Assembly: GCF_001194135.2 (NCBI RefSeq)
Contig: NC_068988.1
Span: 80,750,185 to 80,814,184 of the forward strand
Reading direction: 5' to 3'
DNA length: 64,000 nt
Origin: Octopus bimaculoides
Lineage: Eukaryota
Part shown: in pieces, positions 1 to 64,000 of the stretch
How positions within the stretch are numbered: the first letter of the stretch is position 1
Layout of the letters: every line of letters begins with the position of its first letter
Made by a program: the position numbers and the translations under genes
Notes under the pieces: generated by a model
What the model saw: only the letters and a program-made list of their open reading frames with translations
Told to the model about the DNA's origin: nothing
Databases searched by the model: none

Positions 1-605
1 AGCCACCTGGATTACTGCTCACAGCTATGGTCACCCACCAGTGTGAAATTAACAGCGGACCTTGAAGCAATCCAGAGAAGATTCACAAAGAAGATTGTCT
101 CTTTGCAACTGCTCAGCTACTGGGAAAGGCTGAAACAGCTAAGACTCTACTCTCTGGAGAGAAGGCGGGAGAGGTATGCAATAATATACATCTGGAAGAT
201 CCTGGAAGGAATTGTGCCAAATTTTGCATTGAAAGCTACACCAATGCCAGAACAGGATGACACTGCATAGTGCCAAAGATCCCAGCAATGCCATTGCGCT
301 TCGGGACTAGTTACTGCAATAGTTTGGGTTTCAGGGGCCCACAGCTTTTTAATATTCTCCCAAAGAGCCTGAGGAACTTGCACAAAGTAGATGTAGGGGT
401 TTTTAAATCAAAGCTGGACCTTTTCCTGTCGAGAGTCCCAGATGAACCTACCTCACGGCAAGAGGTGCAAATGAGGGTAGCTACATCAAACTCCATTCTT
501 CACCAAGCGCCACATATTGTAGGAGGCTCCCCATAATAACAGTGTAGCAAAACGGCGATGCATCAGCATGGCCGCAGCTCTGAGCTAACTATAGAAAAAA
601 AAAAC
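1..605 (+). mobile_element. CR1-group LINE 3' fragment (RT C-terminus plus 3' tail, frameshifted)
   Basis: Reads HLDYCSQLWSP...LEAIQRRFTKKI...YWERLKQLRLYSLERRRERYAIIYIWKILEG, then ...GFRGPQLFNILP...FKSKLDLFLSRVPDEP; typical post-RT region of CR1-like LINEs; ends in an A-run at ~594-604. Confidence 0.85.
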
Positions 606-859
606 AATCAACTCATTGAAAACTTGAAACTATGAGATAATGCTAAAGGGTTAAGGGTGCATTGAAAGTTTTGACTTTGATGTATTTATTACAAGAAGCA
701 ACTAGCTTTCTTTCTCTAACACTGTACACAGTTCAACAGGTGGTCTCAAAAGAGGACATCCTTATCCTTGGTTTGCTGATCCTCCTGCCTGCCATTCACT
801 CCACGTTCAGGTCTAAGCTCCTCCAGCTAGAAAGACCGATAGGCAGGCAGAAGGCGATT

Positions 860-1500
860 GATGCCCACCCAGCATTGTTCCTGTTAAAGAACTGCTTTGC
901 CATGCCTATGTTATTGTTTATGTTCCACCATGCCCAACCACAAATCTCTCCTCACTGACCTTGATTTCTGTATCCAACAAACCACCAAAGAGATATGCAA
1001 CATTCGTTTCGATGAGACTGGATGGCAACAGGCAACTTTACCCATCAAATATGATTTCAAATTTTGCCACGAGGGCAGCAACTTTGGTGGAGGGGAAGAG
1101 TCGATTACATCAACCGCAGTGTTCAACTGGTACTTATTTTATCGACCCCTACAGGATGAAAGGTCAAGTTGACATTGACCTCAGCCTTCATTCTTCGGTC
1201 TCACTTTCCTTGCCAGTTTTTCTGAACCATCTGTAATTGGAGAATGCGAGGCAACCTACACAATATGGAACCAGCTTGGCCTGCGCCCAGCTGATGTCCA
1301 TCCCCCTCTCCCTTCTGTGGATGTCTGGTCCTCTCAAAAGAAATGGGATGCTATTCCGTTCACAGCAAAGCTTGTCTCAATGTGGTGTCATCACTCGCAA
1401 CTGGCATTCAGCTTGATAGTGACTGCTTGCACATTGGCGTTTCCCTGAGGCTTGGTCTCCAGATCTGTGAGCCTCACAAATGCCGCTACAGATCCTTTAG
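860..1500 (+). mobile_element. CRE-like non-LTR retrotransposon fragment, interrupted by a SINE piece
   Basis: ALFLLKNCFAMPMLL..., EICNIRFDETGWQQATLPIKY and LDSDCLHIGVSLRLGLQICEPHKCR resemble the post-RT/zinc-knuckle region of CRE-clade elements; multiple frameshifts. Confidence 0.6.
1115..1195 (-). mobile_element. SINE family B fragment
   Basis: actggtacttattttatcgacccc..ggatgaaaggtcaagttgac matches the body of the copies at 20350-20575 in reverse orientation. Confidence 0.75.
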
Positions 1501-3724
1501 TCAGAGTGGAAGTTCACTACCCTCCAGGGCCATGCCTTTTCCATTTTGTCTGCTGGTGCCATGAGAAATGTTGAACTATGATTGAAGATAGTGGCCTTTA
1601 CTTTTATTTATTTCTTCTAGTTGTTTTTCTTTTGCTGGGTTGACAATCAACCAACTGCATAGATAAAGGAATTACTTGGTTGTTTGTTTGTTTTTTTATT
1701 TTGTGAATAATCATGTTCTTCTGATGTTGCTGTTAAAAAAGTGTTTTGGAAAATATTAAAATAATAACCTAAACAAATTGATGTGTGAATAACTATACAG
1801 GAATTTTGAAAGAAGTATCTATAATGTTAGTTTTAAACATCGAATGGCTGTGGAAGTTCACCAGCATAAAATAGTAATGAAAGGGGTTCATAAGTGAAAA
1901 ATGGTTGAGAACCGCTTAGTACATAAAGAAACTTAATCAGGATTCTCATTGAGAAAAATTATAGGATGATTTTGTGTGTTGGAATAAGTTTGTATTATTC
2001 CATCAAGAGAAGAATCTACTGTCTTGAAACCGGCCTTTCATCTCAGAAAGAGAGTGGGGGATATTTTTTTCCAGGCACTTCTAGACATTATGCAGCAGCC
2101 TCTATTTAATAAGCCATAAATCTTAAATCATACTCTTCTTTTCATTAACACAAAATTGTCCTGCGCTCTGATAAGCCAGAGGAAATATCTTATTTATTCA
2201 TCTTGTTAATATCTAACTAGATAATTCTGTAAGGAAGTTAATGTATAGTTATTTGTAACTCTGAGTTTCCTTACAATATTAGTAGCTAGGTTAATGGTGC
2301 TCTGGGTAGCTTTCCTTACTTTTTACAAGAGTTCAGTAGCTAAGTCAAAAAGCTATTTGTAGTAGGAATCTCTCTCTTTCTCTCTCCTCCCTCCCTCTCT
2401 TTCTCACTCACTCCCCCTCTTTTTCCTCTCACTTTTCATCTTTGTCTCTCCCTCTTCACACACACACACACACTCTCTCTCTCTCTCTCTTTCACCCCTC
2501 CTCTATCTTCTTGTCAGGTTAATAATTCTTTGTATAAAAATTGGAAATATTTGCAATAGTTTCTGCTTTCCCTCTCTTACACTGCCTTTCCAGCTCATCA
2601 CCGCCACCACCTCTCCTCTTTTTCAGTCTTTGTATGTTAAATCTGTTAATCACTCAACTATGTAGCCCTAAATTGACTGGGTTTTTTTCGGTGTTTTTTA
2701 ACATTTTGTTGCTTGTTCCCCAACCTTTACCAGCTAAAAAAAAAACGAATGTGTTATAAAAGTCAGATTTTTTTCCATTCAATCTACTTAACCTTATACT
2801 TTTAAAGTAATCTTATTGACATAGAACCCACTTTCTAAGTGAATATGTTTCTCGCTGTTGTTGTTGTTTTCTTAATTAATATCTGCAACAACATTGTCAC
2901 TTCATCTATTATTAGTATCATTTTTTCCAACCTACGAGTACTTTTTGTTTTCTTATTCTGGGATGATCTATCAACCTTACAATTTAGTGCTAGAAACAAA
3001 AAACAACTAATCTCTCCAAGAATATATTTACTTATCTTTTATTTACTTTGTATCTTGTAAAATAAATAAATAAATAAATAAATAACTCTCTCTTCTCTGT
3101 TATACAAAACATTGGTGAAATTCTTCTCTAAGCAGTTAATCCTTCTCAGATGACCATTTGGAAGTTCAAATCTTCTGCAAGTATTTTGTTTTGTCTAAGA
3201 ACATGACACTTAATTCTGTTAGTTCCAGTTTGAAATTAGCATCAGATATCTCAATGTCCCATGAGACTACCTTCCTATCCAGGATATATTTGATTCTCAT
3301 CTGTTTCACATTATAGAACTAAAGACAAAAAGCAGCCTTGTGAAGCATGGGGATAGAGGATGTACTTCATTTTTAGTTATATCTATTGGCCTCACTGGTT
3401 TTTGAGATAAAATTAAAGACCCAACCCACCTCCACAGTAATTTGGATTGTCTTCAGGGGAGAAGTTTCTGTTTGTATAACAGTTGAAAGAAATGTAATCT
3501 CATTACCATATACAGACACCATATATGACTGTTGCCTAGCCATATGTGTTGCCTAGCTTTTGTTATAAGATAGTGCTGTCTCTATTTGTCATGTTTCCTC
3601 ACTGTTATTTTAATGATTATATTGAAAAACATGACTAAAGCCAGTTCTCTTCCAATCTAACAACTTGAAGAACAAGAAAGATCAGAGGGTACCCCACTTA
3701 TTACAGGACACTTTTGAGAAAATG

Positions 3725-3950
3725 CACCATCTGTCACTACCAATGGGAGCCTCACTTTGGCTGCTTGATCTGCTAGGCTTAGCAGCCAAATCTCCCTCAA
3801 ATTACATCGTATCATCTTAAAAATGAAAGAAAGAATATATTTTATAACGTAGTTCACAACCTTAAAAAACAGATGTCATGTTCATGGCTGCAATATCTTC
3901 AATCAAAGGTCTGCTTGGTGAGGGATGACCCTATGCTAAACAACCATTTG
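3725..3950 (+). repeat. Unclassified dispersed repeat (family D); related copies at ~17960-18125, ~26835-26995, ~35625-35730
   Basis: Shared blocks ccctcaaattac..., gttcatggctg.aat, aggtctgc and a ctaaacaac end in four degenerate copies. Confidence 0.45.
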
Positions 3951-4019
3951 ACCTCTCCATTGAAAGCTACTATTATTTTTCAACCTATGATGTATAAAGA
4001 TGAACTTTGTCAAAGGTTT

Positions 4020-4230
4020 TGGAGATAGTCTTTTCTGCTATAGGCACAAGGCCAGAAATTCTTGGGTAGAATGTTAGTCAATTACAGTGATCTCAGTACT
4101 CAACTGGTACTTCATTTATCAACCCCAAATGGATGAAAGGTAAAGTCGACCTCAGCAGAATTTGAACTCAGAATGTAAAGGATGATGAAATACTGCTAAC
4201 CATTTTGTCTGGCATGATTCTGTCTTGTTA
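4020..4230 (-). mobile_element. SINE family B (tRNA-derived)
   Basis: Reverse complement contains ttctgagttcaaattc (B-box-like) and the family body; other minus copies at ~6945-7135, ~7170-7330, ~26275-26370. Confidence 0.85.
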
Positions 4231-4683
4231 TCACTGCTGCTGTGATGATGATGATGACAATTATCATCATCATCATCAGTTTCTTTCTACAATATCCACT
4301 CACAAGGCTTTGGTCAGCCCTAATTTATAGTAGAAGACACTTGCCGAAGGTGTCGTACCTGCTCAATATATATCAGTGTATATTTATATTCTTATCTAAG
4401 CAATAGAAACTGGGAGGATGTGATATCAGAAACTTCTTTCAGCTGTTATCAAGCATTGGGTAGGAGGACGTGTATGTATAAGAAAAGGGAAACATAAAAA
4501 TTTATGATGTGAGAAGAGGAGTTGAAGAGTTAATGGAGGAATATATAATTATATTATATCAAATAATGAATGGATGACTTGTTTTTAATAAAATTATCAA
4601 TTTGCAGATTATTCATATTCATAAATGAAACTTTTTTTTTATTGTTTCAATTAATTTGATTTCTGATCATTTTCATATATCAG

Positions 4684-4765
4684 ATTTCCTGGATGTGTAC
4701 ATGGTCCCAGACTAGACGAGACTGATGAATATATTATCACATTTATTGGTGGACATAGCAAATGA
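4684..4765 (+). CDS. Candidate terminal coding exon of an upstream gene (xFPGCVHGPRLDETDEYIITFIGGHSK*)
   Basis: Non-repetitive island; pyrimidine-rich tract ending cag at 4681-4683; open frame from 4685 to TGA at 4763-4765; protein not recognised and an alternative frame (FLDVYMVPD*) is possible. Confidence 0.3.
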
Positions 4766-5119
4766 GAATGTTATTACTTCTAATAAAGGATTCTAGGTCA
4801 AATCTAGCTTGGGTTTATTTATATATCAAGGAATATTACACCTGATATTGACTGCAGATGAAACCAATTAAAATATAGAGTAGTTGAAGATGGTATCAAA
4901 AAATCAAAAGAAAGTTAATACTCAGAAGAATTATAATTGTTTAATTACCTGTCTAAGATTGGCATGACATTTTGTTTGAATCTTTAATAATTCTGTGATT
5001 CCCCCATACTTGCCTTAATTTGTAACATTGGCACTGGATTACAAATTTGCAGTTTACTATGCTAACCTTTCACTCCATTACTGATATTATTTTATTAGCT
5101 TTGGAGGAAAACATTAAGT

Positions 5120-6900
5120 CAACACTGGTTACAGTTCATTGATGATATTTTCTTTTTGTCTGAGAAGGATCACAGGATAGTTTAATTGACTTCTTGCATT
5201 TCTGTGACTGTTATTCTAAAAACTATGGCTTTAAGTCCAAAATAAAATTTACATCAATTTTTTCAAAAACTAGCATTGAATTTTTGCTTACAAAAGTTAA
5301 GTTTTCTGGAGGCAGAATAGTAACAGAGTTATTTTGCAAGCCCACGTCATCCCGCATTCACCTCCACTGCCAGTCCGATCATCCACATCATATAATTCAG
5401 TCAAATCCGAAATCCCAATTTTTGAGGATAAACAGATTTGTACTGACATAGGGGATTACTGGAAACATGCAAATGCTTTTGTACACCATTATGTCAAATG
5501 CAGTTACAGTGAATTACGATTAAAAGAAATAGCTAAGATTAACAAAGAAAGTCAAACTTTCATGCATAATTTTAGCAAACAGTATATTATGTGATAGAAT
5601 TCTTTTAGTGATTAACTGGCACTGAAATTTCACTGGAACTTCAAAAGTGTTGCATGAAAGTTACCAGCATGTTGCAGAAAAATATCCTTGTTTCAAACAA
5701 ATATTTCCTCAGCTGCCTATTGTAGCCTTTAGATGGAATAAAAATATGAGAACTATTAACCTCTACTTCTGACTCCAAGAAAACTAGCATTGGAGTATCT
5801 GCATGCTGTACCTTCACAGAGAGGTAAGCCCTGTTCATTGTGCCACAACATGAGTCAAGTGAATTTCATCAGGAATCATAACAGAAATGTTATGAGTTAT
5901 ACAGTCGGTGGGACATGTAGAGATTCTCATTTGTGTATGCAGCAGAATGCTTGAAACAGAACTTGATTTATGTTGGTTGTGCAACAGAACAATTAAACAA
6001 AAATTTAGTGGGCTCAGATACGACATCAGGCACAATAATAATAGTTCAACAGAACTTGCTGAACATTTTGCATCAAACAGCTGCAATTTTGAAAAAGACT
6101 TGAAAGTGCATATTCTCGGAAAATATTCTGAATCTGATACTCTTTCAATACTCAAAATGCATGAGGTTATTAACATCATGCCTTGGAGGAATGAATAAAA
6201 TAACAGGAGAATTTCATTAAATTTACACAAAACTAATTAAATTTTCTTCTTCTTTTTCCTTTTTGTTGTATAGTGAAACTGTACACCCTTCCCTGAGTAA
6301 AAAGTGGCAGTAGCTAGCTGTTATAAATAGACCACTAGCAGGTCGACAGGAGAAGGTCAGAGGTCGAGAGTATGTGTAGACTGTTTTGATAGTCATGTCT
6401 GGGCTGATATAGTAATCATACTGTGATACTGAGTGAACGATATAATACTCCAACCTTTTGAGGATAATAACACTGTTTGACTAGGGGGTCATATAGTGCC
6501 AGATAGAAGCATTCTATTGATGTCTTCGGTAATATAACGATATCTGTCAGAGCGACAGCCATCATCCAAAGATAGATACTAAAGTGGTAAAAGACCCCTT
6601 CACAATACTTTTCTTTTTTCTTTCCTTTTCTTTTTTTCTCTCCTTTTCTGTTTTCTCTTTTTTTTTTTTTTTGCCAGTTGTAAAATTGAAACTTGAAGAC
6701 TAATAATATCATTCTATCAACGTGTGGACATTGGTTGCTCTCGTTCGTATTTTACATTTGAATCTCTAGAATTTTGAATTTTTATCACTTTTTATTTTGA
6801 ACTCAACAAAGACAGGTTTGCTGTCAGAAGTATTTTTCATCCAATAAAATACCTCTTGCAATTACATCACACTTTTTGTCTTGTCTGTTTACCTTTGTGA
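5120..6900 (+). mobile_element. Penelope-like element 1 (RT C-terminal half, GIY-YIG region, 3' UTR), decayed
   Basis: WLQFIDDIFF (motif C), IKFTSIFSKTSIEFL...VTELFCKPTSSRIHLHCQSDHPHH (PLE thumb), Cys-rich linker and ...STELAEHF...DLKVHILGK (GIY-YIG C-terminal part); AATAAA at 6843. Confidence 0.8.
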
Positions 6901-8220
6901 AGAGTTACATCAATCCTTTAAAAAAAAATTTAAAAAAATAATAATGGTTTAAAATTTTGGCACAGGGCCAGCAGTTTCAAGGCAGGGGTTAAGTTGATTA
7001 TATTGACCCCAGTGCTGAAGTAGTACTTATTTAATTGACCTCAAAAGGATGACAGGCAAAGTCAACCTCAGTGGAATGTGAACTCAGAACCTGAAGACAG
7101 ACAAAATGCCACTAAGCATTCTACCTGATGTAATAATGATGATGATGATGATGATGATGATGTTAATAATTATTGTTTCTGATTTTGCCTCAAGGCTAGT
7201 AATTTTGAAGAGGTGAAATAAGTTGATCTCATCAACCTCAGTACTAAAGACTGGTACTTTTTCTTATCAATCTCAGAGGTTTGAAAGGCAAAGTCAACCT
7301 TGGTAGGATATGAACTCTAAACGTCATATTCAGTATACTGTTATTTAATGTACTATTTGAGTGCAGTGGTTCATATAATTGATAATACCTTCCCCCAAAA
7401 CACAACTTTCTGCCAAAGGTACTGGAAATCCTGATTTAATTTATTGTTTGTTATTATCATTATTAGGTCCATTATTATTATCAACATCACCATTTTAATC
7501 TTGTAAATAAATCTTTTTTTCATGGATAAATAAAAAGATGAGTAGAAGAAATATGATATTGTATGAGATTAGTGACCAACCAAATTACCTGATGATGGTC
7601 TTCCATAGTTAACTACATTATACATGTTCTTATATTTACTATATATATCAGGTTGGTTCTGGTATTTCTAGAAGCATCTTTATCGTGTGTGCTTATGTAT
7701 GTGTGTGTGTAGGGGTGGGGTTCTAATCTCAAAAGAGCTGTTATTTTCTCTCCTGTATTCTCAGTCACACAGCCTGACCTAAATTACAGACATAACAGTT
7801 GAAGTAGTTTGATAAATGTCACATTTTAGGGTTCATGCAAGGGACAGGATACAGTTAGTTTCCTTTTACAGGGGCAATTTTGGCTGCCATTACTGATGTT
7901 GTTCTTGCTGTTGCTGCTGTTTGATTTTTTTTCTTTTTATCAAATAGGATATAAGTATATTGAGAGTGGGGGGGGGGTACACACACACACATACATATGT
8001 AAGTATCTATGTACATACATGGGTGAGGGGGATAGATTCTCTCAAATGCCCTACAGGTTCCCTAGAGTTAGTAGGTAGTTAGTTTCTGTTACCTAGATGA
8101 CCTAATTAGCATTGGAAGAGGTTGTTCTGGAAATATAGTTGTTAGAATAATAACAGAATGAAAATAGTTCAGGGCATTATTATCTCTGAGGGAAAGACCC
8201 GCTTGTCTAAGAAAAGGTCT

Positions 8221-9072
8221 GGATCTTTTTGGTTTGACGGGCAACATTTTTCATTAATGTTTTATGTAGTGTTTTTGGTACCGAAACACTTTCAAACTTC
8301 GTATACTTGTATATTTTGTATTATAGAAAAGATAAAAATTTTTGTATTTGAAGTTATTTCATGTAAAAAGTTGTATTTCAGTAATTTCAACCAATCACCG
8401 ACGTCTATTGAGGTGAAAATAATTAATGGCATGGAATGTAAACAACGGTGTCATGGGATCTTTTCCCTTGAATAAAATTAGTGCCGTTGTTTGTCAACAA
8501 CAACTACCCGTGTTACTCTTATTTATGACATCGTTCGTGCGTTTGTACTGGTTTTAGCTTTAGGGTTTTAGGGTTAGGGTTCAGGTTTTAGAGTTAGGGT
8601 TAGTTTTAGGATTACGGTTAGGGTTATGATTATTTTTGCTATAACCTCACTCATAACCCTAACCCTAACCCTAAAACTCATAACCATAACCCTAACCCTA
8701 ACCCCAACCCTANNNNNNNNNNCCCTAACCCTAAAACCCTAATCCTAACTCTAAAACCCGAACCCTAACCCTAAAACCCTAAACCCTTACTAGGAAATAT
8801 TGATATAATTAAACAGAGAATAACACTCTTGACACCGGTAAAAATTATTGTTTATAAAAAGAGCACTAACTGTATTCAGCTGAATAGACGTCAGTGATTG
8901 GTTGAAATTACAGAAATACGACAACTTTAACATGAAATAACTTATTAAGAACTAATTTTTGTTAAGAAGGCTTAGAGAAAAAGATGTTTTATATGACACA
9001 TTCTACCAGTATCCCAAGTTTGAAAGTGTTTCGTTAAGAAAACAAGTGTTGCCCTTCAAACCAAAAAGATCC
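8221..9072. mobile_element. MITE copy 1: 26-bp TIRs starting GGATCT, 8-bp TSD AAAGGTCT, internal telomeric-repeat arrays (Merlin-like)
   Basis: TIR GGATCTTTTTGGTTTGACGGGCAACA (8221-8246) vs 9047-9072 with 1 mismatch; TSD at 8213-8220 and 9073-9080; removing it rejoins an RTE reading (..KGLSLRVRDRLYHACV). Confidence 0.92.
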
Positions 9073-9703
9073 AAAGGTCTCTCCCTCAGAGTAAGAGACA
9101 GATTGTATCATGCTTGTGTTGGAACAACAATACTATATTGTAATGAGACATGGACTCTGAATGCAGAGGACTTGTGGAGACTAATGACGAAATGATGTTA
9201 GTATGCTCTGTGGGATGTGCAATGTCAGTTGCATATACAACAAAGTGCAGATGTGTTAAGACAAAAATTGAGCATAAAAAGAATCAGAAATAGTGTGCGA
9301 GAGGGAAGTCTGTGCTGGTATGGTCACGCAATGTATATGTACGATGACAGCAGTATAAAGATATGCCAATCACTTAAAGTGGATGGAACTAATGAAATTT
9401 ATTTTTTATGGAAACCCACGTTTTCAGCTATGGAGATTCTGATTCTGAAAAAAAATTGGCAAAAATTGCAACTTTAAAATTTCAATTCCCCCACCATGCC
9501 AAAACTGGCCTCGCCTGAGCTGGTGCCATGTAAAGAGCACTCAGTCCACTCTGCAGGTGGTTGGTGTTTGGAAGGGCATCCAGCTGTAAAAACCATGCCA
9601 AAACAGATACAGAAGCCTGGTTAGTCTCCTACCTGGTTGGCTCCTGTTAAACCATCCAGCCCATGCCAACATGGAAGGTGGACGCTAAACGATGATTATG
9701 ATA

Positions 9704-9705
<2 letters not shown>
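9073..9705 (+). mobile_element. RTE LINE 3' fragment (RT tail plus 3' UTR ending in ATG-type repeat)
   Basis: GLSLRVRDRLYHACVGTTILYCNETW; ...LCWYGHAM..; followed by the family C 3' end ...ggacgctaaacgatgattatgat. Confidence 0.85.
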
Positions 9706-9739
<34 letters not shown>

Positions 9740-9819
9740 TTGTGTGTATGTATGTATGTATGTGTGTGTGTGTATGTATGTATGTACTCAACCATACATA
9801 CATACATACACACACAGAG

Positions 9820-10350
9820 TCTTAGGATCAATTCAGATGGCTGTGTGAAGTTGCTGGAGACTGTAATGAATCCCTGGCTAGAGAGGGTTGCTACTGGAAG
9901 GTCGTGTTTGGCAGCAGGATTCAGCTCCTTGTCATTCTTCTGAAAAGAGTCAGAAGTGGTTGTTGGATGCAATTTCGCTAACTTCACCAGCCCCAATTCC
10001 TGGCCTCCTAGTTCCCCTGAAGATAATCCCATGGATCACTATGTGTGGGGAGCAGTCAAGAAAAACACCAGCCACACTGTCTGAAAAACCAAGGCTGAGC
10101 TGGTGGCCAAGATCAAGGAGGTGTTCAAAAATCTTCCCAGGGATACAGTGAGGAATGCATTTGCTAGGTTCCAGAGCCATCTTGAGGTTGTGGTGGAAGC
10201 TGAGGGCTGCTACTTTCAGTAGACTGTTATCTCCCAGCTATAATCTAAGTAATATTTTTGATTTTTTAAAAATACTTTTATTTTGGGGTGGGATATTGAG
10301 TTACGTTTTCTTTTTATGCAAGGTATCAAATTTAGCCTGAATATCCTGTA
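9820..10350 (+). mobile_element. Tc1/mariner-superfamily transposase C-terminal remnant (probably DD37D/maT-like)
   Basis: VWQQDSAPCHSSEKSQKWL, P.S..NPMDHYVWGAV, AELVAKIKEVFKNLPRDTVRNAFARFQSHLEVVVEAEG; TIR-like end ...atatcctgta. Confidence 0.75.
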
Positions 10351-10451
10351 AAGGACATGGCTATCTCTAATGCTGGTGTCACAAGAATGGCACCCAAAAT
10401 CTGTACCTGTTGTTTTTACTGCACACACACACACACACAAACATCCTGGAC

Positions 10452-10680
10452 CAGTGGTTCTCCACTAGGGTTTATATGGCCCTTGGAGATCCATATAAGA
10501 TTTTATTGTTAAAATTTATCTGGAATAAATTGTTTACACATTTTTTAATACAACTCCTAATAATATTTCATAATAAAAATATTATAGGATTTTTTAAACA
10601 TTGAATGGTTATGAGGGTACACACAAGTAAAATAGGAATCAAATGGGTCCATAGGTAAAAAAAATTGTTGTGAACCACTG
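10452..10680. mobile_element. hAT-type MITE
   Basis: Termini CAGTGGTTC...GAACCACTG; degenerate 8-bp TSD TCCTGGAC/TCCTACAC (6/8); a similar right end lies at ~1900-1917. Confidence 0.75.
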
Positions 10681-10829
10681 TCCTACACTGTATCTTGTTA
10701 AAGTCCACTCAGCTAACTGCCCATATAGTCAGTCCCTAACACTCTCCAACCTCTTGTCCTAGACATATTGTCTCCTCTCTTTACCTTTCCTACCCTAGAC
10801 ATATTGTCTCCTCTCTTTACCTTTCCTTA

Positions 10830-11035
10830 CCTTTCCTACCCTTTGCTCCTTGGAACTGGCTGCTTTATGTTCCTTCATCACTCATATTGTGCCCTCACCC
10901 CCAAGACTTCATGCAAATCACTCTGTGACAGAATGTCAATCCTCTGGAACAATTCTCTCCCTGCACATATTTTTCCTGCAGCTATTGTCTTGCAACAGTT
11001 GAAGAATAACATTAATGGCATCAGTCTTGTGGATC
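10830..11035 (+). mobile_element. CR1/L2-like LINE 3' remnant
   Basis: RMSILWNNSLPAHIFP...LQQLKNNIN resembles the LWNSLP..VFP..YNLQ.FK C-terminus of CR1/L2 ORF2. Confidence 0.55.
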
Positions 11036-11649
11036 TTGGAATGTCTTTATCTGTCTCCCCCTCCAGATCAGTTCAGTAAAACACACAAACACACACATCA
11101 AGCATAAATACACCCAAACACACACATAGACAAACATACGAGCTAACACACACACAGAGGCATGCACACACGGATACACACATGCACAAATGCACAGACA
11201 CACAAAGCACAATACAAACATATGTAGACACACATGCACATACATAAACATAGCACTAGTATCGTGGATAAGAACACTGAAACTGCATTAGAAAAATAGA
11301 GTTGTAAGGTCAAAGAGTAAGTGTATAATATTAAATAGGAGGAATATGGCTTTGGGAGACAATACTGAACAAGTTATTGTATAGAAAGGTTAATGGTACA
11401 CAGTTGTTCAATGTATGGAGTTACTGATTATGATGCTGATGAATGGCTGTAGTAGCAGTGGTGGAGTTGGTAGAAGTGACAGCGGTGGTGAGACAACTAT
11501 GAAATTATGAATTACTGTTGTTGCTGTGTAGCCTCACTCAGTTGCATTTCACCTGACCTTTGACATAGAGAAAGTATGTTGGTATGTGGGAGGAGAGGAA
11601 GGGAACTAAATAATTAAATCAGCATTTCTAGTCATGGCCACCCCATCAT

Positions 11650-11930
11650 TATCATCATCATCATCATCGTTTAACATCCGCTTTCTATGCTAGCATGGGT
11701 TGGACGGTTTGCCTGAGAACTGGCAAGCCGGGAGGCTACACCAGACTCCAAACTGATTTGGCAAGGTTTCTACAACTGGATGCCCTTTCTAATGCCAACC
11801 ACTCTGAGAGTGTAGTTGGTGCTTTTTACATTCCACTGGTACAGGAGCCAGGATGGTACTTTTTATGTTCCATCAACACGGATACCAGTCAGGCAGCATT
11901 GGCTTAGGCCATGCTTGAATGGTGCTTTGA
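11650..11930 (-). mobile_element. RTE 3' end (family C), 5'-truncated
   Basis: (CAT)n followed by cgtttaacatccgctttc.atgctagcatgggttggacg...ctggatgcccttt; other copies at ~16945-17085(-), ~24060-24340(-), ~26385-26600(-), ~49315-49850(-), ~51395-51665(+), ~60280-60395(+), ~62340-62440(-). Confidence 0.85.
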
Positions 11931-13211
11931 CTGTTAGATAAGGCAATCTGTGTGTAGTACATACAGAACCTTGCTTAGGGATTTGTGGCACAGGAAGGAA
12001 ATGTGTGTTTATCGAGTGGCCTACCCCTATTTTATTTCATTATAGACTTTTCATTAATCCTGGGCAATGATAGTGGATTGTGTTGTATCAAGCATTTGTT
12101 TTAAAACATGTAATATCAATTGCTATCACTGAATACAGTTCAGAATATTCTATTTCTCCATGACTACGTCCTCACTAGGTTCAAGAAAAGCTAAAGAAGA
12201 GATAGGGAGAACTACTTACTAGATCACTGAACTAAGGCAGGGGCCAGCAAATAGGTTAATATTGACCCCTGGGGACTGTGGGGCTATCTATGTGGTTGTT
12301 AAACATCTGAAACAATTTTGAGCCTCAAAGTACTGAATTATTAGCAAATTGAACCTGGAAGAGCATGGTAATTTAAGGTAATTTAAAATATTGATGGAAT
12401 AACTAATAATCACCAAACACATATTTCACATTAAATATTCTGACTATATATGACTGAATTTTTATTTTTCTTTATCAATTTCATGGAGTGTTTTCATTAA
12501 ATTTATTTAGATATTTCATATTATGAAGCATTTATGACACAAAGAACAAAGAAATTATTGTTTTTAAATCAACAAAGTTTTTTTTATTTATTCTAATTTT
12601 TAATTTTATGTGAGAGGTCAATATGTCATCAATGATTCTATGGAGTGATTAGCAAAGCTGAGTTCAGAACTTCTCAGTGTTTATTTACTATACTATTAAT
12701 TAAAGATATATTGTTTAAGTTGTATATTGTAAAGAGATGGGTGTCAAGGAAGGGCATTATCTTTGATAAAGGTCATACCATTTAATTTTTCAGGACACCT
12801 TGTCTGCCACTGGCTCTCACCAGGCACCCACCTTTCACCTCTGATTCCATGAATTATCTGTGTGTGATAGTGCACCAATTCCTGGGCAATGGCATTGGCA
12901 GGCTGACTGGATCAGGCTGAGAATAGTTGATGAGTTTTTTAAGAGCTTAGTCCCTATGCATGTGAAGATTGGGTTTTCAGTGGACAGAATAACAATATTC
13001 AGTTACATCTCTGTGGAACACATACCTTGAAATGCAGAGACATTTAGCTTACCCTGGTCATCCTGCTGTAATCCCGGTTTACTTGTGTCAGTCATCTTGG
13101 TCTGCCTTGCTACTGTTCTAAGAAGTCAGAAATGAGAAAGTGAGGCTGGTCATTCAACACAGTCATCCCTCACTAAAATCCAAGTTCAGCTCAAGTCAGG
13201 ACACAAATTTC

Positions 13212-13876
13212 GGATCTATTTTAAAACGGGGGCGCCAGTATTTTCTTAACAAAACACTAACGAAACACTTTGAAACTTGGGACACTGGTAGAATGTATCA
13301 TATAAAACATCTTTTACTCTTAGTCTTCTTAACAAAAAAAAGGAATTCGCAAGTTATTCCATGTTAAAGTTGTCGTATTTCTGTAATTTCAACCAATCAC
13401 TGACGTCTATTCAGCTCAATAGAGTTACTGCTGGGCAGTCATAAAAATGTTATTCCCTGTGACATATTTCATCCGGTTTTATCGTAATTTATACGCATAT
13501 ATTGTTTATATAATAAATTACGCTGTGCGTATCTATGTGTGTAACAATTTTAGAGTTCGGATTCTAGAGTTAGGGTTAGGGTTAGGGTTACGGTTACGGT
13601 TACGGTTAACAGTCTAGTTAGGGTTAGGGTTAGGGTTAGGGGATTAATACGATATACACCGTTACAGCGCTAACTGTTTTCAACTGAATAGATGTCAGTG
13701 ATTAGTAGAAATTATCGAAATAAGACAATTTTTTACATGAAATAAATTCGAATACAAAAATATTTTTCTGTTATATAACACAAAATAGATAAGTATACAA
13801 AGTTTGAAAGTCTTTCCGTACCAAAAACACTGCATAAAACAAATGAAAACTGGCGCCCCCGTTTTAAAATAGATCC
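13212..13876. mobile_element. MITE copy 2: perfect 28-bp TIRs starting GGATCT, 8-bp TSD CAAATTTC, internal TTAGGG arrays (Merlin-like)
   Basis: TIR GGATCTATTTTAAAACGGGGGCGCCAGT at 13212-13239 and 13849-13876; TSD at 13204-13211 and 13877-13884; body homologous to 8221-9072 in opposite orientation. Confidence 0.93.
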
Positions 13877-14829
13877 CAAATTTCTCTCTACAAACAGCAC
13901 CTCTCCCATTGTAGTGGTTGGGATACCACATATGCCTGCAATAATGAAAGAGTCCCATTCCTGTAGTTTCATCACACTGTAGGTGTGGTGTTGGAGGAAG
14001 AAGCCACAACTCTCCAGTCACCTGCACCATTGCATCCTCTTTTGTTGGTAATCTTGTTGTGAGAAGTATTGTTGGTGTATAAGAGGTGGAGTCTAGGTCA
14101 CCTTCTAAAATATAAGGCAAATAAATTTACAAACAAAACTCATTAAATGGACTAGTTGGCCACCTAATTAAGATGTATAACCCTTGACTCCAAATTTACC
14201 CCCCATTCACTCGATCTGACAATCCAAATAAAGGCTTTGAGTATCTGATAAATGTTGTCTTTGAAAACCTGCAGCATTGCCTTGAGCAGTTTAACAAGAG
14301 TTTAGATCATATTGGTGATTAACTGTGACAAAAGGAATTCTGTAAGGGTCATGAGGTGTGAAGCATACAGACCCCTTCAGTAGTATATATACAAACAACC
14401 AAAGGTCTGATCAACACGCTTGATTTATGGGAGAGTAGAGGAGTTCAAATTGATGTCACTCACACAAAGTCACAAGAAAAATGGAAATTAAAAATTGTAG
14501 ACCTTTCAGCCCATTTCACAGGTGTTGTCCCTATGAATTATGGGATGGTGAAATGTTAAAGTGACCCACTTAGTGTTAGGACTATTTAATTAGATTAAGA
14601 CAACTAGAACCAATGACAGCAGATTATTGGATCAATTTACTTGTTTCACTCATGAAACTGAAGCCATACTGGAGCACTTCCTTGAAGAATTTAAGAGGAA
14701 TGAACCAACACATACTTTTTATTCTAGTGTTCTTTTTTACCAAACTGTTATGTTACAGGGATGTAAACACACCAACACCAGGGGTCAAACAGTAGGGGGA
14801 GGGGGAGACAAACACAGACTCTAAGACAG

Positions 14830-15005
14830 ACACTCACATGTGTGTGTGTGTGTGAGTGTGATACCGTCCTTTCAGTTTCCATCTACCAATTCCACTCAAA
14901 AGGCTTTGATTGGCCTGAGGCTATAGTAGAAGACACTTGTGCAAGGTGCCACGCAGTGGGACTGAACTGGAAACCATGTAGTTGGAAGCAAAATTCTTAT
15001 CATAG
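14830..15005 (-). mobile_element. CORE-type tRNA-derived SINE (family A) 5' half
   Basis: Reverse complement of gttcagtcccactgcgtggcaccttg..caagtgtcttctactatagcc; other copies at ~4270-4350, ~23430-23535, ~29650-29830, ~52262-52410, ~54215-54350, ~62790-62870 (minus) and ~15100-15360, ~28310-28510, ~40350-40512, ~41158-41280, ~51665-51935 (plus). Confidence 0.85.
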
Positions 15006-15539
15006 ATAAGAAGTTTGCTATGTATATCACTGATATACATAGGCAATATACTAAATGGCATTTAGGATATTGCCCATGTGTATCAGTATGAATGTAGCAT
15101 GGCCAGATGTTAAAGAAGTTTGCTTCACACTCACAAGCCTCTGGATTCAATCCCACTGTATGGCATTTTGGGTAATGGTAACTCCCCTGGAATCAACCCA
15201 TACCTTGTGAGTGAAACTAGGTTGATAGAAACTGTGAGGAAGCTTGTTAGATGGCTTGTACCTGTTATTCAAAGGTCCAAACACTGTGTCATGCTTATTC
15301 TGTCTGAGAATTATGTTAAGGGTCTATGTGTCAGCAGAATACTCAGAAGTCACTGACATGCTAATTAATTTTATGTAAATCAATTTATGCTAGCTGTTAC
15401 CCATTGCTATGCTGCCAGGTAACAGCCTAGTCAAGATGAAATAGATCTTTCAGCTGCAGCCTACTACAATGATCACATTGATTTGCTCAATAACAACCTT
15501 TTTTTCTTATTGCAACAAATTTTAATTCTATCTTTCATA

Positions 15540-15540
15540 C

Positions 15541-15612
<72 letters not shown>
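15540..15612. repeat. (TC)n microsatellite
   Basis: Direct reading. Confidence 0.95.
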
Positions 15613-15619
<7 letters not shown>

Positions 15620-15829
15620 CTCATCAACAACCTGTCATTTTGTGAAAGCCTTTTTTTAAAGTCTGTGTTGTATTGTCTATATGTTGAAAGACATACAGAA
15701 ATATATATATACACACACACACACACACATAACAGAAGTACACACACACACACACACAAACAACCAAAGAGATAACTATATGTATTATACGTATACATAT
15801 AGTTATTTTTTAAGTCTGTGTTGCGTTGT

Positions 15830-16720
15830 GTTGATAGACTTTCGGTTTTAATCAAAACTTGTTTTTGCATCTCCTTCAGATTTGAAATTTTTCTTTGCAA
15901 AATGTTGTCTAATGCCTGGAAAACATGATAGTCAGTTGATGCAAGGTCTGGTGAATATACTGGATGACAGGGTACTTCCAAGTTCACTTCCTGTTAGTTG
16001 AGTAGTGTTCTTTGTGCAACATGTGGTAGAATATTGTCTTGAAAGAGTATTGGCATGTCTCTATTGACCAATTTCAGTTGTTTAATTGCAAGTTCACTCA
16101 TTTCATCCTCAATTACAGCAGATGTATACATCAGTATACATCCGCTGTAATTGACTTACAAGGTCTCATGAAGCTGACAGACACCATTAGCTTTTTTTGG
16201 TGAATATTCTTTTTTGGATTGTGTTTTGGCACATCGTCTCTATCCACCATGCAGAATGCTGTTATTGTTGAAAAGAACCCATTTTTCATCACATGTAACA
16301 ATACGATGCATAAATGGTTCACTTTTATGCTGTGGCAGCAAACAACAGCAAGTTTCAAGATGATGTGCCATTTGATGCTCATTCAATTCATGTGGTACCC
16401 ACTTGTCCAGCTTCTTTAACTTGCCGATTTGTTTCAGATGGTCTAATACAGTTGAAATCGAAACATCAAACCTTGCTGCTAACTTTCAACATGTGGTTTG
16501 AGATGTATCCACTTCCATTACATTTTCCAGCTCATCATTATCCACCTTGGTCTCAGGTCTACCATGGGGCTGATTTTCAAGAGTAAATTCACCAGACTGG
16601 AATCTCTCAAACCATCTATGTACAGTGTGCTCATTTGCCACATCCTCATCAACACCTCATTGATGTTTCGAGCTGTCTCATCTTTATAAACAACACAAAT
16701 TTTTTTATCTATCCATGGGT
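15830..16720 (-). mobile_element. mariner (DD34D-type) transposase remnant
   Basis: Minus strand gives MHRIVTCDEKWVLF, IHQKKLMV, HPVYSPDLASTDYHVFQALDN; many stops and frameshifts. Confidence 0.85.
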
Positions 16721-17093
16721 TCACAAAAATTGATTTACAAGAGAAAACTCACAATATAATCAGACACCATGAATTGCATTTAAAAAAGTGATGATGTGAC
16801 TCTTTAATGTGGTAAAAAGAAAAAGAATTTTCAGGGTAAAACATTAGAGTTAAGGACTGTGAAACTTGGTGCATAAGAAAATCGGATATTTCATTCTTAA
16901 TGACTTGATATATGTGTGTGTTTGTGTGTGTGTATGCATACATCATCATCATCATCATCATCATCATCGTTTAACGTCCGCTTTCCATGCTAGCATGGGT
17001 TGGACGACTTGACTGAGGACTGGTGAAACCGGATGGCAACACCAGGCTCCAATCTAAATTTGGCAGAGTTTCTACAGCTGGATATCTATCTAA

Positions 17094-17132
<39 letters not shown>

Positions 17133-17140
17133 TGCGTGTG

Positions 17141-17203
<63 letters not shown>

Positions 17204-18151
17204 TTATTTATTTATTTATATATATACAGATATACTCTTACCACACACAAACATTGTTATGCATTTGATAGCCCCCCCCCCTGCCTATATCAGAATGTTA
17301 ATAAGGAGGTGGAGTAAGTATGATGGTGTGGCTGCTGCTACTGATGGTGGTGGTGGTGATGGTGGTACATACATGTGTACTTGCTCCTTTTAACTAATAT
17401 GCAAGTGTAATGGTGGTGGCTGATAGACATGCTCACTTCAATCTGTAGATAATCGTGTGTGTGTGTGTGCGCGCGAGTGCGCACACACACACACACACAC
17501 ACACACTTTTTTTAGTGAAATGTTTCATTAAATGACCTTGATGTAGTTTGTGATCTTTTAGGTTACTATGTTCTGACATAGGCTGATGACTTACTAGTTT
17601 TATTAGATTTTTTCTTTCTCGCTTTTTCTCCTTCTCACTCGCCTCCGCGTACAGAGAAAAATTTAACACATTTAACTTATATTTGATTCCAACTGTATAC
17701 TAATTTGATGGGGGTGGGTAGGAAAGGAGTTTTCTTTTTATAATTTAGATTACACCAATTCTGATGATAGCTCAAAATATCAAAAGCCAAACTGGGTGGT
17801 TATCTTGCCAAATTATGCTCACAAATCTAGCATATATATCCATGTGTGCGTTTTAAATAATACACGCATGCATACATGCATACACACTCAATCATAGACA
17901 GATTGCACTCCATACAACATAGAACAAGTGTCCCTTTACAAGTTTGTTCACCCTATCAAAAATACCTCTCAAATCATGCTCTACTCTCTCAAAAAAGTAT
18001 GGTAGGATACATTAGATAATATACTCTTAGACTCATTATCTGAAAAAGGATGAAGTGTTCATGGCTGGAATGTCATTGATGATAGGTCTGCCTGATCAGA
18101 ACTGACCTGGGACTAAACAACACACATATACACACCCTCAAGATAATGAAA

Positions 18152-18890
18152 AACAAGAACACTCTGAGGGTACAAACCTCTGCCAAGGCAACATCAACAT
18201 CCTCTCAACGATTAGCCAGAGATGATTTTTAAAATGAGAATATTTGATATAAACTTGACTGATCTCACAGGAAAATAATCCAGGATCCTTGTCCAGTACC
18301 TAATCGATCCCAATGGTCATGGAATGTGAAGGTGGGTGTGTAGGACGTCTTTGTTTGAGGCAGAACTAGAAATGCGATTGTCAAGTAGGTAAGAGGTTTG
18401 AAACAGGAGCGATATATTCAAAATTGGTAAAACTAAAAATTGTCGAGGATAAATTAAATTTATTACTGTTACTGAATATGTTAGTGTTATTTAATTTCTG
18501 AATGGTTTTGCTGCCGTTTGTTTATGTAGTTTGATTTCTTTATCCATCAGTTTCTACTAAGATAGAGATGCGAGTAAAATTAATAATAGAGAAACAAAAA
18601 TAAAACTTTGGATACAGCAACACCGACATAATTTATGTGGAGACATGAGCGTGCTTTCAAGGGAGATAATCAGAGAAAGACTTGAAAGTCAATGTAAGAT
18701 TGTAATACTTCATGTGAAGTAAAGTAAATATAAGTAAATAATCCAGAATCCTTGTCCAGTACCAGATCGATCCCAAAATCTACTCAGTTCACGACAGTCA
18801 CAATCCTGCGGTTCTTGAGATATCTTGTCCACGGACAAACAAACACAACTGAATACAATACCTCCGCCTTTGCTAAGGCGGAGGTAATAA
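18152..18890 (-). mobile_element. Helentron-associated non-autonomous element (HINE/DINE-1-like)
   Basis: 12-bp hairpin TACCTCCGCCTT-TGCT-AAGGCGGAGGTA (18859-18886), adjacent acaa/gaca microsatellite, related sub-terminal motif aaacctctgccaagg at the far end, and ~40-bp internal direct repeats at 18273-18313 and 18737-18776. Confidence 0.75.
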
Positions 18891-19249
18891 TGATTTCTTT
18901 TCTTGTGCATGGGGGCTCAAGTTGTTGCAGACAGTATAAAGGCAAAACAACAAACAAGAAACAATAAGGGATCTACATGGAGTAAGATGGATCAACAAAA
19001 AGATAAAAAATAAAAACGCCTTAATAAATAGATAATACAAAATAAAAATACAAAACAAACAAATCTCCTGATCATATCTGCTACACTTCTTTCACTTGAC
19101 TTGGGACAGAGAAGAAAAGTAATGAAAAGTTGACTTGATTCACAGCCAAATCTATCCCACACAATATAACAGTTATTCCATATAAATCTGCAAATCAGCA
19201 ATGCCTGGACACTGAATAAGTTCATTCCTGGTGGATTCAGTTATTGGTA

Positions 19250-19660
19250 GCTCCAGCATAACCATGCTTGTAGGGCTTATTTTGAACAAATAGTAAAGTA
19301 TCATCAGGCATAGTATCCTGGGGCCTTCTTCGTGTGGCTGTTGGTCATAGATAGACCTCTTGGAAAACAGAATCTGTTTCCTTCCCCACTAAATAGCATT
19401 GTAAACTTAGCAGATATTTTTTGAGAAAATGTGTGATAGTCAGGTAATAAGACACTACTGAAGAAATGTAGATGTTTGTCATTTCTACCTGGTCTTTTTG
19501 AGACAGCTTCCTCTCAGGCCATTTCTGAATGAAACTCGCCACCCTGCTCATGACTGCTTCCCAGTTTTATCCATGTGGAGGTCTAGTCTGCATCAGGCCC
19601 CAAACACTTTAGACTCTTAGTCAAGCAGTAGATGCCACTGTACCTCATCCACTTGCCTTC
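19250..19660 (-). mobile_element. L1/Tx1-like LINE ORF2 remnant
   Basis: KVFGA..LDLHMDK and QKWPERKLSQKDQVEMTNIYISSVVSYYLT resemble the post-RT W..R.LS..GR....N......YY region. Confidence 0.55.
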
Positions 19661-19854
19661 CGTAGTTATAAGCCCGCTGAATTGTTCCAGTTAATGTGAG
19701 TTCCCCTTAATCTCCTGATACTTCTCTTAAAACATGGATAGAATGATTAATGGCCTGAATGGTTCTTATTACAGAGTAAGCAACAACAACAATAATACAA
19801 TATGAGTAACCAAGTGAAAGCTGTAAAATGAAGAAAGACTTAATAGGATACATG

Positions 19855-20132
19855 CTCCCGTGGTTTTATGGGTTTTTCCAGGTGTAACCTTTCCTTTTTC
19901 GAAGCGCCTCCCCCTTTGGGAGTTCTATTTATTTATTTGTATATTTATTTATCTATTTATTTGTTATATCTTTCTCCGTTTTCTTCCTCTGTTTAGACGA
20001 ACTTTCCTACCTTTTCGGACAAAACCTTTTGTAACCTTCGTCCTGTCTTTGTCCTTACATGTTTTTAATTGATATTAGCCCTTGTGGCCAATAAAACGAA
20101 TTAATTATTATTATTATTATTATTATTATTTT
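19855..20132 (+). mobile_element. LINE 3' tail remnant ending AATAAA plus (ATT)n
   Basis: ...tagcccttgtggccaataaaacgaattaattattattatt; family not determined. Confidence 0.4.
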
Positions 20133-20139
20133 CATATAT

Positions 20140-20575
20140 GGTGGCAAGCTTCACGAAATGCTTAGCGGTATTTCACCCATCACTACATTCTGAGTTAAAA
20201 TTCTGCTGAGGCCATTCATCCTTTCAGGGTTGATAAATTAAGTACCAGTGAAAAACTGGGTTTGATGGAATCAACTTGTCTCCTCCCCCAAAATGTCAAG
20301 CCTTGTGCCTTTAATAGAAGGGACTATTATTATTATTATTATTATAGAATGTGGCGAGCTAGCAGAATTGTTAGCATGCCAGGCAAAACGCTTAGCAGCA
20401 TTTTGTCTGTCCTTACGTTCTGAGTTCAAATTCCATCTAGGTCAACTTTGCCTTTTATCCTTTTGGGGTTAATGAAAAAAGTACCAGTTATGCACTGGGG
20501 TCGATGTAATCAATTAGCCCCTTCCCCCAAATTTTCAGGCCTTGTGTCCATACTAGAAAGGATTACTATCATTAC
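20140..20575 (+). mobile_element. Two tandem SINE family B copies
   Basis: Heads ggtggcaagct / gtggcgagctagcagaattg (A-box-like) and ctgagttcaaattcc (B-box-like); (ATT)n tails. Confidence 0.85.
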
Positions 20576-20929
20576 AGAATAACAATATAGTGAAAGTGAG
20601 TATAACAGTGCATGTATATTTTAAATGGTTACAGTGACTCTACCCTGATGTAATTGTTTTAGTATCAACACTTGATCCCAGATGACACCAGTTTCTAAAC
20701 AAGTAAAATTCAAGAACACACATCACACATTCACAAGTATTTTATGTGTTAGTCAGCGAAAGAAGAGCAGTAACTGAACTTTCTTGCTGGGTCTCTGACA
20801 TGAAGAGAGAGGTAAGAATGATGTATGAAACTATGATTAATTGGTTGCTGTAGTAGGGAACAGCAATGACAATATCAAATTTTTCTTAAACTGGAGTTAT
20901 AATTAGAATGTTTGAAAAAGAGAAGACAC

Positions 20930-22340
20930 TGCTAAAGGGACACAAGTGATGCACTAGGTCTAATTGTAGACAGTACCTTGGAAGTATTTGGATAAAATCT
21001 TACTTCCATGAAGCTATTCCATTAATGCTGTATTAATAAGTCATCATCTCAGGAAGTCAAATGGTTTTGTGCCAAAAAAGAAACAACTGATTTAGTTTTT
21101 ACTTCATCAACTTTAAAGAAAAGGTCAGAGAGCAAAGCTTTTATCTCTTCATTACTTTCATTGGTCTTATCAAAGCATTCAACAGTGTTAAATGTGATGG
21201 TTTGTGGAAAGTACACTCCAAGATTGGCTGTCCTCCTGATTTTGTGGAAATCATCACATCCTTTCACAATGGAATGTAAAGAACTGTTGCTGAAAATAGA
21301 ATCATGGTTACACCTTTTATTGTGACAAATGTGTCAAGAAAGGCTGTGTTCTTACCCCATCATTATTGAGTACCTACTTCTTGATTATGCCTAATTCAGC
21401 CTTCAAAGAATCTCCAATTGGCTGCATGATTCAGTTTCCAATTGATGGCAACATTCTCAGTCTTCAACAACTTCATGTTAAAACAAAGATATCAGAAGTG
21501 TTTGTGCATGTGCTGCTGCTCTTTGCAGATGATTATTCCTTGTTGCTCATGCTTTTGATATTCAAAGAATTGCAGATTATTTTTGGCTGCTGCAAAGAAC
21601 TTTGATCTCACTGTCAGCATGAAGATTGAAATCATGCTCCAACCCTTACCTAGGCTTGGATCCTTTCTGAATAAACCAGTAATCCTTATTAGTGGAAAGG
21701 TGGTAAAAGTGGTGAAGAATTTTACCTATTTGGGCAGTACAACAATGTCCAATAAACTGACTAAGAATCTCACTGTTTATTCCACAATTGGCCAAACAAG
21801 TACTGCTTTGACAAATCTGTTTTGGTATGATCCAGATATTTCACTGTATATGAAGATTCAGACATATAAACAGTGGTAGTCACAACACTCTTGTTTGGTA
21901 AATCCCCTGTATTACATGCAGATAAAACAATTAGACAGTTTCCTCTTTATTGTATTCATAAAATATCTAAAATCAAGCAGGAGGATATGATATCCAATAC
22001 AGAAGTCCTATCATGCTGAAAAGTCACTGGTATGCAGCCATTATTAATAAGATATCAACTTCACTAAGGTGGTCATTTGACCTGGATTCAAAATGATCGC
22101 ATTCCCAAAGAAGTTTTTTATGACCAGCCTGCTAGAGTTAAGCATTTTGTATGCACACTACAGGAACAGTGTACAGATTCCCTGAGACAAAATCCAAAGA
22201 TGTGTCATACAAATGAAACTGTGATTCAAAGGTTGATTGTGATGGTTCGAGAAATCAAAGCATAAAGAAGTCACTGCATAACTCTTGAATCAAGTTGTGT
22301 TGAAGACCTTGTATAGAAAAGAAGGACTGAAGAATGCATA
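20930..22340 (+). mobile_element. RTE (BovB-like) LINE RT remnant
   Basis: GFCAKKETTDLVF, KAFNSVKCDGLWK, GCPPDFVEIITSFH, GCVLTPSL, LLFADD, VKNFTYLGS, RIPKEVFY. Confidence 0.85.
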
Positions 22341-22489
22341 AACAGACTCAAACTGAATATATTCCTTTGTTTCATGCTCTTTCTTGATGAGGCTGGAATC
22401 ATCGCAGGTTAGTGGTCCCAGAGATGTCATCATGTGTAGACCAGGTCCACCAATGTGGTCCATCACTGGTGGTCCCGTGTCAGTCCCTC

Positions 22490-22660
22490 TTGGTTTAGCC
22501 TCGTTGTGGTGAGGAGGCTTGTGTGTCCCATAGATCCAAGGGAGCACTACAGTCTAGAGCTTTGCTCCTGGTATGGCTACCCTAGGCAGGTCATTCTCCC
22601 AAGGAGATTCCAGACTAATGGTGACCCATGGCATGTTGGCTCATTGCTAAGATGACATCC
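22490..22660 (+). mobile_element. RTE/BovB-like 5' UTR remnant
   Basis: cctcgttgtggtgaggaggcttgtgtgtcccatagatccaagggagc resembles RTE 5' leaders; a related minus-strand copy lies at ~54840-54917. Confidence 0.5.
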
Positions 22661-23640
22661 TCCTCATCCAACCATTCTGTGGAGGCCCAATACCCTCCCA
22701 GAAGAACCCTCAACATGTTACAACACTGACTAGAAGAATATATTCCCCTATAATTTATTTATCTGTTTTTGTTTTTAGCCACCCTGTTATCTGTACTACA
22801 ATTTCTAGTCTTGACAATAACTCTGGCTACAAGAATAAAGATCAACTTGGGAATTGAACCATGTGTCATCAGTTTACCACACAATAAAAATATGCAATTA
22901 CCTATCTCTGCCTACCAAACAATTATCTCAGTATATATACAACTTTGTAACATAGCTATGCTCACCTAGGTACATTTCTGTTTATGCCCATTCTAGAAAA
23001 ATGCCTAATCATAATTTGATCCATAAATGATAATACCTAACATTTCAGGAATATTTACTAAATTATATCTGGAGCTTTTATGCATTTATAAATAATACTT
23101 TGAAATAATGTGTGTGTGTATGCACACGCACGCACGCACACACGCACACACAAGCAAAATATATACATGTGCATAAAAAGAACCAGAAACAAGTCCTACC
23201 TTAATTTTGTCTTGCTGAAATTTGAAAAGACTTGTAAACTAATACAGTAAGCAATAACTTGATATTTTTAAGAGGTCATGCAATCAAAAGTGTGTGTGTG
23301 CGTGTTGTGAGAGAGAGAGATTGCTCACAATAAATTTGACTACTCTCAGTATTTAGTCACCTTCATCAGTTAATGTTCCATTGTTTTTCTTAAACTACCT
23401 TTAAAATGATAACAATTTAACACACACACACACACTGAGTCTATAGTGGAGGACAATTGCCTAATGTACTATGCAGTGGAACTGAATCTGAAACCATGTA
23501 ATTAAGAAGCAATCTCCTCAACCACACAGCTATGCTTGTGCCTATATATAGATATAGGCACAGGCAAATATAGATATGTGTGCGTATGAGTGGACACACA
23601 AATAAAAGGGCACTTGACTCATTTATTGGGAGTTGCATGT

Positions 23641-23789
23641 ATTATTCAAAATAGTTGATTTAGATTCCATGCTACTTCAAGTTTTGAAGCTCCTAACAGA
23701 GCCTGAAGAGATAGGCTCAGTTAGGGGCTTTGTTAGGGGCTTCAAAATTTGAAGTAGCTTGGAATTTGAATCATACTGTTTTGGATAGT
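23641..23789. mobile_element. Short imperfect palindromic element (hairpin MITE-like)
   Basis: Left arm 23641-23704 pairs with 23713-23789; 8-nt loop; 12-bp internal tandem duplication in the right arm. Confidence 0.6.
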
Positions 23790-24006
23790 ATATTATATGT
23801 ATATATATAGATATATATATATATATATATATATGTTTACATCCCTGTAACTTAGCAAATTGGCAAAAGAGAATGATAAAACATGTGCCACTCTTTAAAA
23901 AACAAGATAACTCGCATTAATTTGTTTGACTAAAATCCTTCGAGGCAGTACCCCTGCATGGTTGCAATCCAATGACTGAAACAAGTAAATGATAAAAGAT
24001 AAAAAC

Positions 24007-24057
<51 letters not shown>

Positions 24058-24511
24058 TAATTATCATCATCATCATTACCTTTTAATGTCTTTTCTCCAT
24101 GCTGTCATAAGTTGGATGGTTTGTTAAGGGCTGGCCAGCTGGAGGGCTGCTCAGGCTCCATTTGTCTGTTTTGGTATGATTTCTATGGTTGGATGCCCTT
24201 CTGAACACCAACCACTTTACAAAGTATACTGGGTGCTTTTATGTGGCACTGGCATGGGCGCTTCTATGTGGCACAAGTGCAGGTGCTTTTACATAATACC
24301 AGCACAGGTATTTTTATGTGGCAGGAGCCCACAAAACTAGGATCTCTTGTATAAGAGGGAGATGTAGAAGATGTGCCTGAATGCATGGACAGCCACAATT
24401 TTACTTCTCAAGCACTACAAACTGTCAGAGGCCTCTGTTCCTTCTCATCTCCTTGATAGATTGCTAGCCACTAAACCTTTCTGTTTTCTCTCTCTCTTTA
24501 TTTCTGTGTTC

Positions 24512-24547
24512 CTTTCTGTTGAAGAGCATAGGCTCGAAACATAAAAG
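24512..24547 (+). ncRNA. Variant or decayed minimal hammerhead-like motif in a probable PLE terminal repeat
   Basis: CTTT-CTGTTGAA-GAGC ATAG GCTC-GAAAC-ATA-AAAG: stem I CTTT/AAAG, stem II GAGC/GCTC; core has A6->U and stem III is mismatched. Confidence 0.4.
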
Positions 24548-24823
24548 ACTTTCTCACTTCCCGAGTGTTACACTAATACATCTGTTCATTGTTTACACAC
24601 CCGTCTTCATATTCAGAACATTTTCCCATTATGCACCATTTTGGGTATTTATACTCCCAAACCCTAAATATCTCAATAACTGGTGCCCCGATTTATGCAG
24701 AACTTGTTGCATTCTGTTTGTATTAAGATTTCTGGGTAAAGTTAATTCATAGTATTTTCCCATTGTGCTCCAGTTTGGCTGGGTAACATTTGCAAGCAAG
24801 ATTCAAACTGACTTTTAATGTAT

Positions 24824-24873
<50 letters not shown>

Positions 24874-25429
24874 NNNNNNNNNNNNNNNNNNNNNNNNNNN
24901 NNNNNNNNNNNNNNNNNNNNNNNNNNNNNNNNNNNNNNNNNNNNNNNNNNNNNNNNNNNNNNNNNNNNNNNNNNNNNNNNNNNNNNNNNNNNNNNNNNNN
25001 NNNNNNNNNNNNNNNNNNNNNNNNNNNNNNNNNNNNNNNNNNNNNNNNNNNNNNNNNNNNNNNNNNNNNNNNNNNNNNNNNNNNNNNNNNNNNNNNNNNN
25101 NNNNNNNNNNNNNNNNNNNNNNNNNNNNNNNNNNNNNNNNNNNNNNNNNNNNNNNNNNNNNNNNNNNNNNNNNNNNNNNNNNNNNNNNNNNNNNNNNNNN
25201 NNNNNNNNNNNNNNNNNNNNNNNNNNNNNNNNNNNNNNNNNNNNNNNNNNNNNNNNNNNNNNNNNNNNNNNNNNNNNNNNNNNNNNNNNNNNNNNNNNNN
25301 NNNNNNNNNNNNNNNNNNNNTATATATAGATTTAATCAAAAGATTAAATGTGGTACTTAAAATGTTTGAGGCACCAGAATTTGGTAGGCTAAAAACCAAA
25401 AAACCAAATCAAGAGATTTGGTGAATAAA

Positions 25430-25680
25430 ATTTGAAGAAAAGCAACAAAAATTCAATAGGTTATAGCAGTATGTACGTTTCGTATAAACTTCATTTATTT
25501 ATGTAGTGAGAACACCACATAAGATGTGCAATGAACTAAAATTGAACTTCCATTATGCAGCTGAGGAGTACATTTTCATTGCACATTTTATGTGGTGTTC
25601 TCACTACATAAATAAATGAAGTTTATACGAAACGTACGTACTGCTATAACTTATTGAATTTTTGTTGCTTTTCTTCAAAT
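25430..25680. repeat. Inverted repeat, 106-bp arms with 39-bp spacer
   Basis: 25430-25535 is the reverse complement of 25575-25680 with 3 mismatches. Confidence 0.95.
25553..25650 (+). ncRNA. Type I hammerhead ribozyme with canonical core
   Basis: Stem I TTAT-GCAG / CTGC(T)ATAA; CUGAGGA 25561-25567; G10.1 25568 - C11.1 25628 closing an extended stem II; GAAA 25629-25632; stem III AC-GTAC-GT; GUA cleavage triplet 25638-25640. Confidence 0.8.
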
Positions 25681-25734
25681 ATATATATAAAAACGATTAA
25701 CCTACGTACCAATGGTTTCGCCTGTTACATATAT

Positions 25735-25951
25735 TCTTCTATTCTTTTATTTGTTTCAGTCATTTGACTGCAGCCATGCTGGAGCACTGCCTTTAGTCGA
25801 ACAAATCACCTCCAGGACTTATTCTTTGTAAGCCTAGTACTTATTCTCTCAGTGTCTTTTGCTGAACGGCTAAGTTACAGGATGTAAGCACACCAACATC
25901 AGTTTCCAAGTGATGGTGGTGGGTGGTGTGGGGACAAGCACAAACATGCAA

Positions 25952-25997
<46 letters not shown>

Positions 25998-26160
25998 GAC
26001 GGGCTTCTTTCAGTTTCTATCTACCAAATCCACTCACAAGGCTTTGGTCAGCCCTAGGCTATAGTAGAAGACACTTGCCCAAGGTACCATTCAGTGAGAC
26101 TGAACCCGGAACCATGTGGTTGATAAGCAAGCTACTTACCACACAGCCACTCTTGCACCT
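25735..26160 (-). mobile_element. CORE-type SINE (family A), full length with internal microsatellite
   Basis: tRNA-like head near 26155, CORE-like block, (TA)(CA) tract, 3' tail ...ggcagtgctccagcatggctgcagtcaaatgactgaaac. Confidence 0.9.
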
Positions 26161-27049
26161 ATATGTACCCAGTGAGTAGTTTTACCCAATGTTTGAGTAT
26201 AAACTGCTAGAAATGCAAAGGTGATGCCTTAGAGTTCCATTCTTACTGTTTCATCAATCCTTGGATTGGTACACTTTTTCATTAACCCAGAAAAGCAAAG
26301 GTGACCTTGATAGAATTTGAGCTGAGAACACAAAGCGTTGGAACAATTACCATGAGATATTCTATCCAAGACTCTAATCATCATTATCATCATCATCAAC
26401 AGTTAATGTCCATTTTCCATGCAGGCACAAGTTGAACAGCTTGACAGGAACTGGCAAAGCCAGGGGTGACATCAGGTTCCATAGACTATTTTGGCTTACT
26501 TTTCTACAGCTGAATGCCATTCCTAATGCCAACCACTTTACAGAGTATACAAGGTACACCAGCACCCACACCAATGCTTTTTACATGGCACCTTGGTTTT
26601 TAGGTAATGTCTCTGTTTATTTGCCACTTGAAGAGGGTTCAATTGATAGCATTGTTTCAGTGGTTAGTTTTATCATTTTTTTACTAACAGTGTCTCTATT
26701 GTTTCTTTTGACACTGTTACCATTGTCATCAGGATTATTGATTTCTATGAAAGACTGACAAGTACAGTATTTTTTTGACAAGGCTTCTAACACTTCACAA
26801 AGAAGACTCTAGTGATCATTCATTTTGCTGACAATTGAAGCCAGATTTCCCTCACATTACACATTCTGAAATTAGGAAGGACATGTGGGAAAATATAATC
26901 ATACATAAATGTAAAAAGGTGGAACAGTTTTTACCTGGAATGTATTTGATCACAGGTCTGCTTTATTTTGGCTGATTTAGAACTAAACAACATCAAAAAC
27001 AATTTATACCTATTTTATTGACCCCAGAAGGGTGACAAAGTTGACTTCA

Positions 27050-27340
27050 TGGAAGATTGTATAACACTCTGCCAATTCTACCACCCATCATTCTACAATC
27101 TCTACCATCCACTGCTCAACCAACTCTTCCACTTACCACTCTACCAATTAAACCATCCACTGCTTTATCAAATCTAACAACCATCATTCTAATAATTCTA
27201 CCACCTACTGCTTTATCAATTCTACCACCCTACTGATTCTATCAGCCATCACTCTACCAGTTGTATTATTATCCTCTCTTTACCAATTCTATTATCCTTC
27301 ACTCTACCACTCATTGCCCTATCAATTCTACCATCCACCA
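27050..27340. repeat. Degenerate tandem repeat of a ctaccatccactgctttatcaatt-like unit
   Basis: Recurring tctacca/ccact/tatcaattc modules. Confidence 0.6.
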
Positions 27341-27409
27341 CCTTTCTCGTGGCTATAATAAAGGTATAACTATTGATCATGTTTAACATTGTTTCTGATG
27401 CTAGCGATG

Positions 27410-27432
27410 TCATAAGTGCATGGTGAAATGAC

Positions 27433-27465
<33 letters not shown>

Positions 27466-27946
27466 CTACTCCTACTGTTACTTTTGCTATTAGTTCTGCT
27501 ATTGCTGCTACTGTAGCTTTTAGTACTTCAACCACTATTGCTGCAGTAACTACCACAAATGCTATTGCAACTGCTGCTACTGTTGTTGTTTCTAATGCTG
27601 GCACTACAGCTACTACCACCACTGCTACTACAACTGCTACTACTGTTGTTGTTGATAGGCTGACAGTTGATGCGTGATGAAGATAATAACACTGATGTGG
27701 GTGGTGACAATTATGTTACTGAGGAAAGATGTCAGTCTCGAAAAAAAAAGAAAAATAGTTGATTTTTGGATGCAAATGACTTTTGCTACTTCATCTCTTA
27801 ATTCTGTGCTCTGCTTTCAAATTCTGACTGTTGCACAGGGGTTAAACTTCATCCTTTCAAGGTCAATAAGGATTGATACAAGTCAGACTCTACCCACTCC
27901 ACATTAAAAAATTTGACCTTCAGCCTATGGTAAGAAAGGGTTTCAC

Positions 27947-28006
<60 letters not shown>

Positions 28007-28076
28007 CAGCAGTAGTAGTAGTAGTAGTAGTAGTTGTAGTAGTAGCAGCAGTAGTAGTAGTAGTTGTAGTAGTAGT

Positions 28077-28131
<55 letters not shown>

Positions 28132-28150
28132 ACAGCAGCAGCAGTAGTTA
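27410..28150. repeat. Trinucleotide microsatellite cluster: (CTA)n/(CTG)n then (AGT)n/(AGC)n
   Basis: Direct reading; long AGT/AGC tract at ~27946-28148. Confidence 0.95.
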
Positions 28151-29874
28151 TGCTGTTGATCTGTCTCAGGTCAAAGTGTTCCAACTATGACCCTCCAGTA
28201 TTTTACAATGGTAAGGTGTGATACCAGGGAGATCAGGGTGCTACATCTAACAGGTTGAGCAACTGTGCAGAAACTGGCTCATGTTTCAGTATTAGTGTAA
28301 TGTCACAGCAGGGGCTAAATGGTTAAGAAATTTGCTTCATAATTATGACATCCCAGGTTCAACCCCACTGGATGGCGTTTTGATTTTGAATAAAACGTTT
28401 TTTAACCACAACCTTAGATTGCCCTAAGCCATGTGTTTAGAACTGGGTGGATGGAGACTGCTGAAAGCCTGTCGCATGGATTGTACTTCTAATTTAATGG
28501 TACAGCCTTGTCGGGATCCACACTAAACCACCCTAAGACCAAAACCCACCTCTGGACTATGTGAATGAGAGGAAGACCATGGAGGAATGGAAGAATTTCT
28601 GAATGGCCTAGGGCACAGTATCAGGTTATAGTAAAATGAACTTTATATGAACCTCAACACTTAATGAGGTTTTTAATATTTGTTTTAATTTTTCAAAGAT
28701 ATGGTATGTTCTTTTTAATATGCTTATTTTTGTGATTGGGGTTATATAATTACTGTAATATTTTACATCTCAGAAAAGTGTTCATAAACTATCAATAAAT
28801 AAGAATTGAAATTATGTTTTAAAAATTGCTTTTTTTTTTTTGTCCTAGTGGAATTTTGTCCTTAGGGTTTTTTTCCCTTGAATGTTCTGTCCTAAGGGGT
28901 TTTGTCCTACACTCAGCCTTGTCACACTGTTACACAGACTCTACCTGACAACTCCATTAAAAGTACACATGTCTGGGGAATACTCTGCCACTTTCATACT
29001 AATTCAATGAACAAGAAATTCAGCTTAATGCCATCACTGAAACTGATGGCGATCCATTATTTAAGTGTGGGGTACTGCCTCTTGCTGCTACTACTACTAC
29101 TACTGCTGATGCTGTTGCTGATGATGATGATAATGATGAGGATGATGCCTTGCTACTATTGCTGTTATTGTTTTTGCTATTGTTGTTAATGTTGTTGTGC
29201 AGTCAGACATGCAGTCTTTCCCAGTCGCCCCATAGGCTGATAATTTCTCTTGATGGGGGTCATTGTGCTGATACTCTTTTGAGTGAGACTTGTATGAAGG
29301 AGGGGAAAATAGTGTCAGTGTAGTAATAATGATGATGCTGATGTTGTAGCTGTTGCTTGCACTGTTATTATTACTGATGCAGCTGGTTTTCTGCCAGCAA
29401 ACATGTAATGCAGTGACTGCCGCAGCAACAGCTGCTGCTACCGGGTTTCATGCATTCCAACTGCAAGTAATCTTCATTTCTACTGGAGAAAGTTCAATGA
29501 ACTGAGGAGAATGTGAAGTGAAATAAGGCAGAATGTGAGGAGGAGTGAAAGGGGGGAGGGGGAGACAGAGACGTATAGACAGAAAGTTCAGTACTTCTTA
29601 ATGTACTCTTGGAGCTGATTTTAGTGGTGTTAACAGTTGGCTGTCATTAAGAGTTGGCTGTGTGGTTAAGAAGCTTTCTTCCCACCCGTGTACTTTCAGG
29701 CTCAGCTCCACCCACTGTATGGTACATTGAGAATGTGTCTTTTATTATAGCCCCAGACCAGCCAGAGCTTTATGAGTGGATGTGGTGGATTTGTTAGATG
29801 GAAACTGAATGAAGGTAATTGTGTGCATGTGTGTGTGTGTATGCATATATATATGTGTGTGTGTGTGGTGTGTG

Positions 29875-29911
<37 letters not shown>

Positions 29912-29963
29912 ATATATACTTACAAGATGAGCAAAAGTGTCCATACACTGCTATATTTATATA

Positions 29964-30934
29964 TGTTGTGTCTTGCTTGACACTGATATGTCCCACATTA
30001 TAACGATGTACTTCATCATCTGTGTGACTGGCCCAAACAGCGTACCTCACCGACTGACACCACTTGTGTCTGTCCACAATTTATTTCTAGTGGAACAGGC
30101 CACTACTCTCACTCAGTGCTTGTCCTCCACAACACCTCTTCTTTTGAGATTTAAAAGAAAATTTTTTTCTTTACACTGCATTATATTCCCTTTTTTTTAT
30201 CTTCACACAGCATTATTATATATATTATTTTTCATATTCCATTTCTTTTTCTTCTTCTCCAGAATGTTCCAGGTAGTTCCAGCTCTACATTCTTCCCAGT
30301 AATGCTACAAATATATGAGCGACCTGACTGAAATCCTTCAACAGACTTGTATTATTATTTTTTTTTTCTTCTTCTTAACACCACATTATTATATATATAT
30401 ATTTTTTTCATATTCCATTTCTTTTTCTCCCACACACAAAATTTTTTTCTCCAGAATGCCTCAGGTAGTATTGGCTCTACGTTCTTACCAGTAGCACTAC
30501 AAACACATAGCAACCTGACTGAAATCCTTCAAACGGACTTATATTATTTTTTTCTGTGTCCCACTATTGTAGAGTGTGTGAAATTAGATTCCTTGTCACC
30601 ATTTTTATAAAGCGAGAGGATTTTCAATATTTTCCACTGTGTGTAGTTTGAAGCCTTCTTCAATAGGATTTTTTAATATTTTCCACTGTGTATTTCGAAT
30701 CCTTCTTCAACAAGATTTTTAATATTTTCCACTGCATGTAAGCTTTGAATCCTCATCACCACTGTTGTATCTTGCTCAACACTGATATGTCCCGCATTAT
30801 AATGGCATACTTTGTCGTTTGTGTGACTGGTCCGAATGATGTACCTTGCCAACTGACACCACCTTTTGTGTCTGTCCACTATTTATTTGTAGTGGGACAA
30901 CCCACTACTCTCACTCGGGGGTATCCTCCACAGC
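29964..30934. repeat. Nested local duplication (X-Y-Y-Z-Z-Z-X)
   Basis: X ~29964-30132 and ~30763-30934; Y ~30208-30360 and ~30383-30552; Z three ~46-48-bp units at ~30618-30752. Confidence 0.85.
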
Positions 30935-32002
30935 AATATATAAATCCAAAAAAATGGAACAAGAATGCAACAGACGGCAATAAAACATCCGGACAGATAG
31001 ACGATACAAAGACGGACAGGAAAAACAATGAAAAGACAGATAGGAAAAAACAAGGATGGGTCATTTGCATCCTTCTTTCAAGTTTCCAGATCATCCTTAC
31101 AGTTTTGGCCAGTTATACTTGAGACTGTTCAAATCTGGCTGGCCCCAAAAATGTAAGCTAAGAGCATTAAATATTTTGTGAGAAAGTAAGTGAATGTGTT
31201 CGACAACAAAGACAAAAAAATGGAGTGAACTGCTAAGTTACAGGGACATAAACACACCAACGTCGGTTGTCAATTGGGACAGACACAGACACATTAGGGG
31301 ACAGACACAGACACATAAGCATATGTACATACATATATATATATAATAATATAAATAATATATGCCTATATGGGTACAGGATGTTACTAACTGTAAACAG
31401 CATAAAGTTCGAAAACAAGCGAGAGAAAACAGGGAGAGAAAAAATTGAAAACAGGACAAGTAATACAAAGAACGACCCTTCATCAACTGTTGGCTGTCCA
31501 TCTACTCCTCATTTCAAGCATTCAACGACAATGTGAGTCTTCAAAGACAGTTGCTTCCAAAAATTCCAAAATAAAGTTTTGAATTTATGGAGGATCAAAG
31601 TTGGGAACAAAAGCACGTCAGTGGAAACATACAAGGAAGCTGAAAGAAAACAATCACGGAGGGTTGTTAGACCAGAACGAGGAGGAAAATAGTGAACGCT
31701 GGAAGAAATATTTTCTTTGAAAAGAGAAAAGATAGAAGAGTGGGATAGAAGATGTCCAGTCTTTAGAACATCGCGTAGGAAAAGGAAGATGGACGATGGT
31801 CATGTGTGAGCAACGAGAGAGAGAAAAGGAGAAAGAGGAGGAGAGAGAGGAGACAGAAAATGGTGAAGGAGAGAAAAAGGGAATTAGAGAAGGATGTGGG
31901 AGAAAACAGTATAGGGTAGAGTCGCATGAAAAAAGTTAAGATAAACTTACTTGGAAATGGATGCGTGGTGTTCAATTAAATAATAATATAAGTATGTATG
32001 TA

Positions 32003-32037
<35 letters not shown>

Positions 32038-33334
32038 NNNNNNNNNNNNNNNNNNNNNNNNNNNNNNNNNNNNNNNNNNNNNNNNNNNNNNNNNNNNNNN
32101 NNNNNNNNNNNNNNNNNNNNNNNNNNNNNNNNNNNNNNNNNNNNNNNNNNNNNNNNNNNNNNNNNNNNNNNNNNNNNNNNNNNNNNNNNNNNNNNNNNNN
32201 NNNNNNNNNNNNNNNNNNNNNNNNNNNNNNNNNNNNNNNNNNNNNNNNNNNNNNNNNNNNNNNNNNNNNNNNNNNNNNNNNNNNNNNNNNNNNNNNNNNN
32301 NNNNNNNNNNNNNNNNNNNNNNNNNNNNNNNNNNNNNNNNNNNNNNNNNNNNNNNNNNNNNNNNNNNNNNNNNNNNNNNNNNNNNNNNNNNNNNNNNNNN
32401 NNNNNNNNNNNNNNNNNNNNNNNNNNNNNNNNNNNNNNNNNNNNNNNNNNNNNNNNNNNNNNNNNNNNNNNNNNNNNNNNNNNNNNNNNNNNNNNNNNNN
32501 NNNNNNNNNNNNNNNNNNNNNNNNNNNNNNNNNNNNNNNNNNNNNNNNNNNNNNNNNNNNNNNNNNNNNNNNNNNNNNNNNNNNNNNNNNNNNNNNNNNN
32601 NNNNNNNNNNNNNNNNNNNNNNNNNNNNNNNNNNNNNNNNNNNNNNNNNNNNNNNNNNNNNNNNNNNNNNNNNNNNNNNNNNNNNNNNNNNNNNNNNNNN
32701 NNNNNNNNNNNNNNNNNNNNNNNNNNNNNNNNNNNNNNNNNNNNNNNNNNNNNNNNNNNNNNNNNNNNNNNNNNNNNNNNNNNNNNNNNNNNNNNNNNNN
32801 NNNNNNNNNNNNNNNNNNNNNNNNNNNNNNNNNNNNNNNNNNNNNNNNNNNNNNNNNNNNNNNNNNNNNNNNNNNNNNNNNNNNNNNNNNNNNNNNNNNN
32901 NNNNNNNNNNNNNNNNNNNNNNNNNNNNNNNNNNNNNNNNNNNNNNNNNNNNNNNNNNNNNNNNNNNNNNNNNNNNNNNNNNNNNNNNNNNNNNNGTAAC
33001 AGGTAGTAGGTAGTAGCAGTCTTAAAAGAATGTTTGATAAGAGTTCGAGTTCTTGGTTTTGATTGTTTAAACAGCAGTTGTAGCTGAGGCAGTGAACAAG
33101 AAGGAGGAGGAGGAGGAGGAGAAGGAGGAGAAGAAGAAGAAGAAGAAGAAGAAGAAGAAGAAGAAGAAGAAGAAGAAGGAGAGAGTGGTATAACAGTAGT
33201 AGGATGTTGGTGGAATACTCTTAAATGGTCAAGTGACCTAAAAGTGACCTGTTGTAGTTTTAATAGTAGTGATTGGAATTGTCCTGAATAATTTGATGGG
33301 TAGTGACTGTTCTGAATATATCATTTTTAATATT

Positions 33335-34910
33335 TGTGTGGGTATTATTCTAAGGCCCTTGTAGTAGTGTCATTTGTGGTAGTCTCATTCAAAAGGGGTT
33401 TATATTTTGTGATAAAATATGACTCTGTTAATACGCTGACTGCAGGTTGCATCGTCCCTAAATTTATAGAGTGGAAATATTCTGAAGTTGGATTGTTTGT
33501 TAGTGGCGCAAATGTTGATGCGTTCACTGAAGGCTATTTTTCTGTATTCCCGAATTTTGGTCTGAGATCTATGTAGAGCCATCCTTTGACTGTTTTTGGT
33601 TTGGCCTATGTATTGCTCTTGACATCCAGAGCAAGTTACTACATATATTAGGTTCTCCAAAGCACATGTAAAGTTGTTTTTCACTGTAAAACATTGACCC
33701 TGTTTGAAAGAGAACTCCGACCCCTCAATCAGGTTGACGCATATACCACAGTTAGGTCTTTCACATTTTTTTACTGACGGCTTCAGTGTTATTGTCAAGT
33801 GTACTTGGGCTTCTCTGTTAGGAGACTTTTCATAGATTTGGGTTGTTTTTGCTCTTTCTGATGGTGTGAATTTGGAGGATTTAATTCATTCTGTGGTCTC
33901 TTTTTAGTAGAGGAATGTTCTGGAGGATGGTGTCGAAGGCTTCATTGTTAAGGGGTTTGTGTGTGGAGATGTATGGTAGGGCTTTTGGTTGTAAATCCTT
34001 CTTTAGTTTGGGATGTCTGAGTTCATTGATGTTGAGTTGTAGGGCACGTTGAAAGCCTATATCAATTAGTAATGGTGGGTAGTTCATGGTAATGAGTGTA
34101 TCCTTTAGTTCATGTAGTCGTGTGTCCCTGGTGCTTGTATTAGAAACTATAGTACAAATCCCTTTTGCTAGGTTGAAAGGGATATTCATTCTAGTGTGTC
34201 TGGGGTGGCATGAGTTGAACAGTAGATACTACTTGGAGTCTGTGAGCTTATAGTATATATCTATTTCTGTTTTGTTGTTGGATTTCTTAATGAGGATGTC
34301 GAGGAATGGAAGTTGTTGATGGCTATATTCCATTGTAAATTGAATGTTTATGTCAAGTCCATTTATAAGTACTTGAAATTCCTTAAGTCGCTCTATACTT
34401 TCATGCTAAAGAATGAAACAGTCATCCATATGCCTATTCCAGTTATTTTCTATGTAGAGGGAGAATGGGTTGCCATATTTTTCTAGTACCTTACAATAAA
34501 GACTGATTTCTAGATATCCAATGACTAGGTTAGCAAAGGAGGGGGCCATTCTCGTACCCATCACAGTCCCTGATTTTTGTTGATAGAAGTTGTCTTTGAA
34601 GAAAAAGTAGTTATTCTCCAAGATGAATTTTAGCCCTTCTATTACAAATTCTTCTTTGATGCGATGTGGGAGTAATTCTCTAGCCAGAATTAAATTGCCT
34701 CTATTTCAAGGCTGTGAGAGATATTAGAATAGAGATTGACTATGTCAAAGAATACTAATAGGGTGTTTTTGTTTATTGTTTTAGGGAGGTAATTGAGCAT
34801 ATGTAGGCCATCCCTTATGTAGCTTTTGATATGCTTCAGGAATAGTTTTTAGAGGGTATCTAAAAAGTTACTGAGGTGATGGGTTTTTCATGCAGGACCT
34901 GCTATTATAG
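33335..34910 (-). mobile_element. Penelope-like element 2 (RT, Cys-rich linker, GIY-YIG; Neptune-like), decayed
   Basis: QKSGTVMGTRMAPSFANL (motif B), RHMDDCF (motif C), KKCERPNCGIC linker, LIYVVTCSGCQEQYIGQT (GIY-YIG). Confidence 0.92.
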
Positions 34911-34913
34911 GCC

Positions 34914-35572
34914 TTAATTGAAATGTTTTGGATCTTTGTGGTTTTTGTCACTGCATGTCAGAATCTTTTAAAAAAAATTTTAATGTGTCATATAGATGTA
35001 ATTTTTGACACTGAATCTGAATTTGTTATTCATTTATTCCATAAAAATTTTGCGAAAATGTTACAGGTGTTCAAAGTTTGATGTTTTTCAGAATTTTCTG
35101 CCAATCAGAAAACAGTGTATTCACTGCCTCTTCTATCAACTGTCACAGTAGCGAGAAAGGCTGGTGTCACTGGCATGTCAAAACATTAAACTAGCTACAG
35201 TAAAGAGTGAAAAAGGTTCTAGAATTGAATTCCTACAGTTATGTAAGCAAAGAGTTATAGAACACATGGTGGCTACACTCCTTGTGCACATTCGCAGCAT
35301 CTTTGGTTACTATGGAAACAGAGTTCTTCACAATCAGCTATGGAATTCATGGTGATGTGTAAAATATTCACTTTTGATTGGCTAAAATACCCAAATTTTG
35401 CAAACTTTAAAGGTTAATACCTTTTTAATTATGAATCTATGGGGAAAATGAATTTCATTTTCATAATTAATATACAAAACTTAATCCATATACCAAATTT
35501 GAAAACAACTGGAACAAAATTCTAGACAGTGACAATAACCACAAAAATCAGAAATATTTTAAAATAAATTAA
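34914..35572. mobile_element. Degenerate long-TIR non-autonomous DNA element
   Basis: 34931-34953 vs 35527-35549 are inverted with 21/23 match; inverted ccaatc/gattgg inner blocks; TTAA at both outer ends. Confidence 0.5.
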
Positions 35573-36314
35573 GATATCAGTAGTTCATGCTGACTGATGA
35601 TTTTTGATTAAATACTGTAGCAAACTGAAATTACCTCCCTCTATGTAACTAGACCTTAGGGATGGTCATTGTTTGAATGTTTATGATCATATCTGCTTAG
35701 CCAGGAATGAATCAGCACTAAACAACAACAGCCTGGATTTTATCAATTTTGTCCCACATGTCACTTCTGCTTTTTAGCAAACTGCTGTTTGAGCAATATT
35801 AATAAACACCAACAACAACAAGGTGTAACATATGTCAAAAAAACAAAAAAAAATTATTGGTGTTTTGCAATATTTTAGCATATTTAAGCCATGTTTATAT
35901 ATTGTTTATGATGTAAACTTTGTCTTAGAACAGATGTTTTAAGGGAACAACAAAAATGTTGTAATCGGTTGGCATGTATATATTTTCTATTTTTGTTTCC
36001 TGATTACATACCAATTTCTTTCATTCTGGTTTCTTTGTATATTTCATATACACTTCTGGTTTCCATAGTTTGTATATTCTCTTGTCTTACATTGGTTGAC
36101 TGTATTGTATGTAATAACTTTGGTGTATTACTACAGCCACCTTTGATCAGTTCTTTGACACAACTCTACAAAAAACTAGCACACATACAATCACCCCCCT
36201 CCCCCCTCTCCCCCTCTCTCTCTATCTATCTATCTATCAGGTTGTCAAGTATGAAATTTGTAGAAAAGAAAAAACGTTTGCTAATGTTTTATAAATACAA
36301 GGAATAGTTTTATT

Positions 36315-36610
36315 AATCAAAGTATGCACCCATATTGTCAATACACTTTTGCCATTTCAGTGGTAGCTTGTCCAGCCCAGAACTGTAAAAGCTCGGCAAT
36401 CTAGAGTCAATAAAGTTTTGGAAGGCCTGTTTTACAGCATTGTCAGAATTAAATTTTTTCTTATCAAAAAGTTATCCAAATTCTAGAAGAAGTGGTAGTC
36501 AATGGAGGCAAGATCAGGTGATTATGGTGGATGATGGAGAACTTCCAACTCCAACTCCTGTAGTTTCGTCAATGTCATTTTTGCGACATGTGGTCTGGCA
36601 TTGATAGAGA
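36315..36610 (-). mobile_element. mariner transposase C-terminal remnant
   Basis: NARPHVAKMTLTKLQEL..LHHPP*SPDLASIDYHFF...KWQKCIDNMGAYFD. Confidence 0.85.
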
Positions 36611-37344
36611 ACTCCAGTCAGGTTGTAAAGTTCTTTCTTTCCATGCTGGTTTGAAAAGTTATTGATTCCACCTTAGTGAGAGATCAACTCCAAGGTTGCC
36701 TTTTCTAGAAGAAATTTCGTTCAATAGTTTGGTTGAATTCCCCATCATTGCCAGTAACATGTGTATTGTCTGGGTCAATGACACCTCACAGCTTTACAAT
36801 TACTGATTTATAAAAACTTAGAAATTTAGACTATAAATTTGATTACAGTTATATGAACAAAATAAGACAACTAGAAATAAAAATGTACTTCATTTGAGAA
36901 TACATCTGTTCCCACACTGTTTTGAATGAGTTATTTCCTTTACCAGATAAGCTTTGTGGGGAGAGTGTGGATGTGTGTGGGCTGTCCTATATTATTCTTT
37001 GTCTATTTCTGGTCTAATTCAGACGTGTGTTGTAGTAGTACATTCAGTGATAATTCATTATACAATTCATGTGAAATATACCGTACAATTAGAGTTTGAA
37101 TAGTTGTTATGTGATAGTCCAAATAATTTCAACAGTTTCTCAGTGACAAGAATAGATTTACAAAATGCTTGATGTAAATTTATGCTAAAAATGTTGGAAA
37201 TTTTTGATTTGAAGAAACAGAAATGTTTACTAAGTCCAAAATCTAAAATAGAAAGGATCATATTTTGAAATTTAAATTAAAATCAAAGTTCTGTAATATA
37301 CTGAAACTTTATTGAGTTGAATTAAAATTTTTAATATGTAATTA

Positions 37345-37500
37345 CAATCATTCATCTGTCTTTATGTTCTGTTGAGGTTGACTTTGCCTTTCATCCTTTT
37401 GGGATTGATAAAATAAATGCCAACTGAGCACTGGAGTCAATATAATCAATTTACCACCACCCCTGAAATTGCTGGCATTGTGCCAAAATTTGAAATCAAT
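37345..37500 (+). mobile_element. SINE family B fragment
   Basis: gaggttgactttgcctttcatcctttt...gagcactggagtcaat. Confidence 0.8.
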
Positions 37501-37759
37501 ATGTTATATTGATGTCTCCTCTTTTGACTTGTCATCAAAATTTTATTAATTTGAAAATTCAAACCAAAAGAACAAAAAAAAAAAAATCTTAAAATGAATG
37601 ATTTTAAAAATGGTTTCAGACTCTCTTCCTGATTATGATTGAAGCAAATTGGTTACTTCATTTACAAAATTTGATTTTAACGAAAAGGGAGCCTACAAGG
37701 ATTATGGACCTTCTATCACTGAATTTAGGTGTGGGTGTGTGTGAGTGAGTGCCATAGCT

Positions 37760-38730
37760 TATGTGGGTCAACTGAAAAGCTCATAAGCTTACCAAGATAC
37801 CCACATGGAACGTGACCATATGAGGTTTATTTCTTAATGCATTTTCCCTTGTAACTCACACACTCTTTCCATTGGTGTTGCAGTGCTTCGATACTATTGG
37901 TGAAGAAGTTCTTTTTATCCTGTTAGTCATAAAAGTCATCAACAGAAGATATGACATCATCATTACTGCATTACTGATTCTCAGCCCAGTGTTTTTTCAT
38001 GTTGGGGAACAGATGATGGTCAGATGGGACCAAATGAGAAGAATAGGGTGGATGATCAACCAATTCAAAGCCACAGTCATACACAGCAGCCATTGAAACT
38101 AGGGACTTCTGTGCTGGAGCATTATCCTGATAAAACAAGACCCTTTTCATCAGTTTTCCTGGGTGCTTTGTCTTCATAGCCTTTCATAACTACCTCAGCA
38201 AGTTGGCATTGATTTTGTGACCCTTTTGAAGATAGCCAATAAGCACAATGCCTTTTGCAACCTAAAAAACTGAGGCCATCACCTACCTTGTAGATGAAAG
38301 GGAACCAGCTTGATCTGCCTGAAAGAATGTCAGATTTTTCCTTATGATCAGCCTGGTGTACTTTTGATCAGGTCTCAGATGTGGCACCCACCAAGCAGAA
38401 ACCTTCATCATGTCAAGTAAATCACCTGTCATCCATCATCATGTAGTGAACATGATCAATGTTTTCCTCAGTGGTGGCAGTTGCAGGACATCCAGAATTT
38501 GGGTCATCTTTAAGAGCGTCCCTTCCCCTCCTAAATTCAGCTGCCCGCTTTTGCACTGTTGATAAATGTAACAACCTAATGTAACAACCATGTCAACATG
38601 AATGTCCTTGGAGCCTAAACCTTTTGCTGCAGGTACTTGATAACACCATAATGCCAAATTTTGTTGATTTTCAAGAGAAGTCACCAGTTACTTTTGAAGT
38701 CTTATTTGAACAGTCAGTTGTCAGTTTAGC
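37760..38730 (-). mobile_element. mariner transposase remnant (second subfamily)
   Basis: VLFYQDNAPAQKS...FELVDHPPYSSHLVPSDHHLFPNMKK; N-terminal GLGSKDIHVDMVVTLG. Confidence 0.85.
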
Positions 38731-39444
38731 TGGAAAAAAAACAGTATAGTTATTAATAAGAAGGGTTGAAATTAATGCATGCGAGATTTCACAGCTCTGG
38801 TGTCACTCCTTCATAGTCTGTCTATGAACTTTTCAGCCCATTCTTGTATTGTGTCATTGAAAGACTGTTTAGAAATTTGATTGTCATGTTGAAGATCTAA
38901 GACAAGTATTCCTGACACATTCAACAGTGAGTTCTACCATTTTGTTTACAGTTAAGTAAACTGAAGTATTGGGAATAAAGCAACACAGAGATAACTTTGA
39001 TTATTTTCAATGTTGTCAACATTCTGAAACAGCCACAATGAAGTTAAATGTGGTGATTAGGCAAAAATATTAAGATTAAATAATACTGTTTTCTGACTGA
39101 GCAAGCAACAGAGACAATCTCCAAATGTTTCTGACAAGTTAAGCTTTATCAGCTGAAACATAGATTTCACCATTGCTTGTTTGTACCTTATTGAGAGTAA
39201 AGTATTTTATATATAGACACTGCTAAACTAGTGAAGGTTAGACTCTTCAATAAGCAATATTGCCTGATTAGATGTGGTCACATGTCTTCCATTTTCACAG
39301 CAACACATAGGAAACTTTGCGAAAAGATATCTGTGAGAAATGATTAAGTAAGCATCACTAAATCTTTATATCTTTCTAATTACCATGCTGTTTAAAAAAA
39401 TACCAGAATTGTTTGAAAAACATTAATGTTTTTTGATTTTACAG

Positions 39445-39714
39445 GTTTGAGTGTGTAAAAGTGTATCCATTGCAACATTATGGAGTCTTCACAAAAACAT
39501 TGGGTTCAAGAACTATTTCCCCCTGCATTCCAGTATTCTGAAGATGATTTCAGTCTAATATGTAACCCAAAGTACACATCAAGAATCTCTAGCAAAAGCC
39601 CAGGGATTACTGCAAATGAAATTAAAGACGTCTATCAGAAAGTAGCTGAAATAAATCTTGCAAAGAAAATAGCTGAAGAGAAAAAAGCAGCTGACATTAA
39701 ACAACGAGAAAATG
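39445..39714 (+). CDS. Probable first coding exon of an unidentified host gene (CDS from ATG 39480; MESSQKHWVQELFPPAFQYSEDDFSLICNPKY...KAADIKQREN-)
   Basis: Acceptor ttttgattttacag at 39444; in-frame upstream TAA 39456-39458; Kozak-like context (A at -3, G at +4); 78 open codons of non-repetitive sequence; donor GTAACT at 39715 (alternative CAG/GTAGTG at 39746). Confidence 0.7.
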
Positions 39715-39746
39715 GTAACTTTGCTTTCATATCTTACTTTGTCAGG

Positions 39747-39782
<36 letters not shown>

Positions 39783-40509
39783 AGATAAATACATAGATAG
39801 ATAAATAGATATGCAACAAAGCCTCCATAAATTAGAAACCCCTAAACAAGTATAACCCTTAAACCAGAATTAGATTCCTAATGAAGAGCCATTACACAAT
39901 ATCGATGTATGGAATAATATATACAACAAAATTACCATAAACTAAAAAATTAAGAACTCTTTAAACAAATTTAACCTTACTAGAACTAGAATTTCAATGA
40001 AGGACTATTTAGAACCATGACACAAAAGGTTCACTGACAATGACACATACACAAAAAAGAAAAAAAAAAAACCCCTAAGAGCAAGCACATGAAAACATAT
40101 ACATTCCATCTTCAGCTACTGAACAGATATCATTATAGTTTCAACACCATAAATATCTTAGATATAATAAAATGCAATGTGGTCACACTGATACAGGGAA
40201 ACTAAAACAACAGATAGAGTGAGAGTGAGTAGCAGTCAGAGATACTAAATGCAGGAAAACTGCAGTAAAAGGTTTTGCACTGTTGATGCTGGCATTCTAA
40301 TCAAAATAAACTGCAAATTTTTATCAAATTATATTTATCACTTATATACTCAGGCACAGGAGTGGCTGTGTGGTAAGTAGCTTGCCTACCAACCACATGG
40401 TTCCAGGTTCAGTCCTACTGCACCTTGGGCAAGTATTTTCTACTATAGCCTTGGGCTGACCAAAGCTTTGTAAATGGATTTAGTAGGTGGAAACTGAAAG
40501 AAGCCCGTC

Positions 40510-40543
<34 letters not shown>

Positions 40544-40979
40544 NNNNNNNNNNNNNNNNNNNNNNNNNNNNNNNNNNNNNNNNNNNNNNNNNNNNNNNNN
40601 NNNNNNNNNNNNNNNNNNNNNNNNNNNNNNNNNNNNNNNNNNNNNNNNNNNNNNNNNNNNNNNNNNNNNNNNNNNNNNNNNNNNNNNNNNNNNNNNNNNN
40701 NNNNNNNNNNNNNNNNNNNNNNNNNNNNNNNNNNNNNNNNNNNNNNNNNNNNNNNNNNNNNNNNNNNNNNNNNNNNNNNNNNNNNNNNNNNNNNNNNNNN
40801 NNNNNNNNNNNNNNNNNNNNNNNNNNNNNNNNNNNNNNNNNNNNNNNNNNNNNNNNNNNNNNNNNNNNNNNNNNNNNNNNNNNNNNNNNNNNNNNNNNNN
40901 NNNNNNNTATATATATATATATATATATATATCTCGACGATAAAGAGAGCTCAAAACTGATCCATTGAAAATACTTTAT

Positions 40980-41028
<49 letters not shown>

Positions 41029-41534
41029 TTAATAATAATGAAATTGACCAAATTTTTGGTGTAAAAAAATATATTTAAACATATATATATATATATATAT
41101 ATATAAATATATATAAATATATATACATGTGTGTGTGTGTATATATGTATATGTCAGTGCAGGAGTGGCTATGAGGACAGAAACTTGTTTCCCAACCACA
41201 TGATTCTGGGTTTAGTACCCCTGCGTGGCACATTGTGAGTGGATTTGGTAGCTGGAAACTGAAAGAAGCCCATCATGTCTGTGTGTCTGTGTGTCTGTGT
41301 GTGACCCTTTCTCCATTTACGAAAACCTGTCCTCACAGTAGAATGCCATCCTCCCTGTTGATGAAGATTGTGTTGCATGAACCCTGTGCCAGTGCCATAT
41401 AAAAAGCACTTGTGCTGGTATCATGTGAGAGCAATCATACTGGTGGGCCAATACAAAACACCCAGCACTGCAAGGTAAATATGTATGTTTTAGTTTAATG
41501 TTTAATGTTTGGGAATGTGAGAAAGTGTTTTATG

Positions 41535-42248
41535 GTTGAAGCCTACACTCTTTTGGCTGTCTCCACACGTATACTTGGCCGGTGGTCAGAAATAAGGTAA
41601 AGGATGACTCGTCCAAGAAAATAACATTCTTCCACTGCTCTAGGGACCAATTCTGTAGGTTTCTACTCCACATTAAATGCTTTGCAACATTTGTTTTTGA
41701 AAGTAGTGGTTTTCTGATTGCAACACTCCTAAGAAATCCGGCTTTGTGCAGCTCCCAGCAAACAGCTTTTTGTGGAAACTGGGTTCTCGAGGTGGTCATT
41801 AAGTTCTGCAGTAATTTTGGGAGCTGTACTGTTGTGATCCTTTCTATCAATTTGTACAAGAGTCCGACGGTTCTTATCTGAAAGTTTTGGTTTTCTTCCA
41901 GAGTTTTGTTTTGACGAGGAGGTTTTTCCCTCTTTCTCAAAGGCTGTCATTACTTTCGAGACCGTACTTCTTGATACATCAAACATTTTGGCTGTTTTCG
42001 TTACGCTAGCGCCTGCCATACCAACAATTTGACCTCTTTGAAAGTCTAATAGATCTGTCATTTTAATGAATTTTAATTACTTTTTTCTGATAATATCTGA
42101 AAAGAAACAGCAGTTTTAGCAAAACATTAAGCAACACTAATATTAAATCAAAAAACATAAAGATAAACATGTTTTTGACAGTTTTATAGATATTTCAAAA
42201 TTATGATGCTATGATGCTAGGTGTTTCCATTATTTTGTCCAACACCTG
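41535..42248 (-). mobile_element. Tc1 (DD34E-type) element, 5' half with one TIR
   Basis: DLLDFQRGQIVG..ASVTKTAKMFDVSRSTVSKV...SGRKPKLSD (paired-like HTH), KPLLSKTN...WKNVIFLDESSF; minus-strand TIR CAGGTGTTGGACAAAATAATGGAAACAC next to TA 42249-42250. Confidence 0.9.
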
Positions 42249-42357
42249 TATATTGTATTTCGGGATGGTATTTTTTTTTTTTTAGCCAAATAAACACACA
42301 CTCTATATATTCGTTCTTCACTCGTTTATTATTGTTCTTATTTTAACTCATGTCCAT

Positions 42358-42403
42358 TGTCCAGAAATCTTTCATCACACATCTGTAACCTCTTCAGTGA
42401 CAC
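42358..42403 (-). ncRNA. Minimal type I hammerhead-like motif in the PLE3 terminal repeat
   Basis: Minus strand: TGTCA-CTGAAGA-G-GTTACA GATG TGTGAT-GAAA-GATTTC-TGGACA; stem I has one bulge, stem II closes with G.U. Confidence 0.6.
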
Positions 42404-43552
42404 TTTTCATCTTCGTGTGTGCTCTTGCTCCCCTTACTCCATTTTGCACTTCTATGATGTATATCCTTATGTGCACATGCATTTTCATCCATATTTGTGT
42501 GTGTGTGTCATTGTTCTTAGCAGCAGTATGGCCTTCCTCTCACCCCATTGTGCTGCTGCTGTCCTAAGACCCGAAAATTTGGTACAGTTCCTGTATCTCT
42601 CTGTGTTAGTGTGTTCGTCCATGGTATTGCCATTGTGGTAGTTGTTGTTGTTGTTATTGCCACCGTTGTCACCACCGCTGCTGTTATCATTGTTAGTTGT
42701 GTTGTTGATATTATTGCAGCCATCTGTGAAGTTATCTTGTGTGTGTTTGTGTGTGTATATGAGTTTGCTTCTTATGTTGCTTGTATTTATACCCTTTATA
42801 TAGATTTATTTATTTATCTATTATCTATCTCTATTTCTTATATTTGTCACAGGAATGTGACAAATATATTTATTTATTTTTATATATTTATCTACCTCTG
42901 TTTCTTATATGTATCACAAGTAAGTGCATATATGTCTATTGCGTGTGTATTACCCTGTTTGTATCTATGTTTTATTTATCATCTTCTTTACCTCTCACTT
43001 CTCCTCTCTTCTGTCTTTAGTCATGTGGTGTGGTGTGGTGTGGTGTGGTGGTGGGTGTTATTGTTCCATTCGTGTTTTCTGTCTACTGCTATGTGTGTAG
43101 CCTCTGTGAGCTGTCTTAGTGTCGTGTTAGTTCTATGCATTGATAACACTTTAACCTCTATGCTATTAATTGATCCTCCATGTTCTGCCTGAGCATGTTG
43201 GTAGAGCACTGATGAGCCTTTCTCTTCTTTGTGCTCTCGCCAGTATTACACCTATACGCTCTCCTATGCTGCATGCAGTCTCTGCAATGTAGGTAGTTGT
43301 CATATTTCTGCACCATCCCTCAGTACATCGTAAGCTATACACTATGTTCCTAACTTTACAGTTAACCCGTGAGTTCATCCTACATTCAACACAATTGTTC
43401 TCCATACATGGGGACTTATCAAAGGTGTAGGTTCTACAGATCAGGGATTTTGTAGGAGCACCAGGCCTTTCTACTACTTTAATCTGTAGATTAGCCTTAC
43501 TTAATGTTTTCCTAAAAGGGTATGTTAGTTTGCTGCCAGGGGTAGCATCAAC

Positions 43553-43786
43553 TATGATGCTATGATGCTAGGTGTTTCCATTATTTTGTCCAACCCCTGT
43601 ATATTGTTGTATTTCGGGATGGTTATTTTTTTTTTTTTTAACCAAATAAACAACACACTCTATATATTTGTTCTTCACTCGTTTATTACTGTTTTTATTT
43701 TAATTCATGTCCATTGTCCAGAAATCTTTCATCACACATCTGTAACCTCTTCAGTGACACTTTTCGTCTTCATGTGTGCTCTTGCT
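43553..43786 (-). repeat. Direct copy of 42202-42429 (PLE terminal repeat plus 49 nt of Tc1 end) inserted inside the PLE3 ORF
   Basis: About 230 bp with scattered substitutions and small indels; interrupts the ORF between ..NSWYD and DATPG.. Confidence 0.92.
43715..43760 (-). ncRNA. Second copy of the hammerhead-like motif
   Basis: 46 nt identical to 42358-42403. Confidence 0.6.
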
Positions 43787-45509
43787 GTCATACCAAGAGT
43801 TGGTCTTATCTATTTTGGTCCTTTCTGTGATGTTCTAGGATTTACTCCTGTACAGCGGGCAGATCCTCTTAGCATCACACTTTATGATGGCTTTGTACTT
43901 AGTTCTCATTACTTTGTACACTCTAATCCTGTCCTTTTGATTGTGGCCAGAGAACTGCATGCGGTGGATGAAGTGTTGTATGTCTTCCCAATTCCATAGG
44001 GTCACACATGTGAAAAACATTCTTCATCACTCTCACCAAGCCATCTATAAGAATGTTGAACTTGGCATTGTCTGCAATAGCTGCATTCTTGTGAACAAGG
44101 TACTTAGAGGCCATAGGTTTGGCATATTGAGAGTGAAGGATCTGGACCTTACCGTTCTTCATTTCTAGCCAAAGCTCTGTATCTTAAATGGGTAACCTAT
44201 AGTTAAGGTGCTTACTAGGGTAGTCTATCCTTATTTCAATATTCTGGTGGATGGAGTTCGCTATTAGTTGGATGTTCTCCATAGTGTTAGCTTCTGGATC
44301 ATCAATGTTGTCTTGTAGGGGTGCTTTGGCTACTATGTTGATGTCATCCACATAGCGGGTGTACATGGTTAGGTTTATGGAATTCTCTGCTAATTTCTCT
44401 TTAAGTCTCCTATCCCACCATACCATAAATATGTTAGACACATAGCCAGTGATACTGAACCGATGTCTGCACCTTCCTCATGGGCATATATCTTATTATT
44501 AAACTTAAACATATGATCCTTGTGTGTGGTCTTGGTACTCGCACCCACCTCATGTGCGACCATCTTTTTAACTTGATCATTGTTTTCGGGGGTCCATATA
44601 ACTCTGGTCCATCAATTCCATCTCTCTTTAGGGGTCTTCTTGGTCATAGAAGTTATGGTAGGGGGTCTACCTGTTATCAATCTAGTGGGGCAGAAACAAC
44701 TAAGGCCATGTTTATCTAAGTAATCGTTGTCGCAGGTCAGTCTCAAGAGGAGGCCAAGTTCTTCTGTGTCAATACCATGAAACTCCATATCGCTCTTGCT
44801 GATCACCTCCACACATTTTTTCTCACCAAAATCAACATCAGTGGATGGGTATAGGGACACTACATCCATACTGCCTATTATGCATTCTGTCAGGTCATAT
44901 GCATGGTTGCACTCATTGATTCTGCTGAGGAGGTCCTCTGTGCTGAGACATACATCTGGAGACATTCTTATCAGAGGGTGTATAATCATAGAGTGGAAGT
45001 AGTAGATCCAGTAGTTGTTGGCAACATTGGCTCCACAGACCAGTCACGTCAGTGGTCATCTTATGGTCCTTGTGCAGTCCATACAGTGATGGGATGTTGT
45101 TATTAGTGACCTGGAAGTTGTTGGCCATGGACTTCTTTGCCCTTGGATGTTTAACCACATCATCATATGAGCATTTAGGATCTTCTCTCTCTCCTCATTC
45201 TCCCGTATCCTTGTTTCCCTCATATTGATGATGTGGGGTTGCATCGCCTGGCTGTAGTTAGGTAGGCTGTCTACCAACATTCATATACTCATTCTTTCTT
45301 TCATGTCAGTCATGCACTTGTCCTTCCTCATATTAACGCTCATTTCTTTTTCTAAGTGAAGGTGGACTTATTTCACACATCTTTAAAAAAGTGGTAATTG
45401 TGGACATGAGGTTGATGAGAACACCAGTTTCAACTTTCTGAGAGATATAAACAAACATGCACTTGTGCACACATGCTGGTGTTTATATACACTCATACAT
45501 ATATACATG

Positions 45510-45555
<46 letters not shown>

Positions 45556-45691
45556 CACACACACACACACAAACACACACATACATTCAGGCATTTATAT
45601 GCACCTTGGACAAGTGTCTTCTATAGTCCAGGGCTGACCAAAACCTTGTGAGTAGATTTGGTAGACAGAACCTGAAAGAAGCTTGTTATAA

Positions 45692-46095
45692 GTGCAGGAG
45701 TGGCTGTGTGGTAAGTAGCTTGCTTACCAACCACATGGTTCCGGGTTCAGTCCCACTGCGTGGCACCTTGGGCAGGTGTCTTCGACTATAGCCTTGGGCT
45801 GACCAAAGCCTTGTGAGTGGATTTGGTAGACGGAAACTGAAAGAAGCCCATCGTATATATGTATATGTATATATATGTGTGTGTTTGTGTATCTGTGTTT
45901 ACGTCCCCCAACATCGCTTGACAACCGATTGTGGTGTATTTACATCCCCGTTACTTAGTGGTTTGGCAAAAGAAACCAATAGAATAAGTACTAGGCTTAC
46001 AAAGAATAAGTCCTGGGGTTGATTTGCTCGACTAAAAGGCGGTGCTCCAGCATGGCTGCAGTCAAATGACTGAAGCAAGTAAAAGAGTAAAAGAG
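45692..46095 (+). mobile_element. CORE-type SINE (family A), full length
   Basis: gcaggagtggctgtgtggtaag (A-box-like), gggttcagtccc (B-box-like), CORE-like gcaccttgggca block, internal (TA)(TG) tract, tail to (aaaagagt)n; another long copy at ~61008-61330. Confidence 0.92.
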
Positions 46096-46168
46096 TATAT
46101 TTATGAGTAATAAGTCTGTTTATGTATGTATATACATACATATGTTTGTGTGTGTATGTGTGTGTGTA

Positions 46169-47429
46169 TTGGGTCATCCTATAAATAATGCGTTTTTTAT
46201 CAATTGCACGAAGTAAAAGTCGGATGGGGACAGGATAAACTATCTGCATCAACTTGCAATAAAAGCAGGTAGTAATTTTACCTTTTGCTTATTCTGAGTG
46301 GAAGTTTTGAAGAGTGCAGTTCGATTTAAACAGTTATTTTTCCAAAGCTATAATGGAAGTGACAAAGGAGCATATTCGGCATATTTTGCTTTAGGAGTTC
46401 AATAAAGGCAACACCACAACATAAAATGTGAAGAATATTGATGCAGTATATGGAGATTGGACAATAAGTGTAAGCCAATATCAATGGTAGTTCCAGAAAT
46501 TCCGAGCCAAAAACTATGGCCTAGAAGATCTGTAAGATTTGTAGAGCTCAATAAATATGGAAGATCTGTAGAGCTCAATAAATATGTCCTGCAAACCCTG
46601 GTGGAACAAAATCCCATCATAACTGTTGAGGAACTAGCAGAGAAGTGTGGATTTGGTCATTCAACCATTCATCAACACCTGCATGCCATCAGAAAAGTCA
46701 GAAAATTGGGTCAGTGGGTTCCTCACAAACTTTCCGAGTCTAATCACACACAGTGAGTGAATGTATGCTCTTCTTTGCTGTCATGCCTCACAAATGAACC
46801 TTTGTTTAACCAAATAGTAACTGGTGATGAAAAATGGGTTCTCTATAAAAATGTCAAGCACCAAAGACTGTGGGTAGGGAAAGAAGAAACGCTGGCATTC
46901 CAGGCTAAAAGTTTTCACCCATGTGTTGTTATCTCTTTGGTGGGAAATAAAAGGCTTAGTCGACTTTGAACTTTTAAAAGCAAACCAAATGATAGCAAAG
47001 GAGATCTATTGCAAGCAGCTTGAGCAGCTTAAGTCAGGGCTAGAAGAAAAGTGACCATCTTTGGTTTCAGGACAAAAGATGTTTATCCATCAGGATAATA
47101 CCACATACAGTGAGGATAACATTCCAAAGGCTAGACATATTCGCCAGACATTGCCCCATCTGATTATCATTTATTCCGCAGTGTTCAAAATCATTTGGAC
47201 AGAAAAAAATATGAATTCTGTAGACGACGTCAAAACAGTACTGGAGGAGTTTTTCCATCACGGACAAGTGAATTTTGGAAGAGGAGCCTTGCAAATCTAC
47301 CAGATAGATAGAAGGGCAGTGTAGAAAATGAAGGAGTGTATATTTTAGATTAAAAAGAACTTGGTTTATCTAAAATATTTAAGAATAAAAGAAGTATAAA
47401 AACACCATATTATTTATGGGATGACCCAA
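46169..47429 (+). mobile_element. Full-length decayed mariner element (1261 bp) with TIRs and TA TSD
   Basis: TIR TTGGGTCATCCTATAAATAAT vs ATTATTTATGGGATGACCCAA; TA at 46167-46168 and 47430-47431; WVPHKL and IVTGDEKWVLY motifs; stops and frameshifts. Confidence 0.93.
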
Positions 47430-47434
47430 TATAT

Positions 47435-48325
47435 CATCATCATCATTGTTTCACGTTTGTTGTCCATGGTGGCATGGGCTGGTTGGTTTGACTGAGGTCT
47501 GGAGAGCCAGTGGCTGCGCCAGGCTCCAATCTGATCTGGCAATGTTTCTACAGCTGGATGCCCTTCCTAACGTTAACCATTCCGAGAGTGTAGTGGGTGC
47601 TTTTTACACGCCACTGGCACAAGAGTCAGTCAGGTGGAGCTGGCATTGATCACATTCAGATAGTGCTTTTTACATGCCACCAGCACAGGAACCAGTCAGG
47701 GGGCATTGGCATTCGCCATGTTTGGATGGTGCTTTTTATGTGCCACTGGCACAGGTGTCAGTCAGGCGGCCCTGGCATCGATCATGTTTGGATAGTGCTT
47801 TTTATGTGCCACCAGCATGAGAGTCAGTTGGGGCACTGGCCACAGCTATGATTTTGGCTTTACTTGATTCAACAGGTCTTCTCAATATGACCCATGGTAT
47901 CCTCAGTGGTCACAGCCCATGTCTCACTGCCATGTAGCATAGCCAGTCATTCACAGGCATCATACAATCTGCCTTTCACTCTGAGGAAGAGGCCCTTCGT
48001 TATTAACATAGGTATGAGCTCTCTGAACTTTGCCCAGCCTATTTTCATTCTAGTAGCTATGCTTTTGTAACAACCTCCTCCACTACTAACTTGGTTACCT
48101 AAGTAACAAAAACTGTTTACTACTCCTAAGGATCCCCACTGACATTTGAGAGAGTCTAGTTTTTGTACATTCCTAGTGTTTAATGTACCTGCACATCTGC
48201 CACATGTAAAGACTATTTTCTCTGCTAGTTTTCGAGTGATAGCACTGCATCTCTTATGTGACCATAGCTTGTACTGAATACACCATATGGAGTTTCTCCT
48301 GACACCTTTTCTAAATATCAAGCAG
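47435..48325 (-). mobile_element. RTE LINE 3' fragment (RT tail plus repeated 3' UTR)
   Basis: FTCGRCAG...VVNSFCYLGNQVSSGGGC...WAKFRELIPML..KGLFLRVKGRLYDAC followed by the family C 3' end. Confidence 0.9.
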
Positions 48326-49270
48326 GGCTATCTCCGTGTGTGTGTGTATACACACATACGTATACATAATACATATATGCATACCTCAAAATGGGCAAAA
48401 GAACGAGGGTAATAAGGATGAAATAAGACTGGAGAGTTGGAGAGAATGTCAGGTAGTTGCAGCTAACTGAAACCAGTTAATGTCAGTAATAACTGGTATT
48501 TTGATATCTATATGATGACTAGAACTGTCATTCTAAGTTTTCTCTCCTTATTCACCTTTGGCTAGGTTTAATCAGTAATTAAACAAAAGCTCTAAATGTT
48601 CAAACAATGATGTCAGTTATTCCAAAACAATCACGTAGTTAAAGTTTAGTTGCAATCAAGGTTCAATATCCAGTTTAGCAATTATATTTCACTAATCTCC
48701 AAACAAAAACTTTACCTATTCGACACTGGTCTCATCACCCGTTAACATAAATACCACTCAGTATCTTGTAATTACTAATTACTCAGCTTAACAAATATTT
48801 AATTTATCTCTCAGGTTATTGATCACTGTTTATATCAATGTAACATCACCAATTAAGAGAGCAGAGATAATAAAGATGTACAGTGTACATGAGGCTTTAA
48901 TATTAATCAATTTGATGTTTCAATGTTCATGGTAGTCAGCTTTGTCTTTCATTCTTCCAACCTCAGTAAAATAAATAAGTGTAATAGGAGTAATGTCTAC
49001 AGGCTGATTAATTATCCTTTGTGATAAAGAAATAATTTTATCCCTTGTTGTTGTTGTTGTGCGCATGTGTACACACACACAAGACATTTTGTACAACATC
49101 ACCACTTCTTTTCTTTCTTAATTTATATTATATCTTATAAACAATTGTTTTGTTAGTAACAGGTGCCACTATGAACTGTTCTTGATTCAATATATTTATG
49201 TTTCTGAGTGTTAACTGACAGAATAAACTTCAGAATCACCAGTTTATCTTGTTGATGTTTACATTTTCAT

Positions 49271-49309
<39 letters not shown>

Positions 49310-50249
49310 ATCATCATCATCATCATCATCTAATGTCCATTGTCCATGCGGGCATAAGTTGGACTGTTTGATTGGGCTGGCACACCGGAAGGCTGCACCA
49401 GACTCCAGTCTGATTTGGCATGGTTTTCTATAGCCGGATGCCCTTTCTAACGCCAACCACTCTAAGAGTGTCATAGGTGCTTTTACATGCCACTGGCATG
49501 ACACCAGGCTGCATTTACATGCCACTGGCATGACACCAGGCTGCATTTACGTGCCACTGGCATGGGTGCCAATTTGCATGAAACCGGTATCTGCCATGAC
49601 TGTGATTTTGCTCGGCTTGATGGGTCTTCTTCTCAAGCATGACATAATGCTAAAGGCCTTGGTCATTGCCTCTGTGAGGCCCAACGCTCAAAAAGAACAC
49701 AGTCACCTTGCCTCTATGAGGCCCAACACTCAAAAGGAACTCAGCCACTTTGCCTCCGTGAGGCCCAACATTCAAAAGATGTTCTTTATGTGCCACCAGC
49801 ATGGGTGCACTTGGCTTGACAGGTCTTCTCATGCTCAAAATGGAAGCTTGCAAATCCTGTTTTTTGACTGAGTAAAAATGATCAAACTTTAAACCTCTAT
49901 AACTTTAAAAAAAAAATTTTTTCTGGTGAAAGTGAATTAGTCCCTGAGATTCAGCATGAAAAATTACATCAATACACCAAATTTTAAAATTTCCGTAGGT
50001 TCAACCAAACTGAAAAGATCCGATATATATATAATCAGTAGGGATATAATACCACTTGCTAAAATCAGAGCCAAGGCTCCAAAACCACCATAAAATCTGT
50101 TTTGTAGAGTGTCCACCCTTCTGATTCTAAATTTCATTATATTGTGCGTGTAACAGTGTGAACTTGTTGGCCACTTTATTATTACCTTATTGATACCATT
50201 AATAATGGTAATAATACATCTTTATTTAATATACATACTTATATATATA

Positions 50250-50640
50250 TATATAACAAGTAAAGTTAATCGCCACATTTCTGAACACTATGGCCGGATG
50301 GCAGGAATCTGTGTTAATGTAAGACAACTTCTTGTTTGGTTTCCTAAAGGGCCTATAGGCACCAGATTCCAGGTCCAGAGTCACGTCAAGAAAATCTACC
50401 ATTTTCAGATTAGTCTCTATAGTGACCTACAGTCCAAGGGAGTTCGTGGTGCTTGTGAGGTCCTTTCTGAGCCTATCTAGTGTGTGGCTGTTAACCCCTC
50501 TCTTCCTTAGTTTAGTTGATAGACACTTTCCCCGTACAAATAGATTCAACAAAATATTTAATAGATATACTCTGAGATTATCCCTTAGCTGCACACTTAG
50601 TGTAAAAAAGATTTTAGTAGGTAGGTCCATGCCCAAGGCA
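50250..50640 (+). mobile_element. Penelope-like element 4 fragment (linker between RT and endonuclease)
   Basis: FLSLVDRHFPRTNRFNKIFNRYTLRLSLSC matches the recalled FL.L...HFP.....KIFNR.T...SYSC linker of a PLE subgroup. Confidence 0.65.
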
Positions 50641-51189
50641 GAGGCAGGGTGCTCCATGCAGGATCTTGTTTTTAGGAATTCCCAATAAGTTATGAATAGC
50701 CAAATTGTGAAGTTAGTTATGTAAAAACATGAAATTAGTTACCCGATAGTAAGAATTCAAATAAAGTAGCCCTGAAAACGGTTCTAATGTGTACCCAGAT
50801 CATATAGAACACAGGAGGAAATACTAATAAGGTATGTATAGTAAAATCATGAAGTATGTTATGTAATAACAGGCTAATCAGATATGAGATAACAATTCAA
50901 AGTAAATAACTCTGAAAAGGGCTTTTGTGCATTCCCAGAGAATATTACCCTCAGGGGCACCAATGTTGGTATATTCGTGAATAAGTCACTAACTGAAATT
51001 AGTGAATCTATTGTTTAGGAAAATATTATTTACTTGTTTAAGGATAAATTGCGAAAATAACTTTAACAGTTCAAATACTAAGAAATAAGCATACTCAATT
51101 TCATTTTTACCAAATAATTTAGGAAAATGAATAGGTTATTTACCTTGGCTATATATAAGGATCCCTTCCAGGGGCCGTATTATCGATTG

Positions 51190-51335
51190 TTTTTCAACAG
51201 TCTGAGTATGTCATGAGGTTTCCAGACATGAGTTTTACTCATGTGTCAAGTTTCATCAAAATTGATAAAGCGGTGTAGGAGTTAGCCAACAACTCCACAA
51301 ACAAACCCACAGACAGAATTTCTCACATATGTAGT

Positions 51336-51342
<7 letters not shown>
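51190..51342 (+). mobile_element. Helitron/HINE-like non-autonomous element end
   Basis: caagtttcatcaaaatt...gcggtgtaggag...acaaacaaac..acagacagaatttc...tagtagata pattern; a possible 5' end (tatactagc..ccc) lies at ~62893-62915. Confidence 0.45.
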
Positions 51343-51391
<49 letters not shown>

Positions 51392-51819
51392 GCAGAACAT
51401 TGGACTGACTCCTGTGCAGGTGACACATAAAAAAACACCATTTGAGCATGGCTGTTGCCAGTACAACCGGACTGGTCCTCGTGCCAGTGGCACGTAAAAA
51501 GCACCCACTACACTCTCAGAGTGGTTGGCATTAAGAAGGGCATCCAGCTGTAGAAACTCTGCCAGATCAGATTGGAGTCTGGTGTAACCATCTGGTTCGC
51601 CAGTCCCCAGTCAAATCGTCCAACCCATGCTAGCATGGAAAGCAGATGTTAACTGATGATGATGAGGTGTGGCTGTGTGGTAAGAAGATTGCTTCCAAAC
51701 CATGTGATTCTTGGTACAGTCCCACTGCATGGCACCTTGGACAAGTGTCTTCTAATATAGCCTTGGATTGACCAAAGCCTTGTGAGTGAATTTGGTAGAG
51801 GGAAACTGAAAGAAACCTG

Positions 51820-51855
<36 letters not shown>

Positions 51856-52211
51856 ATGTGTCTTTGTGTCTGTGTTTGTCCCCCCATCATAGAATAAGTA
51901 CTGGGTTTAAAAAGGGCTTGGGGTCAATTTGTTTAANNNNNNNNNNNNNNNNNNNNNNNNNNNNNNNNNNNNNNNNNNNNNNNNNNNNNNNNNNNNNNNN
52001 NNNNNNNNNNNNNNNNNNNNNNNNNNNNNNNNNNNNNNNNNNNNNNNNNNNNNNNNNNNNNNNNNNNNNNNNNNNNNNNNNNNNNNNNNNNNNNNNNNNN
52101 NNNNNNNNNNNNNNNNNNNNNNNNNNNNNNNNNNNNNNNNNNNNNNNNNNNNNNNNNNNNNNNNNNNNNNNNNNNNNNNNNNNNNNNNNNNNNNNNNNNN
52201 NNNNNNNNNNN

Positions 52212-52266
<55 letters not shown>

Positions 52267-53116
52267 ACAGAGCTTCCACATAGTTTCAAGCTACCAAATT
52301 TACTCACAAGGTATTGGTCAGCCCAGGACTATTGTAGAAGATACTTGCCCAAGGTGCAGTACAGTGGGATTGAACCTGAAACCATGTAGTTGCTAAGTGA
52401 GCTTCTCAACCATTCAGCCATGCCTGTTCTTATAGCAATTAGTAAGGAAAATCTTCCCCGAAATACTTTAGAAGTTTATTTTCTAGACATTAGTTGTAGT
52501 CTAACAATTTACAGCTGATTGTTTCACAAAGTAAAATGTGGTCTTTTGAAATTAAGATTGATATTATATCTATAGAATCTCTGGGGACTTCATAGTTTCA
52601 ATTCTTATCAATGTGAGACTGTTTTCATGTTAGTGGGAGGTCAACATAGCAATGATATTTCTGTTTCATAGGATAAATTCCTGAGGCACAGGAATGATGC
52701 CTACCTTGGTGCCCAACATAATATGGAAAAGCTTCACCAAAGAGAAATTAAAAGACAATTTAGCATCTCTAATATATCTGAGAGTACAACAGCAATGTAG
52801 TAGCAATGCTACTTAAGAATACTTTTACCAGCTTCCAGTTCTTAGTAACAGAAAGCATTTGAGCAAAGAGATTGATATCAAGTTACAACTAACGTGTTGC
52901 CCTCAGCTTTTACAGATGCTGACCTGGTGATATTTTGCTAACTTACATATCATATAGATCAAGACTACAACTATTAGAAACTTCTCATAATAAACTGGTT
53001 TTGTTTTTTGTTTTTTAAAATTTTTATTTGGAAGTATGATTTTATTATGATGTATTCCAGAGTTCCATTATCAAATCTTATTTTAGAGACTCATTGTTGC
53101 TAACCATAATTCATTT

Positions 53117-53160
<44 letters not shown>

Positions 53161-53249
53161 ATGTGTACATGTGTTTTGCTGTTGTAAATCACTTAAGGAT
53201 GTTGATAAGTCTATGTATATANNNNNNNNNNNNNNNNNNNNNNNNNNNN

Positions 53250-53293
<44 letters not shown>

Positions 53294-54839
53294 GATATAT
53301 ATGTATGTATGTATGTTTGTACGATATTTAGATGTACATTTAGATGAAAATAAAATTGCTGCAAAAATAAAAATATAGAATTTAATCAAGTAAATTTGTT
53401 TTGCATCTACATATGATACATTAAATATCTTTTTGCAAGACTATAATTGTGATTTCAATACTATTTTTATAGTCTTGTTTCATTATAATTCCTATTATTT
53501 CAATTGAAATGTGGTCACTATCACATTTTACCAATGAAATATATTCCACTGTTATACTTCTTATGTCACAATCCAATTTTAATAAGAGCTTCGCATTGCT
53601 TAAAGTGATATTTATAAAACTGAATATGTATAGATATAGCTAAAAATATACATTGTAACTCTATCATAAGTTTTGTTAGAGGAGATATCTTTTACAGCTG
53701 TCATTACTTTTTTATCTTTATTTTTCATTTTTTATTTATTTATTTATTTATTTATTTATTTTATGAATTCCTACCATGTGACAGCGAGAACATAAACATA
53801 ATCTTTACATGCTTCAGAATGTCTTCTTCTCAATATAGACCTAATGCTAGGGTCATTAATTTGAGGGTGGGTTTTTTTTTGTCGTTTTTTTTTTAAAACT
53901 AACTTTACAATACATACAACTGGCAATAACTAAGCTTTTCCATCTTTGTCAGTGTTTGATAAGCCAAGAAACATAGGTATAGCTAGGGGACTACTGACAT
54001 TGATATTCATAAGTTCAAATTCTGTCATTAGAGATGTGTTCTTCAATAAAGTACTTTACTGTATATTCACCTCAGTAATACCAAGCTGTAAAATAGGTAG
54101 GCCATCCCAAAACTGCAAAATATTATCATAAAAACCTACTTGTAAATGTCATTGGCATATCTATAGTGGTTACTGTAATGAGAAGTGTTTAGTATTATAA
54201 TTAAATATGGTCACATGCATGGCTCTGTTGTTAAGAATAGGTGGTTCAATCCCATTGCATAGCACTTTGGCCAAGTGTCTTTTGCTTTAGCCTCAGTATG
54301 ATCAAAATTTTGTGAATGGAATTCAGTAAAAGGAGACTGTGCAGAAGCCTGTTCTCTCTGTGTGTGTGTGTGTGTGTGTGTATTGCTTTGTGGTATTTTA
54401 GATGTTCTCAGAAAGTGTGGTTCCTGCATATATTCACGCGTCTCCACCATTACTTCCACATAGGGATGATGGTTTGAATTGTTGGAGAGCAGAAATCTGA
54501 GCTTGTCAGTATAAAATGGGAGTTAAGAAAGGCTGCACACTGGCTCCTGTGTGGTCATCTATCTCATCTAGCTTGTCCCATAGGATGCCCCCAAAAGGGT
54601 TTCAGTTGCACATACTATAGGAGTCACAGGGTGCTGCTCCATGTAGTCCCACAGTTTCCGTCTAACTAGAAATATCAGGATCCCATCCATTGTCTTGTAT
54701 TCAAGATCCTCTGCATGACATCCTGCTAGTTCAAAGCCAGGAATCTGATCTGTTAGATCCTGCTAATAACTAAATCCACACCCTATTGCCGATGCTTCAA
54801 TTTATTGTCATTAAGGTTTTGCCCGTCTCCTACTCTTTG

Positions 54840-55090
54840 ACCTGTCTGAAGATTTCTCTCTCTCCAGCATAGCTCTCTGGGTCAATGGAGCACACAGACA
54901 CTTCACCGCAACAAGGTACTTGTTGAATTGGCCGTTGACTACACAGTAGTTCTTCCACCCTTTGACGGGTCTTATTTTTCGTCCTGCAGGGTGTCCAAAC
55001 TTGATGGAGTTGCCAGTTTAGTCGCCAACGACCCGGCCATGTGACAGGTTGTACTGGGTTACATGTTACCAGTATCGCTCAAGAGCGCAG
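54840..55090 (-). mobile_element. RTE-like 5' leader remnant with structured upstream segment
   Basis: Minus strand ccttgttgcggtgaag...ctccattgacccagagagctatgctg resembles 22490-22660; preceded by GC-richer hairpins. Confidence 0.45.
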
Positions 55091-55500
55091 AATAAAAAGA
55101 GAGGCATGTGCCACAATTAATTTCTGACCTGACAGAAATCTTTTCAACACGAGAAGGCAGCAAGCCATCACCAACTTTAGATTTGAATAGATTGTTGGGT
55201 TATAATATATTGAAGTTTGTGCTCAGGTAGGTCAGAAACCAAAGTGCTCTAGGTCATTCTTCTCACTGGTGGTTACACTTTAGAAAAAAATGGGCTTAAT
55301 AGTTAACATCTAGAAAACTGAGGTCATCTGTGAATTAAATACTGCAACACCCTCCCTTCTTTTGACTTTCTCACTACTACAACCTAATTTTGATGCTTAG
55401 GCAGCTTCATTGTGTATCCTTTGAAAGACTCAGTGTTATTCTAAATAACACAACTCCCACACCAAAGCCCTCTTCTCCTGGCCAGTCTGTTTCTACTCTC

Positions 55501-55617
55501 AGCCTCCTTGGGCTTCCTTGATAGCCTCCTTGGGCTTCCTTGATAGCCTCCTTGGGCTTCCTTGATAGCCTCCTTGGGCTTCCTTGATAGCCTCCTTGGG
55601 CTTCCTTGATAGCCTCC
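55501..55617. repeat. Perfect 22-bp minisatellite (AGCCTCCTTGGGCTTCCTTGAT) x5.3
   Basis: Units start at 55501, 55523, 55545, 55567, 55589 and a partial at 55611. Confidence 0.97.
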
Positions 55618-57074
55618 CATCCCTCTAATATATCTGCCACTTGCCTCTCTTACCACACCTTCCTCTCATCACTCACCTATCTCTCAGTCATATCACTGTT
55701 ACCTATTTGTCATCCTTGGCCTTTTCACTTGTGCCCATATCACTTATCTCTTTTTCTCACTCTAACTATACTGTCCATGTGAATACAGATAGCAATAGAT
55801 CTCTTAAATTCACTAAACTTTGCTTCCAGTGTAACTAGGAATGCAACAGCGGGTGGAACCTGTCTAATTTTTGCTTTCCTTGTCTGCAATTGAAATTTCA
55901 ATAAATTCAGAATTTATTGAGTATTGCATAGAATATGTTCCCCTAACTTTATATCTATTGCTCTTATATTTATATCTATATCTAACTATCTGCTTGCCTG
56001 CCTGCCTGCCTATCAATCAATCAATCAGTCAATCAATAAATCAAAAAGAACATAAATGGTCTCACTTAACTGACAAGATACCTTCCTGGCTTTAATGATA
56101 TTCCTTAACTGCAGAGTGTCTGTATTTCTTGTATGTCCTCATAGCCAGTTAAGATAACTGTTTTGAAATAATAGAGTCATTTGATTTCTTTATTTCTTGC
56201 ATGAATGTTATAGCCACTCCTAATTTCTCTATAAATTCCCATTTTATTTTTTAAAATACCACTTATCCAAAAATTTTGGTTGGATTCATCATCCTCAAGG
56301 TATTATCTCACCTGTTTAAACCTGTTTAAAATTTTACCTGAAGATGTTATGATGGTCTATGAATACATTAATAAAACTTCTACTAAAACAGCTGTCGTAA
56401 ATTTTAAACCCCATTTGTGTTCTTTTTTTTATACCTACATCAAAGCTAGATCTACAGTTTAAATCAGATTTGGTATTTACATATCTATAGTTTCCTACCA
56501 TCACTTGATTGCTTTACCTCACTGTCAATCTTATGTTATTGTACTTAGACATTTCTAGCATCTTATGCATTGATGTGCCTAGATTCTTTTGAATCCTCTC
56601 TCTATAGATACACAATGTAGATAGGATTGTGAACCTGCTTATTCCTGTACTTCAAAGTTGTGTGTAGATGTCATATTTGTGTGAGGTATGTCTAAGAGTT
56701 GAAAATGTTTTCTATTACATGTACAATTTTGTAATTCCTTTTAGAAAATGAAACATTGTAATAGTGAATAAATAATGTCCCAAAATTTTCTAGTCTCATA
56801 TTTTGATATATATATATATATATATANNNNNNNNNNNNNNNNNNNNNNNNNNNNNNNNNNNNNNNNNNNNNNNNNNNNNNNNNNNNNNNNNNNNNNNNNN
56901 NNNNNNNNNNNNNNNNNNNNNNNNNNNNNNNNNNNNNNNNNNNNNNNNNNNNNNNNNNNNNNNNNNNNNNNNNNNNNNNNNNNNNNNNNNNNNNNNNNNN
57001 NNNNNNNNNNNNNNNNNNNNNNNNNNNNNNNNNNNNNNNNNNNNNNNNNNNNNNNNNNTATATATGTATGTATC

Positions 57075-59885
57075 ATCATTGTTTAACATCCATCTTCCAT
57101 GCTTGCATGGGTAGGATGGTTGACAGGAGTTGGCCAGGTAGAATAACTACCCTAGACTACTGTGTCTGTTTTGACAGGGATTTTACAGCTGGATGCCCTT
57201 CCTAACACCAACCACTCCACAGAGTGGACTCAGTGCTTTTTACATGACATTAGCACAGGTAAGGTTAGTTTTAGCATGATTTTTACAGCTGAATGCCCTT
57301 CCAAACACCAACCACATTATAGTGTGGACTGGATGCTTTTAACGTGGTACCAGCACTGGCAGGGTAACCAAGTAACTCACAAGACAAGAAATTATGAGAG
57401 GGGCTGGGCATTTGAGGAGGGGAACTTGTGTCAGAGGATGAAAGGTTAGAGTGTGACAAAGAGACAGAGACAGAAGCAGGTGTCTTGCCACAACAGAGGG
57501 GACATTAGAGGAGGTGATCCAGTATCAAATGATGAAAGGTTAGAATGTAACAGGGAAACAGAGAGGCAGAAATAGGTGTCTTGCTGTAGAGGAGGTACAT
57601 GGTTACCCAGTGAGAGAGAGATACAGAGTAAGAGAGAGGTACAAGAAAGAGGCCAGAAACAAGTGTGCTGATGTAAAGGAGATACTTGGTTACCTAGCCA
57701 GAGGAAAATCAATAGAAGGAGAGAGAGAGAGACCAAAGGGAATAGAGAGAGTAGGAAACAGCAAGAGTGTAAGAGAGAGAGAGAGCAGAAGAGAGATGGT
57801 GTAGTGCTAGGGTGTACTCACAGTAACAAGAATATGAGTATAGAGCCTGGTTTGAAAAATAGGGTGTGGGTGTTGGGAATGTGAGGAGCAGCGATACAAT
57901 GAGCAGGGCAGTGAGGGTAAGAAAGGGGATTGGAAAACAATCATAATTTATGAAGAGGAAATGTGAGGAAGGCAAAGATGCAGATGCAGTTAGGAGAGAA
58001 GCTGTTGTTTGATTTCTTAGGGTAGAGTGGGTGGGACACAACTCTTCTAACACTCAGTTTCATGGATGAGTCTTCTCTAGAACTTCATATCTCCAAACAT
58101 TTTGGTCCACTGTTATTTCCTCTGTGAATCCCAACATCCTAAGATCAGTCCTCACCACTTCATCCTTTCCACAAGTACCATCCACTTACAGTGACAGGCA
58201 CTTCTGTATACAGCTGTCTTCACTCATACGCATCACATGTTCAAACCAACGCATTCTCCTCTCCTGCATACCACATTTAATCCATTTTATGCCTAACTTT
58301 TCTCTCAACACAGTTGTGCTTTGTCAGTCATGCACACTGATGTTGCAAATTCAATGACACATACTACCTTCCTTCCTCTCCAGCCTACGCATGTCCTCCA
58401 CGGTCAGAGCCCATGTCTCACTACCATGTATTATAGCTGTGCTCACACAAGTAACATACAATCTACCTTTCACTCTGAGAGAGGGTCCTTTTGCTGCCAA
58501 CAGAGTTAGTAGTTCTCTGAACTTCCTCCACCCTATTCTTATTCTAGAAACAATACTTTCAGAACATCCACCACCATTGCTAATTTGGTCACCTAAACAG
58601 CAGAAACTATCTACTACCTCAACAGAGTCTCCTGGGCATTTGAGAGAGTTTAAGTCCCTCATGCTCTTAGTACTTACTGTTCCTGCACATCTGCCACACA
58701 TGAAAACGACCTAATCTGATAAACTTCCTACAATTCCACTGCATTTCTTATGCATTCATAACTTACACTTGGTGCAGCAAATGGAATTATATCCTACTCC
58801 TTTCTTACATATTGAGCACGGCCATTTTCCAGCCCGAATGAGAGTCTTATCTCCTTTCTTGCTAATAGCAACTTTAGTCTTAGCTAAGTTAATTTTAAGG
58901 CCCTTGAGTCCAGGTTTTGCTTCCAAACCCAGAACTTCTCCAATTCTACTTCAGATTCTGCAATAAGAGCAAGATCATCAAAATATAATAGTTCCCATGG
59001 GCATCCAGTTTTGAATTCATCTGTTATGGCTTGGAAAACTATGATGAATAAGTGGACTAAGAACTGATCCCTGGTGTACTCCAACTTGTACATTAAATTC
59101 ATCACTGTACTCAAGGCCAACTCTCACCTTACTAACAGCATCGCTGTACATGGCTTGAACCACTCTAACAAGCCAGTCCTCTACTCTCAGCTTTCTTAGA
59201 GACCACCAAGTAAGAGAGTGGGGAACCCTGTCGAAAGCTTTCTCCAGGTCAATGGAGGTTAAGTGCAATAGCCAAATACTTTTCTTGCAACTGTCTCACT
59301 ATGAAAATAGCATCTGTGATGCTTCTCCCAGGAACAAAACCAAACTGCATCTCATCAAGATTAATTCTATCCCTATTTAGTTGTGGCCTGTNNNNNNNNN
59401 NNNNNNNNNNNNNNNNNNNNNNNNNNNNNNNNNNNNNNNNNNNNNNNNNNNNNNNNNNNNNNNNNNNNNNNNNNNNNNNNNNNNNNNNNNNNNNNNNNNN
59501 NNNNNNNNNNNNNNNNNNNNNNNNNNNNNNNNNNNNNNNNNNNNNNNNNNNNNNNNNNNNNNNNNNNNNNNNNNNNNNNNNNNNNNNNNNNNNNNNNNNN
59601 NNNNNNNNNNNNCATCATCATCATCATCATCATCATCAGAGGCCTCCAGTAGAATGTCTCTAAATATTTGTTGGTTTGCTGGGTGTTTGAGCTCCCATAA
59701 TCTTGTTTTCCAACATGGTTTATGTCTTTGAGTCCCTCTAGCCCTAATTCTGAAGTCACTTACTAGTAGCCTATGTTGGTGTGTACACACTCCACCAGCA
59801 AAAGGCTTTGCATTTGTGAGCATCTGCCAGTCTTCTTGCCTGGTGAGAAGGTAATGAATCTGGTTTATATTCCCCCCAGATGGAT
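57075..59885 (-). mobile_element. RTE LINE, longest copy: end of endonuclease, RT, long repetitive 3' UTR; gap and (CAT)n tract inside
   Basis: NQIHYLLTR (endonuclease end), IDLEKAFDRVP, VGVHQGSVLSPL, WELLYFDDLALI, VDSFCCLGDQIS, IIHGSETW; family C tail at 57075-57400. Confidence 0.92.
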
Positions 59886-60227
59886 AAGTAATCAGGTGGC
59901 TGGCTGGCTGGCTTTCTAAAGTTAGTGTTGCAGATCATAAGATCATTTGCATCACAAAACTCAAGTAGCCTTATACCTTCCTCATTCTTGGTGCCAAAGC
60001 CAAGTCTTCAGTAGGACTTCTAATCATCAGCCCACCCAGCCTGTGGAGCATAGGCAGAGATAAATGTAATTGTTAATCTATCTATGATAAGTTTCAACTG
60101 AATAACCCTATCACACACTCTGACCACCTCAATTATTTTATCTACCTACTTTTCCACTAAGAATATCATTTCATATATATAAATCATATATGTGCATGTG
60201 TGTGTGTCTATGTATACACACGCACGT

Positions 60228-60261
<34 letters not shown>

Positions 60262-63200
60262 TTTGGAAACAAGTGAGAGTTGGTGAGAGGAAGAGTATCT
60301 GATCATAGAACATCTGTCTCAGTGAATTCCATCTGACCAATGCAAGCATGGAAAAGTGGATATTAAAACGATGGTGATAATAATGATGATGATGTGTGTG
60401 TTTATATATATATATATNNNNNNNNNNNNNNNNNNNNNNNNNNNNNNNNNNNNNNNNNNNNNNNNNNNNNNNNNNNNNNNNNNNNNNNNNNNNNNNNNNN
60501 NNNNNNNNNNNNNNNNNNNNNNNNNNNNNNNNNNNNNNNNNNNNNNNNNNNNNNNNNNNNNNNNNNNNNNNNNNNNNNNNNNNNNNNNNNNNNNNNNNNN
60601 NNNNNNNNNNNNNNNNNNNNNNNNNNNNNNNNNNNNNNNNNNNNNNNNNNNNNNNNNNNNNNNNNNNNNNNNNNNNNNNNNNNNNNNNNNNNNNNNNNNN
60701 NNNNNNNNNNNNNNNNNNNNNNNNNNNNNNNNNNNNNNNNNNNNNNNNNNNNNNNNNNNNNNNNNNNNNNNNNNNNNNNNNNNNNNNNNNNNNNNNNNNN
60801 NNNNNNNNNNNNNNNNNNNNNNNNNNNNNNNNNNNNNNNNNNNNNNNNNNNNNNNNNNNNNNNNNNNNNNNNNNNNNNNNNNNNNNNNNNNNNNNNNNNN
60901 NNNNNNNNNNNNNNNNNNNNNNNNNNNNNNNNNNNNNNNNNNNNNNNNNNNNNNNNNNNNNNNNNNNNNNNNNNNNNNNNNNNNNNNNNNNNNNNNNNNN
61001 NNNNNNNGCTTACCAACCACATGGTTCCAGGTTCAGTCCCACTGCGTGGCACCTTGGGCAAGTGTCTTCTACTATAACCTCAGGCTGACCAAAGCCTTGT
61101 GAATGGATTTGGTCGCGCGTGTGTGTGTGTGTGTGTTTGTGTGTCTGTGTTTATCCCCCCAACATCGCTTGATAAGTGATGCTGGTGTGTTTACATCCCC
61201 ATAACTTAGCAGTTCAGCAAAAGAGACTGATAGAATAAATACTATGCTTACAAAGAATAAGTCCTGGGGTCGATCTGCTTGACTAAAGGTGGTGCTCCAG
61301 CATGGCCACAGTCAAATGACTGAAACAAGTGTGTGTGTGTGTGCGCGCACACACACACACACACACAAATATAATGTACACACACAAATATAATGTACAT
61401 AACTATGTATATATGTATGAATGTGTGTATGTATATTTATCTAAATATATATACACATATATATGCATATATATATATGTGTGTGTGTATATGTGTATGT
61501 ATTTATGCACATATATAGAGTTATGCTTGAGTACATACAGGCCTTCTTTCTCATCCCCTACCTCTCTCTCTCTCTCATACATACACAAGCTTACTGGCAT
61601 CCGAAAATATATTACATACCCCTCTTCCCACCCTGCCATAATCCACATAAATTTAAATGTAAATATTATAGCATACACTCACCCCATACATTCACAGTTA
61701 AGCCAGACATTTATAAATACACGTAACTATGCACAAACACACACACACACAACAAACACACACGCATGCATCTCCCCCCCCCCCACTCAAATATGTATTC
61801 TTAACAGGCTTTCTTTCACGTAGCTTGGTTTGTTATTAGTGCATGGAACCTTTAGACTATCTTGAAAGGATGGTAAAGTATCTTTTCTAGTAGCCACCAG
61901 TAACTCTAGCATCCATACCCCATAAAACATTTTCTTGTATTACATACACACACACACACACATACACACACACACACACATACACACACACACAATCTAT
62001 TCTGATATTTCATATCAAACCAAGGCTACATTTCAATTCAGCCCTCTTATTGTCTTTGTTATTTCCACCAAAATTAACGTTTTTGTAGTAATTAAGTAAT
62101 TGACATTTTATGTATTCTTTCAGTCTTTTACTCATTACAGTCCATTGATTGTAATCATGCTGGGGCAACATTTTCATGAACTTTTAGGAGAGAGATATAC
62201 CTGTTGTGAAGGGTCTTAACTGATTTGGAGCAGATCACCACAAGGCAGCTTTGCTCAGTATTTCAATTTGCTAGTTTTATGCAATTTTCAGTTCCTTTAG
62301 GCAATGCTACATCTTTCTTTTTCGTGTCTTCTATATTCATTGTCGTTGTTTCAGTACCCACTTTTCCATGCATCTTGCAGGTATCAAGGTAGATTTTCTA
62401 CATTTAGATGCACACCCTGTTGCACACCCCTTACCTGTTTCAAAGCAAGGTAACATTTTCCCAAACAGCTCAATGGTCAGACATGTTTTCACAGAAGATT
62501 GCAAATGAATACTATCACTTGTATGACAATGATGTTTGTTTCCAATTATCACACAAAATCGGGACAAGGACACATATTACATATTTCCATACATTGTATT
62601 ACATAACTTTGTATGAGATATAAAATAGAAACGTTATCAATTTACGAAATCGATTATAAAGTCAATTTGACTGCTCCTTTCCTCATTTAAATTATATATA
62701 TGTATATATATATATATGTATGTATGTATATATGTATGTATGTACACACGCGCACATACATATTTATACACACACACACACGCACACATACAGCTGGCCT
62801 CTTTCAATTTCCATTAGTTAAGTTCAATCACAAGGCTTTGGTTCAAGTCTGTATTAGAAGACACAGTCATGTGTGCATTTGTTTTATATATATATACTAG
62901 CAGAGATACCCAGCACTGCTTGAGATTAAAATGGCATAGTTTGTATATAATGTATTACAGTTATGTTGAAACAGGTGATATGGGAAAGTGCAGCATTGGC
63001 AACAAAACATTTGTGGAGTAAATGCTGGGTTAATTCAACTAAGCAACATGCTATGCATCTGTTTGGAGTATTTCAGGCCCTAACCTGTGGGGGTTATGTG
63101 ATTTTTGAAAGCACCAAAAGCTGTCAGTGGATATACTCTCTTTTGCAGCAGTTGGCACTGGGTCTAACACGACCCATCATCTGAAATGTTGACACCTCCT

Positions 63201-63438
63201 TCAGGTTTGTTGTCCTACATCACTCATAAAGTAAATTTGGAGGAACTGTGGTTGTTCATTTGTGGGTAACAGGGAACCAATGAGGTCATAGACTTGCCCT
63301 TGAACTTTGACATCAGTGTAAATTCGTGTTTATCTATCTTCTTAGATGCACCAAACAATGTCATTTGCAAGGTTGTATTGTCTGATATTGTTCAGAAAAT
63401 CCTTTGAGTGGATGGAAGTGCCTTCTAAAAGGTATATA

Positions 63439-63477
<39 letters not shown>

Positions 63478-63661
63478 TGTGAGAAAGTTGGTATGTGAAA
63501 GCACGTGGTTGGATGTATAAAAGATAATAAGAGTGAAAAAACTACAGAAGGCTTGTGTTACATGGTTAAAGTATATATTTAAATTATGTCAGAAAAATGT
63601 TAGAAAAATGTCAGAAAAATGTTATAAAATCTTTTTGGTATATAAACATTGTATTTTGAAA

Positions 63662-63760
63662 AATAACCGGTTTCGTGTTGTCTTTTCAAATTTCCAGTCT
63701 GGAGCGAACACGACACAATGAAGTAGAGAAATTTGAAAAGACAACACGAAACCGGTTATT
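63662..63760. repeat. Perfect 33-bp inverted repeat with 33-bp spacer, running into an assembly gap
   Basis: 63662-63694 is the exact reverse complement of 63728-63760; N-run starts at 63761. Confidence 0.9.
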
Positions 63761-64000
63761 NNNNNNNNNNNNNNNNNNNNNNNNNNNNNNNNNNNNNNNN
63801 NNNNNNNNNNNNNNNNNNNNNNNNNNNNNNNNNNNNNNNNNNNNNNNNNNNNNNNNNNNNNNNNNNNNNNNNNNNNNNNNNNNNNNNNNNNNNNNNNNNN
63901 NNNNNNNNNNNNNNNNNNNNNNNNNNNNNNNNNNNNNNNNNNNNNNNNNNNNNNNNNNNNNNNNNNNNNNNATTGATTATTATAAAATCTGGTAATTATT

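What the first reader, a model, noticed from the sequence alone, without database searches (positions are those of the whole stretch)
25553..25650. Hammerhead ribozyme with a fully canonical catalytic core hidden in a palindrome
Seen: every conserved position is present on the plus strand: CUGAGGA (25561-25567), G10.1-C11.1 (25568/25628), GAAA (25629-25632), A15.1-U16.1, GUA triplet with predicted cleavage after 25640, and an 8-bp stem I with one bulge. Stem II is unusually long (GTA/TAC, TTTCATT/AATGAAG, then TTTATGTGGTG-TTCT-CACTACATAAA). Stem III is only AC-GTAC-GT and self-complementary. Established: minimal type I hammerheads with palindromic stem III occur in terminal repeats of Penelope-like elements and retrozymes and can cleave as dimers. 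Inference: this is a solo PLE/retrozyme terminal repeat that may still self-cleave; no parent ORF is adjacent, although a gap lies 230 bp upstream.
Basis: partly seen in the sequence, partly recalled or inferred. Interest (0 to 1): 0.88.

Follow-up and report, generated by a model that had tools for sequence, protein, structure and literature searches.

The report
Hammerhead ribozyme in a Penelope-type repeat
The hammerhead motif is really there, but it is one copy of a roughly 900-copy short retroelement family that inserts Penelope-style into (TA)n microsatellites, a known kind of ribozyme-bearing repeat and not a one-off curiosity.

Summary
A loose hammerhead (HHR) descriptor finds only this site in the window, against 0.089 hits per shuffled window. 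With a helix III palindrome of 6 nt or more, 0 of 2500 shuffles match. Rfam RF00163 aligns end to end in the predicted register, but only on a short slice and below threshold (17.3 versus 34 bits), because helix II holds 57 extra bases.

The motif is not a solo relic. It lies in a 145-bp unit of a non-autonomous family of about 270-380 bp. The 24-nt 5' half has 898 near-exact genomic matches. Copies have variable 5' ends and two alternative 3' ends, both abutting (TA)n. About 15% of the listed loci are head-to-head inverted pairs in which only one arm carries the long tail. These are the published hallmarks of Penelope-like element (PLE) integration.

The "palindrome" is such a pair, 25329-25680, made in one event inside a (TA)n tract. 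The upstream gap is unassembled microsatellite.

The HHR core is intact in both subfamily consensuses. This copy carries a helix II mismatch (25625 G>A). If the left arm is co-transcribed, the motif would be buried in a 106-bp hairpin.

No covariation, no partner ORF and no cleavage data were obtained. Verdict: new member of a known kind.

The parts
24824..24873 (.). (TA)25 microsatellite, the left part of the target tract
   Evidence: Tandem Repeats Finder and direct reading.
24874..25320 (.). Assembly gap (N run) inside the (TA)n tract
   Evidence: N run listed. It is flanked by TA repeats on both sides.
25321..25328 (.). TATATATA, the remainder of the target microsatellite abutting the element
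25329..25429 (-). Long-form 3' 'tail' (about 100 nt) of the inverted copy. It ends ...GATTAAATC next to (TA)n.
   Evidence: It aligns with the tails of L018, L022 and L033. The tail is present on only one arm of the dimers.
25430..25535 (-). Inverted, 5'-truncated copy of the family unit (unit positions 40-145). It carries only the 3' half of the hammerhead, on the minus strand.
   Evidence: Inverted repeat found; BLAST to the unit gives 97% over positions 40-145.
25536..25680 (+). Direct copy of the 145-bp family unit, short-form 3' end ...TTCTTCAAAT, holding the complete hammerhead
   Evidence: Solo copies 95-98% identical occur elsewhere in the genome.
25553..25560 (+). Helix I, 5' strand (UUAUGCAG)
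25561..25567 (+). Core C3-U4-G5-A6-G7-G8-A9 (CUGAGGA)
   Evidence: aligned to the RF00163 core.
25568..25628 (+). Helix II, 61 nt in three stacked segments. Position 25625 is A in both arms here but G in all 55 other copies sampled, so the fourth pair of helix II (C-G) is a C/A mismatch in this copy.
   Evidence: Folds; family alignments; shared-variant count.
25629..25631 (+). Core G12-A13-A14
25632..25639 (+). Helix III: A15.1-C / GUAC / G-U16.1. ACGUACGU is fully self-complementary, so two copies can form an 8-bp intermolecular helix III.
   Evidence: palindrome test.
25640..25640 (+). A17. The predicted cleavage is between 25640 and 25641.
   Evidence: Position in the motif. Cleavage was not tested.
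25641..25649 (+). Helix I, 3' strand (CUGC-U-AUAA, with bulged U at 25645)
25680..25689 (.). (TA)5, the right part of the target microsatellite. It overlaps the last base of the unit.

Best explanation
The region 25329-25680 is one insertion of a short, non-coding retroelement family of about 270-380 bp, mobilised in trans by a Penelope-like element (PLE).

How the insertion arose (inferred):
1. The PLE endonuclease cut a (TA)n microsatellite.
2. Reverse transcription was primed on both DNA strands from RNA of one source.
3. It started at two alternative sites near the RNA 3' end.
4. The result is a head-to-head pair. The left, minus-strand arm carries the roughly 100-nt 'tail' and is 5'-truncated at unit position 40. 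The right, plus-strand arm has the short 3' end.

The ribozyme: the family's sense strand carries a genuine type I hammerhead. It has a full canonical core, an open helix I of 8 bp, an unusually long helix II of 61 nt, and a minimal helix III of 2 bp closed by a palindromic loop. As in other PLE and animal hammerheads, helix III is too weak for a monomer. The inferred active form is either a dimer, in which two ACGUACGU segments pair into an 8-bp helix III, or a protein-assisted fold. The inferred chemistry is in-line attack of the 2'-OH of A17, cutting between 25640 and 25641 to leave a 2',3'-cyclic phosphate and a 5'-OH.

What is shown: the motif, the family, and the insertion architecture.
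What is inferred: catalysis, the dimer, and the PLE partner.

This particular copy is most likely a dead passenger. It has a helix II mismatch, and the inverted arm would sequester it.
For: Motif:
- Every core position and all three helices are present.
- RF00163 aligns over the whole model in the same register.
- Chance expectation is 0.089 per window for a loose descriptor, and 0 of 2500 shuffles with a helix III palindrome of 6 nt or more.

Family:
- 898 genomic matches to the 24-nt 5' half (up to 1 mismatch) against 0 for the reversed control.
- 812 exact matches to CGAAACGTACGTAC against 27 for the control.
- At least 1199 first-look candidates for the unit.
- The consensus forms a better hammerhead than the window copy, with GUAC/GUAC at the base of helix II.
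- The young and old subfamily consensuses differ at 11 unit positions. Eight lie in distal helix II and none lies in the core, helix I, helix III or the base of helix II.
- Core plus helix I carries 1.25% changes against 3.0% elsewhere in the unit.

PLE-type integration:
- 5' ends are variable.
- There are two alternative 3' ends, short and long-tail. Of 55 ends, 26 are short ends that abut (TA)n directly and 25 are long-tail ends. The long tail itself ends next to TA repeats where the sequence is resolved.
- In about a dozen of the head-to-head dimers sampled, exactly one arm is long and one is short.
- Junction positions differ between loci.
- The two arms of a dimer share variants found nowhere else.
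- Orientation bias: 13 (-,+) pairs, 0 (+,-) and 1 direct pair in the 14-mer list. The other lists give 11:1:0 and 6:0:1.
- These features match published descriptions: an inverted 5'-truncated copy, a tail at one end only, microsatellite targets, and hammerheads in the terminal repeats (PMC8557442); two reverse-transcription start sites and extension of both DNA strands (PMC11167929); and paired minimal hammerheads 100-700 bp apart on opposite strands (PMC4209133).
- The genome has 2261 first-look GIY-YIG candidates. All 149 reported matches exceeded the Pfam cut-off.
Against: - No compensatory base changes support any helix. There are 0 double changes, because the family is too young.
- The Rfam score is half the gathering score, and the hit is invisible with default filters.
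- The hammerhead fold is 4-5 kcal/mol above the minimum-free-energy fold, and a competing GUACG-AAA-CGUAC hairpin exists.
- No autonomous partner sharing the 3' end was identified. No PLE ORF lies within about 4.5 kb of any of the 20 copies fetched with 10-kb context, or within about 1.5 kb of the 14 other loci held.
- The conservation statistics count related copies as if they were independent.
- The role of the hammerhead is unknown even in canonical PLEs. In vitro, catalytic mutants of the hammerhead did not affect insertion (PMC11167929).
- The 61-nt helix II lies outside the published range for PLE minimal hammerheads, which is 6-8 bp.
Confidence: 0.8

Rival explanations
1. The motif is a chance hammerhead look-alike in a SINE or MITE that has nothing to do with PLEs. 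The core heptamer, GAAA and the pairings arose by accident in an AT-rich repeat and were simply amplified with it.
For: - A loose descriptor match arises by chance in 6-9% of windows of this composition. That would mean thousands of chance matches per 2.3-Gb genome.
- There is no covariation.
- The Rfam score is sub-threshold.
- The minimum-free-energy fold is not the hammerhead.
Against: - The 8-nt palindromic helix III never appeared in 2500 shuffles.
- RF00163 aligns end to end.
- The motif lies on the sense strand of an element that independently shows the PLE insertion signature. Hammerheads are described as universal in PLEs other than the Naiad and Chlamys clades (PMC8557442).
- Subfamily-level changes avoid the core and helices I and III.
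Confidence: 0.08
2. It is a non-LTR retrozyme. On this reading, a tandem-repeat element has its transcripts cut by hammerheads at both ends and ligated into small circular RNAs, and these circles are the transposition intermediates.
For: - The size range (about 270-380 bp), the low GC content, and a type I hammerhead with a 2-bp helix III closed by a tetraloop all resemble invertebrate retrozymes (PMC7229834).
- Retrozymes are themselves proposed to derive from PLE terminal repeats (bioRxiv 10.64898/2026.07.22.740005).
Against: - Direct tandems are rare: 1 direct pair against 13 head-to-head pairs in 100 places, and 0 and 1 in the other two lists.
- Copies have fixed 3' ends and truncated 5' ends, not circularly permuted ends.
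- Helix I is open, and there is no loop 1 to contact loop 2.
Confidence: 0.06
3. The functional entity is the palindrome, not the ribozyme. On this reading, the 106-bp inverted repeat is transcribed into a long hairpin RNA that feeds small-RNA pathways as a source of endo-siRNA or miRNA-like RNAs, or it is a foldback DNA transposon.
For: - The 261-nt transcript folds into a near-perfect hairpin of -170 kcal/mol, z = -30.6.
- Several plant and animal miRNA covariance models give sub-threshold hits because of the hairpin.
- Many such head-to-head loci exist in the genome.
Against: - All miRNA hits are far below their gathering scores.
- Most family copies are solo, with no inverted arm.
- Arm junctions differ from locus to locus, so the hairpin is not a conserved unit.
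- The termini of the insertion are asymmetric, with a tail on one side only. It therefore lacks the symmetric terminal inverted repeats of a MITE or foldback element.
Confidence: 0.05

Closest known systems
Minimal type I hammerheads in the pseudo-LTRs of Penelope-like elements and their dispersed truncated copies (Cervera and De la Pena 2014, PMC4209133)
   Same: - Canonical core, open helix I, and a helix II larger than in classical hammerheads.
- Helix III reduced to 1-2 bp with a palindromic loop, implying action as a dimer.
- Hundreds to thousands of dispersed copies.
- Pairs 100-700 bp apart on opposite strands.
- Not found by standard models.
   Different: - Helix II is 61 nt in three segments, against the 6-8 bp described.
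- Helix I is 8 bp with a bulge, against 4-5 bp.
- The carrier is a non-coding element of about 270-380 bp, with no ORF found nearby.
- The autonomous partner is unidentified.
PLE insertion architecture: partial tandems and inverted 5'-truncated copies, an optional one-sided 'tail', and microsatellite targets (Craig et al. 2021, PMC8557442; Frangieh et al. 2024, PMC11167929)
   Same: - Head-to-head pairs with their 3' ends pointing outward.
- Exactly one arm carries the tail.
- Two alternative 3' ends.
- Insertion into (TA)n, as reported for the Hydra and Naiad clades.
- Assembly gaps at the insertions.
   Different: - The tail is about 100 nt, not 30-40 nt.
- The element encodes nothing.
- The clade of the mobilising PLE (Hydra, Naiad or Neptune) was not determined.
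Non-LTR retrozymes of animals (Cervera and De la Pena 2020, PMC7229834)
   Same: Short, AT-rich, non-autonomous elements with a type I hammerhead whose helix III is 2 bp closed by a tetraloop. They are thought to derive from PLE terminal repeats.
   Different: Retrozymes are direct tandem arrays that give circular RNAs. This family is dispersed as solo copies and inverted pairs, with almost no direct tandems.
Rfam RF00163 Hammerhead_1
   Same: The full-model alignment places the core, helix I, the closing pairs of helix II and the palindromic helix III in register.
   Different: The score is 17.3 bits against a gathering score of 34. There are 57 inserted nucleotides in helix II where the model has 10. 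N7 is G, and the cleavage triplet is GUA where the model consensus has GUC.

Membership tests
Hammerhead ribozyme (type I, minimal helix III) | Conserved core: C3 U4 G5 A6 N7 G8 A9, G12 A13 A14, the A15.1-U16.1 pair, and H17 not G | tested here: met
   Read directly at 25561-25567, 25629-25632, 25639 and 25640. All are aligned to the RF00163 core.
Hammerhead ribozyme (type I, minimal helix III) | Three helices around the core, with helix I open (the 5' and 3' ends lie in helix I) | tested here: met
   Helix I is 8 bp with a bulge. Helix II is closed by G10.1-C11.1. Helix III is 2 bp with a GUAC loop. Across 29 distinct copies, 97.9% of cells are paired.
Hammerhead ribozyme (type I, minimal helix III) | Match to the curated covariance model at its gathering score | tested here: not met
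   No hit at gathering thresholds or at E<=10 on 471 nt. On a 108-nt slice the score is 17.3 bits against 34. The model also misses a textbook minimal hammerhead in L030, so this test has low power for PLE-type motifs.
Hammerhead ribozyme (type I, minimal helix III) | Compensatory base changes (covariation) in the helices | tested here: inconclusive
   There are 0 pairs with changes on both sides, and the result is no better than shuffles. Copies are 88-98% identical, which is too little variation. Distal helix II keeps its pairing between subfamilies through a U-A to U-G change and a shift in register.
Hammerhead ribozyme (type I, minimal helix III) | Site-specific self-cleavage giving a 2',3'-cyclic phosphate and a 5'-OH | not testable with these tools
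   This needs in vitro transcription or end-specific RNA sequencing.
Penelope-like element (as a non-autonomous derivative) | A single ORF with a reverse transcriptase and a GIY-YIG endonuclease | tested here: not met
   There is no ORF in the element. tblastn with a PLE ORF found nothing in the 34 other family loci searched, which give about 4.5 kb of flank for 20 copies and about 1.5 kb for the rest, and no long PLE-like ORFs were seen. The element is therefore at most non-autonomous. The genome does hold 2261 first-look GIY-YIG candidates.
Penelope-like element (as a non-autonomous derivative) | An inverted 5'-truncated copy adjacent to the direct copy (head-to-head) | tested here: met
   In the window. 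Other loci have different junctions. Orientation counts (head-to-head: tail-to-tail: direct) are 13:0:1, 11:1:0 and 6:0:1. Arms share private variants.
Penelope-like element (as a non-autonomous derivative) | An optional 3' 'tail' present at only one end of the insertion, reflecting two reverse-transcription start sites | tested here: met
   Two classes of 3' end: 26 short ends that abut (TA)n directly and 25 long-tail ends. Where both ends of a dimer could be read, most (about a dozen) have one of each; the exceptions are the suspected assembly duplicate in L009 and L005/L016. The tail is about 100 nt here against the published 30-40 nt.
Penelope-like element (as a non-autonomous derivative) | Bias for inserting into microsatellites | tested here: met
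   (TA)n flanks both sides of the window insertion. It follows 26 of the 30 short or unclassified ends sampled.
Penelope-like element (as a non-autonomous derivative) | 3'-end sequence shared with an autonomous PLE of the same genome | not tested
One lead remains: a GIY-YIG hit at C1:77029604-77029861(-) starts about 45 nt after the short 3' end of a family copy.
Non-LTR retrozyme | Direct tandem repeats, each with a hammerhead, that yield unit-length circular RNAs | tested here: not met
   Only 1 direct pair appears among 100 listed places in each of two lists and 0 in the third. Circular RNAs cannot be tested here.
MITE or foldback DNA transposon | Terminal inverted repeats at the true element ends, with target-site duplications | tested here: not met
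   The inverted repeat is internal, and one side extends about 100 nt further as the tail. Most copies are solo with no inverted arm and have truncated 5' ends.

The most novel reading that the evidence does not exclude
This family may define an overlooked hammerhead architecture: a type I core whose two halves are separated by a conserved, three-segment helix II of about 60 nt. Such a motif escapes both Rfam and the usual RNAmotif descriptors.

If its mobilising partner is a (TA)n-targeting Naiad or Hydra PLE, then the 'HHR_half_core' cases reported for Naiads would be real long-helix-II ribozymes. In those cases CUGANGA and GAAA lie 35-50 nt apart (PMC8557442). The clade said to 'lack canonical hammerheads' would then have them after all.

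Five RF00163 hits of 101-108 nt elsewhere in this genome suggest that long-insertion hammerheads are not unique to this family.
Probability: 0.2. Interest if true: 0.5.

Novelty: new member of a known kind. Interest (0 to 1): 0.3.

Why it matters
Hammerheads in Penelope-like elements and their short derivatives have been known since 2014, and they are massively abundant in animal genomes. The existence of this one is therefore expected biology.

Three smaller points have some value.
1. It shows concretely how a PLE-type insertion looks in raw sequence: an inverted twin, a one-sided tail, a (TA)n target and an assembly gap. It also shows why such repeats may end up among the many 'unclassified SINE' families reported in an octopus repeat annotation (PMC13282606). 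That paper does not mention hammerheads.
2. The 61-nt helix II shows that curated models and standard descriptors under-count this ribozyme class.
3. The family is young, with copies 95-98% identical to the window unit. That makes it a practical substrate for testing whether PLE hammerheads cleave as dimers or with protein help, which is still an open question.

Tried and rejected
- **Rfam at default settings.** It gave nothing for the motif, only sub-threshold miRNA and snoRNA hits caused by the hairpin. I rejected these as spurious.
- **tRNA-derived SINE head.** ARAGORN found no tRNA in three loci holding full-length copies. Rfam at E<=10 on one full-length copy found nothing tRNA- or 5S-like.
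- **Covariation.** Counting pairs on 29 distinct copies showed no double changes.
- **Autonomous partner in held sequence.**
  - tblastn with a PLE ORF from L037 against the window and the 34 other family loci held hit only an unrelated remnant in the window.
  - Long ORFs in the loci were low-complexity, a mucin-like gene, or a mariner fragment.
  - The L037 PLE ends next to a (CA)n run about 480 bp downstream of its stop codon and shares no DNA with the family.
- **Fetching the C1:77.03 Mb locus, where a GIY-YIG hit abuts a family copy.** I did not try to walk the locus with short patterns.
- **Naming the organism through the window's PLE endonuclease ORF.** No homologues were found in the protein collection.
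- **Cross-species copies.** The 24-mer has no match in the metagenome contigs.
- **Supplementary tables of Craig et al. 2021.** These are not held.
- **The second minimal hammerhead, in L030.** It belongs to another repeat family and is not adjacent to any scored GIY-YIG hit.
Full report
**1.

- Core: CTGAGGA at 25561-25567.
- Helix II closing pair: G 25568 with C 25628.
- GAAA at 25629-25632.
- Helix III: the self-complementary octamer ACGTACGT at 25632-25639, read as A15.1-C / GUAC / G-U16.1.
- Cleavage site: A17 at 25640.
- Helix I: TTATGCAG (25553-25560) pairs with CTGC-T-ATAA (25641-25649).

The surrounding 'palindrome' is a 106-nt inverted repeat, 25430-25535 with 25575-25680. It is 97% complementary, with 39 nt between the arms.

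A simple hammerhead (HHR) descriptor required CUGANGA, a helix II closed by at least 3 bp, GAAA, U16.1, H17 and at least 4 bp of helix I.
- It finds exactly one site on both strands of the 64-kb window, and that is this one.
- Dinucleotide-preserving shuffles give 0.077-0.089 such hits per window. The loose motif alone is therefore only marginally surprising.
- A helix III segment that is a palindrome of 6 nt or more never occurred in 2500 shuffled windows.

**2. Covariance models**

Rfam finds no family at gathering scores in the window. It finds no hammerhead at E<=10 on 471 nt. That search returned only sub-threshold miRNA and snoRNA matches produced by the long hairpin.

On a 108-nt slice, where the speed filters are laxer, RF00163 (Hammerhead_1) aligns over its whole length (model 1-45) to 25555-25647(+).
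- The score is 17.3 bits against a gathering score of 34, with E=0.063.
- Helix II holds 57 nucleotides where the model has 10.

As a control on the power of this test, a textbook minimal hammerhead turned up by chance in locus L030. It has CUGAAGA, an 8-bp helix II, GAAA, A-CGAUCG-U and a 5-bp helix I. It gets no RF00163 alignment at all. A missing or weak model hit therefore says little for hammerheads of the Penelope type.

**3. What the sequence belongs to**

The window lies on a chromosome-scale scaffold of a 2.34-Gb genome with 145,327 contigs, evidently an animal genome.

Searching that genome with the 251-bp palindrome gave at least 1199 first-look candidates. It showed that the repeated unit is window 25536-25680 (145 bp), which contains the whole hammerhead. 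Many solo copies are 95-98% identical to it.

Pattern counts across the genome:

| Pattern | Matches | Reversed control |
|---|---|---|
| 24-nt 5' half of the hammerhead, up to 1 mismatch | 898 | 0 |
| CGAAACGTACGTAC, exact | 812 | 27 |
| 23-nt 3' terminus, up to 1 mismatch | 680 | 0 |

Aligning solo copies with their flanks defines the family.
- It is a non-coding element of about 270-380 bp.
- Homology extends a variable 0-125 nt upstream of the unit, so the 5' ends are truncated to different degrees.
- The element stops at one of two places. The short end is ...TTCTTCAA. The long end lies about 100 nt further on, at ...GATTAAATC.
- Of 55 sampled 3' ends, 26 are short and run directly into (TA)n, and 25 continue into the long tail. 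The long tail itself ends next to TA repeats where the sequence is resolved.
- No tRNA-like head was found.
- No PLE-like ORF lies within about 4.5 kb of the 20 copies fetched with 10-kb context, or within about 1.5 kb of the 14 other loci held.

**4. The palindrome is an insertion signature**

In about a dozen of the head-to-head dimers I hold, including the window, one arm carries the long tail and the other has the short end.

The junction between the arms differs from locus to locus, so these are independent events and not copies of one foldback element.

Within a dimer the two arms share variants seen nowhere else. In the window, both arms have A at unit position 90 (25625 and its mirror position). 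All 55 other sequences have G there. Each dimer was therefore made in a single event from one RNA lineage.

Genome-wide orientation is very one-sided, as counted among the first 100 listed places for each pattern:

| Pattern | Head-to-head (-,+) | Tail-to-tail (+,-) | Direct |
|---|---|---|---|
| 14-mer | 13 | 0 | 1 |
| 3'-end 23-mer | 11 | 1 | 0 |
| 24-mer | 6 | 0 | 1 |

The window insertion (25329-25680) sits inside a (TA)n tract.
- On the left are (TA)25 at 24824-24873, then an assembly gap, then TATATATA.
- On the right is (TA)5.

This combination is what has been described for Penelope-like elements (PLEs):
- an inverted 5'-truncated copy next to the direct one;
- a tail present at only one end;
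- microsatellite targets, specifically (TA)n for the Hydra and Naiad clades;
- resulting trouble for genome assemblies (PMC8557442).

In vitro, a PLE protein cleaves and extends both DNA strands. It starts reverse transcription at two internal sites, and the sequence between them is the 'tail' (PMC11167929). Cervera and De la Pena also reported paired minimal hammerheads 100-700 bp apart on opposite strands, alongside many solo ones (PMC4209133).

The genome has the enzymes. There are 2261 first-look GIY-YIG candidates, and all 149 reported matches exceeded the Pfam cut-off. A C-terminal-endonuclease PLE ORF lies in L037.

Twin priming by a LINE would invert a different, upstream segment. It would not duplicate the same 3' region on both arms. 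A MITE would have symmetric termini. Neither fits.

**5. Is the hammerhead a real feature of the family?**

Evidence in favour:
- The family consensus makes a better ribozyme than the window copy. The base of helix II is GUAC/GUAC in the consensus, and the window's A at 25625 breaks its fourth pair.
- Two subfamily consensuses differ at 11 unit positions. Eight lie in distal helix II, three lie outside the motif, and none lies in the core, helix I, helix III or the base of helix II.
- Distal helix II keeps a continuous three-segment hairpin in both subfamilies, through a U-A to U-G change and a shift in register after a 2-nt deletion.
- Across copies, the core plus helix I shows 1.25% changes against 3.0% in the rest of the unit. 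Fisher's test gives p=3e-4, but related copies are counted as if independent.
- The 24-mer covering helix I and the core is also more often intact (898 matches) than the 3' terminal 23-mer (680 matches).

Evidence against:
- There is no pair with a compensatory double change.
- The hammerhead fold is 4-5 kcal/mol above the minimum-free-energy fold.
- A GUACG-AAA-CGUAC hairpin competes with it.

On balance I put the probability that the family master encodes a true hammerhead at about 0.85-0.9. I put the probability of the whole picture at 0.8: a hammerhead carried by a non-autonomous element that a PLE mobilises.

**6. How it most likely works**

Shown: the motif, its polarity (it lies on the sense strand of the retroelement, 40 nt from the short 3' end), and the insertion architecture.

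Inferred, from established hammerhead chemistry and from the literature on PLE and animal hammerheads (PMC4209133, PMC7229834, PMC11167929):
- Helix III (2 bp with a GUAC loop) is too weak for a monomer.
- Either two sense copies pair their ACGUACGU segments into an 8-bp helix III, or a PLE protein stabilises the fold.
- The 2'-OH of A17 then attacks the adjacent phosphate, cutting between 25640 and 25641.

The biological role is unsettled even for canonical PLEs. Catalytic mutants of the hammerhead did not affect insertion in vitro (PMC11167929).

At this locus the ribozyme is probably silent, for two reasons.
- A transcript that includes the left arm folds into a 106-bp hairpin of -170.4 kcal/mol, z = -30.6. 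The hammerhead fold is only -19 kcal/mol. The hairpin buries helix II, GAAA, helix III and the cleavage site.
- The copy carries the helix II mismatch.

**7. Comparison, novelty and limits**

This is a new member of a known kind, an HHR-bearing derivative of a PLE.

It departs from the published minimal hammerheads mainly in its 61-nt helix II and its longer helix I. The element's tail is also longer than published, about 100 nt against 30-40.

It is not a typical retrozyme, because direct tandems are almost absent.

- One lead remains. A GIY-YIG hit at C1:77029604-77029861(-) begins about 45 nt after the short 3' end of a family copy, and that copy is itself part of a head-to-head pair.
- Chance proximity of this kind is roughly 0.005 for that chromosome, by my own estimate from the hit counts.

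Naiad PLEs target (TA)n and are reported to have 'half cores' 35-50 nt apart (PMC8557442). A link to them is therefore possible but untested.

RF00163 over the whole genome scored only 74 of 186,549 candidates. It still returned 11 hits above threshold, and five of the 26 listed hits (three of them above threshold) are 101-108 nt long. The one of these that could be checked, on C1, does not belong to this family. Hammerheads with long insertions may therefore be a wider class in this genome.

The organism was not identified. It has 30 chromosome-scale scaffolds and 2.34 Gb, which from memory would fit an octopus. That is a guess and was not tested.

Noticed in passing
L030 4849-4889 (minus strand); genome C10:91256754-91256934: A second, textbook minimal hammerhead: CUGAAGA, an 8-bp helix II, GAAA, the palindrome A-CGAUCG-U, and a 5-bp helix I. 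It belongs to a different repeat family, with at least 264 first-look candidates at 89-94% identity. It sits in its own head-to-head junction about 150 bp upstream of a copy of the studied family. RF00163 does not align to it at all.
   Followed up: partly
window 33403-34705 (minus strand): Degenerate coding remnant of a Penelope-like element. A GIY-YIG-like ORF at 33403-33885 scores Pfam E=0.007, below the cut-off. RT-like ORFs lie at 33884-34228 and 34406-34705. The remnant is 39-41% identical to the PLE ORF of L037 by tblastn. It shares no DNA with the hammerhead family, and no hammerhead descriptor hit lies nearby.
   Followed up: partly
window 43169-45043 (minus strand): A second PLE-like remnant. 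The ORF at 43169-43567 has a C-x4-C-x2-C linker followed by a GIY-YIG-like 'IVYSLRC...YIAET'. A possible RT piece lies at 44615-45043. Pfam found nothing at E<=0.01, so this reading rests on inspection alone.
   Followed up: partly
window 41533-42076 (minus strand): Fragment of a Tc1/mariner-type transposase. Pfam HTH_Tnp_Tc3_2 gives E=4.5e-4, below the cut-off.
   Followed up: partly
genome C19:19188759-19188866, C6:111873201-111873305, C12:36582935-36583039, C1:84987409-84987516, C15:22780084-22780184: RF00163 hits of 101-108 nt that cover the whole 45-position model, so each holds an insertion of about 60 nt. They score 31.6-39.1 bits, and three of the five are above the gathering score. 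The C1 hit is not matched by any of the three sequence patterns of the studied family. Long-insertion hammerheads may therefore exist in other families here. The sequences could not be fetched.
   Followed up: partly
genome C1:77029604-77030270: A GIY-YIG domain hit (minus strand, 115-aa open frame) begins about 45 nt after the short 3' end of a minus-strand family copy. That copy has a duplicated 5' half of the hammerhead (two 24-mers 75 bp apart). It is paired head-to-head with a plus-strand copy. This is either a candidate partner element or a second insertion into the same (TA)n tract.
   Followed up: partly
window gaps at 24874-25320 and 32038-32995; loci L018, L028, L032, L033, L035: Assembly gaps (N runs) repeatedly sit in the microsatellite flanks of these insertions, next to TA repeats and in one window case next to TA/CA repeats. 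In L009, two identical dimers flank a 10-N join, which looks like an assembly duplication and not real biology.
   Followed up: no
L037 1810-1860 (minus-strand reading): A PLE copy encoding a C-terminal GIY-YIG domain with a C-x4-C-x2-C linker has a (CA)n run about 480 bp downstream of its stop codon, which may mark the end of the element. If so, PLE families in this genome target different microsatellites.
   Followed up: no
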